DNA of 64,000 nt, taken from NCBI GenBank assembly GCA_027490755.1, contig JAIXXL010000024.1, positions 20,227 through 84,226 on the forward strand. The letters run 5' to 3'. The notes under the pieces were generated by a model. It was not told where the DNA came from, made no database searches, and saw only the letters and a program-made list of their open reading frames with translations. This stretch comes from Betaproteobacteria bacterium (lineage in GTDB: Bacteria; Pseudomonadota; Gammaproteobacteria; Burkholderiales; UBA3065). Below, piece after piece: positions 1 to 64,000 of this stretch. The first letter of the stretch is position 1. Each line of letters opens with the position of its first letter. Both the position numbers and the translations under genes were made by a program.

Positions 1-249
1 GAGATCCGCCGCCTGGAGCGCGATGGCGCCGACCTGGTCGGCATGACCGGCATGCCCGAGGCTGCGCTGGCGCGCGAGGCGGGGCTGGCCTACGCGATGC
101 TGGCGGTGGTGGCCAACGACGCCGCTGGCAAGGGCGACAGCGCCGCCGCGGTGGCGTTGGAGGGGGCGCAGGCGCGCTTTGACGCTGGCATGGCGAGTGC
201 CCGCGAGGTGTTGCTGGCTCTGCTGCGGGCCGAGGCGGGGGGCGCGTAG
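1..249 (+). CDS. Purine nucleoside / methylthio(inosine/adenosine) phosphorylase, C-terminal part (5' truncated by window)
   Basis: Frame open from base 1: [26 protein letters not shown]...YAMLAVVAN, typical MTAP/PNP C-terminal motif. Confidence 0.85.
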
Positions 250-782
250 TGGCGGTCCGTCCGGTTCTGCGCATGGGCGACCCGCGCCTGCTGCAGGTGT
301 CGGCGCCGGTCAGCGCCTTCGGCACTCCGGAACTGCGTGCTCTGGTGCAGGACATGCAGGACACCATGGCTGCCATGAACGGTGCTGGCATCGCCGCGCC
401 GCAGATCGGCGTGCAGCTGCAGGTGGTCATCTTTGGCGTGGGCGCCAACCCGCGCTACCCGGACGCAGACCAGGTGCCCTACACGGTGCTCTGCAACCCG
501 GCCATCACGCCTCTGGATGCGCAGGAGGAGGAGGGCTGGGAGGGCTGCCTGTCGGTGCCCGGCATGCGCGGAATCGTGCCGCGTCACGCCAACGTGCGCT
601 ACACCGGCTGCGACCTCGACGGCAACCCGATCGACCGTACCGTCAGCGGCTTCCACGCCCGTGTGGTGCAGCACGAGTGCGACCACCTGTGGGGCATCCT
701 CTACCCGATGCGCATCCGCGACATGAGCCGCTTCGGCTTCACCGAAGAGTTGTTCCCCGGCCAGAACATCCCTGACGACTAG
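249..782 (+). CDS. def: Peptide deformylase
   Basis: [15 protein letters not shown] and QHECDHLWG motifs. Confidence 0.96.
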
Positions 783-783
783 G

Positions 784-823
784 GAGCCGCTGCGGTGGCG
801 ATAGAGCTGCTGCGGTGGCCATC
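784..823. repeat. 20-bp imperfect tandem duplication in convergent intergenic gap
   Basis: gagccgctgcggtggcgata / gagctgctgcggtggccatc. Confidence 0.6.
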
Positions 824-841
824 CTCCCGACGCTCTTCGCC

Positions 842-1792
842 TTAGTGGATGCCAAGCCCACCTAAAGCCTTGGCCATCGCCGTGCCCGCTGCCGCACCGA
901 AGCGCTTGGCGAAACGCTCCGCCAGGTCCGGCGCCGGCGTGTAGTCCACCACCTCCTCGGCCTTGATCACATCGCGCGCGACGCTGCCGGCGCTGCCCAC
1001 CGCGTCGGCCAGGCCCAGCTCGATGGCCTGGTTGCCGGTCCACATCAGGCCGCCGAACAGCTTGCCGTTGTCCTTCAGACGATCGCCGCGGCCCTGCTTC
1101 ACGGCGCCGATGAACTGGGCGTGGATGTCGTCGAGCAGCTTGCGCGCGTGCGCCAACTCGTCCGGCTTGACCGGCGAGAAGGGGTCAAGAAAGGCCTTGT
1201 TCTCTCCGGCCGTGAGCAAGCGGCGCTCGACGCCCAGCCGCTCCATGCCGCCGGTAAAGCCGAAGCCATTCATGATCACGCCGATCGAGCCGACGATGCT
1301 GGACGGGTTCACGTGGATCTGGTCTGCCGCCGCGGCGATGTAGTACCCACCCGAGGCGCAGATGTCGCCAACCACCGCGTGCACCGGCGTGTCCTTGTGC
1401 ATGCTGCGTTGGCGGCGGATCTCGCGGTAGATCAGGTCGGACTGCACCGGGCTGCCGCCGGGGCTGTTGATCTGCAGCACGATGCCTTTTACGTGCGGGT
1501 TGTTGAAGGCGTCGCTCAGCGCCTCTGCCACATGATCGGCTGACACCTCGCCGCCGTCCTCGATCACACCCTCGATGCGCACCAGCGCGGTGTGCGGCCC
1601 GGTGGGGGTCATGCTGCCGCTGCCGTGGGACAGCACGGTGACCAGCGCGATGGCGGCGATCAGGCCGTAGACCACACGGAAGCCGATGCTCCAGCGTCGC
1701 GCGCTGCGGCGTTCCTCGAGCGACTCGCGCATCAGGTCGGCCAGTGCGTGGCTGTTGGCGTCGGTAGAGGGTGTGCTGTCGTTCTGGCTCAT
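842..1792 (-). CDS. sppA: S49 family signal peptide peptidase (SppA-like)
   Basis: N-terminal TM, INSPGGSPVQS, CASGGYYIA, GSIGV motifs; usual position downstream of rluC/HAD. Confidence 0.9.
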   Translation of the reverse strand: MSQNDSTPSTDANSHALADLMRESLEERRSARRWSIGFRVVYGLIAAIALVTVLSHGSGSMTPTGPHTALVRIEGVIEDGGEVSADHVAEALSDAFNNPHVKGIVLQINSPGGSPVQSDLIYREIRRQRSMHKDTPVHAVVGDICASGGYYIAAAADQIHVNPSSIVGSIGVIMNGFGFTGGMERLGVERRLLTAGENKAFLDPFSPVKPDELAHARKLLDDIHAQFIGAVKQGRGDRLKDNGKLFGGLMWTGNQAIELGLADAVGSAGSVARDVIKAEEVVDYTPAPDLAERFAKRFGAAAGTAMAKALGGLGIH

Positions 1793-1932
1793 GTTTGCGG
1801 GTTCCGGGTCGCGGTGGACGGGTATCGGAGTGCAAGCGCAGGAGCGAGTTCACTCTCTCGCATCACGCGCGTCATTCAGGCGTGACATCCAGGCGCGCCA
1901 AGGGGGCGTGCCAGTGCGCGGCGTAAAGCCCG

Positions 1933-2598
1933 TCAGGCCACCGGCCGCAGAAAGTCGGCCAGCTGCGCCCAGTCGTCGCAACACACCCGCGTCGCCGGCC
2001 CGTGCAGGGCCGTGACCGGGTGCGCGCCAAAGGTCACGCCAACAAAACCCGTGCCGGCCGATTCCGCCATCAGCCGGTCGTGGCTGGTGTCGCCGATCAT
2101 CAGGGTGCGATCGGGCGTGCAGCCGAACTCGTCCATCAGCTCCAGCAGCATGGCCGGGTGCGGCTTGGGGTGCGTCTCGTCGGCGCATCTGGAGCCGTGG
2201 AACAGCGGGCCGAGCCCGGTGGTGCCGAACTGCCGGTCCAGCCCGGCGCGGCTCTTGCCGGTGGCCACCGCCAGGCCTGCGCCGCAGCCCGACAGCCAGT
2301 GCAGCAGGTCGCGTGCGCCGGCGAAGGGCTGGATCTGCCCGTGCGCGTCACGGCTCAGGAACAGGCGCTTGTAGTGCTCCACCACGCCCTGCAGCACCGG
2401 CCGTGGCTGGCCGGGGAAGCAGTACGCCAGCGCGTCCTCCAGCCCCAGGCCGATCACGTGGCGGGCGTCTTCCAGCGCCGGCCTTGGCGCGCCGGCGGCG
2501 TCAGCGGCGTCCAGGATGCACTGCGCGATCATGCCGGCCGAGTCCACCACCGTGCCGTCCCAGTCGAAGACGATGAGGTCGAAGTGCGCGGCCGACAT
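1933..2598 (-). CDS. HAD-IA family hydrolase (phosphoglycolate phosphatase-like)
   Basis: FDWDGT motif I, VATGK, KPHP, MIGDTSHD. Confidence 0.9.
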   Translation of the reverse strand: MSAAHFDLIVFDWDGTVVDSAGMIAQCILDAADAAGAPRPALEDARHVIGLGLEDALAYCFPGQPRPVLQGVVEHYKRLFLSRDAHGQIQPFAGARDLLHWLSGCGAGLAVATGKSRAGLDRQFGTTGLGPLFHGSRCADETHPKPHPAMLLELMDEFGCTPDRTLMIGDTSHDRLMAESAGTGFVGVTFGAHPVTALHGPATRVCCDDWAQLADFLRPVA

Positions 2599-3707
2599 CA
2601 GGGCCCAGCCTTTGCTGCATCGAGCCGCTCGACGAATGCGGCCAGCGCCGGCGGCAGCGGCGCCTCCACCGTCATCGTCTCGCCGGTGGCGGGGTGGGTG
2701 AAGGTCATGCGCGCGGCGTGCAGGAACATGCGCTTGAGGCCCATGCGTGCCAGCTCATGGTTCCAGTCGTAGTCGCCGTACTTGTCGTCGCCGGCGATGG
2801 GGTGCCCGGTGTGGTGCAGGTGGACGCGGATCTGGTGGGTGCGGCCGGTCAGCAGCTCGCAGTCGAGCAGGCAGGCCTGTGGCCAGCGCCGCAGCAGCCG
2901 GAACACCGTCTCGCTGGCCTGGCCGTCCTTCGACACGCTCACCCGGCGCTCGCCCTCGGCGGTGACGTATTTCAGCAGCGGCGCCTTCACCGCGCGCTTG
3001 TCATCGCGCCACTTGCCGCCGACCAGCGCCAGGTAGTGCTTGTCGGTGGCGCCGTCGCGCAGCTCGTCGTGCAGGCGGCGCAGCGCCGAGCGCTTCTTGG
3101 CCAGCAGCAGCACGCCCGATGTCTCGCGGTCCAGCCGGTGCACCAGCTCGATGTCGCGCAGCTCGGGACGTGCCGCACGCACCTGCTCGATCAGGCCGTG
3201 GCTGATGCCGCTGCCGCCATGCACGGCCACGCCGGACGGTTTGTCGACGATCAACAGTTGTGCATCCTCGAACAGCACCGGGAAGTCGCGCGCCGGTGCC
3301 GGCGAGGCGTCGTCGCGCTGCGCCACCCGGATCGGCGGCACGCGCACCGTCTGCCCCGCCGCCAGCTTGTGCTCCGGCTTGACGCGGCCACCGTCGACGC
3401 GCACCTCGCCGCTGCGCACGATGCGGTAGATGTGGCTGCGCGGCACGCCCTTGAGCAGCCGCGCCAGGAAATTATCGATACGCTGGCCGTCGCTGCCCTC
3501 GTCGATCACCTGCAGGGTGACGGCGTCGTGTGCCGTTGCGGTGACGGGCGCGGGAGCAGGGGCGACAGGCGTGGGGGCGGCCGGACGCCGCGGCGGGCTC
3601 GAAGCGTTCCGCATCGCGCTTTTGCGCGGCGCGGCGCCAGTCCGTATACTCGGGGCTCCCGCCGGTTGGGTCCGGCGCGGACGATTTCCCTGGTTAATGT
3701 CGTTCAC
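2598..3707 (-). CDS. rluC: 23S rRNA pseudouridine synthase RluC (start approximate, GTG 3707)
   Basis: S4 domain GQRIDNFL, KPSGVAVHGGSG, HRLDRETSG catalytic motif, GRTHQIRVH; divergent from rne. Confidence 0.92.
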   Translation of the reverse strand: MNDINQGNRPRRTQPAGAPSIRTGAAPRKSAMRNASSPPRRPAAPTPVAPAPAPVTATAHDAVTLQVIDEGSDGQRIDNFLARLLKGVPRSHIYRIVRSGEVRVDGGRVKPEHKLAAGQTVRVPPIRVAQRDDASPAPARDFPVLFEDAQLLIVDKPSGVAVHGGSGISHGLIEQVRAARPELRDIELVHRLDRETSGVLLLAKKRSALRRLHDELRDGATDKHYLALVGGKWRDDKRAVKAPLLKYVTAEGERRVSVSKDGQASETVFRLLRRWPQACLLDCELLTGRTHQIRVHLHHTGHPIAGDDKYGDYDWNHELARMGLKRMFLHAARMTFTHPATGETMTVEAPLPPALAAFVERLDAAKAGP

Positions 3708-4095
3708 CAGCTGCACTTTGCAGACAAGCAACGAGTCTACCCAAGATTGCGTGCTCGAGACCGACAAGGTTTTCGGGCGGCGCGACGAGTCGGAACACAG
3801 GCGCACGTCGCGCTGCTTCGCCGGTCGGCGAGGGCTCCCGCAGTCCCCGACCCCCGTTGCAGTGTCGCCCGCGAGCATAGAGTCGGCCCCCTTTGGCCGC
3901 GCCCGGACTGCCCGTCCGCCGCTGTTCCCGCCACCGCGCCACCCCAGGCATTGAGTGTCGTTTTGACCAACAGGCAGACCCCCGGAACACCCCCGCCAGA
4001 CCGCCGCGCCACAGCGCCGGCCCGGTCGCGCGCGGCCACGTCCGTCCGCCCCTAGTCCAGACGCCGCACCCCGCTCGAGCGCGCGGGAGAGTCTC

Positions 4096-6828
4096 ATGAA
4101 GCGCATGTTGTTCAATGCGACGCAGGCCGAAGAGCTGCGCGTCGCCATCGTCGATGGTCAGAAGCTGATCGACCTCGACATCGAAACCGCCGGCCGCGAG
4201 CAGCGGAAGTCGAACATCTACAAGGCGAAAATCACGCGCGTCGAGCCCAGCCTCGAGGCCGCGTTCATCGACTACGGCACCGACCGCCACGGCTTCCTGC
4301 CGTTCAAGGAGATCACCAAGTCCGGCCTGGCCAACGACGCCGAGCCGGTCAAGGGCCGTCCGGCCGACTGGATCAAGGAAGGCCTCGAGCTGATCGTCCA
4401 GGTCGACAAGGACGAGCGTGGCAACAAGGGCGCGGCGCTGACCACCTACATCAGCCTGGCTGGCCGTTATCTGGTGCTGATGCCCAACAACCCGCGCGGC
4501 GGCGGCGTCAGCCGCCGTATCGAGGGCGAGGACCGCAACGAACTGCGTGACCTCATCGCCCAGCTCGAGATCCCCACCGGCATGAGCGTCATCGCCCGTA
4601 CCGCCGGCATCGGCCGCACGCTCGAAGAGCTGCAGTGGGACCTCAACTACCTGCTGCAACTGTGGCGTGCCATCGAGGGCGCCGCCGACAGCTCGCCGGC
4701 ACCGTTCCTGATCTATCAGGAGTCGAGCCTGGTCATCCGCGCCATCCGCGACTACTTCACCGCCGACATCGGCGAGATCCTGATCGACACGGCCGCCATC
4801 CACGAGCAGGCCGAGCAGTTCATGAGCCACGTGATGCCGGGCAACGTCAACCGGGTCAAGCTCTACAAGGACGACGTGCCGCTGTTCTCGCGCTTCCAGA
4901 TCGAGCACCAGATCGAGACCGCGTACTCGCGTCAGGTCAACCTGCCCTCGGGCGGGGCGATCGTCATCGACCACACCGAGGCGCTGGTCGCCATCGACGT
5001 CAACTCGGCCCGCTCCACGCGCGGCTCGGACATCGAGGAGACTGCCTTCCGCACCAACCTGGAGGCCGCCGACGAGGTGGCCCGCCAGCTGCGCCTGCGT
5101 GACCTTGGCGGCCTGGTGGTGATCGACTTCATCGACATGGAGTCGGCCAAGAACCAGCGCGAGGTCGAGAACCGCCTCAAGGATGCGCTGCACCTGGACC
5201 GTGCCCGCGTGCAGATGGGCAAGATCAGCCGCTTCGGCATGCTCGAACTGTCCCGCCAAAGACTGCGCCCGGCGCTGTCGGAAGGCAGCCACATCCCGTG
5301 CCCGCGTTGCCACGGCACCGGCTTTGTCCGCGACACCGAGTCGACCGCGCTGCACGTGCTGCGCATCCTCCAGGAGGAGTCGATGAAGGAGAACACGGCC
5401 GCCGTGCACGTTCAGGTGCCGGTCGACGTCGCCACCTTCCTGCTCAACGAGAAGCGCACCGAGATCTGGGGCATGGAGGCGCGACTCAAGGTCAACGTCA
5501 TCATCATCCCCAACGTGCACCTGGAGACGCCCAACTACGAGGTCAAGCGTCTGCGCCACGACGACCTGCGCGACGCCGACCAGACCATCGCCAGCTACCA
5601 GATGGCGGAGAAGCCCAAGGAAGAGGAAGAGTCGGCCAAGGGCAAGGACCGCGAGCAGGTGCGTCAGGAGGCTGCAGTCAAGGGCATCACCCCGGCGCAG
5701 CCCGCGCCGGTGGTGGTCGAGTCGGCGCCTGCGCCGGCACCGCTGCCGGTGGCCATGCCCGCCGCGTCTGGCGGGATCCTCAGCAAGCTGTTCGGTTGGC
5801 TGGCACCCAAGCCCGCCGCCCCGGCGCCGGCTCCGGCCGCACCCGCGGCCCGAAGCGAATCCACCCAGCGCGGCGAGCGTGACGGTGGCCGTGGCGGACG
5901 TGGTCGCGGCGAGCGCGGTGGTCGCGGCCGCGGTCGCGGTGAGGGCGGTCGCGCAGAGACTGCCGAAGGCCGTGAGGGTCGCGAGCAGCGCCCGGCCGAG
6001 GCCCGCGGCGAACGTGGCGAGCGCGGCGAAGGCCGCAACGGTCAGGGTCGTGGCGGCGAAGGCCGTGGCGAGGGCCGCGGTCGCGATGGCCGCCCGCCGC
6101 GCGAGGAGCGTCCGGCAGAGGCCCGCCCGCCGCGTGAGGAGCGCGTCGAGGCAGTGGCCGACCAGAATGGTGGCGAGGGCGCAGGCGAGGGCCGTTCGCG
6201 CCGTCGTCGTCGTCGTCGTGGCGGTGGTGGCGGCGGTGGTGGTGACCGCGAGGTCGCAGCACAGGCTGTCGAGAACCGCGTCGAGCAGCCGTTCGAGGAC
6301 GTCGCCGAGGACTTCGACGAGGAGGCCGCAGAGGTGGTCGGTCTCGACGAGATCGTCCCCGAGGTGAGTGTTGCCGAGCCCGCTCCGGCCGCCGAGGCGC
6401 CGACCACCACGTCGTCTGGCGCGCGCCAGCGTCGCCCGCGCCGCTCCGCTGCTGCAGAGGCGGCGACCGAGGCAGCTGCCGAACCGGCAGAGGCCGTCGA
6501 GGTGGAGACGCAGCCTGAACCGGCCGAGCCAGTCGCTGTGGCGCCGGCCGCTGCCGAGGCCGCCCCGGCTCAGGCAGCACCGGCTGCACCCGTCGAAGCT
6601 GCACCGGCCGAAGCCGCGCCGGCCCGCCGCCGCACGCGTGCGGCGCCCAAGGTCGAGATCCCGGTCGATCCCAACCTCGAGCAGGTCGAGACCTCCGCCG
6701 CCCCGGCACCGGCTCCGGCTGCAGAGGCTGCCGCGCCCAAGGCGCGCAAGCCCCGAGCCCGCCGCGCACCGGCCGGCAAGTCAGAGGAAGAGGTTCTCGA
6801 GCAGGTCGAGACCCGCAGCGGCGAGTAA
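4096..6828 (+). CDS. rne: Ribonuclease E
   Basis: [17 protein letters not shown] start, [12 protein letters not shown] Zn-link, amphipathic membrane-targeting segment [10 protein letters not shown], Arg/Pro/Ala-rich scaffold. Confidence 0.97.
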
Positions 6829-6831
6829 GCC

Positions 6832-7872
6832 ATGACGGCCGCGCCCAACCCTGCCGCGGACGCCCCGCCTTCGGGTGGGGCGGCGGCCGCGTCTGGCGGC
6901 TTCTGCCGCCTCGGCACGTTCGCTATCAGCCTGGCCTCGGGCGAGGATGCCCGAGCCTTCCTCAACGGCCAGTTCTCCAGCGACATCAAGACGCTGGCGG
7001 CCGGCCACTGGCAGTTGTCCAGCTACAGCACGCCCAAGGGCCGCGCGCTGGCCACCTTTGCGGTGGCGGCGCAGGCCGATGGGGGCAGTGACCGTTTCTG
7101 GCTGCTGACCCGCAGCGCGGTGGCCGAGGCCACCCTGAAGCGTCTCGGCATGTTCGTCATGCGCAGCAAGGTGCAGTGGTCGCACCAGTCCCATGCGGTT
7201 GTCGGCGTCTGCGGTGCGGCCGCCTCACCCGCCCTGGCCGCGCTGCTCGGCGCTGATCCACCGGCCGCAGGCGCGTGCGCGCAGGCGGCTTCGGGCTCGT
7301 CACTGGCGGATGCCATTGCCGATGCGCCTGCGCTGGTCGTCGGCCTGGGCGGCGACGCCTGGTGGCTGCTGCTGCCGCGCGATGCCGAAGCGGCGGTTGC
7401 CGAGGCCTTGCGCCGGAGTCTGCCGGAGTTGTCCGCCACGGCGTGGGACAGCATCGAGGTGGCGGCAGGCCGGCCCTGGGTCGAGGATGCGACGCGCGAG
7501 GCCTTCGTGCCGCAGATGCTCAACCTTGACCTGACCGGCGGCATCAGCTTCAAGAAGGGCTGCTACCCGGGGCAGGAGATCGTCGCCCGCACCCAGTATC
7601 TGGGCAAGGTCAAGCGGCGCATGCTGCGCTTCGCCGTGTGGCTGGCGGCGGGCGACACCCTGCCGGCGCCGGGCACCCCGGTGCATGCTGCCGGCAGTGC
7701 CGAACAGGCGCTCGGGCAGGTCGTCCTGGCCGCGCCGCTGGATACCTCCCGCGCGCAACTGCTGGCGGTGCTGCAGATGGACCTGGCCGAGGGCGCCGAC
7801 CTGCGCCTGGGCGGGGCCGATGGCGCGCCGCTGCAGATGCTCGATCTGCCTTATCCGCTGGAGCCGGCCTAG
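6832..7872 (+). CDS. ygfZ: Folate-binding Fe-S cluster repair protein YgfZ
   Basis: KGCYPGQE signature. Confidence 0.93.
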   Translation: MTAAPNPAADAPPSGGAAAASGGFCRLGTFAISLASGEDARAFLNGQFSSDIKTLAAGHWQLSSYSTPKGRALATFAVAAQADGGSDRFWLLTRSAVAEATLKRLGMFVMRSKVQWSHQSHAVVGVCGAAASPALAALLGADPPAAGACAQAASGSSLADAIADAPALVVGLGGDAWWLLLPRDAEAAVAEALRRSLPELSATAWDSIEVAAGRPWVEDATREAFVPQMLNLDLTGGISFKKGCYPGQEIVARTQYLGKVKRRMLRFAVWLAAGDTLPAPGTPVHAAGSAEQALGQVVLAAPLDTSRAQLLAVLQMDLAEGADLRLGGADGAPLQMLDLPYPLEPA

Positions 7873-7986
7873 CAATATCGGCCGTCTGGCGCAGCCGTCC
7901 CGGACTCGGTCATCTGGCCGAAGATGGGCGCCGGCCCCCATGCAATAATCCGCCGCGACTCACCGAAAAACACTCAGGAGACCCTC

Positions 7987-9001
<1,015 letters not shown>

Positions 9002-9015
<14 letters not shown>

Positions 9016-9598
9016 GCCGCCACGCGGGCCGCGCAAGCCCGCCAGCGTCATGCAGCGCGCCGTGCGCATGCTCGCAAGGCGCGACATGAGCCGCGCCGAG
9101 TTGGTCGCCCGGCTCGGCGCTGGCGAGCGCCGTGGCGGTCGTCAAGTCGAAGACGAGCCCGCAGACGCGCCAACCGACACCCCGCCCGACGGGGTCGCGG
9201 CCGATGCGCCGCCTACGCCCGCCAACCCGTCACCCGCCGACGTCGACGCCGCGCTGGAGCGCCTTGCCGCGCTCGGCCTGCAATCCGACAGCCGCTTCGC
9301 CGAGAATTATGTCCGTGGCCGCCAGTCGCGCACCGGCAGCCGCCGCCTGGCGGCGGAGTTGCGGCAGAAGGGGGTGGATGGCGACACCATCGGCGAGGCG
9401 CTGGCAGCCCTCGACCAGACCGACCTGCAGCGCGCGCGCGCACTCTGGTCACGCCGCTTTGAGGCCACCGGCGACCCGCGCGAGCGGGCGCGGCAGATGC
9501 GCTTTTTGGCTGCGCGCGGCTTTGACCTGAAGGTGATCCGCGCCGTGCTAGGCGGCGCGGTGGATGAAGACATGCCCGACGAGCCGGGCGAGCCCTAA
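9002..9598 (+). CDS. recX: Regulatory protein RecX (start approximate)
   Basis: [34 protein letters not shown]; directly after recA. Confidence 0.88.
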
Positions 9599-9638
9599 GA
9601 GCGGGCCGCACCCGGTTCAGGCCGCCCCCGAAGCTGCC

Positions 9639-10596
9639 CTAGAAGCCCAGGTCGAAGCAGCGACCGCCGATGCAGCGCATGCGCTGGATGCGAGCGATCT
9701 CTGCCTTGCGTGCGTCCTGTGCCTTGCGAGCAGCGTCGGCTTCGGCGTCGGCCTTCTTGCGGGCGTCTTCCTCGGCCTGCACCCGCGCCTGTTCCTCCGC
9801 GGCCAAGCGCGCGGCCTCGTCGGCGACAGCCTTCTCCTGCGCCGCCTTCTCGGCCTCCAGTCGCGCCGTGCGCACCGTCTCTGGCTCGCGAAGTGCCAGC
9901 ATCAGCTTGGCGCCGTTGGCGGCCGCCACCAGCGCAGCATCGGGGTCGAGCACGCGTGCCTTGCGGCCGCTGCCCAGCACGTACTGGTCCTCGCAGCGGG
10001 TCTCGCGTGCGTCACCGCGCGAGACCGGGCAGGGCACGTCGACACGCCTGGGCAGGCTGACAAAACGCTCGCACGAGGCCACCACCGTCTTCACTATGGT
10101 GTCGTCGGGGCTGCTGGCGCGTGCGCGCGGTGCCGGCGCACCGGCCGCCAGCACACGCCCGGTGCCGTATTCGACACACTCGCGCTGCCGCTGGGGCATA
10201 CCAGCGAGGTAATTGTCCCAGCGCTCGCGCACCAGCGCGTTGTTGGGCTGCACCTTGATGTCGTGGAAGTAGCGGCCGCTGCAGCCTGAGACCGACAGCG
10301 ACCCGTAGAAGCGGAAGCGCCCCTCCCAGACGATGGTCTGTGGGCCGTCGGTGCGCGGGGTGTAGCCGACCGTCGTCTCGAAGTGGGGCGGCGACAGTTC
10401 GCGTTCGATGCGGCTGCCGTCCGGCAGCTGGATCTCGACATTGCAGGCTTGGTTACCGTCTGCCGCCACGCTGATGCGCACGGGCGTCTGACGGCCCACC
10501 ACGAAGTCGGCAGCGGGCGCCAGCGAGGGCAGCAGTGCACCCAAGACCAGACATACTGCTGACAGGCGACCGCCCAGCAAGCGTCGCCGAATGGCC

Positions 10597-10616
<20 letters not shown>
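9639..10616 (-). CDS. Secreted Cys-rich hypothetical protein with C-terminal Ala/Glu/Lys coiled coil
   Basis: Signal-peptide-like LVLGALLPSLAPAA; eight Cys in mature part; ATG 10616 overlaps the end of the upstream kinase. Confidence 0.65.
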
Positions 10617-13440
<2,824 letters not shown>

Positions 13441-13639
13441 CGGGTTTCCCTGGCCAAGGGCCGGCGAGTCTGCGGTTGATGCCGTGAGTATTTAGCACGG
13501 CTGCAGATTGCATTAAACCCTTATGCGAATGAGGGTTTGCAAATTGCCGGGCGCGAGGGTCCGCTGGTGGGCCTGGTGCGTTGTCTTGCCAACGTAAAGC
13601 AAACGAGGCACCTTGCGTGCCCCGTGCCTACTGACTGTG

Positions 13640-13715
13640 TGGTGCCGGTGACCGGAATCGAACTGGTGACCTTCGCATTACGAATGCGCTGCTCTACCGA
13701 CTGAGCTACACCGGC
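13640..13715 (-). tRNA. tRNA-Thr (CGT)
   Basis: Reverse complement GCCGGTGTAGCTCAGTCGGTAGAGCAGCGCATTCGTAATGCGAAGGTCACCAGTTCGATTCCGGTCACCGGCACCA; anticodon loop TTCGTAA; CCA end. Confidence 0.97.
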
Positions 13716-13808
13716 GCGCGGCCGATTGTAACCCGTTGGCGGGCTCCCGCCAAAGTCTGACCCGCATGAAAGTCGCTGTTGGGTGGCCCGGAAGCCACCC
13801 GTCAACGA

Positions 13809-14240
13809 TCAGGCTGCGGCCGTCTCCGACTTGCGCACACGGAGCGTGAGATCGATGCGCTCGACACGGAAACCGTTGGCGATGCTCTCGAGCGGAAAGC
13901 CGTCGAGTACCTCCATCGGGATGTCGTGCAGCGTGTCGCTCTCCAGATCGTGCAGGTGCAGGTGCGGCTCGGTGTTCGGGTCGTACAGGGTCACGCCAGC
14001 CTGCGAGTTCACGGTCTGCAGCAGGCCGCGATCGACGAACAGGTTGAGCGTGTTGTAGACCGTGGCACGCGATACGCGCGGACGGTTCTGGTTGACGATG
14101 CTGAAGACCTGCTCCGCGGAAAGATGCTCACGCCGGGTCATGATCAACTCGGCGATGCGCAGTCGCGGGTAGGTGGTGTTGACGCCAAGGCCTCGCAGGA
14201 GGCTTGAGATAGCGTCCGGACTGATAAGAGGTCCATTCAT
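13809..14240 (-). CDS. Fur family transcriptional regulator (Irr/PerR-like)
   Basis: HLSAEQV, VSRATVYNTLNLF, YDPNTEPHLHLHD; no CXXC motifs. Confidence 0.88.
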   Translation of the reverse strand: MNGPLISPDAISSLLRGLGVNTTYPRLRIAELIMTRREHLSAEQVFSIVNQNRPRVSRATVYNTLNLFVDRGLLQTVNSQAGVTLYDPNTEPHLHLHDLESDTLHDIPMEVLDGFPLESIANGFRVERIDLTLRVRKSETAAA

Positions 14241-14380
14241 GGCCGGGTGTTCCTTTCATCACGGGTGTCATCCAAACAAGACAGTCGGGATGTAATGTGA
14301 TGTGGACATTAGGGGCTGAAAAGAATCCCATGTCAAGCCTCTGAAATCCTTTTTTTCTTCCGCGTCTAACAAGAATCTGT

Positions 14381-14677
14381 CTAGGGTTCTGCGCGCTGTC
14401 CAGAAGGTGCGCAGCGGGCTAGTGAACGCTCAAGTTTTCTCTCGAGGACGGCGGCCAGTTCGGCGGCCGTGACGTTGGCGAATCCGGCCGCCACCAGCGC
14501 GGTGATGACAACGTCGCAGGCCTCCTCGATCACCGCCTCGCGCGGCATCTGCCGCGTCCAGGTGCGGGCCAGCTCGCCGGTCTCCTCGGCCAGCTTGACG
14601 AGGTTGCGTTCCGGGCTGTTGCCGGGGATATCGTGGGCGATGCGGGTGGCCGCCTGCAGCAGTCGGTCGAGGTCCAT
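14381..14677 (-). CDS. Small MazG-like nucleotide pyrophosphohydrolase
   Basis: KLAEETGELA...EEACDVV (ExxE...ExxD) in 98 aa. Confidence 0.75.
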   Translation of the reverse strand: MDLDRLLQAATRIAHDIPGNSPERNLVKLAEETGELARTWTRQMPREAVIEEACDVVITALVAAGFANVTAAELAAVLERKLERSLARCAPSGQRAEP

Positions 14678-14816
14678 GTTGGTGTAGGTGCTGTCGGAGC
14701 GTCCGATTCTGCCATGCACCCCCGACCCGCTTTCACGGCGGATGGGATCATCGCGAGTGGCGATGCGCACGCAGCCTGCTTTCTCGCGCCCCGACAGCAG
14801 TTGTATGCTCGCCTGC

Positions 14817-15998
14817 ATGGATGACACGCGCGTTGACCACGATCACTTCATCGCCACGCAGAGCGCAGCTTGGACCGCGCTGCGGCGCGACCTGCACGCT
14901 CACCCGGAGCTCGCCTTCGCCGAGCACCGCACCGCGGACCTGATCGCTGGCCGGCTGCAGGCGGCCGGCATCCCGTTGCGCCGCGAGCTTGGCGGTACGG
15001 GGGTGGTGGGTGTGGTGGAGGGTCGCCGGCCCGGACCGATGATCGGCCTGCGCGCGGACATGGACGCGCTGCCGATGGAGGAGCGCAACAACTTCGCCCA
15101 CCGCTCGGTCCACGCCGGCCGCATGCACGCCTGCGGCCACGACGGTCACACCGCCATGCTGGTCGCTGCGGCCGAGACGCTGGCTGTGGCGCCGGACTTC
15201 GCCGGCCGTGTCGCCTTCATCTTCCAGCCGGCCGAGGAGGGCGACGGCGGCGCCCGCCGGATGATGGACGAGGGCCTGTTCACCGACTTCCCCTGCGAGG
15301 AGGTCTACGCGCTGCACAACTGGCCCGGGCTGGATGCCGGCAGCTTTGCCGTGCACCGTGGGCCGGTGATGGCCTCGGCCGACCAGTTCGACATCACCCT
15401 GCGCGGGCGCGGCGCGCATGCCGCCATGCCGCACCAGGGGCTGGACCCGGTCACCGCTGCCGCGGCGCTGGTGCAGACCCTGCAGACGGTGGTCAGCCGC
15501 CGCACCGACCCGCTGCGCGCCGGTGTGGTCAGCGTCACCCGCATGCAGGCCGGCGAGGCTTACAACGTCATCCCCGAGACGGTGACCCTGGGCGGTACCG
15601 TGCGCGCGCTCGACAACACCGTGCGCGATGCGCTGCAGGCGCAGATCACCGCCGCGGCCGAGGGCATCGCAGTGGCGCACGGCCTGCACGCCACGGTCGA
15701 CTACCGCCGCGGCTACCCGGCTACCGTCAACCACGCCGCGCAGGCCGACTTCGCCGGGCGCGTGGCGGCGGCGCTGGTCGGCGAGGACAAGGTGCGGCGC
15801 GACATGGACCCGTCGATGGGCGCCGAGGACTTCGGCTTCATGCTGATGGAGAAGCCGGGCGCCTACCTGTGGATCGGCAACGGCCCCGGCAGCGGCGGCT
15901 GCATGCTGCACAACCCGCTCTACGACTTCAACGACGAGATCCTGCCGCTGGGGCTCCGGTTCTGGCGTGCGCTGGTGCAGGCCCGGCTGCCGCTCTAG
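14817..15998 (+). CDS. M20 family amidohydrolase (hippurate hydrolase-like)
   Basis: LHAHPELAF, LRADMDALP, MHACGHDGH, FQPAEE, MGAEDF, LHNPLYDFND. Confidence 0.93.
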   Translation: MDDTRVDHDHFIATQSAAWTALRRDLHAHPELAFAEHRTADLIAGRLQAAGIPLRRELGGTGVVGVVEGRRPGPMIGLRADMDALPMEERNNFAHRSVHAGRMHACGHDGHTAMLVAAAETLAVAPDFAGRVAFIFQPAEEGDGGARRMMDEGLFTDFPCEEVYALHNWPGLDAGSFAVHRGPVMASADQFDITLRGRGAHAAMPHQGLDPVTAAAALVQTLQTVVSRRTDPLRAGVVSVTRMQAGEAYNVIPETVTLGGTVRALDNTVRDALQAQITAAAEGIAVAHGLHATVDYRRGYPATVNHAAQADFAGRVAAALVGEDKVRRDMDPSMGAEDFGFMLMEKPGAYLWIGNGPGSGGCMLHNPLYDFNDEILPLGLRFWRALVQARLPL

Positions 15999-17488
15999 CC
16001 GGCCAGTTCCCCCGCCACCTGCTTGCCCAGCTCCACGCCCCACTGGTCGAAGGGGTTGATGTGCCAGACGCAGGCCTGGGCGAACACCTTGTGCTCGTAG
16101 CAGGCCAGCAGCGCGCCCAGCGTCTCCGCGTCCAGCGCGGCGGCGCGTATCAGCGTGTTCGGCTGGCCACCCGGCAGCGCGCCATGCGCGCCGGGTGCAG
16201 CGTCCACCTGGCCACCTGCATGCAGGACACGCGCCTGGGCTGACCCATTGGCGTTGAGCGCCGGCTCCACCGCAGCGGTCTCGTCGAACAGGATGATGTC
16301 GGCCGGCAGCAAGGCCGTGCCCTGGTGCAGCAGCTGCATGAAGGCGTGCTGCGCGTGCGAGCCTGAGGCGCCGAACAGCACACCGCCGGTCTCCCACGCC
16401 ACCTCCTTGCCGTCGATGTCCACGCGCTTGCCCAGCGACTCCATCTCCAGTTGCTGCAGGTAAGCCGGCAGCGTTCGCAGCGGCCAGGCGTAGGGCAACA
16501 CGGCGTGCGCCTGCGCACCCAAAAAGTTGCGGTACCACACGCCCAGCAGGCCCATCAGCAGCGGCAGATTGGCGGCGGGTGTGGCCTCGGCGAAGTGATC
16601 ATCGATGGCATGTGCGCCACGGTGCAGGCTCAGCAGCACCTGTGGCCCGCAGGCGATCTGCACGATCAGGCTGACGGCCGACCAGATCGAGTAACGCCCA
16701 CCGATCCACTCGCCGAAGGCCAGACACTGCGTGGCAGGCACGCCCCACGCCGCGGCTCGATCCGGCGCGGCGGTGACGGCGACGAAGTGCCGGTGCAGCT
16801 GCGCCTCCGGCAGGCCGGCGCCGCGCAGCCAATCGCGTGCCCGCGCAGCGTTGGTCAGCGTCTCCAGGGTGCCAAAGGTCTTGGAGCAGACGATGAACAG
16901 GGTCGAGGCCGGGTCGCACGCTGCCAGTGCGTCGGCCAGCGCGCGCGGGTCGAGGTCGCTGACGCAGCGGGAGGTCGGGCCGTCGGCCTGTGCCGCGAGT
17001 GCCTCCAGCGCCAGCGCCGGGCCCAGGTCGGAGCCGCCGATGCCGAGGTTGATGACGCTGCGCACCGTTTGGCGGGTGGAGAGCTTCCACTCGCCGTGGC
17101 GGATCTCGCCGGCGATGCGCGCCTGCGCCGCCAGCCCGGCGTCGATCTCGGCGCGCAGGTCGGGCCCATCCAGCGTGACGGGGCCGCCGCCGCCGCGCAG
17201 CGCGGTGTGCAGGGCGGCACGGTTCTCGGTCGGGTTGACCACGTCGCCGCGCAGCATCCGCGCAAAGCGCGTCTGCACGCCGGCTTGTTCTGCCAGCTCG
17301 CACAGCAGTTCCAGGCCGCGGGCATCCAGACGGTGACGCGAAAAGTCTGCGCGCAGCGGCCCCGCGGCCACCTGCAGCCAGCCGGGCTCGCCACTCGCGA
17401 ACTGCGGCGATGGCGTGCGCCCAGCGCCAACGACGTGGCGGTAGGCGTCGAGCTGCTGCCAGGCGGGGAGGGTGTCGGGGCGGGGCAT
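15995..17488 (-). CDS. pgi: Glucose-6-phosphate isomerase
   Basis: NPTENRAALH, GIGGSDLGP, SKTFGT, GGRYSIWS, QQLEMES, FDQWGVELGK. Confidence 0.94.
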   Translation of the reverse strand: MPRPDTLPAWQQLDAYRHVVGAGRTPSPQFASGEPGWLQVAAGPLRADFSRHRLDARGLELLCELAEQAGVQTRFARMLRGDVVNPTENRAALHTALRGGGGPVTLDGPDLRAEIDAGLAAQARIAGEIRHGEWKLSTRQTVRSVINLGIGGSDLGPALALEALAAQADGPTSRCVSDLDPRALADALAACDPASTLFIVCSKTFGTLETLTNAARARDWLRGAGLPEAQLHRHFVAVTAAPDRAAAWGVPATQCLAFGEWIGGRYSIWSAVSLIVQIACGPQVLLSLHRGAHAIDDHFAEATPAANLPLLMGLLGVWYRNFLGAQAHAVLPYAWPLRTLPAYLQQLEMESLGKRVDIDGKEVAWETGGVLFGASGSHAQHAFMQLLHQGTALLPADIILFDETAAVEPALNANGSAQARVLHAGGQVDAAPGAHGALPGGQPNTLIRAAALDAETLGALLACYEHKVFAQACVWHINPFDQWGVELGKQVAGELAG

Positions 17489-17501
17489 GTGCAGAGTGTA
17501 G

Positions 17502-17951
<450 letters not shown>

Positions 17952-17987
17952 CCGGGCCGCGGTCTTGAGCCAGCCGGAGCGCTGAGC

Positions 17988-18887
17988 GTGCCGGAGAGCC
18001 TGGCCGGCAAGCTGGTCGTCGCCATCTCTTCGCGGGCGCTGTTCGACTTCGAGGAAGAGAACCAGGTCTTCGAGGAGACCGACGACCGCGCCTACCGCGC
18101 ACTGCAACTGGCGCGCGTCGACGTCCCGGCCAAGCCGGGGGTGGCGTTCTCGCTGGTGCGCAAGCTGCTCGCCTTCAACACCGACGACACGCAGCGCGTC
18201 GAGGTGGTCATCCTGTCGCGCAACGACCCGGTCTCGGGCATGCGCGTGTTCCGCTCGGCGCAGCACTACGGGCTGCCGATCCAGCGCGGCACCTTCACCC
18301 GCGGCGAGTCGCCGTGGCGCTATCTGCGCCCATTGCACGCCAACCTGTTCCTCTCAGCCCACCTGTCAGATGTCCGGTCGGCGCTGGAGGCTGGCGTGCC
18401 GGCGGCACAGGTCTACCCGCACTCGACCCGCGCCACCGACGCCCACCCGCACGAGGTCCGCATCGCCTTCGACGGCGACGCGGTGCTGTTCTCAGACGAG
18501 GCCGAGCGCGTCTACCAGGACCACGGGCTGGATGCTTTCCAGGCGCACGAGCGCGACAATGCCGCGCAGCCGCTCTCCGACGGGCCGTTCAAGCCGCTGC
18601 TGGAGGCGCTGCACCGGTTGCAGCAGGAGGGCACCCCGGCCATGCGCATCCGCACCGCGCTGGTGACTGCCCGCAGCGCGCCGGCGCACGAGCGCGCCAT
18701 CCGCACGCTGATGGACTGGAACGTCGAGGTGGACGAGGCGATGTTTCTCGGCGGCCTGGCCAAGGGTGATTTCCTGCGCGAGTTCGAGCCGGACTTCTTC
18801 TTTGATGACCAGGCTGGCCACTGCGAATCGGCCGCCGCCGCCGGCCCCGCCGGTCAGGTGCTGTTCGGCGTGCGCAACGCCGGTTAA
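17988..18887 (+). CDS. 5'-nucleotidase (cN-I type)
   Basis: VVAISSRALFD, IAFDGDAVLFSDE, VTARSAPAHER, FFDDQ. Confidence 0.9.
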   Translation: MPESLAGKLVVAISSRALFDFEEENQVFEETDDRAYRALQLARVDVPAKPGVAFSLVRKLLAFNTDDTQRVEVVILSRNDPVSGMRVFRSAQHYGLPIQRGTFTRGESPWRYLRPLHANLFLSAHLSDVRSALEAGVPAAQVYPHSTRATDAHPHEVRIAFDGDAVLFSDEAERVYQDHGLDAFQAHERDNAAQPLSDGPFKPLLEALHRLQQEGTPAMRIRTALVTARSAPAHERAIRTLMDWNVEVDEAMFLGGLAKGDFLREFEPDFFFDDQAGHCESAAAAGPAGQVLFGVRNAG

Positions 18888-18945
18888 GGCCGCTTCAGAC
18901 GGTCACGGACGTAGCGGAGTGGCCGCCGCCGCGCGACCCGCAGGC

Positions 18946-19755
18946 TCAGCCGGCCAGGCCCTCGGCCAGCTCGCTCACCGCCGGCATCTCCTCAAGGATC
19001 ACGTCCTCGGCAAGCTTGAGCGGCGTGAGCGCGAAACGCGGCAGTCGACGCGTACGCTCCGCCACCGACATCTGCGCGCCGCTGGCTCGCGCGGCCCACA
19101 TGCCCAGATGCAGCACGCAGGCCATGCGGTTGGCGGCCGGCGGTACCTCGGCGTCGCGCACCGCCGCGACAAAGGCCTCGGGAAAGTGCCAACGGCTCGA
19201 CAGTTCGGCGCTGACGCGGTGGTAGTCGTAGCCGAAGCGTTCGCGCTCCGCCTCAGCGCGACCGGGGTCGCTGCAAGGTTTCGCCTTGGCGAACTGCTCC
19301 ATGGTCTCGGGCATGGCGGCGTGCATCACCAGCTGACCGATGGCGTGCATCATGCCCACGGTAAAGGCCACCGCAGCGTTGTCGCGGGCCTGCCCGGCGA
19401 TCCAGCGGCTGGCGCCGGCGCATTGCGCGCTGTAGCGCCAGAAACCTGCCAGATCGAGGCCCGGCACCGGGCGCGCGCTGCCGGCCAGGCCGCAGCCGAT
19501 GACGATGGTGCGCAGGTTGTTGAAGCCGAGCAGCATCACCGCATCCTCGATGCTGGATACCGCGCGCGGCAGGCCGAACTGAGCCGAATTGGCGGCGCGC
19601 AGCAGCTTCGCGCACAGCACCTGGTCGGCACGCACGTGGCCGATGATCTCGTCGACGCTGACGTCCTCCTTGTTGAAGCTGGCGATCAACTCGTGCACCA
19701 CTTCCGGCACGCTGGGCAGGTTCTGCGAGTTCTGGAAGAGGGCGTTGAGGTCCAT
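18946..19755 (-). CDS. Stand-alone HDOD domain protein
   Basis: LPSVPEVV, DQVLCAKLLRAANS, AVMLLG, VGMMHAIGQL, W-HFP. Confidence 0.88.
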   Translation of the reverse strand: MDLNALFQNSQNLPSVPEVVHELIASFNKEDVSVDEIIGHVRADQVLCAKLLRAANSAQFGLPRAVSSIEDAVMLLGFNNLRTIVIGCGLAGSARPVPGLDLAGFWRYSAQCAGASRWIAGQARDNAAVAFTVGMMHAIGQLVMHAAMPETMEQFAKAKPCSDPGRAEAERERFGYDYHRVSAELSSRWHFPEAFVAAVRDAEVPPAANRMACVLHLGMWAARASGAQMSVAERTRRLPRFALTPLKLAEDVILEEMPAVSELAEGLAG

Positions 19756-19802
19756 GTGCGGCCGTTGGCAGCCCGAAGGCGGAGGGCAGATGGTATCCGG
19801 AC

Positions 19803-20390
19803 TCAGCCGCCTCCGCGCGGCCACGCGCCGGCCTCGGTGACCAGCCAGTCCATCGGCAGGTCGTGGGCCTGCGGCTGGGTGTCGGCCAGGCGCGCCAGTT
19901 CGTAGGCGACGCCCACCGCGAGCGGCCGCGGCTGCATCGCCGCCAGCGTGCGGTCGAAGTGCCCGGCGCCGTAGCCGATGCGGTAGCCGCGCGCGTCGAA
20001 GCCGTTGCAGGGGATCAGCAGCAGGTCCGGGTGCAGGTCGGGGCCGTCGCCGGGGAAGGGGATGCCGTAGCGGTCCAGCGGCATCTCGACATCCGGGTCC
20101 CAGCGCCGCCAGCGCATCGGCACGCCTGTGGCGCCGACCACCGGCAGCGCCGCCCACCGGCTGGCATCGGCGCGCAGCCAGGCGGTGACCACCGCGCGCA
20201 TGTCGAACTCGGCCCGGTAGGGCCAGCAGAAGCCGATCGAGGCGGGTGCCAGGGTGTCCAGCAGTCTGGCCAGGTGGCCGCCCAGCGCGTGGTCCGCGGC
20301 AGCGCGTGCGGGTGCAGGCATGTCGGTGCGAGCCTGGATCAGTGCCAGTCGCTGAGCCTTGCGCGCGGCGCGCGGGTCTTCGCTCTGCAT
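19803..20390 (-). CDS. 5-formyltetrahydrofolate cyclo-ligase
   Basis: DLLLIPCNGFD, RIGYGAGHFDRTL, HDLPMD. Confidence 0.9.
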   Translation of the reverse strand: MQSEDPRAARKAQRLALIQARTDMPAPARAAADHALGGHLARLLDTLAPASIGFCWPYRAEFDMRAVVTAWLRADASRWAALPVVGATGVPMRWRRWDPDVEMPLDRYGIPFPGDGPDLHPDLLLIPCNGFDARGYRIGYGAGHFDRTLAAMQPRPLAVGVAYELARLADTQPQAHDLPMDWLVTEAGAWPRGGG

Positions 20391-21391
20391 CAGATCGCTG
20401 CCGCGACCCTGGTCACCAGCGACGGCCCCTGGTAGATGAGCCCGGTGTAGACCTGCACCAGACTGGCCCCGGCAGAGATCTTGGCCTGCGCGTCTGCGGC
20501 CGAGAAGATGCCGCCGACGCCGATGATCGGCAGCGCGCCATCAAGGCGCCGCGCCAGAGCCGCCAGCCGCTCTGTGCTGCGCTCGAATACCGGTCGGCCG
20601 CTCAGGCCGCCGGCCTCGCTGGCCAAGGGGTGGCCAGCCACGGCGCTGCGGTCGAGCGTGGTGTTGGTGGCGATCACGCCATCGATGCCGCTCGCCAACA
20701 GCCGCCGCGCGATGTCGTCCAGCGCGTCGTCCTCCAGGTCCGGCGCGATCTTGACCAGCAGGGGCACATAGCGCCCGTGCGCATCGGCCAGGCTGGCCTG
20801 ACGGTGGCGCAGCGACTGCAGCAGCGCGTCCAGCTCGTCGCCGTGCTGCAGGCTGCGCAGGCCCTTGGTGTTGGGCGAGCTGATGTTCACCGTGACATAG
20901 GACGCGTGCGGGTAGGCTGCATCCAACGCCTTCAGGTAGTCGTCGTTGGCCTGATCCAGCGGAGTGTCGGCGTTCTTGCCGATGTTGATGCCGAGGATGC
21001 CGCGCCAGCGCGTCTTTGCCAGGTTGGCCAGCAGCCCCTGCACCCCGCTGTTGTTGAAGCCCAGCCGGTTGATCAGGGCGCCGTGCTGCGGCAGCCGGAA
21101 CACCCTTGGCCGCGGGTTGCCCGGCTGCGGACGCGGCGTCACGGTGCCGACCTCGATGAAGCCGAAGCCTAGCGTGGCGAGGCCGTCGATGTGTGCGCCG
21201 TCCTTGTCCAGGCCGGCGGCCAGCCCGATGCGGTTGGGGAACTCCATGCCGAACAGTTTCAGACGCCGCCCCGGCGCGGGTTGCGGGTCGCGGATCACCG
21301 CGCCCATCAGGTCGACGCCACGCAGCACCCAGTCGTGCGCGGTCTCGGGTTCCAGCGCGAAGAGCGCGCTGCGGATCAATGGATAAGCCAT
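20390..21391 (-). CDS. pyrD: Quinone-dependent dihydroorotate dehydrogenase
   Basis: [34 protein letters not shown]. Confidence 0.97.
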
Positions 21392-21463
21392 GGCGCGATT
21401 CTAATCGCCCGCGGGGTCGCCTCGGCCTGCAGCGGTGGGGCGAATGCCGCTATCCTTTGACCC

Positions 21464-23767
21464 ATGGCAGCAGCTCCCTCCCGACCACCCTCCGGCCCTG
21501 CCGCCGGCGTCGCTCCGCGGCTGCTCGGCCTGATGCGCGAGGCGCTCTGGCTCGCCGGCCTTGCGCTCGTCGTCTACCTTGCGCTGGCGCTGCTTACCCA
21601 CCAGCTGGCCGACCCGGGCTGGTCGCGCGTGGCCTCTGGCGGGCCGGTGCAGAACAGCGCCGGTCTGGTCGGCGCCTGGCTCGCCGACATCCTGTACTAC
21701 ATCTTCGGCCACTCGGCGCTGTGGCTGCTGGTCGCGGCTGGCATCGCGCTGGCGCGCAGCTACGGCCTGATGATGCGCAACCATCAGGCCGACCGCGTCT
21801 CGGTGGGCGTCATGCTGGTCGGCCTGCTGCTGCTGATGGTCGGCGGCGCGGCGTTCGAGGCGCTGCGCTTCCAGGCCTACGCCGAGGCCCTGCCGGCGGG
21901 AGCCGGCGGCGCCCTGGGCAGCACGCTGGCCGGGCTCTCGGCACAGCTGCTTGGTCTGACTGGCGCCACGCTGCTGCTGCTGGTCATCCCGATGGCTGGC
22001 CTGAGCCTGCTGTCCGGCATCTCCTGGCTGGAGCTGGCCGAATACACCGGCACCGCCGCCGAGTGGCTGGCGCTGCGATCGTGGCAGGCCGCCGAGGACT
22101 GGCGCGACCGCCGTCTGGGGGCACGGGCGGCGCATCAGCGCGATGTGACGCTGGCGGTGGCCGAGCAGGTTGCGCAGAACCGCGAACCGGTGCGTATCGT
22201 CGCGCCCGAGGAGCCGCCCGAGGTCTCCGAGCGTGTCGACAAGGAGAAGCAGCGGCCGCTCTTCACCGACCTGCCGGGCGACGGCCTGCCGCCGCTGGCG
22301 CTGCTCGACGAGGCCTCGGCCGTGGTCGAGGGCCCGCCGGTGGAGACGCTCGAGTTCACCTCACGCCTGATCGAGCACAAGCTGCGTGAGTTCGGCGTGG
22401 ACGTGCAGGTGCTGGCTGCGTATCCGGGCCCGGTCATCACCCGCTACGAGATCCAGCCCGCCACCGGCGTGAAGGGCAGCCAGATCGTCAACCTGGTCAA
22501 GGACCTGGCGCGCGCGCTGTCGGTCAGCAGCATCCGTGTGGTCGAGACCATCCCCGGCAAGTCGTGCATGGGCCTGGAGATCCCCAACGCCAAGCGGCAG
22601 ACGGTGCGCCTCTCCGAGGTGCTCTCGGCCAGCGTCTACGCCGACAACACCTCGCCGCTCACGCTGGCGCTGGGCAAGGATATCGGCGGCGCGCCGATGG
22701 TGGCCGATCTGGCCAAGATGCCGCACCTGCTGGTGGCCGGCACCACCGGCTCGGGCAAGTCGGTGGCCATCAACGCCATGATCCTGTCGCTGCTGTTCAA
22801 GGCGACGCCGCAGGAGGTGCGGCTGATCCTGGTCGACCCGAAGATGCTGGAGCTGTCGGTGTACGACGGCATCCCGCACCTTCTGGCGCCGGTGGTCACC
22901 GACATGAAGCAGGCTGCCCATGCGCTGGCCTGGTGCACGGTCGAGATGGACCGCCGCTACCGGCTGATGAGCGCGCTGGGTGTGCGCAACCTGGCCGGCT
23001 ACAACATGAAGGTGAACGACGCCATCGAGCTGGGCGTGCCCATCACCGACCCCCTGTTCGAGGCGCTCAATCCCGGCGAGGACCCGCCAGAACTCGAGCC
23101 GATGCCGAACATCGTGGTCGTCATCGACGAACTGGCCGACCTGATGATGGTGGTCGGCAAGAAGATCGAGGAGCTCATCGCGCGGCTGGCGCAGAAGGCA
23201 CGTGCGGCTGGCATCCACCTCATCCTCGCCACGCAGCGGCCGTCGGTGGACGTGATCACCGGCCTGATCAAGGCCAACGTGCCGACGCGGGTGGCGTTCC
23301 AGGTCTCGAGCAAGATCGACAGCCGCACCATCCTCGACCAGATGGGCGCCGAGACCCTGCTGGGCATGGGCGACATGCTCTACCTGCCGCCCGGCACCGG
23401 CCTGCCGGTGCGCTGCCACGGCGCCTTTGTGGGGGATGACGAGGTGCACCGTGTGGTCGAGTTCCTGCGCGCACAGGGTGAGCCGGACTATGTGGACGGC
23501 ATGCTCGATGGCGATGGCGGTGGGGGTGACTTCGATGCCGCAGGCGGCGAGGGTGGTGGTGGCGATCCGGAATCGGACCCGCTCTACGACGAGGCAGTGG
23601 CGATCGTGCTGCGCACCCGCCGCGCCAGCATCTCGGCGGTGCAGCGCCAGCTGCGCATCGGCTACAACCGCGCCGCGCGCCTCATCGAGGCGATGGAGCA
23701 GGCCGGCCTGGTGTCGCCGATGGAGTCCAACGGCAACCGCACGGTGCTGGTGCGGGCGCCAGACTAG
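21464..23767 (+). CDS. ftsK: DNA translocase FtsK
   Basis: N-terminal TM segments, [29 protein letters not shown], gamma domain [13 protein letters not shown]. Confidence 0.97.
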
Positions 23768-23776
23768 CGCACCCAT

Positions 23777-23809
23777 AAAAAAGCCCCCCCGGAAGGCATC
23801 CGGAAGGGC
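23777..23809 (-). terminator. Intrinsic terminator of the large repeat-protein gene
   Basis: Minus strand GCCCTTCCGGA-TGCCT-TCCGGGGGGGC-TTTTTT. Confidence 0.7.
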
Positions 23810-23827
23810 ACAAGGGGACTGCAAGGC

Positions 23828-26800
23828 TCAGACTGCGATGCCGATGTAGTACGCGTTGTCGTTGTCGGTCACGGTGGGCATGCCCACCACGCTGACGCTG
23901 GCTGAGTTGACCTGCTGGCCGATCTGCAGCGTGGTGTCGCTGAAGATCAGCTCCTTCGACTCTCCGGGGGCGAAGGTGCCGAAGTCGTAGGTGACGCCAG
24001 AGTCCACGCCGTTGAGGTCGTAGGTGTTGTCCTCCAGCACCACGTCTCCCAAGGTCACCGTACCTGTATTGCTCACCACAAAGCGGAACAGTGGCGCGCT
24101 GGTGGCCTCCGGCCCGGTCGGCGAATTGGCATCGTTCCAGGTCGAGCCGCCGTCCACCGAGACGTACTTCACCAGGTTGACGCGAGGGTCGTAGACCACG
24201 GTCACGTACTCGCTGTCGGCTGCCGGGGTCGTCTCGTTGCTGCCGGCGGTCGAGTCGCTCTCCACCCGCCCGTCGCCATCGCCGTTACTGTCGAGGTCGC
24301 TTTGCTGGAGGGTGTAGCTGCCGGTGTAGACGCCGCTTTCACCCGGCGCCAGTGTCACGCCGGTCACCGCGACTCCGGTCAGGGGGTCGGTGACGTTCAC
24401 GTCGGTCAATGTCACGTTGCCGAGGTTGGCGACGGTGTAGCGGAAGTTGAGGACGTCACCCGCCGCATCGGCCAACAGGTTGCCGTTGCCACCCGTCACA
24501 CCCGTGAACGCCGCGTCGTATGACATCGACTTGGTCAGCAGCAGCGGCACCTGATCGCCGTCAGTCACCGGGTTGGCTTGGTCGCTGGTGGCGTTGGCGA
24601 TGTTGTCGATATAGCCATCACCCCCGCCATTGTTGTCGAGGTCGCTCTGCTGCAGTGTGTAACTGGTCAAGTAGACATTCGCGTCGTTGGGTGCCAGCGT
24701 CAGGTCGTTGAGGATCAAGCCGGTGAGCGGTTCGAACAGGTCGACGTTGGTCAAGGTGACGTTGCCCGGGTTGGCCAGGATCAGTCGGTAGTTGATCTGG
24801 TCGCCGGCCGCGTCTGCCACCCCGTTGCCGTTGCCGCCAGTCACGTCGAGGAACAGCTTGCTGAGGAACATCACCGGTCTCACAAACAGCTGTACCGTCT
24901 CCGAGTCAAATGTCGGACCGGTCTCGTCGGCCACGGCCACGGCATCGTTCTCAAGGGTGCCGTCGCCGCCGCCGTTGTTGTCGAGGTCGGCTTGCTGCAG
25001 GGTGTAGCTGGTCAGGTAGGTGTAATTCTCACCCGGCAACAGCGTTGCCAGAGTGTCGGAGAAGCTGGTCAGGCTGCTGGTGGTGACGACGTTGTGCAGC
25101 GTGGTGGTGCCGACATTGCTGACGACGATCCGGTAGTTGAGGATGTCCCCAGCCCTATCTGCCAGAACGTTGCCGTTGCCGCCGGTGAGGTCGACGAAGG
25201 ACTTGATGATCTGCAAGCCGGTAGTCCGCTGCAGCTGCACGGTCTCGGCATCGCTGATCGGATCGGTCTGGTCAGAATCGGTTGTTGCTTCGTTGTCGAT
25301 GTCGCCATCGCCGCCGCCGTTGTCATCAAGGTCGGCCTGCGTCAGTTCGTAGATCGAGCCGAAAGTCTGCGTCTCGCCCGGTGCCAGTGTCAGACCCGTC
25401 TGGTTCAGGCCTGTCAGCGGGTCGACCACCGAGACATTGGTCAGCGTCACATTGCCCCGATTCGAGACCGTAACGTCGTAATTCAGGACGTCGCCGGCAG
25501 CGTCCGCCAATAGGTTGCCGTTGCCGCCGGTGATGCCAGCAGGCACCTTGTTAATCGACAGCGACGGGCGCACGCTCAGATCCACGCGCTCGGAGTCGCT
25601 GACCGGCTCGGTCTCGTTGCTGTCGGCGGTCGCCGTGTTCTCAATATGGCTGTCCCCGCCACCATTGGTGTCCAAGTCAGCCTGAGTCAGGGTGTAGCTC
25701 GAGGCGAAGGTCTGCGTCTCACCCACCGCCAACGTGATGCCACCGATGTTCTGCCCTGTCAGTGGGTCGACGACGGTGACGCCGGTGAGCGTGATGTTTC
25801 CGTTATTCCTCACCAATACGCGGTAGTTGAGCACATCGCCGGCGAAGTCGGCCACGCCGTTCTGGTTGCCGCCGGTGATCTCGTCGATGACCTTGTCGAT
25901 CGCGATGGCAGGGGTATATGCCAGTGGCACGGCGACCGATGCGGTGACTGGGTCGGTCTGGTCGGAATCCGCGGTGGCGGTATTGTCGAGGTCACCGTCG
26001 CCGCCGCCTTGGGTGTCGAGGTCGCTCTGCTGCAGCACATAGCTGCTGTCGAAGCTCTGCGACTCGCCGGCGGCCAGCGTGATGCCGCTCACGTTCTGCC
26101 CGGTGAGCGGGTCGACGATGGTGACATTGGTGAGCGTCACGCCGTCAGTGTTGGTCACTGTGACGCGGTAGCGGATGACGTCGCCGGCTGCATCTGCGAC
26201 GTCGTTGCCGTTGCCATCGGTCACCTGGAGGAAGGTCTTGGTGACCTGCAGCGCCGGGACGAAGTCGAGCGGTGCCGATGCCGAGGCGCTAGCCGGGTCG
26301 GTCTGGTCGGAGTCAGCGGTTGCGGTGTTGTCGATGTCGCCGTCGCCGCCGCCGTTGTTGTCCAGATCGGCCTGAGTGACGGTATAGGTCGAGGTGAAGG
26401 TCTGCGTCTGACCGACTGTCAGGGTGATGCCGCTCAAATTCTGGCCGGTGAGCGGGTCGACGACGGTGACGTTGGTGAGGGTGACGTTGCCGTTGTTGGT
26501 GACGGTGACGGTGTAGTTGAGCACCTCGCCCGGCAGGTCGATCTTGTCGTTCTGGTTGCCGCCGGTGACGCTGTCGTAGGACTTGGCGATGGCGAGCACT
26601 GGCAGGTAGGCCAGGGGCACGGTTTCCGAATCGCTGCTGGGGTCGGTTTCGTTGCTGTCGACGGTTGCGGTGTTGTCGATGTCGCCGTCGCCGCCGCCCT
26701 GAGCATCGAGGTCGTCTTGGGTCAGGGTGTAGCTGCTGCCGAAGGTCTGGGTCGTGCCCGGGTCTAGGGTGATGCCGCTCAGGTTCTGTCCGGTGAGCGG

Positions 26801-28276
26801 GTCGACCACCGTGATGCCGGTGAGGGTGATGTTCCCGGTGTTGCTGACGACGATGCTGTAGTTGAGCACGTCGCCCGCTGCATCGGCGATGGCATTGCCG
26901 TTGCCACCGGTCACTTCATCGAACACCTTGTCGATGCTCAGCGCTGGCAAGTATGCCAACGGAGCCGTTGCCGAGTCGCTCACCGGGTCGGTCTGGTTGC
27001 TGTCGGCGGTGGCGGTGTTGTCGATGTCGCCATCACCGCCGCCTTCGTTGTCGAGGTCCGACTGCTGGACCGTGTACTGGCTGGCGTAGTCGGCAAATGC
27101 CCCGATGGCCAAGGTCACGCCCGTGATGTCCTGGCCGGTCAGCGGGTCGGTCACCGTCACCCCGGTCAGCGCCACCTCGCCGGTGTTGGTCACGCGCACG
27201 TTGTATTTGACGATGTCGCCCGCCTCATCGGCGATGCCATCGCTGTCCAGGGTCACGCCGTCCGACTCGTAGACGCCGACCACCGTCTTGTCGATGGTCA
27301 TCTCCGGCACCAGGATGGCCGCCGGCGAGAGCTGGATGGACGTTGCGCCGCTGCCGCCGATGTCCACGGTGGTCTGCAGCGAGCCGCCGGTCCACATGTG
27401 GGCGCCGTTGGTCGGGGTGCTGTTGGGCGAGGGCACGTCACCGGGGCCGGCGATCTTCAGGCCGTAGTAGATCAGCGCCGATCCGCTGCTGGTCTGCTCG
27501 GGGCCGGAGTAGACAAATGTCACAGTGACGTGACCATCCCTGGTGCTGGCGCCGCTGTAGGTCACCGCACTCACGTTGGTGATGTCGGCGTTCACCGTAT
27601 GGAACATGCCCGCGGTACCGCCGTTGTTCACGAAGGTGCTGTCGGCCGAGGGCGCGCCGTTCGCCGGCCAGCTGTTCGGGTCGCGGCTCAGGTTGAAGGT
27701 GTCGAGTCCGACAAAGCCACCGGCGTTGGTGTTGGTCTGGTAGTGGTTGTAGGTGATGTTGAACGAGTAGGTCTGCCCTGGCACCAGTGGCATCTGGCTG
27801 CTCGCCTTGAACGCGAACACGTGCGGGATGACCTCGCCTTCGCTGTAGTCCGACTTGTTGGCCGAGAGGATGTTGTTGTTCCACTCGTCGTCGTTGGGGT
27901 TGGCAAAGTCACCGTCTGCCCAGTGCTGGTAGACCTTGCTGATCTTGTCGGTGACGGTGGCGGCGAGCGGTGCCAGCTTTTGCGCGCTTGCCGTGAGTGG
28001 CTCGACATTCGCATCGACAGGGGCCACCGAAGGCGGCGGGGGCGGTGGGGTATTCCCCGTGTAAGGGAACACCGCAGCCGCGACCGATCCGGGCGTCGAA
28101 GACGCATCGGCTGCTGCCCAAGTCGCGACCTTGGCAACCATTGAAGCCGCTGCGGGCGGTGTCGAGGGTGCCAGTGGCGTCAGACCGAGGTTGGCGAGGC
28201 CCGCCAGTCCGCCATCCGCATGATCGGAATCATGGCTTAGGGGGGTGTAAGACCACGTCTTTTTCTTGGCTGTCAT
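23828..28276 (-). CDS. Large repetitive surface/adhesin-like protein with DUF11/DUF7507-type Ig-like repeats
   Basis: RBS caggag before ATG 28276; nine repeats GD.LNY.V.V.N.GNVTLT.V.V.DPLTG...LAPGE....SYTL.Q.DLD..GGGDG.IDNTAT plus a divergent terminal domain. Confidence 0.85.
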   Translation of the reverse strand: MTAKKKTWSYTPLSHDSDHADGGLAGLANLGLTPLAPSTPPAAASMVAKVATWAAADASSTPGSVAAAVFPYTGNTPPPPPPSVAPVDANVEPLTASAQKLAPLAATVTDKISKVYQHWADGDFANPNDDEWNNNILSANKSDYSEGEVIPHVFAFKASSQMPLVPGQTYSFNITYNHYQTNTNAGGFVGLDTFNLSRDPNSWPANGAPSADSTFVNNGGTAGMFHTVNADITNVSAVTYSGASTRDGHVTVTFVYSGPEQTSSGSALIYYGLKIAGPGDVPSPNSTPTNGAHMWTGGSLQTTVDIGGSGATSIQLSPAAILVPEMTIDKTVVGVYESDGVTLDSDGIADEAGDIVKYNVRVTNTGEVALTGVTVTDPLTGQDITGVTLAIGAFADYASQYTVQQSDLDNEGGGDGDIDNTATADSNQTDPVSDSATAPLAYLPALSIDKVFDEVTGGNGNAIADAAGDVLNYSIVVSNTGNITLTGITVVDPLTGQNLSGITLDPGTTQTFGSSYTLTQDDLDAQGGGDGDIDNTATVDSNETDPSSDSETVPLAYLPVLAIAKSYDSVTGGNQNDKIDLPGEVLNYTVTVTNNGNVTLTNVTVVDPLTGQNLSGITLTVGQTQTFTSTYTVTQADLDNNGGGDGDIDNTATADSDQTDPASASASAPLDFVPALQVTKTFLQVTDGNGNDVADAAGDVIRYRVTVTNTDGVTLTNVTIVDPLTGQNVSGITLAAGESQSFDSSYVLQQSDLDTQGGGDGDLDNTATADSDQTDPVTASVAVPLAYTPAIAIDKVIDEITGGNQNGVADFAGDVLNYRVLVRNNGNITLTGVTVVDPLTGQNIGGITLAVGETQTFASSYTLTQADLDTNGGGDSHIENTATADSNETEPVSDSERVDLSVRPSLSINKVPAGITGGNGNLLADAAGDVLNYDVTVSNRGNVTLTNVSVVDPLTGLNQTGLTLAPGETQTFGSIYELTQADLDDNGGGDGDIDNEATTDSDQTDPISDAETVQLQRTTGLQIIKSFVDLTGGNGNVLADRAGDILNYRIVVSNVGTTTLHNVVTTSSLTSFSDTLATLLPGENYTYLTSYTLQQADLDNNGGGDGTLENDAVAVADETGPTFDSETVQLFVRPVMFLSKLFLDVTGGNGNGVADAAGDQINYRLILANPGNVTLTNVDLFEPLTGLILNDLTLAPNDANVYLTSYTLQQSDLDNNGGGDGYIDNIANATSDQANPVTDGDQVPLLLTKSMSYDAAFTGVTGGNGNLLADAAGDVLNFRYTVANLGNVTLTDVNVTDPLTGVAVTGVTLAPGESGVYTGSYTLQQSDLDSNGDGDGRVESDSTAGSNETTPAADSEYVTVVYDPRVNLVKYVSVDGGSTWNDANSPTGPEATSAPLFRFVVSNTGTVTLGDVVLEDNTYDLNGVDSGVTYDFGTFAPGESKELIFSDTTLQIGQQVNSASVSVVGMPTVTDNDNAYYIGIAV
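24185..27307 (-). repeat. Intragenic tandem repeat, 345-bp (115-aa) period, nine copies
   Basis: GGN(G/Q)N-coding segments recur with exact 345-bp spacing (alternate copies 690 bp apart, e.g. near 26551/25861/25171/24481). Confidence 0.9.
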
Positions 28277-28437
28277 GCTCGTTTCTCCTGGATTCCGGAA
28301 AAGGGCTCCCCGCCCCTTAGGGAGGGGGTGAGACGCCGGCAGGCAAGGCTGCCAACGCATGGCGCTCAGGATTGCAATGGCGGGTGTCCGGGTCTGCCGG
28401 ATAAGGGCGACATCTCTGTGGGGCATGGCGTCGCTGC

Positions 28438-28455
28438 GGTAGGAAAAGCCCTACA
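28438..28455. promoter_or_regulatory. Palindromic operator candidate GTAGG-N6-CCTAC
   Basis: GGTAGGAAAAGCCCTACA between the divergent repeat-protein and response-regulator genes; resembles the GacA/UvrY box TGTAAG-N6-CTTACA. Confidence 0.5.
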
Positions 28456-28472
28456 GGCGAGGAGAAGGTTGC

Positions 28473-29102
28473 ATGGCGGATATCGTTATCGCTGACCAGT
28501 ACCCGGTGGTGCGCATCGGCTTGCGCCACGTTTTTGGCGTCACGCGCGACTTCTGCGTGGTCGCCGAGGTCGGGCACTCGTCAGAGGTTCTGCAGCTGTT
28601 GGGACGGGTGCCCTGCGATCTGCTGGTGCTTGACCCCGCAATGCCGGAGTTGCCGCTGGTTGAGATGCTGGGGCACCTTCGGCGCAACGCGCCGGCATCT
28701 CGTGTGCTGGTGTTCGGCATCAACAACGAGGAAGACTTCACCCTGCCGGTGATCGGCATGGGCGCAGCCGGCTACCTGCACAAGCGCAGCCAGCCCGAAC
28801 AGATCCTGCTGGCTGCGCGCACGGTGCTGGGCGGCGACACCTACCTCGCGCCGGGCGCCGCGCGCACCCTGATGGCAGGGACTGGGGCGGAACGGGCGGT
28901 GGCGCCGCACCTGGCGCTGTCTCGCCGCGAGATGGGCGTGTTGCTGATGCTCGGCGCCGGCAGGCCGCTCAAGCGCATCGCTAGCGAACTCAACCTGAGC
29001 ACCAAGACGGTCAGCACCTACCGCAGCCGCGTCCTGCAGAAACTCGGCCTGGCGTCCAACGCCGACCTGACCCGCTACGTCATCGAGCGCCGACTGGCCT
29101 AG
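28473..29102 (+). CDS. NarL/UvrY-type response regulator (REC + LuxR HTH)
   Basis: LLVLD phosphoacceptor, GAAGYLHK, LSRREMGVL...IASELNLSTKTVSTYRSRVLQKL. Confidence 0.92.
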   Translation: MADIVIADQYPVVRIGLRHVFGVTRDFCVVAEVGHSSEVLQLLGRVPCDLLVLDPAMPELPLVEMLGHLRRNAPASRVLVFGINNEEDFTLPVIGMGAAGYLHKRSQPEQILLAARTVLGGDTYLAPGAARTLMAGTGAERAVAPHLALSRREMGVLLMLGAGRPLKRIASELNLSTKTVSTYRSRVLQKLGLASNADLTRYVIERRLA

Positions 29103-30382
29103 ACCAGGAGCTGACCAGCGGCAGGGTGCGACAGGAACGCTGCCGGGCTGGCGCTGGCGCCGTATGCGCCCGACTGGCCGATAGCCAGCACGTCGCCCGG
29201 CTGCACGTCGTCGGGCAGCAGCGCCTCGCGCGCCAGCACGTCAAGCGGCGTGCACAGCGGCCCGCAGACGGTGAACGCGGTGTTGGGTTCTGCGCGCAGG
29301 TCGCGTGCCAGCCAGACCGGGTAGTCGCGGCGGATCACCTGGCCGAAATTGCCCGACGCCGCCAGGTGCTGGTGCATGCCGCCGTCGCAGACCAGGAACT
29401 CGCGGCCGCGGGAACGTTTGCGGTCGAGCACGCGGGTCAGGAACACGCCGGCCTCGCCGACCAGGTAACGGCCCATCTCCAGCACCAGCGCGGTGTCCGG
29501 GAAGGCATGGCGATGCGCGGCAGCGATGCTCGCAATCGCGCTGGCGATCGGCGCGGTGTCGATGCGCTGCTCGCCGGCAAAGTAGGGGATGCCCAGGCCC
29601 CCGCCCAGATTGAACACTTGTGGCGCGGCGGGCGCGCTGGAGGCAAGTCGCGCGCACAGGGCGTGGCTGCGGCGCAGTGCGTCCGCTACCTGGTCGCCGT
29701 TGAGGTTCTGCGAGCCGGCGTAGATGTGGAAGCCGGCGAAATCGAGACCGGACGGCCATGCGGCGAGGACCTCCGGCACCTGCTCGGCGTCGATGCCGAA
29801 CACCTGCGCGCCGCCGCCCATACGCATGCCGGACTGGCGCAGCTCGAAGTCGGGGTTGATGCGCAGCGCCGCCAGCGCGCGCCGGCCGCTGTCCTGCGCG
29901 ATGGCTGCCAGCCGCGCCAGTTCGCCCGGCGACTCGACGTTCACCACCGCGCCGGCACCGATCGCCTCGCGAAGCTCGTCGTCGCGCTTGCCGGGCCCGG
30001 CGAATCCGAGGTCTGCGCCACGGTGGCCGGCATCCAGCGCCAGCTGCAGCTCGCCAGCCGAGGCGATGTCGAAGCCGTCGACCAACGGCGCGAGCAGGTG
30101 CAGCAGGTCGGGCATGGGGTTGGCCTTGATGGCGTAGTGCAGGCGCACGCCATCCGGCAGCAGTTTGCGAACATGTGTCACGCGCTCGCGCACCATCCGG
30201 GCGTCGACGGCGTAGAGCGGGGTGCCGATACGGCTGGCCAGCGCTGTGGCAGGCTCGCCGCCCAGCAATAGCCCACCGTGTGCATCCTTGGCGAACAGAG
30301 GCGGTGCGTGGGCCGGCGCTGCGTCGGGGTCGGCGCGTGTGGCGGCCAGGCGCGCGGGCGCGCGATCAGTCATTGCCGTCAC
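29099..30382 (-). CDS. PLP-dependent decarboxylase, LysA-like, exosortase A system-associated type
   Basis: HYAIKANP, FAGPGK, HIYAGSQNL, NLGGGLGIPY, DGGMHQHLAASGNFGQVIR, GPLCTPLD. Confidence 0.88.
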   Translation of the reverse strand: MTAMTDRAPARLAATRADPDAAPAHAPPLFAKDAHGGLLLGGEPATALASRIGTPLYAVDARMVRERVTHVRKLLPDGVRLHYAIKANPMPDLLHLLAPLVDGFDIASAGELQLALDAGHRGADLGFAGPGKRDDELREAIGAGAVVNVESPGELARLAAIAQDSGRRALAALRINPDFELRQSGMRMGGGAQVFGIDAEQVPEVLAAWPSGLDFAGFHIYAGSQNLNGDQVADALRRSHALCARLASSAPAAPQVFNLGGGLGIPYFAGEQRIDTAPIASAIASIAAAHRHAFPDTALVLEMGRYLVGEAGVFLTRVLDRKRSRGREFLVCDGGMHQHLAASGNFGQVIRRDYPVWLARDLRAEPNTAFTVCGPLCTPLDVLAREALLPDDVQPGDVLAIGQSGAYGASASPAAFLSHPAAGQLLV

Positions 30383-32015
30383 CCTCGTGTTCGGGCATCG
30401 GGCGCGCGGCGCGTTGCAGGGTCTTCTGGCGGATCAGCACGCGGTCGAACTTACCATTTAGGTTGCGCGGCAGTGGGCCATCCCACAACTCGATGCGGCG
30501 CGGCACCATCCACGCCGGCAGCGCGGCGCGCAGCGCAGGGCTTAGCGTGCGAACGGGGTCGGCATGCTGGGCGGGCTCGGTGCGGCTGCGGTGCGCACCA
30601 AGCCCGCAGCCGGCCACCACCAGCACGATGGCCTGACCCAGCGCATCATCCGGCACCCCCATGGCGACGCACTCAGGCCAGCCAGCCTCCGCAGCAGCGG
30701 CCTCGACCTCGGTCGGGCTGACGCGGTAGCCGGATGTCTTGATCTGCTCATCGTCGCGCCCGACGAACCAGAGATAGCCCTCGGCATCGCGTCGCACCGT
30801 GTCGCCCGACCACACCGCCGGTTCGCCGTCGGGTCCGGGCCGGAACCGCAGGCTGCTGCGCGCCGGGTCGTTCCAGTAGCCGCGTGCCACCAGCGGGCCC
30901 TGCTGCACCAGCTCGCCGGCCTCACCGGCATCAGGGGCCGAACCATCCGCACGCAGCACTTGCAGCCGGGTGCCGCCGGGGATGGCCAGGCCGATCGAGT
31001 CCGGCTTGCGGTCGAAATCCGCCGGTGGCAGCCGGCTGGCGCGGAAGGCCTCGGTCAGGCCGTACATGGCCACCGGCTCTGCCTGCGGCCAGTGCTGGCG
31101 CAGCCCCTGCCAGGCTTCGCGCGGCAGGTGACCGCCGGTGCTGGCGAAGTAGCGCAGGGTGCGGCCGGCATCCTCAGCGCGCTGCAGCGCCGACAGCAGC
31201 TGCAGGTAGAGCGGCGGCACCGCGGTGATGCCTGTAACGCCATGCCGCTCCATCGCCGCCAGCACGTCGGCCGGGAACAGATGGTCGAGCAGCACCACCG
31301 AGGCGCCGGCAGCAAACGCTGTGGTCAGTTGCGAGAAACCGGCGTCGAAGCTCAGCGGCAAGGCCGCGAGCAAACGGTCACCCGGGCTGTTCTCCAGGTA
31401 GGCATTCACCGCTGCAGCGCCGGCCAGCAGGTTGGCGTGGGTCACCATCACGCCCTTGGGCATACCGGTGCTGCCAGAGGTGTAGAACAGGATCGCCAAT
31501 TCTTCGCCATCCCGCTCGAGGGCGGGCAGGGCCGGCGCGGCCAGGTTGCCTGAGCCGGCGCAGAGGTCCACCCAGTCGGGCGCCTCGACATCGACCGCCT
31601 GCCAGTTCTGGGTGGGCGAGCTGACAGCCACCGCACCAGCACTGGCCAGTAGCTGTAGCCGCGCCGTGTCGCTGACCAGTGCGGCGGCGCGGCAGTCGTC
31701 CAGGCAGGCGAGCACCTGCGGCGCCCGCAGTGCCGGGTTGACCGGCACCGCAACGTGGCCGGCGCGCATCGCCGCGAACAACGCGACCACCGTATCCGCC
31801 CGCTTGTCCAGCCATACCGCGACGCGCGAGCCGCGCAGCGGAAAGCGCGCCCGCATCCACGCCGCCATCCGGTCGACTCGTGCGTCGAGTTCGGCGTAGC
31901 CGATCGATGCCTCGTCGCGCCACAGCGCGGGCGCGCCCGGCGCACGATGCGCCGCGAGCCGCAGCAGGTCGTCTACGGTTGTTGCGGCCGTCGCGGCCGT
32001 GGACGGCCTAGTCAC
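30366..32015 (-). CDS. Acyl-CoA/ACP ligase (AMP-forming), exosortase A system-associated type (start approximate)
   Basis: YTSGSTGMPKG, LPLSFDAG, MYGLTEAFR, IKTSGYRVSPTEVE, PRNLNGKFDR; adjacent to decarboxylase and ACP. Confidence 0.88.
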   Translation of the reverse strand: MTRPSTAATAATTVDDLLRLAAHRAPGAPALWRDEASIGYAELDARVDRMAAWMRARFPLRGSRVAVWLDKRADTVVALFAAMRAGHVAVPVNPALRAPQVLACLDDCRAAALVSDTARLQLLASAGAVAVSSPTQNWQAVDVEAPDWVDLCAGSGNLAAPALPALERDGEELAILFYTSGSTGMPKGVMVTHANLLAGAAAVNAYLENSPGDRLLAALPLSFDAGFSQLTTAFAAGASVVLLDHLFPADVLAAMERHGVTGITAVPPLYLQLLSALQRAEDAGRTLRYFASTGGHLPREAWQGLRQHWPQAEPVAMYGLTEAFRASRLPPADFDRKPDSIGLAIPGGTRLQVLRADGSAPDAGEAGELVQQGPLVARGYWNDPARSSLRFRPGPDGEPAVWSGDTVRRDAEGYLWFVGRDDEQIKTSGYRVSPTEVEAAAAEAGWPECVAMGVPDDALGQAIVLVVAGCGLGAHRSRTEPAQHADPVRTLSPALRAALPAWMVPRRIELWDGPLPRNLNGKFDRVLIRQKTLQRAARPMPEHEGDGND

Positions 32016-32125
32016 CGCCGGCCACGTGTTGCAAAGACGCCACGCCGGCATCCCGGATACGCACTTCATGCGCGGCAAGTGCCCACGGCGGCTCGGACTT
32101 CCTATAATGGCGCCCCCGGACACGG

Positions 32126-32141
32126 TGGCGCGTGGGTTGCA
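32126..32141 (+). promoter_or_regulatory. Putative sigma54 (-24/-12) promoter upstream of the ACP gene
   Basis: TGGCGC-GTGGG-TTGCA, exact GG-N10-GC spacing, about 70 bp before ATG 32213. Confidence 0.55.
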
Positions 32142-32212
32142 AGGCCCGCACTGTCCACCGCGAGGATCCGGTCCCGCATGGACCGTCGCAAGGACCGGGA
32201 CGCAACGCAAAA

Positions 32213-32470
32213 ATGGCAGCAGACATGCAGACAGAACTGGCACGCATCCTCGACGATGTCCTCGTCCTCAACGGTCGCGGTATTACGCTGCGCGCCGATT
32301 CGCGCCTGATGGGCGCCATCCCCGAGCTCGACTCGATGGCGGTGCTGTCGGTGCTCGAGGCCATCCGTGACCGCCTGGACGTCGCCATCGCCGACGACGA
32401 GATCGACGGCCGCATGTTCAGCACGCTCGGCGCCCTCACGGAATTCGTCAGCGCACGCGCGAGCGCCTGA
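32213..32470 (+). CDS. Acyl carrier protein (exosortase-associated type)
   Basis: LMGAIPELDSMAV phosphopantetheine Ser motif, acidic ~85 aa. Confidence 0.88.
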   Translation: MAADMQTELARILDDVLVLNGRGITLRADSRLMGAIPELDSMAVLSVLEAIRDRLDVAIADDEIDGRMFSTLGALTEFVSARASA

Positions 32471-32477
32471 CCGCCGG

Positions 32478-32852
32478 TCAGCGGCTGCCCTTGCCCCGGC
32501 CTTGGGGCTTCTCCGGCTCGGCCGGCACCTCCTCGTCAACCAGGTCCACCACGGTGCCGTGGATCTCCACGTCGAACCACATCCAGAACGCGGCCAGCGA
32601 CCGCTCCTTGGGCCAGTGCGAGGCGTCGTCTACCCAGCTGCCCAGCTCGGCCTCGAACAGCTCCACAGCGATCTCGTCAATAAAGCTGACGGCATCTTCC
32701 GGCTCCTCGAACTCGGGGATCAGCAGAGCTGTGCAGTCGATGCGCAACTGGTCGAGGGTGAGGTCGACTTCGTGGCCGGGGGTCTTGCGCAGCCAGTCGA
32801 GAAAGGGCTGCTTGGGCTTGATGACGGCCAGGTTGCGGTCGATCACATACAT
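32478..32852 (-). CDS. Acidic hypothetical protein
   Basis: 124-aa ORF with protein-like composition (KPKQPFLDWL, ELGSW, FWMWFDVE) filling the gap between ACP and ovoA. Confidence 0.75.
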   Translation of the reverse strand: MYVIDRNLAVIKPKQPFLDWLRKTPGHEVDLTLDQLRIDCTALLIPEFEEPEDAVSFIDEIAVELFEAELGSWVDDASHWPKERSLAAFWMWFDVEIHGTVVDLVDEEVPAEPEKPQGRGKGSR

Positions 32853-33093
32853 GGGGTTCTCCGGTCGGCGCCAGGTGGCGTGTGGGCGACGATTATCGCA
32901 CCGCCGATGAACGCGCCGCCGGCGCGAGTGTCGGAACCCGCTTGGCCGCCAAGTAGCCGGGCGGCGGGCACTTCATGCGCCGGGTCTGCGCCGGAACAGC
33001 GTTCTGGACAGGTTCAAGCGGTATGGTGGGCGCAGCCACTGGTGCAAACAAGTACCAGGAATAGAACAACACGTAACACCACGAGGCCTCCGC

Positions 33094-35235
33094 ATGCGCA
33101 ATGACTCACGACTCCTGTTTCCGCGAACGCCCGACCTGCGCGTCACGGACCCGGTCGCGTTCCGGCAGACCCTGGCCGATTACTTCCACAGCACCTTCAG
33201 CACCTACGAGTCGCTGTTCGAGGCGCTGGTGGACGAGGACAGTTACAGGATCAAGCCGATCAGCCTGCGCCACCCGCTGATCTTCTACTACGGGCACACG
33301 GCCACCTTCTTCACCAACAAGCTTCTGCTCGCCGGGCTCATCAGCGAGCGCATCAACCCGCGATTCGAGTCGATGTTCGCGGTGGGTGTCGACGAGATGA
33401 GCTGGGACGACCTCAACGAGGCGCACTACGACTGGCCGACCGCCGCCGAGGTGCGTGCCTACCGCGATGCCGTGCGTGCCATGGTCGACCGCATCATCCG
33501 CGAGGCGCCGCTGCAGATGCCGGTGGAGTGGGACAACCCGTGGTGGTCCATCATCATGGGCGTCGAGCACGAGCGCATCCACCTCGAGACGTCCTCGGTG
33601 CTGATCCGCCAGCACGCGCTGCAGCGTGTCCGTCCGGTGTCGACGTGGTCGCCCGACCGCAGCGGCCTGGCCGATGCCCTCTCGCCGTTCGATGCGCCGG
33701 CCAACGCTTTGGTATCGGTGCCTGCCGGCACGGTACGCATGGGCAAGGCCTTCGACGACCCGATCTACGGCTGGGACAACGAGTACGGCCGGCGCGAGGT
33801 TGATCTGCCGGCCTTTGAGGCCAGCCGCATGCTGGTCAGCAACGCCGAGTATCTCGCCTTCGTCGAGGCGGGTGGCTACTCCGACCCGCAGTGGTGGGAC
33901 GAGGAGGGCGAGGGCTGGCGCCGCTATTCGCTGGCGCAGGCGCCCACGTTCTGGGTGCGCGAAGGCGACGGCTGGAAACTGCGTCTGATGACCGAGGTGG
34001 TGCCGATGCCCTGGAACTTGCCGGTCGAGGTCAACTGTCTGGAGGCCAGGGCCTTCTGCCGCTGGATGACGTCGATCAGCGGCCGCAACCACCGCCTGCC
34101 GACCGAGGACGAGTGGTACCGCCTGCACGACGTCGCCGGCATCGCCGAGGTACCTCACGACCGGCCGGCCGCCGCCAACCTGCACCTCGACCACGGCGCC
34201 TCGAGCTGCCCGGTCGACCGTCACGCGCAGGGCGCCTTCTACGACGTGGTCGGCAACGTCTGGCAGTGGACCGAGACGCCGATCTACCCGTTCGAGGGTT
34301 TCCGCGTCCACGACATCTACGACGACTTCTCCACGCCGACCTTCGACGGTCGCCACAACCTGATGAAGGGTGGTTCGTGGGCATCGTGCGGCAACGAGAG
34401 CATCCGCGCCTCGCGCTATGCTTTCCGCCGCCACTTCTTCCAGCATGCGGGGTTGCGCTACGTGGTCACCGATACACCGGCTTTGACGCCAAACGTCTAT
34501 TACGAGTCCGACCGGCAGCTCGCCGAGTACGCCGAGTTCCACTACGGCGACGAGTGCTTTGGCGTGCCGAACTTCCCCAAGGCGCTGGCACAGATCGCCG
34601 TCGCCGCCATGGGCGACCGCCCGGCGCGCAGCGCACTCGACCTGGGTTGCGCCACCGGCCGCGCCACCTTCGAGCTGGCACGCCATTTTGGTCATGCCAC
34701 CGGGGTCGACTTCTCGGCGCGATTCATCAACGCCGGCGTGCAATTGCGCGACACCGGCGAGCTGCGCTACACGCGCGTCGAGGAGGGCGAGCTGGTCAGT
34801 TACCAGACGCGCACGCTGGCGCAGATGGGGCTGACCGACGTCGCCGGCAGGGTCGAGTTCCTGCAGGGTGATGCCTGCAACCTCAAGCCCGTACTCACCG
34901 GCTACGACCTCATCCTCGCCGCCAACCTGATCGACCGTCTCTACGACCCGATGGCCTTCCTCGGCCGCATCCACGAGCGGCTCAATGTCGGCGGCGTGCT
35001 GATGCTCAGCTCGCCCTACACCTGGCTGGAAGAACACACCGCCCGCGAGAACTGGCTCGGCGGCTACAAGAAGGATGGCGAGAACTGGACCACGCTCGAT
35101 GCGCTCAAGGCCGCGCTGGCGCCGCACTTCCGCATGATCGGCGAGCCGCGCGACGTGCCCTTCGCCATCCGCGAGACGCGCCGCAAGCACCAGCACACGC
35201 TGGCTGAGGTAAGCCTGTGGGAGCGGATCGCCTGA
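33094..35235 (+). CDS. ovoA: 5-histidylcysteine sulfoxide synthase / methyltransferase OvoA (ovothiol)
   Basis: DinB-like domain LRHPLIFYYGHTA, GVDEMSWDD, HERIHLE (HX3HXE iron motif); FGE domain YGWDNEYG, FRRHFFQHAG; SAM-MTase LDLGCATGR, ANLIDRL. Confidence 0.94.
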   Translation: MRNDSRLLFPRTPDLRVTDPVAFRQTLADYFHSTFSTYESLFEALVDEDSYRIKPISLRHPLIFYYGHTATFFTNKLLLAGLISERINPRFESMFAVGVDEMSWDDLNEAHYDWPTAAEVRAYRDAVRAMVDRIIREAPLQMPVEWDNPWWSIIMGVEHERIHLETSSVLIRQHALQRVRPVSTWSPDRSGLADALSPFDAPANALVSVPAGTVRMGKAFDDPIYGWDNEYGRREVDLPAFEASRMLVSNAEYLAFVEAGGYSDPQWWDEEGEGWRRYSLAQAPTFWVREGDGWKLRLMTEVVPMPWNLPVEVNCLEARAFCRWMTSISGRNHRLPTEDEWYRLHDVAGIAEVPHDRPAAANLHLDHGASSCPVDRHAQGAFYDVVGNVWQWTETPIYPFEGFRVHDIYDDFSTPTFDGRHNLMKGGSWASCGNESIRASRYAFRRHFFQHAGLRYVVTDTPALTPNVYYESDRQLAEYAEFHYGDECFGVPNFPKALAQIAVAAMGDRPARSALDLGCATGRATFELARHFGHATGVDFSARFINAGVQLRDTGELRYTRVEEGELVSYQTRTLAQMGLTDVAGRVEFLQGDACNLKPVLTGYDLILAANLIDRLYDPMAFLGRIHERLNVGGVLMLSSPYTWLEEHTARENWLGGYKKDGENWTTLDALKAALAPHFRMIGEPRDVPFAIRETRRKHQHTLAEVSLWERIA

Positions 35236-35269
35236 GGTCTGGGATGCCTGTGCTGTTGCGGGGGCCGGT

Positions 35270-36496
35270 TTGAGCGGCTTGGTCGGCGGCGGGGCCTTCG
35301 ACTTCGACACGCCGGTCGACCGCAGCGGCACACACAGTGAGAAGTACGCGCTGCGGCGCCAGCTGTTCGGCACCGACGCGGTCGAGCCGTTGTGGGTCGC
35401 CGACATGGATTTCGCGGCGCCGCCGGCGGTGCAGGCCGCCCTCGCGGCACGCGTCGCACACCCGGTCTATGGCTACACGGTGGTCGACGACAGCGTTCCG
35501 GCGTCGCTGGCTGCCTGGTTGGCCCGCCGCCACGGCTGGATGGTCGACCCGGCGCAGGTGCGGCTGGCGCCCGGCATGGTGCCGACCCTGTACGCCGCGG
35601 TGGCCGCCTTCACCGAGCCGGGTGATGGCGTGGTGGTGCAGCCGCCGGTCTACCCGCCGTTCTTCGACGCGGTGACGCGGCAGGGGCGCGTGTTGCTCGA
35701 GAACCCCCTGTTGGAGGGCAGCCGGAGCGAGACGCCGTCAGGCTACGCCATGGACCTCGACCGGCTGGAGGCGCTGGCGCGAGGTGGCGCACGCCTGCTG
35801 CTGCTGTGCAGTCCGCACAACCCGGTCGGGCGCGTCTGGCGCGAGGCAGAGTTGCGGTCGGTGCTGGACATCGCTCGCAAGCACGGCATGATCATCCTCA
35901 GCGACGAGATCCACGCCGACCTGGTCTATGCCCCGCGCCATGGCGCGGCGGCCGATGCGCCGGTGCATGTCCCGCTGGGCGCTCTGGCGACCCCAGACGA
36001 CGCGGTGATCACGGCGCTGGCCCCGAGCAAGACCTTCAACATCCCCGGGCTGGCGCTCTCGGCCACGCTCAGTTCCAACGGCACCGTGTCGCGTCGATTG
36101 GCTGCCGCCTTCGAGCGCATGCCGGTGAGTGTCGCCAACCCGCTGTCCCTGGTCGCCTTCGAGGCCGCCTACACGCACGGCGAGGCATGGCTGGACGCCT
36201 GCCTGACAGTGCTGCGCGGCAACCGCGATGCGCTGTTCGCTGCCCTTGGCGCTGCGGAACGTGCGCGTGTCTCGGGGCTGGCCCCCGAGGCCACCTACCT
36301 CGGCTGGCTCGATTGCCGCGGCGTCGGTCTCGACGATGCCGGGCTGATGCGGGGGTGGGTCGAGGCGGGCTTGGGCCTGTCGGCGGGTGCGCGCTTCGGC
36401 ACCGGCGGCAGCGGCTTCATGCGGCTCAATTTCGCCATCCCGCCTTCGCGAATGGCGGCATGCCTACGTCGCGTAGCCGCGTTCAGCCAGCGTTGA
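35270..36496 (+). CDS. PLP-dependent C-S lyase, MalY/PatB family (probable OvoB)
   Basis: LWVADMDF, PPVYPPF, CSPHNPVG, SDEIHAD, APSKTFN; directly downstream of ovoA. Confidence 0.88.
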   Translation: MSGLVGGGAFDFDTPVDRSGTHSEKYALRRQLFGTDAVEPLWVADMDFAAPPAVQAALAARVAHPVYGYTVVDDSVPASLAAWLARRHGWMVDPAQVRLAPGMVPTLYAAVAAFTEPGDGVVVQPPVYPPFFDAVTRQGRVLLENPLLEGSRSETPSGYAMDLDRLEALARGGARLLLLCSPHNPVGRVWREAELRSVLDIARKHGMIILSDEIHADLVYAPRHGAAADAPVHVPLGALATPDDAVITALAPSKTFNIPGLALSATLSSNGTVSRRLAAAFERMPVSVANPLSLVAFEAAYTHGEAWLDACLTVLRGNRDALFAALGAAERARVSGLAPEATYLGWLDCRGVGLDDAGLMRGWVEAGLGLSAGARFGTGGSGFMRLNFAIPPSRMAACLRRVAAFSQR

Positions 36497-37454
36497 GGGA
36501 CAGCGCCGCCTGCAGCTCCTTGCGGAGCATCTCGCGCATGTCCGGCGGGTCCAGCACCTCTACGCTGCTGCCGTGGCGGAGCAGGTCGCCCAGCAGCTCG
36601 CGCGGGTCGGAGTAGGGCAGCTCCAGCACGTAGCGGCCGTTCTCGTCGAATCCGCCGCGCTGCTGCGAGTGCCACTGCTCGGTAGACACCCAGCGCGCGC
36701 GCTCGGCGCTGAACCGCAGCCGCGCCCAGCGCACGGCGTTGCCGGAAAAGATGCCGTAGCCGGCGCTGAAGAAAGCGTCGAGCGTGGCGTCGTCGCACTC
36801 CTGTGCCGGTTCGTCGAGGGTCTGCATGGCAAGGATGCCATCCAGCGCAAAACTGCGCAGGTCATCGCGCAGGTGGCACCAGCCGTCCAGGTACCAATTG
36901 CCACGGTAGTGGACCAGCCGTTGCGGCGATACCGTGCGCTCGGTGGTGTCGTCGCGGGCCCTGCCGTAATAACGGATGTGTACCTGCCGACGCTGCAGCA
37001 GGGCCAGGCCGATGCCGGGGAACAGATGATTGGACGGCGGACGCGCACCGGCCCGGGTGATGCGGATGCGGCGCCGGAGCTCTTCCGAGCTGACCTTGCC
37101 GGCGCCAAGGATGGTGTCGATACGTGCGACCAGCGGCTGGATGTGCGGCGTCAGCAGGTTGCTGTCGAGTTCCTGCAGCAGTTGGCTCATGGTCAGGAGT
37201 GCTGCCACCTCGGCCTCGCTGAACCAGAGGCCCGGCAGCGCGTAGCGTGGTCCGGTGCCCTGTTGCCCGAAGCAGTAGCCGCCGCGCTCACGGTCGTATT
37301 CGATCGGTGCGTTGAAACGGTCGCGCAGGTAGGCCAGGTCGCGCTTGAAGGTCGCCAGCGATACGCCCAACTCCTTGAGCATCTCTGCGCGCGGTACGAC
37401 GCGCCGCTCATGCAGCAGCTGGTCTATCCGGTGCAGCCGTTCGGCGTCGTGCAT
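36483..37454 (-). CDS. wHTH-WYL-WCX transcriptional regulator (YafY/DriD/PafBC-like)
   Basis: VSLATFKRDLAYLR HTH; PQRLVHYRGNWYLDGWCHLRDDLRSFALD; VEVLDPPDMR. Confidence 0.93.
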   Translation of the reverse strand: MHDAERLHRIDQLLHERRVVPRAEMLKELGVSLATFKRDLAYLRDRFNAPIEYDRERGGYCFGQQGTGPRYALPGLWFSEAEVAALLTMSQLLQELDSNLLTPHIQPLVARIDTILGAGKVSSEELRRRIRITRAGARPPSNHLFPGIGLALLQRRQVHIRYYGRARDDTTERTVSPQRLVHYRGNWYLDGWCHLRDDLRSFALDGILAMQTLDEPAQECDDATLDAFFSAGYGIFSGNAVRWARLRFSAERARWVSTEQWHSQQRGGFDENGRYVLELPYSDPRELLGDLLRHGSSVEVLDPPDMREMLRKELQAALSLNAG

Positions 37455-37495
37455 GGTGGGGGGATAGCGAAAATAAGGTGAGTCAGTTTAGCAGG

Positions 37496-37512
37496 GGCTC
37501 GCGCGGTGAGCC
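37496..37512. promoter_or_regulatory. Palindrome GGCTC-N7-GAGCC upstream of the WYL gene (candidate operator)
   Basis: ggctc gcgcggt gagcc; a second ggtgagtc half-site at 37477-37484. Confidence 0.4.
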
Positions 37513-37591
37513 TCCGGCTCGTCATTGTCGGGTGACGGGCACACGCCGATTTAGTTGGAAGCGCCCCCGCCAAGGACTACAATAAAACATC

Positions 37592-38131
37592 ATGCATATC
37601 AATCACTTTTATCGCAATCTGCTAGCTGTGGCGGGCTCTGGCTTTGCTTATTGGATCGTCGGCGAATTCCAGATGCTGCTTCCCGCTGAGTTTGCAAGCG
37701 GCGTCAGCGCGCCGTATCTACCAGCAGGTGTACGACTGATCGCGGCGGTCGTCTGCGGGCTGTATGGTTGTTTAGGTGTGTTCCTTGCCAGCCTGGTGCT
37801 GGCGCCCCAGACCTTCCCCGATGCGGCGATGCCGGTGTTGCTGGCGATTGCCGGCGCGAGCGCCTTCGTGCCGCTGGTCGCGCTTGCAGCCGTGCGGCGT
37901 GCGTTCGGCATCGGCGACCAGCTGACTGAATTGTCATTCCGGTTGGTGCTTCTGCTTGTCGTCCTGCAGTCGGTGCTCTCGCCCATCGCGCACCAGCTTC
38001 TGTATCACCTCACCGGGTTGGCGCCAGCCGGGGCGCTGCATCTGCTCGTCATGATCTCCGGCGATCTGGTCGGCACCATGCTGGTGCTGCTGGTGGTCGC
38101 GGCTGCCTGGGGTTGGCTTCGCCGGAGCTGA
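37592..38131 (+). CDS. Stand-alone MASE1-like integral membrane protein
   Basis: About five hydrophobic segments, YLPAGVRL...GCLGVFLAS, GDLVG; AT-richer 5' part. Confidence 0.65.
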   Translation: MHINHFYRNLLAVAGSGFAYWIVGEFQMLLPAEFASGVSAPYLPAGVRLIAAVVCGLYGCLGVFLASLVLAPQTFPDAAMPVLLAIAGASAFVPLVALAAVRRAFGIGDQLTELSFRLVLLLVVLQSVLSPIAHQLLYHLTGLAPAGALHLLVMISGDLVGTMLVLLVVAAAWGWLRRS

Positions 38132-38233
38132 GCCCTCGCTCCAGCGCGAAAATTGCGCGTTGCAATCAAATTCCTGCGTCTGTAGGAAAGCGCACCGGGG
38201 GGGCGGTGGTGGTTGCGGGGGCAATATGAGCTG

Positions 38234-38545
38234 TTACTTTGCGGGCTTCGTGGCCTTGTGCTCTCGCGACCGCGCGCGATCCCGCTCGGGCTTCTCATTC
38301 CGCTCATTCCGCCGGCCAGCGCCCTCGCGATCGTCGCGCTCCTTGGCATCGTGTCCCGGGGCGTGCTTTTTCTCCGACTTCATGCGGTGTCGCTGCTCCG
38401 CGCGTTCCTGCCCGCGCAGTTCGCCACCACGGTTGCTGTTCTCAGCTGAGGACCCGCGACGGTCCTGCCGGTCGTCTGCAAACGCCGTCGTCGGGCTGGC
38501 GGCGGCAACCAACAGGGTGATCAGGGTAGGCAACGTAAGGCGCAT
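38234..38545 (-). CDS. Small secreted, highly charged hypothetical protein
   Basis: RBS ggag, signal peptide MRLTLPTLITLLVAAASPTTAFA, R/E/D/K-rich mature part. Confidence 0.6.
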   Translation of the reverse strand: MRLTLPTLITLLVAAASPTTAFADDRQDRRGSSAENSNRGGELRGQERAEQRHRMKSEKKHAPGHDAKERDDREGAGRRNERNEKPERDRARSREHKATKPAK

Positions 38546-38625
38546 GACGTTTCTCCAGTAGATTGATCGAGGGGCAGCGATCTGATCGGGAGGCGATGGC
38601 CGGACGCTTTTGGCGTGGATTGCGC

Positions 38626-38712
38626 TGGTGCCGGGAGGGGGACTCGAACCCCCACACCCTTTCGGGCGGCGGATTTTGAATCCGCTGCGTCTACCGATTC
38701 CGCCATCCCGGC
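38626..38712 (-). tRNA. tRNA-Leu (CAA)
   Basis: 87 nt with long variable arm; anticodon stem-loop GCGGA-TTCAAAA-TCCGC; GTTCGA T-loop; CCA end. Confidence 0.97.
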
Positions 38713-38814
38713 TGGAGGGGAGCGCGGATTATCGTTGGGTGGCCATCGTCGCTGCAAGCGAAAAAGCCGGACCGGGCGCAGCCTTCCGTCCGCGCCGGTC
38801 CGGTAGGGGGAAAC

Positions 38815-39621
38815 TCAACGTGCCCTTGGCATGGCTGGTGCGGATGCTGCGATCGCGCAGACCACCTCGGGCATCACGCCCATCACGCGGATCAGCGTCG
38901 CGGCTGCGCCGGTGGGCACGCGCTTGCCCTGCTCCCAATTGCGCAGGGTGTGCAGTGGCACGCCAAAACGGCGTGCGAAATCCACCTGAGTCAGCCCGCT
39001 GCGCAGGCGCACGCTGCGCACCGCAGACGCGGCGGTGTCGCAGCCGTTGGCGGTGGCCGACAGGCCCACGTGGTTGGCGTGCCGGGAGGGCGGCGTCAGC
39101 AGTGCGGCGCCGCTGCCTGTGTGTTCCGGCATCCACTCGCCATCGACTATGAAAGCGCGCAGGCGGCGGCCGGCATCCGGGTCCTCGCCAGTGAAGGCGT
39201 ACTCGATACGGGCGAAGCGGTCTGCATCCAGTTGAGTGCTGGCCATCCACCAACCCGGAAAGTCACGTTTCAGCGCGGTGCGCACCCGCAACACCGTGAA
39301 GCCGGAGTGGCGGGAGTCGCGGCCGATCGCGGCCAATGCATCGCCGATACGCTCTGCGGTGCCCTCTAACACCAGCAGCACCTCGTCGCCTTGCCGAGCG
39401 AGCACGCCGGTGATGTTGCGCTTTCGGTTCTCGCGCCGTGCCTGTGACAGCAGGTCGACCCAACCGTCGCCGCCATGGGCCATGCGGCTGCGGCACACGG
39501 CCTGCACCAACTGGCCTGCGGTCAGGGCCGGCAGTGGGGACGGCTGAGCGGCCTTGCGCGGGATGCCCCTGGTGGGTGCGTCCTGAGTCCGCTTGCTGCT
39601 GGTTCGGGTGTCGGTCTTCAT
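38815..39621 (-). CDS. Degenerate BLUF domain fused to XRE-family helix-turn-helix
   Basis: [31 protein letters not shown] (BLUF); [33 protein letters not shown] (HTH_3). Confidence 0.82.
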
Positions 39622-39711
39622 GGCAAAGAATCTAGCGACCGGCTGCGCCCAACGCTTTGCCGCAGGTCAAGCTTCGCCGGCGCCGCTCGCGGTGGGTTAG
39701 AGTCGCGCCCC

Positions 39712-41938
<2,227 letters not shown>

Positions 41939-42020
41939 CACCGCGGGCGCTGCCGCAAGGCCCGCCAATGAGCGCGTGATACCATCGCGCACCCTTTTGC
42001 CACGTCCTGTCCAGAGCGCA

Positions 42021-42377
42021 ATGAACGTCGTCCGTACCGTTATCGCCAGCCTCGCGTTGGCCACCGCCACCCCCGCCTTTGCCAACACGCCAGCACCCGC
42101 CTTCGACTGGGCCGGACTGCTGCCGATGGTGGTCATCTTCGTGCTGTTCTACTTCATGCTCATCCGCCCGCAGATGAAGCGTGCAAAGGAGCACAAGCAG
42201 ATGATCGACGCCCTCCAGGTGGGCGACGAGGTCATCACCGGCGGCGGCGTCCTGGGCAAGGTCACCAAGGTGACCGACACCTACGTGACGCTTGAGATCG
42301 CCAAGGACACCCGCGTCGTGGTGCAACGCCCGAGCATCCAGACCGTGCTGCCAAAGGGCAGCATCGCCGCCGCCTGA
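42021..42377 (+). CDS. yajC: Preprotein translocase subunit YajC
   Basis: FYFMLIRPQMKR, GDEVITGGG. Confidence 0.95.
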   Translation: MNVVRTVIASLALATATPAFANTPAPAFDWAGLLPMVVIFVLFYFMLIRPQMKRAKEHKQMIDALQVGDEVITGGGVLGKVTKVTDTYVTLEIAKDTRVVVQRPSIQTVLPKGSIAAA

Positions 42378-42417
42378 GGCCGCTCAGGCGGCCCACCGAA
42401 CCGTCACCGGAACGCCA

Positions 42418-44280
42418 ATGAACCGTTTCCCGCTCTGGAAGAACGCCCTCATCGCCATCGTCATGGCGCTCGGCGTCGTCTACACGGTCCCCAACCTGTT
42501 TGGCGAGGTGCCGGCGGTGCAGGTGCTGCCGGCCCGCCCGGGCGTCAAGGCCGACACCGCACTCATGGGCAAGGTCGAGCAGGCGCTCAAGTCCGGCGGC
42601 GTCGACGCAGCCGGGGTCGCCAGCGACGAGCGCAGCATCCGCGTGCGCCTGGCCAGCACCGACGACCAGCTCAAGGCACGCGACGTGCTGCAGCAGGCGC
42701 TGGGCAGCAACTTCATCGTCGCCCTGGCCCTGCAGTCGGCCTCGCCCGAGTGGCTCAGCTCGCTGCACGCGCTGCCGATGTACCTCGGCCTTGACCTGCG
42801 CGGCGGCGTCCACTTCCTGCTCGAGGTCGACATGAAGACCGCTCTGGCCAAGGCCATCGAGCGCAACCAGAACGAGCTGCGCGGCAGCCTGCGCGAGGCG
42901 CGTGTCAGCTACGGCGGTATCGCCAAGCAGGGTGACGACCTGGTCCTGCGCTTCAAGGACGAATCAGCGCGCAAGCAGGCCCGCGCCCTGGTCGAGAAGG
43001 ATTTCCGCGGCCTGTCGATCCGCGACGATGTGGCCGGCGAAGACCTGCGCCTGATCCTCTCGCTCACCCCGGCCGAGCTCAAGCGCATCGAGGAGGCCTC
43101 GCTGCAGCAGAACATCACCACGCTGCGCAACCGCGTCAACGAACTCGGCGTCGCCGAGCCGATCGTGCAGCAGCAGGGGCCGTCGCGTGTCGTCGTGCAG
43201 CTGCCCGGCGTGCAGGACACCGCCAAGGCCAAGGACATCCTCGGCCGCACCGCCACGCTCGAACTGCGCATGGTCGACGAGGAACACAGCGACCCGACCT
43301 CCTTGGCCGCCGCACAGGCCGGCCAGGTGCCGTTCGGCGCCGACTTCGTCACCGACCGCGAGGGCCGGCCCTACCTCGTCCGCAAGCAGGTCTACCTGAC
43401 CGGCGAGAACATCGCCGATGCGCAGCCAGGCTTCGACGGCCAGAGCGGCCAGCCGGCGGTGCACATCAACCTCGACGGCAAGGGTGCACGCATCTTCAAG
43501 CAGGTCACCCGCGAGAACGTGGGCAAGCGCATGGCCATGCTGCTGGTCGAGAAGGGGCAGTCAGAGGTGGTCACGGCGCCGGTCATCCGCACCGAGATCG
43601 CCGGCGGCCGTGTGCAGATCAGCGGCGCCATGAACACCGAGGAAGCCCGCGACATCGCGCTGCTGCTGCGTGCCGGCTCGCTGGCCGCGCCGATGGAGAT
43701 CGTCGAGGAGCGCACCGTGGGTCCGAGCCTCGGCGCCGACAACATCTCCCGCGGCATCAACTCGACGCTCTATGGCTTCGCCGCGATCGTCGTCTTCATG
43801 GTCATCTACTACATGGTGTTCGGCGCCATCTCGTCGGTCGCGCTGGCCAGCAACCTGTTCCTGCTGCTCGCACTGCTCTCGCTGCTCCAGGCCACGCTCA
43901 CGCTGCCGGGCATCGCCGCCATCGCGCTCACCCTGGGTATGGCCATCGACGCCAACGTGCTGATCAACGAGCGCATCCGCGAAGAGCTGCGCAACGGCAA
44001 CTCGCCGGGCGCGTCGATCGCCGCGGGTTACGACCGCGCGTTCGACACCATCCTCGACTCCAACATCACCTCGCTCATCGCCGGCCTGGCGCTGCTGGCC
44101 TTCGGCTCGGGCCCGGTGCGCGGCTTCGCCGTGGTGCACTGTCTCGGCATCGTCACCTCGATGTTCAGCGCGGTGCTGGTCTCGCGCGCGATGGTCAACC
44201 TCGTGTACGGGCGGCAGAAGCGCATCAGCCACCTGTCGATCGGCAACACCAAGTGGGCCGGCAGCGACGCCGCCGCCTGA
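42418..44280 (+). CDS. secD: Protein translocase subunit SecD
   Basis: LGLDLRGG, RNRVNELGVAEP, VGPSLG, DANVLINERI. Confidence 0.97.
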   Translation: MNRFPLWKNALIAIVMALGVVYTVPNLFGEVPAVQVLPARPGVKADTALMGKVEQALKSGGVDAAGVASDERSIRVRLASTDDQLKARDVLQQALGSNFIVALALQSASPEWLSSLHALPMYLGLDLRGGVHFLLEVDMKTALAKAIERNQNELRGSLREARVSYGGIAKQGDDLVLRFKDESARKQARALVEKDFRGLSIRDDVAGEDLRLILSLTPAELKRIEEASLQQNITTLRNRVNELGVAEPIVQQQGPSRVVVQLPGVQDTAKAKDILGRTATLELRMVDEEHSDPTSLAAAQAGQVPFGADFVTDREGRPYLVRKQVYLTGENIADAQPGFDGQSGQPAVHINLDGKGARIFKQVTRENVGKRMAMLLVEKGQSEVVTAPVIRTEIAGGRVQISGAMNTEEARDIALLLRAGSLAAPMEIVEERTVGPSLGADNISRGINSTLYGFAAIVVFMVIYYMVFGAISSVALASNLFLLLALLSLLQATLTLPGIAAIALTLGMAIDANVLINERIREELRNGNSPGASIAAGYDRAFDTILDSNITSLIAGLALLAFGSGPVRGFAVVHCLGIVTSMFSAVLVSRAMVNLVYGRQKRISHLSIGNTKWAGSDAAA

Positions 44281-44295
44281 GCAGGACGCATAGCC

Positions 44296-45225
44296 ATGGA
44301 ATTCTTCCGTATCCGTCGTGACATCCCGTTCATGCGCCACGCGCTGTGGTTCAACGTGGTGTCCATCGTCACCTTTGTCGCGGCAGTCTTCTTCCTCAGC
44401 ACCCGCGGGCTGCACTTCTCGGTCGAGTTCACCGGCGGCACCGTGATGGAGGTCTCGACGCCGCAGGCAGCCGACCTGTCGCGCATCCGCGGCGAGCTCG
44501 CCGACCTCGGCTTCGCAGATGCGGCGGTGCAGAACTTCGGCAGCTCAAAAGACGTGCTCATCCGCTTGCCGGTCAAGCAGGGCGTCACCAGCGCGCAGTT
44601 GTCCGAGCAGGTCTTCAACTCGCTCAAGACGGTCGAGCCGGGCCTCGAGCTGCGCCGCGTCGAGTTCGTCGGGCCGCAGATCGGCAAGGAACTGGCCACC
44701 GACGGCGGCATGGCGTTGCTCTTCGTCTGCCTCGGCATCGTCATCTACCTCTGGATGCGGTTCGAGTGGAAGTTCGGCGTCTCGGCGCTCATCGCCAACC
44801 TGCACGACGTGGTCATCATCCTGGGCTTCTTCGCCTTCTTCCAGTGGGAGTTCTCGCTCACCGTGTTGGCCGCGGTGCTGGCGGTGCTGGGCTATTCGGT
44901 GAACGAGTCGGTGGTGGTGTTCGATCGCATCCGCGAGAACTTCCGCAAGATGCGTGGCCGCACCGTGCCCGAGATCATCGACAACGCGCTCACCCGGACC
45001 ATGAGCCGTACCATCATCACCCACGGCTGCACGCAGCTTGCGGTGGTGTCGATGCTGCTGTTCGGCGGCGAGGCACTGCATGGCTTTGCCGTGGCCCTGA
45101 CCATCGGCATCCTGTTCGGCATCTACTCCTCCGCCTTTGTCGCCTCGGCGCTGGTCATGTGGCTCGGAGTGACGCAGGCGGATCTGGTCAAGCCGGTCAA
45201 AGAGCAAGTCGACGCGATGCCTTGA
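44296..45225 (+). CDS. secF: Protein translocase subunit SecF
   Basis: EFTGG, VGPQIG, HDVVI, GYSVNESVVVFDRIREN. Confidence 0.97.
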   Translation: MEFFRIRRDIPFMRHALWFNVVSIVTFVAAVFFLSTRGLHFSVEFTGGTVMEVSTPQAADLSRIRGELADLGFADAAVQNFGSSKDVLIRLPVKQGVTSAQLSEQVFNSLKTVEPGLELRRVEFVGPQIGKELATDGGMALLFVCLGIVIYLWMRFEWKFGVSALIANLHDVVIILGFFAFFQWEFSLTVLAAVLAVLGYSVNESVVVFDRIRENFRKMRGRTVPEIIDNALTRTMSRTIITHGCTQLAVVSMLLFGGEALHGFAVALTIGILFGIYSSAFVASALVMWLGVTQADLVKPVKEQVDAMP

Positions 45226-45226
45226 G

Positions 45227-45260
45227 AAAAACCGCAGCGGTGACCATCTGCGGCGTTTTT
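45227..45260 (+). terminator. Possible terminator after secF
   Basis: aaaaaccgcag...ctgcggcgttttt imperfect inverted repeat. Confidence 0.45.
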
Positions 45261-45282
45261 CTGACACCCATCTGGTGAGACG

Positions 45283-45918
45283 TTGAGCCTGTCGGATCTT
45301 GTCAATCTCCTGCTGCACCTCGACGTGCACCTGCTTGAGTGGGCTCAGGCCTACGGCCACGGCTTCCTCGCCATCCTCTTCGTCATCGTCTGGGCCGAGA
45401 CCGGTCTGGTCGTCGCGCCGTTCCTGCCAGGCGACAGCCTGCTGTTCGTCGCGGGGGCGGTCGGGGCACTGGTCGGATTGCCGCTCTGGCTGCTGGTCAG
45501 CGTCCTCATCGTCGCCGCCCTGAGCGGGGACAACACCAACTACTGGATCGCCCGCCGTGTCGGCCCAGCGGTCTTCGATGACCCGCGGTCACGCTGGCTG
45601 AACCCGCGCAACCTGCATCGCACACACGACTTCTACGAGCGGCACGGCGGCAAGACAATCCTCATCGCGCGCTTTGTACCGTTGATGCGGACCTTCGTGC
45701 CCTTCGTTGCTGGCCTCGGCCGCATGACCTACCGCCGCTTCCTCGGCTACAGCGCCTTGGCTGCATGCGCCTGGGTCGGTTCGCTGGTGCCGCTGGGCTA
45801 CGTCTTCGGCAACACCGAGGTGGTGCGCGGCAACCTCACGCTGGTCATCGTCGCAATCATCGCGGCCTCGCTGTCGCCGCTGATCATCGCCGCGCTGCGC
45901 AATCGACGCCGCAGCTGA
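45283..45918 (+). CDS. dedA: DedA family membrane protein
   Basis: ETGLVVAPFLPGDSLLF, GDNTNYW, ARFVPLMRTFVPFVAG. Confidence 0.92.
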   Translation: MSLSDLVNLLLHLDVHLLEWAQAYGHGFLAILFVIVWAETGLVVAPFLPGDSLLFVAGAVGALVGLPLWLLVSVLIVAALSGDNTNYWIARRVGPAVFDDPRSRWLNPRNLHRTHDFYERHGGKTILIARFVPLMRTFVPFVAGLGRMTYRRFLGYSALAACAWVGSLVPLGYVFGNTEVVRGNLTLVIVAIIAASLSPLIIAALRNRRRS

Positions 45919-45939
45919 GGCCCGCGCGCCCGGTCTGTA

Positions 45940-48264
<2,325 letters not shown>

Positions 48265-48283
48265 GCCAGCTGGGTGTCGCTCT

Positions 48284-48595
48284 GGTGGTGGGCGGGCCTT
48301 CCCCGAGTGGCGGGCGGGGCTTCCATCGGGACGCTCCTCTCGCTCTCTCGCTTCGCTCGCATCCCGCTTCGAAGAGCTTTCCCGATGCGCCCCGCCAGCG
48401 ACGGTCAGCGCAGCACCCTGAACCTTCAATGGCCGGGAGAGCGGCGGATGGGGCTTTCGCAGCAGACTGCGGAGCCATCTGCAAGAAAGCTCCACCGCCG
48501 GTAGGCCCGGCCCGCCACCCCCCGAGGTAGTGGGCCGCCCCACCCCGCTGGTAGGCCCGGCCCGCCACTCCCCCGAGGTGGTCGGTCTCCCACCG
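48284..48595. repeat. Structured intergenic element: two long hairpins, a 50-bp-period direct repeat and flanking inverted repeats (MITE/REP-like or ncRNA)
   Basis: Hairpins 48313-48396 and 48442-48500; ggtaggcccggcccgccac at 48500 and 48550; gagtggcggg (48305) complementary to cccgccactc (48561). Confidence 0.65.
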
Positions 48596-48612
48596 TCTGC
48601 TACCCTTCGGCC

Positions 48613-49236
48613 ATGAACATCGACGCCCTCATCACCACCCTCGACAACGCTCTCCGCACGCTTGCTGGTCCCGCACACAGCGCCCGTCCGGTGCCGGGCA
48701 ACGACCTGCCGGAGGCCGACCTCGACGACCGTCAGAAGCAGAACGTGGCGCGCCTGATGCGCGTCAACCATGTCGGAGAGGTCTGCGCCCAGGCGCTCTA
48801 TGCCGGGCAGGCGCTTACGGCGCGCGATCCCAAGGTGCAGGCGGCCATGCGCGAGGCTGCGCAGGAGGAGACCGAGCACCTGGCCTGGACAGAGCAGCGT
48901 ATCGGCGAGCTTGGTGGCCGCAAGAGCCTCCTCAACCCGGTCTGGTACGCCGGCTCATTCGCCATGGGCGCCATCGCAGGCGCGCTTGGCGACCGGGTGA
49001 ACCTCGGCTTCCTGGCCGAGACCGAGCGTCAGGTCTACGACCATCTGGATGAGCATCTTTCGCGGCTGCCCGCGCAGGACGCGCGCTCGGCGGCCATCCT
49101 GCGGCAGATGCAGGACGACGAGGACCGGCACCGCCAGACCGCGCTACGGCAGGGCGGGGTGGAGCTTCCGGCCCCGGTCCAGGGCGCCATGCGTGCGGTC
49201 TCGCAGGTCATGACGCGCACCGCCTACTGGGTCTAG
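48613..49236 (+). CDS. coq7: Demethoxyubiquinone hydroxylase Coq7
   Basis: LMRVNHVGEVCAQALY, EETEHLAW, ETERQV..HL, DEDRH di-iron motifs. Confidence 0.95.
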   Translation: MNIDALITTLDNALRTLAGPAHSARPVPGNDLPEADLDDRQKQNVARLMRVNHVGEVCAQALYAGQALTARDPKVQAAMREAAQEETEHLAWTEQRIGELGGRKSLLNPVWYAGSFAMGAIAGALGDRVNLGFLAETERQVYDHLDEHLSRLPAQDARSAAILRQMQDDEDRHRQTALRQGGVELPAPVQGAMRAVSQVMTRTAYWV

Positions 49237-49664
49237 GCGGCGGGGCTCGCCAGTTCGACCACCTCGTGGCTGTGCGTCACCTCGGCGGTCTTGGCCAGCA
49301 TCATGGTCGCCGAGCAGTATTTCTCAGCCGACAGGCGGATGGCGTGCTCGACGCGGTTGGGCAGCAGGTTGCGGCCCGAGACGATGAAGTGCAGGTGGAT
49401 CTTGGTGAACACCTTGGGGTCGGTGGCGGCGCGTTCGGCCGTCACCTTGACCTCGCAGCCCGCCACGTCCTGCTTGCTGTTGCGCAGGATGGTGACGATG
49501 TCATAGCTGGTGCATCCGCCTGCACCCACCAGCAGCATCTCCATCGGACGGGGGCCGAGGTTGCGGCCGCCACCCTCGGGCGCACCGTCCATCACCACGG
49601 CGTGTCCGCTCCCGGTCTCTCCGACGAAGCAGACGTTCTCGAGCAGTTTTACGCGGGCTTCCAA
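49233..49664 (-). CDS. OsmC family protein (YhfA-like)
   Basis: GPRPME, GGCTSYD, LSAEKYCSA; RBS caggag before TTG 49664. Confidence 0.9.
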   Translation of the reverse strand: MEARVKLLENVCFVGETGSGHAVVMDGAPEGGGRNLGPRPMEMLLVGAGGCTSYDIVTILRNSKQDVAGCEVKVTAERAATDPKVFTKIHLHFIVSGRNLLPNRVEHAIRLSAEKYCSATMMLAKTAEVTHSHEVVELASPAA

Positions 49665-49800
49665 GGCAGGCTCCTGTAGGTGTCGGGGGTAGGGCGGCGA
49701 TGCTAGCACGGGGTGCCGGATTCATTGACTTGGGCATCGTGCCCACACTACAATCTCGGGCTTTTGGTGAACCGGCAACACGCCGCACGAGATTCCAACA

Positions 49801-50229
49801 ATGAAAACGTTCTCCGCCAAGCCGCACGAAGTACAGCGCGACTGGTTTGTGGTCGATGGCACCGACAAGGTCCTCGGCCGACTTGCTTCAGCTATTGCTC
49901 ACCGCCTGCGCGGCAAGCACAAGGCCATCTACACCCCGCACGTCGATACCGGCGACTTCATCGTCGTGGTCAACGTCGAGAAGATCAAGGTCACCGGCAA
50001 CAAGGCTCTGGACAAGAAGTACTACCGTCACAGCGGCTACCCCGGCGGCATCACCGAGACCACCTTCGGCAAGATGCAAGAGCGTTTCCCGGGCCGTGCG
50101 CTGGAGAAGGCCGTCAAGGGCATGCTGCCCAAGGGCCCGCTCGGCTACGCCATGCTGAAGAAGCTCAAGGTCTACGCCGGCGACAGCCACCCGCACAGCG
50201 CCCAGCAGCCGCGCGCCCTGGAAATCTGA
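49801..50229 (+). CDS. rplM: 50S ribosomal protein L13
   Basis: [29 protein letters not shown]. Confidence 0.98.
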
Positions 50230-50240
50230 GGAGTCACCCA

Positions 50241-50633
50241 GTGATCGGTAAGTACTACTACGGAACCGGCCGCCGCAAAAGTTCGGTCGCCCGCGTCTTC
50301 ATCCAGTCCGGCAGCGGAAAGTTCGTCATCAACGGCAAGTCGATCGACGAATACTTCGCCCGCGAGACCGGCCGCATGGTTGCCCGCCAACCGCTCGAAG
50401 TCACCGCGAATGTCGGCAGCTTCGACGTCACTGTGAACGTCGACGGTGGTGGCGAGTCCGGCCAGGCCGGCGCCGTTCGCCACGGGCTGGCGCGTGCACT
50501 GGTCGACTACAACGCTGACCTCAAGGGTGAGCTGCGCCGCCACGGCCTGATGACCCGCGACGCTCGCGAGGTCGAACGCAAGAAGGTCGGTTTCCACAAG
50601 GCCCGCCGGCGCAAGCAGTTCAGCAAGCGCTAA
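50241..50633 (+). CDS. rpsI: 30S ribosomal protein S9
   Basis: [34 protein letters not shown]; GTG start after gaggag. Confidence 0.98.
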
Positions 50634-50641
50634 GGCCGCAG

Positions 50642-50670
50642 AAAAAGACCGCCCCCGGGCGGTTTTTTTT
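50642..50670 (+). terminator. Intrinsic terminator after rpsI
   Basis: aaaaagaccgccc-cc-gggcggtttttttt. Confidence 0.8.
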
Positions 50671-50698
50671 CGTCCGCCCCGTTGCAAGGAATTCATCC

Positions 50699-51748
50699 AT
50701 GACCACAGCCACCCCGTCCATCAAGGTCGGCGTTGTCGGCGGCACCGGCTACACCGGTGTCGAGTTGCTGCGCCTGCTCGCCGCCCACCCCTTGGTCAGG
50801 CTTGCCGTCATCACCTCGCGCGGTGATGCGGGAACGCCCGTCGCCAACATGTTTCCCAACCTGCGGGGGCGTGTCGATCTGGCGTTCACCGCGCCCGATC
50901 CGGCTGCGCTGGCCGCCTGCGACGTGGTCTTCTTCGCCACGCCCAACGGCATCGCCATGAAGGAGGCCGGCGATCTGCTGGGAAAGGGTGTCAAGGTCAT
51001 CGACCTCGCCGCCGACTTCCGCATCAAGGACGTTCCGGAGTGGGAGGCCTGGTATGGCATGCCCCACGCCAGCCCCGCGCTGGTGGCGGAGGCCGTCTAT
51101 GGCCTGCCCGAGTTCAACCGCGACGCTATCCGCGGCGCCTGTCTGGTTGCCAACCCCGGCTGCTACCCCACCGCGGTGCAGTTGGGCTTCATGCCGCTGC
51201 TGCGCGCTGGCGTGGTCGACCCGGCCAGCCTCATCGCCGATTGCAAGTCTGGCGTCAGCGGCGCCGGCCGCAAGGCCGAGGTGCACACCCTGTTCGCCGA
51301 GGCTGGCGACAACTTCAAGGCCTATGCCGTGCCGGGCCACAGGCATCTGCCAGAGATCCGCCAGGGTCTAACCGGCGTGGCTGGCGCCGCTGTGGGGTTG
51401 ACCTTCGTGCCGCACCTTACGCCGATGATCCGCGGCATCCACGCCACGCTCTATGCGCGGCTGACCGACCGCAGCGCCGACTTGCAGGCGCTGTTCGAGC
51501 GCACCTACGCCGGCGAGCCGTTTGTCGATGTCATGCCGGCTGGCTCGCACCCCGAGACGCGTTCGCTGCGCGGCGCCAACACCTGCCGCATCGCCATACA
51601 CCGTCCACAGGGCGGGGATACTGTGGTGGTGCTCTCCGCCATCGACAACCTGGTCAAGGGCGCCGCTGGCCAGGCCATCCACAACATGAACCTGATGTTC
51701 GGCCTGCCCGAGACCACGGGCATCGACGGCATCGCCCTGTTGCCATGA
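50699..51748 (+). CDS. argC: N-acetyl-gamma-glutamyl-phosphate reductase
   Basis: [34 protein letters not shown]. Confidence 0.97.
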
Positions 51749-51813
51749 GGGTTGAAGTGGCACCCGCCTGTCCCCATAATCCGCAATAGCAACCTTTTGC
51801 CAAGGACTTAGCC

Positions 51814-52179
51814 ATGAACGCAGTCACCGACCTTGCCGTCACCGAGACGCCCGCCCCCATCCTGCTGACCGACAGCGCCGTCGCCAAGGTGCTGGACCTC
51901 ATCGCCGAGGAAGGCAACCCGGAGATCCGCCTCCGCGTGTTCGTCAGCGGTGGTGGCTGCTCGGGCTTCCAGTACGGTTTCCAGTTCGAAGAGGCGACTG
52001 CCGAGGACGACACCGTGATCGAACGTGGCGGGGTGACCCTGCTGTGCGATCCGATGAGCTACCAGTACCTGGTCGGCGCCGAGATCGACTACAGCGAGGG
52101 CATCGAGGGTGCGCAATTCGTCATCCGCAACCCGAACGCCAGCACCACCTGCGGCTGCGGATCGTCTTTCTCGGTCTAA
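51814..52179 (+). CDS. erpA: Fe-S cluster insertion protein ErpA
   Basis: [18 protein letters not shown]. Confidence 0.94.
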
Positions 52180-52202
52180 GCCAACCTCCAGAGTAGGTGG
52201 AC

Positions 52203-52228
52203 GGGGCCCTGCGGGGCCCCTTGTTTTT
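52203..52228 (+). terminator. Intrinsic terminator after erpA
   Basis: ggggccc-tgcg-gggcccc followed by ttgttttt. Confidence 0.7.
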
Positions 52229-52292
52229 GCTACTGCGGCCCTGTCGGCGCAGGTACGCGATGGGCGCGCCGGTCGGGCGGCCTCACACGGCC

Positions 52293-53486
52293 TTAGCCCT
52301 GCGTGGGCGGGGCTGGGTAGACAGCCCCGAGCACGCGTGGCCCACGGGCGCCGGTGACCGACGGCAGGTTGCCCGGCAAGCCCGCCAGACGCTGGCGGGC
52401 CAGCCACGCGAAGGCGGCAGCTTCGACGTGCATCGGGTCCAGACCGATCGCCGCCGTCACGTCGACCGTGCGCCCAGGCATGGCTCCGCGCAGGCGCGTG
52501 AACAGGTCTGCGTTGAGTGTGCCGCCACCACAAACCAGCACCGCGCGACAGGTCGGGGCATAGCGCTCAACAGCATCAGCCACCGCTCTCGCCGTCAATT
52601 CGGCCAGCGTTGCCTGGACATCCGCCGCCGGCAGGCCCTCAAGTGCCATGCCCTCGAGCCAGTAGATATCGAAATCCTCGCGTCCGCAGCTTTTGGGCGG
52701 TGTGCGCGCGAAGAACGGATGCGCCAGCAGCCGCTCGAGCAGGTCCGGCAGGACTGTTCCGCTGGCCGCCCAGGCACCGTCCGCGTCGAAGGCAGCGCCG
52801 CGGCAGCGCGCGATCCATGCGTCCAGCAACACATTGCCGGGGCCGCAGTCGAAGCCGGTGACGGGCCGTTGCGGGTCGAGCACAGTCAGGTTGGCCATGC
52901 CGCCGATGTTCAGCACTACGCGTGGAACCATGGTTCCCAGCAGCGCGGCGTGGAACGCTGGCACCAGTGGCGCGCCCTGGCCGCCTGCCGCCACGTCGGC
53001 GGTGCGGAAGTCGCAGACCACGGGTATTCCCGTGAACTCGGCGAGCATCGCGCCGTCCAGCAACTGGATGGTGTAGCCGGCATCGGGCTGGTGGCGCACG
53101 GTCTGGCCGTGCGCGCCGATGGCCGCAACGTCGGTCGGCCCGAGGCCGTTCGCATGGAGCAGCGGCAGCAGGGTGTCCGCACAGTGTCGGGCCAGATGGT
53201 TGGCGGCAGATGCCGCTCGCGCCAGCTCGTTTGTGCCATCAGCCTGTTGCAGCGCCATCAACTCCGAGCGCAGTCCCGGCGGGAAGGGCTGGTGTGCGTG
53301 GTGGATGGCGGTCACATAGGTCGACTCCTCGACCGCGTAAGAAGTCTCCCCAGGCGCCCTGTCGGTAGCCGGCGGTATATCTTCGAACTGGACGAGTATG
53401 GCGTCGACGCCGTCGAGGCTGGTGCCGGACATCAAGCCAGCGAACCAACTCGGGCCGCCTGGCGGCCCACCCACATCAGACATCAC
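52293..53486 (-). CDS. anmK: Anhydro-N-acetylmuramic acid kinase
   Basis: GLMSGTSLDGVD, HGQTVRH, GGQGAPLVP, FDCGPGN, EAAAFAWLA. Confidence 0.95.
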   Translation of the reverse strand: MMSDVGGPPGGPSWFAGLMSGTSLDGVDAILVQFEDIPPATDRAPGETSYAVEESTYVTAIHHAHQPFPPGLRSELMALQQADGTNELARAASAANHLARHCADTLLPLLHANGLGPTDVAAIGAHGQTVRHQPDAGYTIQLLDGAMLAEFTGIPVVCDFRTADVAAGGQGAPLVPAFHAALLGTMVPRVVLNIGGMANLTVLDPQRPVTGFDCGPGNVLLDAWIARCRGAAFDADGAWAASGTVLPDLLERLLAHPFFARTPPKSCGREDFDIYWLEGMALEGLPAADVQATLAELTARAVADAVERYAPTCRAVLVCGGGTLNADLFTRLRGAMPGRTVDVTAAIGLDPMHVEAAAFAWLARQRLAGLPGNLPSVTGARGPRVLGAVYPAPPTQG

Positions 53487-54793
53487 TCGAAGCGGGCGAC
53501 GACCGTCTGCTTGGCGAAGCCGATGTGGCGCAGCGCGATCGAGCGCTGCTGTTCAAACGCGTGACGGGACTCGCCGGTCAGGGGCGCCGCTTCGGCCATG
53601 CGCACCGTCTGCGGGTCGATCTGCGTTCCCTTCACGCGGAACTCGTAGTGCAGGTGGGGCCCGGTGGCGAGACCGGTGGCACCAACATAACCGATGGTGT
53701 CGCCCTGGCCTATGCGGGCGCCACGGCGGACCCCGGGGCCGAAGCCCGACAGGTGCCCGTAGGCCGTGCTGTAGCTGTTGCCGTGTGCGATGACCACGAG
53801 GTTGCCGTAACCGCCCGAGTAGCCCGCCGCCTCGACCACGCCGTCGGCGGTGGCGCGGACCCGCGCGCCGCTGGGGGCGCCGTAGTCGACACCGCGGTGG
53901 GCGCGCCATTCCTGCAGCACGGGATGGAAGCGTGCGGCCGAGAAACCTGACGTGATGCGCGAGAACTCAAGTGGCGACATCAGGAACTGGCGACGCAGGC
54001 TCTTGCCGTCCGCGGTGTAGTAGGCGCCGCGTTGGCCATGCGGTTCGAACCAGTAGGCGCTGTGGGTGGCATCACCATTGCTGAACTCGGCTGCGATGAC
54101 GCGGCCACTGGAGGCGGCTTCACCGTTGCGCAGGTTCTGCTCGTAGACCAGCCAGAAACGGTCGCCCTTGCGCAGGCCGCGGTGGAAGTCGACAACACCG
54201 GAGAAGATCTCTGCAAGCTGCACGGCCACTGCGTCCGGGATGCCTGCGTCGTCGGTGGCGGCAAACAGCGAGCTGCGGATCTCACCGCTGGCGAAACGCG
54301 GCACGGTCTGCAGGTCGGATTCCGAGGTACGTACGGTGAAACCGTCACCAACAGAATCGATCTCGACGCGGTCGCCGCTCGCGCCATTGAAGGCCAGTTT
54401 CTGCAGCACGCCTTCGGCATCTACACCAACCTCGATCGCCTGGCCGGGCTCGAGACTGCCCAGAACACGACGAGTCGACGACTCGGCCAACAGGCGCGCG
54501 ATATCGGCGGCCGAGACACCGGCGCGCGAGAGCACATCGCCCATGGTGTCACCACGGCGCACAACAGGGGAGAAACGGAAAGCGTTCTCGTCCTCGAAGC
54601 TCACGGTTTCGAGGGAGAAGCCATCGGGGGCATCGACGGTGCGCAGCGACTGAGGGTCAAGGCTGCTCGGCGGGGCAACACCGAGGGCGGTGAAGACCAT
54701 GAGGCAGCCGGTCGCGGCGAGCACGGTGCCGATGCCGCCACGCCACAATTTGTGACGTCGATTGGCAGAGATCCGGGCGCGAAGGTCGGTCAT
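53483..54793 (-). CDS. M23 family peptidoglycan endopeptidase (MepM/YebA-like)
   Basis: N-terminal TM, HRGVDY, YGHLS, TGPHLHYE; upstream of anmK. Confidence 0.92.
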   Translation of the reverse strand: MTDLRARISANRRHKLWRGGIGTVLAATGCLMVFTALGVAPPSSLDPQSLRTVDAPDGFSLETVSFEDENAFRFSPVVRRGDTMGDVLSRAGVSAADIARLLAESSTRRVLGSLEPGQAIEVGVDAEGVLQKLAFNGASGDRVEIDSVGDGFTVRTSESDLQTVPRFASGEIRSSLFAATDDAGIPDAVAVQLAEIFSGVVDFHRGLRKGDRFWLVYEQNLRNGEAASSGRVIAAEFSNGDATHSAYWFEPHGQRGAYYTADGKSLRRQFLMSPLEFSRITSGFSAARFHPVLQEWRAHRGVDYGAPSGARVRATADGVVEAAGYSGGYGNLVVIAHGNSYSTAYGHLSGFGPGVRRGARIGQGDTIGYVGATGLATGPHLHYEFRVKGTQIDPQTVRMAEAAPLTGESRHAFEQQRSIALRHIGFAKQTVVARFE

Positions 54794-54835
54794 TGGGGCA
54801 AAATTACCACAACTCAGACGCTCGGCAAACCCAAG

Positions 54836-55855
54836 TTGCCAACTGCAAACCACTTTGTCATCCGCCTGACCGACTGGCAGAGGGTTGCCGGACGGCACAA
54901 CTTGCCCTGGCAGGGTACCGGCGATCCCTACCGCGTCTGGGTGTCCGAGGTGATGCTGCAGCAGACTCAGGTCGCCACCGTGTTGCCGGCCTTCGTGCGT
55001 TTTATAGAGCATTTCCCCGACGTCACGTCGCTCGCCGCGGCACCCCTGGATGACGTCATGGGTCTGTGGTCCGGGCTCGGATATTACAGCCGGGCGCGCA
55101 ACCTGCACCGCGCCGCGACCCTGGTTGCGGCATGCGGCAGCTTCCCTGACGACTTGCAGGGCCTGATGGCGCTGCCGGGAGTAGGGCGCTCGACTGCCGC
55201 GGCGGTCCTGTCGCTGGCCTTCGACCGTCCGGCTGCGATCCTCGACGGCAATGTGCGTCGCGTGATGGCGCGACACGCGTTCATCCCCGGCTGGCCAGGC
55301 GATCCAGCGGTGGCGCGACGTCTTTGGGCAGAGGCCGAGGCCCGTCTCCCGCCAGCCGATGCGCCGCCGGGGACTGCTGCCACTTACACGCAGGCCCTTA
55401 TGGACCTCGGCGCTACCGTCTGCCACCGGCGTCGCCCCGATTGCGGTAGGTGTCCGGTCGCTGCCGACTGTCAGGCCCGACTCGCCGGCGACGTCGAGTC
55501 GGTCCCCTCGCCACGCCCGGCGCGGGAGCGCCCTCTGCGCCGCGTAGAACTGCTGCTCGATTGCTCGGCCGAGGGCGTCGCCCTGGTGCGGCGCCCCGAG
55601 CGAGGCGTCTGGGGCGGCCTCTGGTGCCTGCCCGAGGGGCCTTGCGATGTCGAGTGGCACACGTTGCGCCACGATCTCACGCATCTGCGGCTGGAGATCG
55701 TCGTCGGCCGGGGTGCTGCCGTGCCAGCGGCGGCCGATCAATTTGTCTGGGACGAGGTCTGGCAGCTCGGCCTGCCGCAACCGGTGCGCCAGCTGCTACT
55801 GATGGCTCACGCGGAGTCCCTGTCTTTGGCCGGGCAGGGGGGGCATCTTGAGTAG
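54836..55855 (+). CDS. mutY: A/G-specific adenine glycosylase (start approximate)
   Basis: GRHNLPWQ, SEVMLQQTQV, WSGLGYYSRARNL, LPGVGRSTA, 4Fe-4S Cys motif. Confidence 0.93.
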   Translation: MPTANHFVIRLTDWQRVAGRHNLPWQGTGDPYRVWVSEVMLQQTQVATVLPAFVRFIEHFPDVTSLAAAPLDDVMGLWSGLGYYSRARNLHRAATLVAACGSFPDDLQGLMALPGVGRSTAAAVLSLAFDRPAAILDGNVRRVMARHAFIPGWPGDPAVARRLWAEAEARLPPADAPPGTAATYTQALMDLGATVCHRRRPDCGRCPVAADCQARLAGDVESVPSPRPARERPLRRVELLLDCSAEGVALVRRPERGVWGGLWCLPEGPCDVEWHTLRHDLTHLRLEIVVGRGAAVPAAADQFVWDEVWQLGLPQPVRQLLLMAHAESLSLAGQGGHLE

Positions 55856-56276
55856 CAGCGGTATCTGCTTCGAATTCCCGGTGCGCGTCTATTACGAGGA
55901 CACCGACGCCGGTGGGGTTGTCTACTTCGCCAATTACATGCGTTTCATGGAGCGGGCCCGCACCGAGTGGCTGCGCCGGCTCGGTTTTGACCAGAGCGAG
56001 CTGCGTGAGCGGCAGGGCATCCTGTTCGTGGTGCGCGGCGTCGAGGCCACCTACCACCGTCCGGCGAGGCTCGACGACGCGCTCACCGTACAATCCCGAC
56101 TGACCTCGCTCAGCCGGGTCGCGCTGCGCTTCGACCAGTCGATCGAACGCGAGGGTGAGACCCTGGTCAGCGGCAGCAGCGACGTGATCTGTGTCGGGGC
56201 AGATTCTCTGCGGCCGAGCCGGATGCCCGAGCCGCTGATGCGGGTGCTGCAAGAGGTCGCCTCGCCGGGCCACTAA
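55848..56276 (+). CDS. ybgC: Tol-pal-associated acyl-CoA thioesterase
   Basis: RVYYEDTDAGGVVYFANY. Confidence 0.94.
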   Translation: MSSSGICFEFPVRVYYEDTDAGGVVYFANYMRFMERARTEWLRRLGFDQSELRERQGILFVVRGVEATYHRPARLDDALTVQSRLTSLSRVALRFDQSIEREGETLVSGSSDVICVGADSLRPSRMPEPLMRVLQEVASPGH

Positions 56277-56323
56277 CGAGGCCCTCGCGGGCTGTTTTCC
56301 CCACTTGAAACGTCAGGACCCTG

Positions 56324-57007
56324 ATGAACGCCAGTACAGACCTCTCACTCCTCACCCTGATCCAGGATGCCAGCCTGCTGGTGCAACTGGTCATGCTTAT
56401 CCTGCTCGCCGCCTCGGGGCTGTCCTGGTGGTACATCTTCCGCAAGCGCTTCGCCATCGCCGAGCAGCGCAAGCTGGCTGAGGAGTTTGAGCAGCGCTTC
56501 TGGAAGGGTGGCGACCTGCAGTTGCTGTACCAGGGTCTTGCGGGTTCTGACGGCGGCGCGATGGGGCGGGTCTTCCGCGCCGGCTACGAGGAGTTCGTCA
56601 AGCTGCACAAGCAGACCGGCATCGACCCGGTGTCGATGTCAGACAGCACCCGGCGCGCCATGCAGGCCACCTACCGTCGCGAGATGGACGTGCTGGAGTC
56701 GCACTTGTCCTTTATCGCTTCGGTCGGTTCGGTCTCGCCCTACATCGGTCTGTTCGGCACCGTGTGGGGCATCATGAATTCGTTCCGCGGCCTCGCCAAT
56801 GTGTCGCAGGCCACGCTGGCGCAGGTGGCCCCGGGCATCGCCGAGGCGCTGGTCGCCACTGCCATGGGCCTGTTCGCTGCCATCCCGGCGGTGATTGCCT
56901 ACAACCGCTTCAGCGATGACATCGACCGCCTGTCGATCCGCCTCGAGAGCTTCATGGAAGAGTGCGCCAACATCCTGCAGCGTCAGTCCTCCCGCGGTTC
57001 GCGTTAG
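56324..57007 (+). CDS. tolQ: TolQ
   Basis: SPYIGLFGTVWGIM, APGIAEALVATAMGL. Confidence 0.96.
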   Translation: MNASTDLSLLTLIQDASLLVQLVMLILLAASGLSWWYIFRKRFAIAEQRKLAEEFEQRFWKGGDLQLLYQGLAGSDGGAMGRVFRAGYEEFVKLHKQTGIDPVSMSDSTRRAMQATYRREMDVLESHLSFIASVGSVSPYIGLFGTVWGIMNSFRGLANVSQATLAQVAPGIAEALVATAMGLFAAIPAVIAYNRFSDDIDRLSIRLESFMEECANILQRQSSRGSR

Positions 57008-57016
57008 GCGCCCAAG

Positions 57017-57448
57017 ATGAGTGCACGTCGCCAGCGCCGCCTCAAGGCCGAGATCAATGTCGTCCCCTACATCGACGTCATGCTTGTTCTGCTGGTCATC
57101 TTCATGGTGACGGCGCCGATGGTGCAGCCGGTCGAGATCACACTGCCCTCGGTGGGCAAGGGCGCGCAGCCGGCAGCCAAGCCGGTCGAGGTGCGTGTCG
57201 ACAGCGAGGGGCGCCTGCAGTGGCGAGACCTCGCCGCGGGCGATGCTTTCCTGTCCGGCAACGAGGGCGCGCTGGTCGCCGCGGTGAAGGCCGCGCAGGC
57301 CAAGGATCCGCAAAAGCCGGTGGTGATCGCCGCGGACAAGGCGGTACGGTACGAGAAGGTGCTGCGGGTGATGGACATCTTGCAGCGTGAGAACGTCGCC
57401 CGTGTCGGCTTGCTCGCCCAGCCCTTGCCGGCGTCGCCGCGGCGCTGA
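57017..57448 (+). CDS. tolR: TolR
   Basis: EINVVPYIDVMLVLLVIFMVTAP. Confidence 0.95.
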   Translation: MSARRQRRLKAEINVVPYIDVMLVLLVIFMVTAPMVQPVEITLPSVGKGAQPAAKPVEVRVDSEGRLQWRDLAAGDAFLSGNEGALVAAVKAAQAKDPQKPVVIAADKAVRYEKVLRVMDILQRENVARVGLLAQPLPASPRR

Positions 57449-57481
57449 CCCGGCCCCTCAGGCCAGCAGACCTTGAACGCA

Positions 57482-58354
57482 ATGTCTCCTCACGCCCCGC
57501 CGCCCAAGGCCGAGCGGCCCGGCCTCGCGGGGCTGCTGGCGCTGCTGGTGCACCTGCTGTTCCTTGGCCTGATGGTGTTCGCGGTGAGCTGGCAGACCCG
57601 GCCGCTGCCCGTCGTCGCCGAGGTCTGGGACGCTCTGCCGGGCCCGGAGACGGCCCCACCATCGCAGCCGGAGCCTGCCCCCGCAGAGCCACCGCCCCCG
57701 CCACCGAAGCCTGTGCCGCCGGAACCCAAGCCCGCACCTGAGCCACCGCGTCCAAAGACCGCCGAGCCGCCGCCCAAGCCGGCGCCTGAGCCCAAGGTGA
57801 AGACGCCGCCCGCGCCCGAGCCGAAGGCCGACATCGCACTCCAGAAGGAGAAGAAGCAAAAGGAGGCCGAGCGTTTGGCCGAGGTCGAGTCGCGGCACAA
57901 GCGCGAACTGGCCGAGGCGGCACGTCGCGACGACGAGCTCCGCCGCGAGGCCGAGGCGGCACGAAACGCTGCGCAGGTGGCCGAACAGGCGCGCCAGCGC
58001 GAGCAGGAGGCTGCACAGGCCGCCGCGGCCGAGCAGCAGCGCCAGCGCGATGCACAGGCGGCGCAGCAGGCTCGCGCTCGTGCTTTGGATATCTACCGCT
58101 CGCAGATCGTGCGCGCGGTCCGCTCGCGTCTGGTCGAGCCGCCTGGCGTTCAGGGCAACCCGCAGGCTGAGGTCAAGGTTCTGCAGTTGCCCAACGGCGA
58201 GGTGGTTTCCGCCAAGCTGAGCCGTTCAAGCGGCGACCCCGCCTTCGACGCCGCGGTGGAGCGCGCCGTGCTGGCAGCCAGCCCGCTGCCGCTCCCGGTC
58301 GACCGAGGCCTTTTCAGCCGCGATCTCGTGCTGCAGTTCCGCCTGCGCGAATAG
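57482..58354 (+). CDS. tolA: TolA
   Basis: TM with conserved His, Pro-rich linker, coiled coil, SSGDPAFDAAVERAV C-domain. Confidence 0.92.
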   Translation: MSPHAPPPKAERPGLAGLLALLVHLLFLGLMVFAVSWQTRPLPVVAEVWDALPGPETAPPSQPEPAPAEPPPPPPKPVPPEPKPAPEPPRPKTAEPPPKPAPEPKVKTPPAPEPKADIALQKEKKQKEAERLAEVESRHKRELAEAARRDDELRREAEAARNAAQVAEQARQREQEAAQAAAAEQQRQRDAQAAQQARARALDIYRSQIVRAVRSRLVEPPGVQGNPQAEVKVLQLPNGEVVSAKLSRSSGDPAFDAAVERAVLAASPLPLPVDRGLFSRDLVLQFRLRE

Positions 58355-58424
58355 CCCGCCCACGGGGCACCCCCGGCCCGCGTTGCCGGTCGACCTTGCC
58401 AAGAATTCGGCTATCCTCACGCCC

Positions 58425-59729
58425 ATGCTGACGACCTTGCGCCGCCTGGCGTTGCTGGCCGGTTTCCTGCTCCTGCTCCTGCTCCCGGGCCTCTTCGTCT
58501 CGGCCCACGCCGAGGCGCTCAACGTCGAGATCGTCGGCGCCGGCGCCAACCAGATCCCGGTCGCCATCGCGCCGCTGGCCTCCGAACCGCTGCTGCCCGA
58601 GAGCGTCACTGCCGTGATCAATGCCGACCTCGCCCGCAGTGGGCTGTTCCGCCTGATCGACGCCAGCGCCATCTCGCCGCGGCCGGCCGAGCTCGCCCAG
58701 CTGAATATCGCCGAGTGGCGGGGGCAGGGCGCCGACGCCATGCTCATCGGCCGGGTCAATGCCGCGGCCAATGGCAAGTGGGAGATCCAGGTGCGTCTGG
58801 TCGACCTCGCCGGCAACCGGCAGCTGCTCGGCCAGAGCTTTGTTGTCGAGCCGCGCCAGTTACGGGCCACCGCTCACCGCATCGCCGACCTCATCTTCGA
58901 GCGGCTCACCGGCATACCCGGCGTGTTCGGCACCCGCATCGCCTACATCACCCGGCTGGGCAAGCGCTTCGAACTCATGGTGGCCGACGCCGATGGCTAC
59001 AACCCGCGCGCTGTGTTCACCTCGACCGAGCCGATCATCTCGCCGCGCTGGTCACCAGACGGCGGTCGTATCGCTTATGTCTCTTTCGAGCGCAAGAAGC
59101 CGGTGGTGGTGGTGCAGACGCTCAACACCGGGGACCGTCGCGTCGTGGCGGACTTCAAGGGCTCGAACTCGGCCCCGGCGTGGTCGCCGGATGGCCAGCG
59201 TCTCGCGGTTGTGCTCACGCGCGACGGGTCCTCGCAGATCCACCTTATGCCGGTCGCTGGCGGCGAGCCGCAGCGGTTGATGAAGACCACCCCCGCCAAC
59301 GACACCGAACCAGCCTTCAGCCCCGACGGGCGCCTTCTCTACTTCACCTCCGATCGCGGTGGTGGTCCGCAGATCTACCGCATGCCGGTGGCGGGCGGCA
59401 ACGCTGAGCGCCTCACCTTCGAGGGCGACTACAACGTCTCCCCGCGTCCCAGTCCGGACGGCAAGTCGATCGTCTTTGTGCAGCGTTATGCGGGCCGCTT
59501 CCGCATCGTCACCCAGGACCTCGGCAACCGTCAGGTGCTTCCCGTCACCGACGGCCCGGTCGACGAGAGCCCCAGTTACGCCCCCAACGGCCAATTGGTC
59601 CTGTTCAGCCGGATGCAGGGCGGTCGTGGTGAACTGGCGGCAGCGTCGGTGGATGGTCGTGTCCGCCAGCGGCTGACCCTGCCCAGTGGTGATGCCCGTG
59701 AACCCGCGTGGGGCCCTGCCGGTCAATAG
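58425..59729 (+). CDS. tolB: TolB
   Basis: AHRIAD, TRIAY, repeated PxWSPDG beta-propeller motifs. Confidence 0.96.
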   Translation: MLTTLRRLALLAGFLLLLLLPGLFVSAHAEALNVEIVGAGANQIPVAIAPLASEPLLPESVTAVINADLARSGLFRLIDASAISPRPAELAQLNIAEWRGQGADAMLIGRVNAAANGKWEIQVRLVDLAGNRQLLGQSFVVEPRQLRATAHRIADLIFERLTGIPGVFGTRIAYITRLGKRFELMVADADGYNPRAVFTSTEPIISPRWSPDGGRIAYVSFERKKPVVVVQTLNTGDRRVVADFKGSNSAPAWSPDGQRLAVVLTRDGSSQIHLMPVAGGEPQRLMKTTPANDTEPAFSPDGRLLYFTSDRGGGPQIYRMPVAGGNAERLTFEGDYNVSPRPSPDGKSIVFVQRYAGRFRIVTQDLGNRQVLPVTDGPVDESPSYAPNGQLVLFSRMQGGRGELAAASVDGRVRQRLTLPSGDAREPAWGPAGQ

Positions 59730-59823
59730 ATGGAATCAAGCATCGGCGAAGCGCTTGCCTGATAATCCTCCCAGCCAAGTCAACCCAGCGGCCCAAACGG
59801 CTGCCAAAACAGGAGAACCGACC

Positions 59824-60384
59824 ATGAAACCAATCCACGCCAACCTTCTGCTCGCCGCCGCAGTCATGCTCGCTCTGGCCGGCTGCGCCAGCAAGAAGCC
59901 TGCCGCTGGCGATGGCGCCGCGATCGAGGAACGCGGTGCGTCTTCTGGCAGCGCGACGGATGGCAAGTCCTCCGGCGCAGGCAAGGACGACGTGGTCTCG
60001 CGCAGCCTTGGCGACGACGGTGATGGCTCTGGCGACGTCGCCGGTGCGCCGTCTGCCCGCCAGATCTTCTTTGACCTCGACCAGTACACCGTCAAGCCGG
60101 AATATCAGGGCGTCGTCCAGGCCACTGCCGATTTCCTCAAGAGCAAGCCCAAGGTTCGCGTGATCATCCAGGGCAACACCGACGAGCGTGGCAGCCGCGA
60201 GTACAACCTGTCGCTCGGCCAGAAGCGTGCCGAGGCGGTGCGCAAGGCGCTCGGCGTACTTGGTATCGGCGAGGACCGTATCGAGTCGGTCAGCTTCGGC
60301 GAAGAGAAGCCGATGTCCGAATGCCACGATGAGTCTTGCTGGGCGAAGAACCGCCGCGCTGACATCGTCTACCAGGCCCGTTGA
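59824..60384 (+). CDS. pal: Peptidoglycan-associated lipoprotein Pal
   Basis: Lipobox LAGC, GNTDERGSREYNLSLGQKRA, KNRRA. Confidence 0.96.
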   Translation: MKPIHANLLLAAAVMLALAGCASKKPAAGDGAAIEERGASSGSATDGKSSGAGKDDVVSRSLGDDGDGSGDVAGAPSARQIFFDLDQYTVKPEYQGVVQATADFLKSKPKVRVIIQGNTDERGSREYNLSLGQKRAEAVRKALGVLGIGEDRIESVSFGEEKPMSECHDESCWAKNRRADIVYQAR

Positions 60385-61337
60385 TGCGGACACGCCTGCC
60401 CGCCGTACTGTTGGCCGCCACGCTGTTGGCGGCCGGTCCGGCCCACGCCATCTTTGGCGATTCGGAGGCGCACAAACGCATCGACGAGCAGGTCAAGGCG
60501 CTGCAAGCGGCCACCGAGCAGATCCGTGCTCTTGACGGGCGCGTCGGCGCCGTCGAGGGCACGGTGAACGGCGGGACGCTGCTCAACCTGCTCAACCAGA
60601 TCGAGACCCTGACCGCCGAGATCGCCCGCCTGCGTGGCGAACTCGAGGCCGCGAACAACCGCCTCGACACCGCCGACAAGCGTGCGCGAGACCTCTACAT
60701 GGATGTCGACGGGCGATTGCGGGTGCTGGAGACGCCACCCGCGTCGCCTGTGGGTGCTGGCGCGCAGCCTGCCAGCACCGCGCCGGCCATCACCGACCCC
60801 GGCCTTGTCCCTGCCGCACCGCCACCCGAGACCTCGCCCATGCCGGCAGTCAGCACGGGCGCGCAACCCACACCCGCCACCGCACCGAGCCCGACCGGCG
60901 CGCCGAAGCCCGGCGCCGTCGCCACCTTGGCACCCGCTCGTCCGGGTGCTGCCGGCGAGCTGGCAACGGAGTCGGTGGCATACGAGGCCGCCCACGCCGC
61001 GCGTCGCGAGTCCCGCTTCGCCGATGCGGCGAGGTTGTTCCAACAGTTCATCGCCGCCTACCCCAACAGCGCGCTCGCTGCTCCGGCGCAGTACTGGACG
61101 GGTGACTCGCTGTTCAACGCGCGCGACTACGCTGGCGCCATCGCCGCGCAGAAGCGCCTGCTTGACACCTGGCCGGGCAGCGCCAAGGCGCCGGATGCCC
61201 TGCTGAACATGGCCAGTGCGATGCGTGAGAGCGGCGACACCGCCGGTGAGCGGCGTACCCTCGAGCAGTTGATCGCGCGGCATCCGGCCAGCGAGGCGGC
61301 CGAGAAGGCGCGCCGGCGCATGTCCGCACGGCGCTGA
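60384..61337 (+). CDS. cpoB: Tol-pal system protein CpoB/YbgF
   Basis: Signal peptide, coiled coil IARLRGELE, TPR AQYWTG...KAPDALL. Confidence 0.92.
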   Translation: MRTRLPAVLLAATLLAAGPAHAIFGDSEAHKRIDEQVKALQAATEQIRALDGRVGAVEGTVNGGTLLNLLNQIETLTAEIARLRGELEAANNRLDTADKRARDLYMDVDGRLRVLETPPASPVGAGAQPASTAPAITDPGLVPAAPPPETSPMPAVSTGAQPTPATAPSPTGAPKPGAVATLAPARPGAAGELATESVAYEAAHAARRESRFADAARLFQQFIAAYPNSALAAPAQYWTGDSLFNARDYAGAIAAQKRLLDTWPGSAKAPDALLNMASAMRESGDTAGERRTLEQLIARHPASEAAEKARRRMSARR

Positions 61338-62002
61338 TGTCGGCGCAACCGGCGGCGTCCGGCGTGACGCTGCGCATCAACGAGGTGTTCCTCTCGATCC
61401 AGGGCGAGTCGAGCCGCGTCGGCCTGCCGACCGTGTTCGTCCGCCTGACCGGATGCCCCCTGCGCTGCCGCTGGTGCGACACCGAATACGCCTTCCACGA
61501 GGGCCGCTCGCGCAGTCTTGAGGATGTCATCGCCGAGGTCTTGGGGCACGGCGCTCGCCATGTCTGCGTGACCGGTGGCGAGCCGCTCGCGCAGCCTGCT
61601 GTTCACCCGCTGATGACGGCACTCGCCGATGCCGGGCTCGAGGTCTCGCTCGAGACCAGTGGCGCGCTGGACACTGGCGACGTCGACCCGCGCGTGCGCG
61701 TCGTGATGGACCTCAAGTGCCCCGGTTCGGGCGAGGCAGAACGCAACCGCTGGGCCAATCTTGTGCATCTGCGCACTCACGACGAGATCAAGTTCGTCGT
61801 CGCGTCGCGCGCCGATTACGAATGGATGCGGGAGGTGCTCCAACGTGAGGCGCTGAGCAGCCGCTGCTCGGTGCTCGCTTCGCCAGTCTGGGATGAGCTC
61901 GACCCGGCAGCACTGGCCGGCTGGATCCTCGAGGACCGGCTCGACGTGCGCATGCAGGTGCAGCTGCACAAGATCCTCTGGCAGGACGCGCGCGGGCGAT
62001 GA
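61337..62002 (+). CDS. queE: 7-carboxy-7-deazaguanine synthase
   Basis: [16 protein letters not shown] radical-SAM motif, TGGEPL, QLHKILW. Confidence 0.95.
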
Positions 62003-62694
62003 GCGGGCCGATCGAGCAGGGCGCCGGCCGCCGCGCCGTGGTGCTGCTGTCGGGTGGGCTGGATTCCGCCACCACGCTGGCGGCCACCGTGCGTTCTGGT
62101 TGGGTGTGCCACGCGCTTTCGTTCGACTATGGGCAGCGTCACGGGGTCGAGTTGCAAGCGGCACAGAGGCTGGCCGAGAAACTCGGCGCACGCGAGCATC
62201 GCGTGCTGCGGCTCGATCTTTCGGTGTTCGGTGGCTCCGCACTGACCGACCCCAGCATCGCCGTCCCCGAGACCCCTGCTGAGGGCATCCCGGTCACCTA
62301 TGTGCCGGCCCGCAATACTGTCTTCCTGTCGATGGCGCTGGCCTGGGCAGAGACCCTTGGCGCCCGGGACATCTTCATCGGCGCCAACGCGGTGGACTAT
62401 TCCGGCTACCCGGACTGCCGCCCCGACTATCTGGCTGCCTTCGAGGCGATGGCCAATCTGGCTACAGCCGCTGGCGTGGCCGGCGAACGCATCCGTATAC
62501 GGGCACCGCTGGTCGACCTCAGCAAGGCGGCCATCGTCCGGCTCGCGCTTGAATGCGGTGTCGACCCCTCGGCGACCGTGTCCTGCTATCAGGCCGACGA
62601 GCAGGGCAGTGCTTGCGGAGTGTGCGACTCGTGTCGGCTGCGAGCTCGCGGCTTCGTCGAGGCTGGCGTGCCCGACTCCACGCGCTACCGCTAA
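61999..62694 (+). CDS. queC: 7-cyano-7-deazaguanine synthase
   Basis: [28 protein letters not shown]. Confidence 0.96.
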
Positions 62695-62711
62695 GCGGCC
62701 GGCAACGCGCC

Positions 62712-63179
62712 TCAGCCGCGTACCAGGATGACCGGCCAGGCTGACTGATGCAGCAGCCGCATCGATACCGAACCCAGCAGCATCCCGGCCACACTGCCGT
62801 GGCCGCGGTTGGCCAGCACGATGGCTTGGCAACTATGGCGGTCTGCGGCGTCAAGGATGGCGGCGACGGTGTCGCCCACCACCACGTGTGTCTCGTAATG
62901 CAGGTCGGCCTCAGTCACCAGCCGCGACGCCCGGGCCAGGGCTCGGCGACCTTCGTCCTCGTGGAAACGGCGCAGGTCAGCCTCGCCGATGAAGCGCCCG
63001 ATGTTGCCGCGCACGGGTGACTGCACATTCAGCAGTACCAGATGCGCCGGGCTGCGCTGGGTCGTGGAGAGGGCGATGGCGTGGCGAACCGCAGCCAGAC
63101 TGCGCGCCGATCCGTCGACCGGCAGCAGCAGGCGGGTGCTGCCGCTGTCGTCCTGCCATTTCGGGGTGTGCCGGGTCAT
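62712..63179 (-). CDS. Universal stress protein
   Basis: LLPVDGS, IVLANRGHG...LLGSVS. Confidence 0.88.
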   Translation of the reverse strand: MTRHTPKWQDDSGSTRLLLPVDGSARSLAAVRHAIALSTTQRSPAHLVLLNVQSPVRGNIGRFIGEADLRRFHEDEGRRALARASRLVTEADLHYETHVVVGDTVAAILDAADRHSCQAIVLANRGHGSVAGMLLGSVSMRLLHQSAWPVILVRG

Positions 63180-63901
63180 TGCTGGGGTCCTCCATCGATC
63201 TGCAGCGGCGCCCGCGCCATCTGCCGCCGCTTCAGCGCGGTCCCGGCAAGCAACACCGTGAGCACTCCGACAGCGCCGAAGCCGTGGTGCAACCAGGGCA
63301 GTTCTGCGAGCACGGCGGCGTGCGCCGGGTCGGTGATCAGGGTCACGCCTGCCACCCATCCCAGCAGGCCACCCCCCAGCGTCACGATCACCGGCAGACG
63401 ATCCATCCAGCGCATGATGATCTGCGATGAGAACACGATCAGCGGGATGCTGATCAGCAGACCCATGATCAGGAGCAGGAGGCTGCCATGGGCTGCCGCA
63501 GCGATGCCGATGACGTTGTCCAGGCTCATGACGAAGTCCGCGACCATGATGATGCGCACCGCTGGCCAGAAGCCAGATGCCTCGGCCGAATCACCCCCGG
63601 CCTCTTCCGCCGGCACGATCAGGCGGATGGCGATCCAGAGCAGCAGCAGGGCGCCTGCCGTCTTGACCCACGGCAGGCCCAGCAGCAGGGCGGCAAAGAC
63701 GGTGAGCGTGACGCGCAGCCCGATGGCGGCTGCGGTGCCTATGATCACTGCGCGCCGGCGCTGCACTTCGGGTAGTCTGCGCGCAGCCAGCGCGATCACC
63801 ACAGCGTTGTCGCCCGAGAGGACGATGTCGATGCCGATGATCTGCAGCAGGCCGACCCAGAACAGCGGGGTCTGCAACTCCTGAACGACGTCTGCCAGCA
63901 A
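63176..63901 (-). CDS. TerC family (YjbE-like) membrane protein
   Basis: DIVLSGDNAVVIALA, ADFVMSLDNVIGIAAAA. Confidence 0.92.
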   Translation of the reverse strand: MLADVVQELQTPLFWVGLLQIIGIDIVLSGDNAVVIALAARRLPEVQRRRAVIIGTAAAIGLRVTLTVFAALLLGLPWVKTAGALLLLWIAIRLIVPAEEAGGDSAEASGFWPAVRIIMVADFVMSLDNVIGIAAAAHGSLLLLIMGLLISIPLIVFSSQIIMRWMDRLPVIVTLGGGLLGWVAGVTLITDPAHAAVLAELPWLHHGFGAVGVLTVLLAGTALKRRQMARAPLQIDGGPQQ

Positions 63902-63964
63902 GGGACGGCACCGAGGGAAAGAGACCCGCGAGTATAGCCGCAGCTCCAGCGACAGCCCTCAGCG

Positions 63965-64000
63965 ATGCGTACCTACCTCGACCTCCTGCAGCACATCCTC
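63965..64000 (+). CDS. thyA: Probable thymidylate synthase, N-terminal fragment (truncated by window)
   Basis: MRTYLDLLQHIL resembles the ThyA N-terminus; only 12 codons visible. Confidence 0.6.
   Translation, partial: MRTYLDLLQHIL

Follow-up and report, generated by a model that had tools for sequence, protein, structure and literature searches.

BLUF domains are, to our knowledge, stand-alone or enzyme-linked photoreceptors which reach DNA only via partner proteins. One gene on the reverse strand of the 64,000-nt stretch of DNA analysed here (the window) raises the question whether such a domain has been joined directly to a DNA-binding domain, and what it might still sense after replacement of the residues that carry BLUF photochemistry. 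An original prediction, made from the sequence, had described a BLUF-XRE fusion with both photochemical residues exchanged and its flavin pocket repurposed as a redox or ligand sensor. As a whole, this interpretation is partly supported: architecture and selected replacement hold in the sequence comparisons described below, while flavin, redox or ligand sensing is putative.

Domain architecture of the gene product

The gene and its segments were delimited as follows:

38815..39621, reverse strand: whole gene, stop codon included, encoding a 268-residue BLUF-like/XRE one-component regulator (ORF list, translation, Pfam)
39514..39621, reverse strand: residues 1-36, variable Pro/Arg/Lys-rich N-terminal tail with conserved MKT start (family alignment; dN/dS 0.34-1.0)
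39232..39513, reverse strand: residues 37-130, BLUF-like core (Pfam, hhalign, PDB matches; dN/dS 0.06-0.15)
39124..39231, reverse strand: residues 131-166, C-terminal cap with an invariant 10-letter end motif (alignments to short BLUFs; dN/dS 0.05-0.19)
39031..39123, reverse strand: residues 167-197, variable linker (family alignment; dN/dS 0.14-1.05)
38851..39030, reverse strand: residues 198-257, XRE-family helix-turn-helix (HTH) of the NadS/HigA2/MqsA-C-terminal type (Pfam, NCBIfam below cut-off, PDB; dN/dS 0.06-0.15)

As predicted, an N-terminal BLUF domain is combined with a C-terminal XRE HTH, both exceeding the Pfam cut-offs. BLUF (PF04940) is matched with 58.6 bits (cut-off 25; E 6.7e-16) by residues 54-127, corresponding to profile positions 19-92 of 92, and scores of 61-64 bits, likewise above cut-off, are reached in five genomes of the genus; HTH_31 (32 bits, cut-off 27) and HTH_3 (27.8 bits, cut-off 23) are matched by residues 201-252. 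The Pfam BLUF match omits strand β1, the site of the photoactive Tyr, but three other comparisons include it. Using hhalign, a profile of the family was aligned to a profile of 13 canonical BLUFs with 99.9% probability (E 1.2e-31) over 136 columns, covering residues 34-169, and PDB matches of the core comprise AppA, PixD, Tll0078 and OaPAC. The cap is common to a subset of short BLUF proteins, and the canonical BLUF P0021 as well as the BLUF paralogue from the same genome could be aligned up to their C-termini. Hence, a BLUF plus XRE-HTH one-component architecture is supported by these matches. Searches against PHROGs gave generic HTH matches plus one BLUF phrog, and an Atlas feature match of 0.82 to a BLUF cluster serves as a lead only.

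Short BLUFs such as PixD (Slr1694), Tll0078 and BlrB represent the same domain over its whole length, and the BLUF-XRE protein shares 35-41% identity without gaps with P0021 and the own-genome paralogue. They have the Asn, the Asp-x-Arg-His motif and the Trp-x-Met motif in common with the BLUF-XRE protein. In contrast, they keep Tyr, Phe and Gln in the pocket, all of which are replaced in the BLUF-XRE protein, which additionally carries the HTH, an invariant Trp125 and Glu64.

In a PDB search with residues 171-259, the C-terminal domain was found to be closest to the small XRE proteins Atu1735 (2ppx) and HigA2 (5jaa), in agreement with the HigA-like HTH proposed before; overall, NadS, HigA2, MqsA and Atu1735 provide the best PDB and NCBIfam matches of this segment. 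The nearest database relatives of the HTH part are proteins of 90-120 amino acids sharing 50-60% identity, and in the linker the conserved R180 and N183 align with the N-terminal part of HigA2 (alignment from residue 176). Such similarity to HigA2, MqsA and NadS could point to a type II antitoxin (HigA/MqsA-like) that carries an extra domain. However, all antitoxin models remain far under their curated NCBIfam cut-offs (NadS 31.3 versus 60, MqsA 30.9 versus 61.8, HipB 15.3 versus 79), and PADLOC returns weak HTH matches alone. Moreover, no toxin ORF or other small ORF partner was found beside the gene, its flanks consisting of a terminator with tRNA-Leu and of the divergent queA; the locus lies on the chromosome, its gene order is shared by 4/4 related loci, and a 165-residue sensor takes the place of the short toxin-binding N-terminus of the related XRE proteins. 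An antitoxin is thus very unlikely indeed.

The BLUF pocket and its conservation

In the canonical BLUF photocycle, proton-coupled electron transfer starts at Tyr and reaches the flavin by way of Gln, resulting in a red shift of about 10 nm. In the BLUF-XRE protein, three pocket residues are replaced and others of the flavin site are kept:

39493..39495, reverse strand: codon TGC of Cys43, replacing the photoactive Tyr (PixD Tyr8 / AppA Tyr21; profile and pairwise alignments)
39379..39381, reverse strand: codon GTG of Val81, where canonical BLUFs have a conserved pocket Phe (PixD chain position 48; alignments)
39373..39375, reverse strand: codon CTG of Leu83, replacing the photoactive Gln (PixD Gln50 / AppA Gln63; alignments)
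39427..39429, reverse strand: codon of Asn65, the kept hydrogen-bond partner of the flavin C4=O (PixD Asn32 / AppA Asn45; alignment)
39244..39252, reverse strand: Trp124-Trp125-Met126, the kept Trp-x-Met signalling strand with a family-specific second Trp (alignment)

The predicted Cys at the Tyr position was recovered in all three alignments concerned, and so was the Leu at the Gln position: hhalign pairs 'avCRS' with 'vYrS' and 'VLLvLEG' with 'FmQvLEG', the gapless 143-residue BLASTP alignment with the own-genome canonical BLUF places C43 opposite Y and L83 opposite Q, and the alignment with P0021 does likewise. In addition, positions 32, 48, 50, 91 and 93 of the PixD chain 3mzi_A are paired without gaps with N65, V81, L83, W124 and M126, which confirms Leu83 once more and bears out the expectation that the Asn, Trp and Met equivalents are retained. 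Thus, where a BLUF photoreceptor has its Tyr on β1 and its Gln on β3, this protein has Cys43 and Leu83. It is also correct that both codons, TGC and CTG, are one base off the canonical TAC and CAG, respectively. The exchange of Phe for Val81, the short-BLUF cap and the promoter context had been missed in the original prediction.

The three replaced columns are otherwise nearly invariant: in 112 single-domain BLUFs, a redundant set gathered with the canonical profile, Tyr is found in 112/112, Gln in 112/112 and Phe in 110/112 sequences. Of the 19 core columns in which 12 non-redundant canonical BLUFs agree to at least 80%, just three are changed and the other 16 are kept. All three changes, Tyr to Cys, Phe to Val and Gln to Leu, lead to a smaller or an apolar side chain, and residues 43, 81 and 83 are presumably located on strands β1 and β3, under the flavin ring. 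Among the retained positions, Asp102-x-Arg104-His105 belongs to a motif which in BLUF domains holds the rest of the cofactor. N65 is invariant in the alignment and Asn is present in 112/112 other BLUFs, so the pocket Asn of BLUF photoreceptors is in place; the excerpted text of PMC5899715 describes it as hydrogen-bond partner of the flavin. The Trp and Met of strand β5 are likewise present, W124 and M126 being found in 17/17 family clusters, as is W125 at a position that is variable in other BLUFs. Glu64 adjoins N65 at a site where Asn, Arg or Lys is usual.

Because of the established roles of Tyr and Gln, the canonical BLUF photocycle probably cannot run in this protein, so that the usual light sensing is probably lost and no red shift of about 10 nm is expected. 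In the portions of PMC5899715 at hand, mutation of the Tyr is reported to abolish the red shift and mutation of the Gln to abolish photoactivation. No literature report of a Tyr-to-Cys BLUF was found.

Since the Cys and Leu codons are one base from canonical, a decaying allele or a sequencing error of an ordinary BLUF photoreceptor has to be weighed. The family comprises 17 orthologous clusters with 70-91% identity. Position 43 is Cys in 13 clusters and Ser in one (a single contig), the remaining three of the 17 providing no coverage, while Leu at position 83 and Val at position 81 are each found in 16/16 covering clusters. This survey of Tyr/Gln status, covering independent assemblies from several sources (13/14 Cys, 16/16 Leu), revealed no orthologue with Tyr or Gln at these positions. 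Five species share the same residues at a dS of 0.6-1.3 with a core dN/dS of 0.06-0.15, and the HTH is equally low; hence, the relaxed selection that would have spoken for decay was not seen. The reading frame is intact in all five species compared, the Leu83 codon is CTG in 5/5 of them, and the Cys43 codon is TGC in four and TGT in one (L010), a synonymous difference. Decay or error is therefore practically negligible as an explanation, and by these comparisons the pocket replacement is a conserved, selected trait.

Conservation of the flavin contacts as such is weak evidence for a cofactor, because most columns are invariant in this narrow family. In a tree of 22 BLUF domains, the family clusters together on a stem with a length of 1.2 substitutions per site, its sister group not being placed. 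The earlier idea of a Cys acting beside the flavin is weakened, given Ser in one of 14 clusters (a single contig) and a Cys side chain that would be much shorter than Tyr.

Promoter context and possible modes of action

The surroundings of the gene contain the following elements:

39629..39634, reverse strand: TAGATT, found 7 nt upstream of the start codon; it may serve as the -10 box of a leaderless transcript (unchanged in 8/8 upstream regions of orthologues)
39657..39670, reverse strand: pseudo-palindrome TTGACCTGCGGCAA with its centre 42.5 nt ahead of the ATG, which may be a CRP/FNR-type box of class II (conservation)
38770..38783, reverse strand: terminator-like hairpin and T run, 32 nt past the stop codon (hairpin scan)
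38626..38712, reverse strand: tRNA-Leu(CAA), conserved downstream neighbour in 4/4 orthologous loci (ARAGORN, Rfam)
39712..40773, forward strand: queA, divergent upstream neighbour followed by tgt, synteny 4/4 (Pfam)

The ATG of the gene is not preceded by a Shine-Dalgarno sequence, and a simple sigma-70 scan of positions 38500-39900 gave no full promoter. The pattern TTGAY-N4-SGCAA of the pseudo-palindrome is kept in 8/8 orthologous loci, and the same box precedes two other genes of this genome, one FNR-like and one hsp20; ahead of the FNR-like gene it occurs in 4/7 genomes. The FNR-like protein reaches 221 bits with the Fnr subfamily model versus a cut-off of 228 and contains a C-x2-C-x5-C motif. 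In class II activated promoters, the FNR inverted repeat is centred near -41.5 from the transcription start; the value of -42.5 given here is counted from the ATG and not from a mapped transcription start. The consensus half-site of FNR is TCAA, whereas the box has GCAA. Support for the box comes from only three sites in the own genome, versus none in the control. A relaxed motif gives 21-26 matches versus 4-8 in controls and is equally frequent in two genomes without the BLUF-XRE gene. Because of this equal frequency and the occurrence of the same box before the FNR-like gene, the reading of the box as the protein's own operator was dropped; more probably, judged from these motif comparisons, it belongs to an FNR-type regulator rather than to the BLUF-XRE protein. 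A further operator candidate, the inverted repeat GGCAAAG/CTTTGCC, was rejected, not being conserved in orthologues.

Two terminator-like sites occur in the 1.4 kb scanned, versus 0.6 expected, and Rfam detects the tRNA alone at the locus. Pfam assigns the divergent neighbours clearly (Queuosine_synth 9.4e-126, TGT 4.5e-158), and an invariant TAGAGT is found 8 nt ahead of the queA ATG.

The best explanation, to which a probability of about 45% is assigned, is a BLUF-derived flavin/redox or non-canonical light sensor that would drive an XRE HTH under FNR-type control. According to this tentative reading, the sensor module (core and cap) would descend from a short BLUF photoreceptor, and a flexible linker would connect it to an entire small XRE module of NadS/HigA2 type. 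Flavin would still be held, in a roomier and more hydrophobic pocket, and the domain would report either the flavin redox state or light by an unusual path, e.g., photoreduction from Trp124/Trp125; the signal, transmitted through the Trp-x-Met strand and the cap, would alter DNA binding by an HTH dimer. The monocistronic and probably leaderless gene would be switched on by the FNR-type regulator, so that the protein might act in a low-oxygen/light network of an anoxygenic phototroph.

Engineered BLUF mutants offer a guide to such a pocket. In AppA Y21F, Y21L and Q63L as well as PixD Y8F, the same two positions were hit, as single laboratory substitutions, unlike the natural triple replacement by Cys, Val and Leu under selection found here. 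As far as the accessible text of a preprint goes (10.64898/2026.08.14.744829, citing Dragnea 2010 and Kraft 2003), blue-shifted flavin spectra persist in AppA Y21F, Y21L and Q63L, and excerpts of PMC10799861 describe a nearby Trp that takes over as electron donor to the excited flavin in Tyr-to-Phe mutants. From such mutants, as covered by these partial sources, a bound, blue-shifted flavin lacking the red-shifted state, a Trp donor and a 'locked' conformation would be expected for the BLUF-XRE protein. The proton relay to a neutral flavin radical seen in Tyr mutants would be gone as well, because the Gln is gone. Against flavin sensing, Glu64 could disfavour the flavin, and the lock of PixD Y8F in the signalling state (PMC5899715, text available in part) would by analogy be equally compatible with a domain that is constitutive and blind to signals.

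The latter leads to a cofactor-less pseudo-BLUF, in which the domain would be a frozen dimerization or scaffold module of a constitutive XRE regulator set by its amount, e.g., through FNR control. The replaced residues are among the most conserved in BLUF (112/112, 110/112 and 112/112), Glu64 stands beside the kept Asn, PixD M93A is, like Y8F, locked in the signalling state without light according to the part of PMC5899715 at hand, and the conserved promoter box suggests control by expression level. Degenerate BLUF domains are also tolerated in this genome, as judged from a tandem protein with a second, more degenerate one. That second domain has lost Trp and Met too, however, unlike the BLUF-XRE protein, in which 16/19 signature positions including Asn, Asp-x-Arg-His and Trp-x-Met are kept; moreover, AppA Y21F, Y21L and Q63L still carry flavin in the partly available sources, and the core dN/dS is as low as that of the HTH, though a structural role could explain this. 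A frozen module is therefore regarded as somewhat unlikely.

If flavin is bound, its photochemistry could have been swapped rather than lost. In a pocket that has lost Tyr and Gln, only Trp124/Trp125 would be left to quench the excited flavin, which would otherwise enter the triplet state beside Cys43; signalling could then proceed by Trp-driven photoreduction or by LOV-like cysteine-flavin chemistry at Cys43, in a protein that would be made under low oxygen. This variant is doubtful; if true, it would constitute the first natural BLUF-type transcription factor directly gated by light or redox state. A precedent for signalling without the key residue is provided by LOV receptors without the adduct-forming Cys, in which, according to the part of PMC4682037 consulted, signalling can continue through photoreduction that yields the neutral semiquinone. 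Their fold is a different one, however, and the BLUF-XRE protein has lost the proton-relay Gln too.

Alternatively, the pocket may have been re-tooled as an apolar cavity for a flavin derivative, another planar heterocycle or a hydrophobic metabolite, resulting in a ligand-gated regulator. This would suit the three changes, which all shrink or de-polarize side chains next to a kept polar Asn, and a shift in function is compatible with tight conservation after a long stem of about 1.2 substitutions per site. On the other hand, no candidate ligand is indicated, Asp-x-Arg-His with its role at the cofactor is kept, and queA/tgt and tRNA-Leu give no evidence of a functional link because these neighbours are conserved by descent within one genus. 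Ligand gating is accordingly considered improbable.

A light input in trans, with the inactive domain pairing with a photoactive short BLUF paralogue in a hetero-oligomer that relays light, appears a little less probable still. The closest relatives belong to the short BLUFs that carry this cap as well, the own-genome paralogue (35% identity, gapless) has the canonical Tyr and Gln, and BLUFs often act by protein contacts, as described for PixD-PixE and BluF-BluR in the available portions of PMC5899715 and PMC3509220. In contrast, 4/5 fusion genomes carry a paralogue with at least 45% identity, which in one of them has an in-frame TGA; it was not found in the fifth (G201, 82% complete), yet occurs in 1/2 fusion-less genomes.

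Relative to known systems, AppA-PpsR, BluF-BluR and PixD-PixE also couple a BLUF module to a DNA-binding output, and the hosts of AppA and of the BLUF-XRE protein are both purple-type phototrophs (pufLM here). Those systems, as far as covered by the accessible text, consist of separate proteins with a photoactive BLUF (PMC3509220; PMC5899715), whereas the present protein is a single chain that has lost the photochemical residues. One-component regulators with a flavin-sensor fold fused straight to an HTH are also found in EL222 and other LOV-HTH proteins (PMC4844311, in part), but EL222 is photoactive, has a PAS/LOV fold and belongs to another HTH class. In the consulted part of that 2014 survey (PMC4844311), HTH fusions are listed for LOV only, and BLUFs are 64% short and 34% EAL-linked.

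The BLUF-to-HTH fusion described here is natural and selected, with Tyr, Gln and Phe replaced and the rest of the flavin site kept. If it binds flavin, it would be a natural experiment on a BLUF pocket without Tyr and Gln (redox, Trp photoreduction, thiol chemistry) and a compact scaffold from which one-component optogenetic or redox-genetic regulators might be built; if nothing is bound, a photoreceptor fold would clearly have been recruited as a 'pseudo-sensor'. In both cases, the reading of the many uncharacterized BLUF-annotated database genes would benefit. The scope is narrow, comprising one uncultured genus in which the gene is dispensable.

Distribution, host and origin

The fusion is present in 5/7 species genomes of this one genus and in 0/294 other genomes of the order. 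It is the sole BLUF+HTH family among the matches listed, with no second one among the best 120-150 matches of each search, in line with the predicted rarity of BLUF fusions to DNA-binding domains. The literature matches listed for BLUF with helix-turn-helix or XRE describe no BLUF-HTH fusion, and those listed for 'BLUF-like', partial texts included, no comparable protein. In two of the seven species, queA directly adjoins the tRNA, the gene thus being dispensable. A queA tree, considered with gain or loss of the gene in view, did not resolve the branching of the genus.

With a GC content of 0.68-0.70, similar to its neighbours, the gene has a native base composition. Fusion from adjoining genes was considered as origin and rejected, the canonical paralogue being flanked by a rubrerythrin gene and family-less ORFs and by no XRE gene. 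Only one HTH paralogue, a weak one with 31% identity, was found in the same genome. In RNA libraries of one study (four runs examined), 504-615 nt of the gene are represented by contigs, which is only a weak hint that it is expressed, because DNA can occur in such libraries.

The host is a freshwater anoxygenic phototroph with a small genome from an uncultured genus, and pufLM is carried by 7/7 genomes of this genus. Parts of the 64-kb stretch were found in 20 sequencing runs, most of them labelled freshwater.

Domain architecture and putative flavin pocket of the BLUF-XRE protein

The gene at window positions 38815..39621 (-) is an intact open reading frame of 268 codons, for which Pfam reports a BLUF domain at residues 54-127 (E 6.7e-16, 58.6 bits, cut-off 25) and an XRE-type helix-turn-helix (HTH) at residues 201-252 (HTH_31, 32 bits, cut-off 27; HTH_3, 27.8 bits, cut-off 23). 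With all three models above cut-off, the predicted union of BLUF and XRE HTH in one protein holds. The nearest NCBIfam models for the HTH, namely NadS, MqsA-family and PRK10072, each score far under their own cut-offs. Compared with the sequences of solved structures, the N-terminal part resembles AppA, PixD/Slr1694, Tll0078, OaPAC, BlrB and BlrP1, and the C-terminal part Atu1735 (2ppx) and Vibrio HigA2 (5jaa). Residues 37-166 correspond to a full short BLUF protein of core and C-terminal cap; the cap ends in an invariant 10-residue stretch and is common to P0021, the best relative outside the family, and to the canonical short BLUF paralogue of the same genome (G000). Residues ~171-259 correspond to a complete small XRE protein, with the HigA2 alignment starting at residue 176 and the closest relatives being proteins of 90-120 aa with 50-60% identity. 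As two complete small-protein units are found in one chain, the gene looks like the product of joining two small genes, although no source gene was traced in the BLUF domain tree, among the neighbours of the canonical paralogue or among the HTH paralogues of the genome.

Since strand beta1 precedes the start of the Pfam match, the Tyr position was checked by separate alignments. A profile-profile comparison of 17 family members with 13 canonical BLUFs (99.9% probability, E 1.2e-31, 136 columns, residues 34-169) pairs canonical Tyr with Cys43 and canonical Gln with Leu83, and the same pairing results from gapless BLASTP alignments with the canonical short BLUF of G000 (35% identity, 143 residues) and with P0021 (41%, 133 residues). 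Key residues named for PixD are Tyr8, Asn32, Gln50 and Met93 (PMC5899715). In a gapless alignment, positions 31, 32, 48, 50 and 69 of PixD chain 3mzi_A correspond to E64, N65, V81, L83 and D102, and positions 71, 72, 91 and 93 to R104, H105, W124 and M126; retention of the Asn, Trp and Met equivalents (N65, W124, M126) is thus borne out. Without preselecting positions, 19 core columns were found whose conservation reaches 80% or more across 12 non-redundant canonical BLUFs; 16 are kept in the family and exactly three are changed (Tyr to Cys43, Phe to Val81, Gln to Leu83). Among 112 single-domain BLUF proteins, a redundant set obtained with a canonical profile, these columns hold Tyr in 112, Phe in 110 and Gln in 112. 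In BLUF structures these three positions lie on beta1 and beta3 and presumably point towards the flavin. The original observation holds and is extended.

A word-indexed search yielded 17 BLUF-XRE protein clusters from several sources, with 70-91% identity. Position 43 is Cys in 13 clusters, Ser in one (P0016, from a single 2.1-kb contig) and not covered in three; Val81 and Leu83 occur in all 16 clusters covering those positions. Among five species-level genes, the Cys43 codon is TGC in four and TGT in one, and Leu83 is encoded by CTG in 5/5. The BLUF core shows dN/dS values on a par with the HTH, so the BLUF-like domain is constrained as much as the DNA-binding domain.

dN/dS by region of the BLUF-XRE gene (Nei-Gojobori, five species-level genes)
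BLUF core: 0.06-0.15 (dS 0.6-1.3)
C-terminal cap: 0.05-0.19
HTH: 0.06-0.15
N-terminal tail: 0.34-1.0
Linker: 0.14-1.05

Residues kept across clusters together with low dN/dS rule out sequencing error or decay of the BLUF domain; the homologue survey thus finds the Tyr and Gln replacements fixed in the family.

Possible function of the altered pocket

It is established that the BLUF photocycle needs Tyr and Gln (PMC5899715). As both are replaced, the canonical photocycle is, judged from sequence, excluded for the BLUF-XRE protein. In AppA mutants Y21F, Y21L and Q63L, flavin spectra are reported to persist in blue-shifted form (10.64898/2026.08.14.744829), and Tyr-to-Phe mutants are described as lacking photoactivation, with a nearby Trp acting as electron donor instead (PMC10799861). 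Strong selection maintains the Asn that bonds flavin in BLUFs, the Asp-x-Arg-His motif and the Trp-x-Met strand, which favours a domain that would still hold flavin, in an enlarged, apolar pocket, and would report redox state or non-canonical photochemistry via beta5 and the cap to the HTH; we put the probability of this reading at roughly 0.45. The main rival, somewhat less probable, is a pseudo-sensor without cofactor and with fixed conformation; the present data fit either reading. PixD Y8F is reported as locked in the signalling state (PMC5899715). The original interpretation is borne out in part: a one-component BLUF and XRE protein with conserved Tyr and Gln replacements stands, and its role as redox or ligand sensor stays tentative.

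Rarity of the fusion and its genomic setting

An exhaustive search against 1.84 billion representatives returned 5786 matches at E <=0.001, of which only one reached 1e-30, the family's own representative. Among the listed matches scanned with Pfam (14 to the BLUF part, 16 multi-stretch or longer ones to the HTH part), none combined BLUF and HTH. The best 120 proteins of a profile search comprised the 17 family members (304-417 bits, BLUF and HTH), after which the score falls to 123 bits, the remaining 103 listed being BLUF only. A 2014 survey of bacterial BLUF proteins gives 64% as short and 34% as EAL-linked, and gives HTH fusions for LOV alone (PMC4844311). In the literature searched, neither a BLUF-HTH fusion nor a natural Tyr-to-Cys or Gln-to-Leu BLUF was found described. 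BLUF domain and XRE regulator are known kinds, here in an unreported architecture with an unreported pocket.

The gene occurs in five of 301 genomes sampled across the order, all in one genus (5/7 species genomes, G000 included), and was not found in 294 genomes from 141 other genera; it is confined to a single uncultured genus of phototrophs, in which it is dispensable. In 4/4 related loci its neighbours are, on one side, a divergently oriented queA-tgt unit and, on the other, tRNA-Leu(CAA); the three loci that extend far enough all have a WYL regulator further on. In two genus species without the gene, queA lies ~50 nt from the tRNA. Presence or absence at this locus is a real difference between species; the queA tree does not show gain versus loss. 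GC content equals that of the neighbours, a terminator-like hairpin lies 3' of the stop codon, and none of the adjoining ORFs is toxin-like. Two RNA libraries of one study yielded contigs that match 504-615 nt of the gene with 90-97% identity, only a weak hint at transcription.

Five further BLUF matches, spread over four proteins, occur in the G000 assembly (2.06 Mb, 79% complete), which also has pufL and pufM (G000:C48:158495-160165); both puf genes are found in 7/7 genus genomes. Genomes of the genus measure only 1.7-2.0 Mb and have zero (G158, 88% complete) to six BLUF matches each. The genus is a lineage of freshwater anoxygenic phototrophs with small genomes and a variable BLUF repertoire. 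The region around tRNA-Leu varies within the genus (window 37592-38545; loci L021 and L020), including two ORFs without Pfam family:
37592-38131, 179-aa membrane-like ORF, found in only 2/4 related loci
38234-38545, 103-aa Arg/Glu-rich ORF, found in only 1/4
In G158 the WYL regulator directly follows the tRNA.

Promoter region, putative FNR-type box and further BLUF observations

In eight orthologous upstream regions, an invariant TAGATT precedes the ATG by 7 nt (by 6 nt in one locus), and an invariant TTGAY-N4-SGCAA box has its centre 42.5 nt ahead of the ATG; neither a Shine-Dalgarno sequence nor a conserved -35 box is present in them. The 14-nt pattern TTGAYCTGNSGCAA occurs three times in G000 versus none in a reversed control (~0.1 estimated by chance):
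window 39657-39670 (-), upstream of the BLUF-XRE gene
G000:C48:99132-99145 (L023/L029), one of the two other sites, upstream of the hsp20 or FNR-like gene
G000:C48:102587-102600 (L024/L030), the second of these, likewise

These two sites precede an hsp20 gene and a CRP/FNR regulator gene (P0270, 271 aa; 221 bits against the Fnr subfamily model, whose cut-off is 228; N-terminal C-x2-C-x5-C motif). Four of 7 genus genomes retain the box ahead of the FNR-like gene. It recurs at the matching position in G114, G002 and G243, and in reverse orientation in G063. Because the relaxed motif reaches ~3x control in 7/7 genus genomes, equally in the two lacking the BLUF-XRE gene, the box is more probably a candidate site of the FNR-like regulator, and its reading as the BLUF-XRE protein's own operator was rejected. 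Its right half-site, GCAA, departs from the usual FNR consensus; TTGAYCTGNSGCAA appears to be this lineage's FNR box. We infer that the BLUF-XRE gene would be leaderless and FNR-activated (low-oxygen).

Two divergent -10-like hexamers lie 7-8 nt from their ATGs:
window 39698-39714 (+), invariant TAGAGT before the queA ATG, no Shine-Dalgarno sequence
window 39619-39634 (-), TAGATT before the BLUF-XRE ATG
Such hexamers without Shine-Dalgarno sequence suggest two back-to-back leaderless transcripts. In species without the BLUF-XRE gene, the sequence upstream of queA is different.

L004 937-1911 (-), i.e. G000:C41 ~38.2-39.2 kb, encodes a protein of 324 aa that Pfam matches to BLUF in two stretches. 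Its first domain is canonical; the second, which the tree places at the end of an extremely long branch, has Cys at the Tyr position ('FRYVACAS') and Tyr at the Gln position ('LLYYLEG'), with Trp and Met also lost, and P0038, a relative from elsewhere, shares this second-domain motif. In G114, the canonical short BLUF paralogue with the cap (G114:C59:5494-5925) carries one in-frame TGA, which could reflect either a pseudogene or faulty assembly. The MAG that contains locus L009 (CAMDGF010000011.1) is titled Klebsiella pneumoniae. This label is probably wrong, given that L009 shares synteny with the window and that its queA, tgt and secD genes show 84-91% identity to their counterparts there. 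The PHROGs family phrog_19899 (function unknown) matches residues 55-129, the BLUF part, of the BLUF-XRE protein (E 7.7e-10), so BLUF-like proteins occur in phage genomes too.
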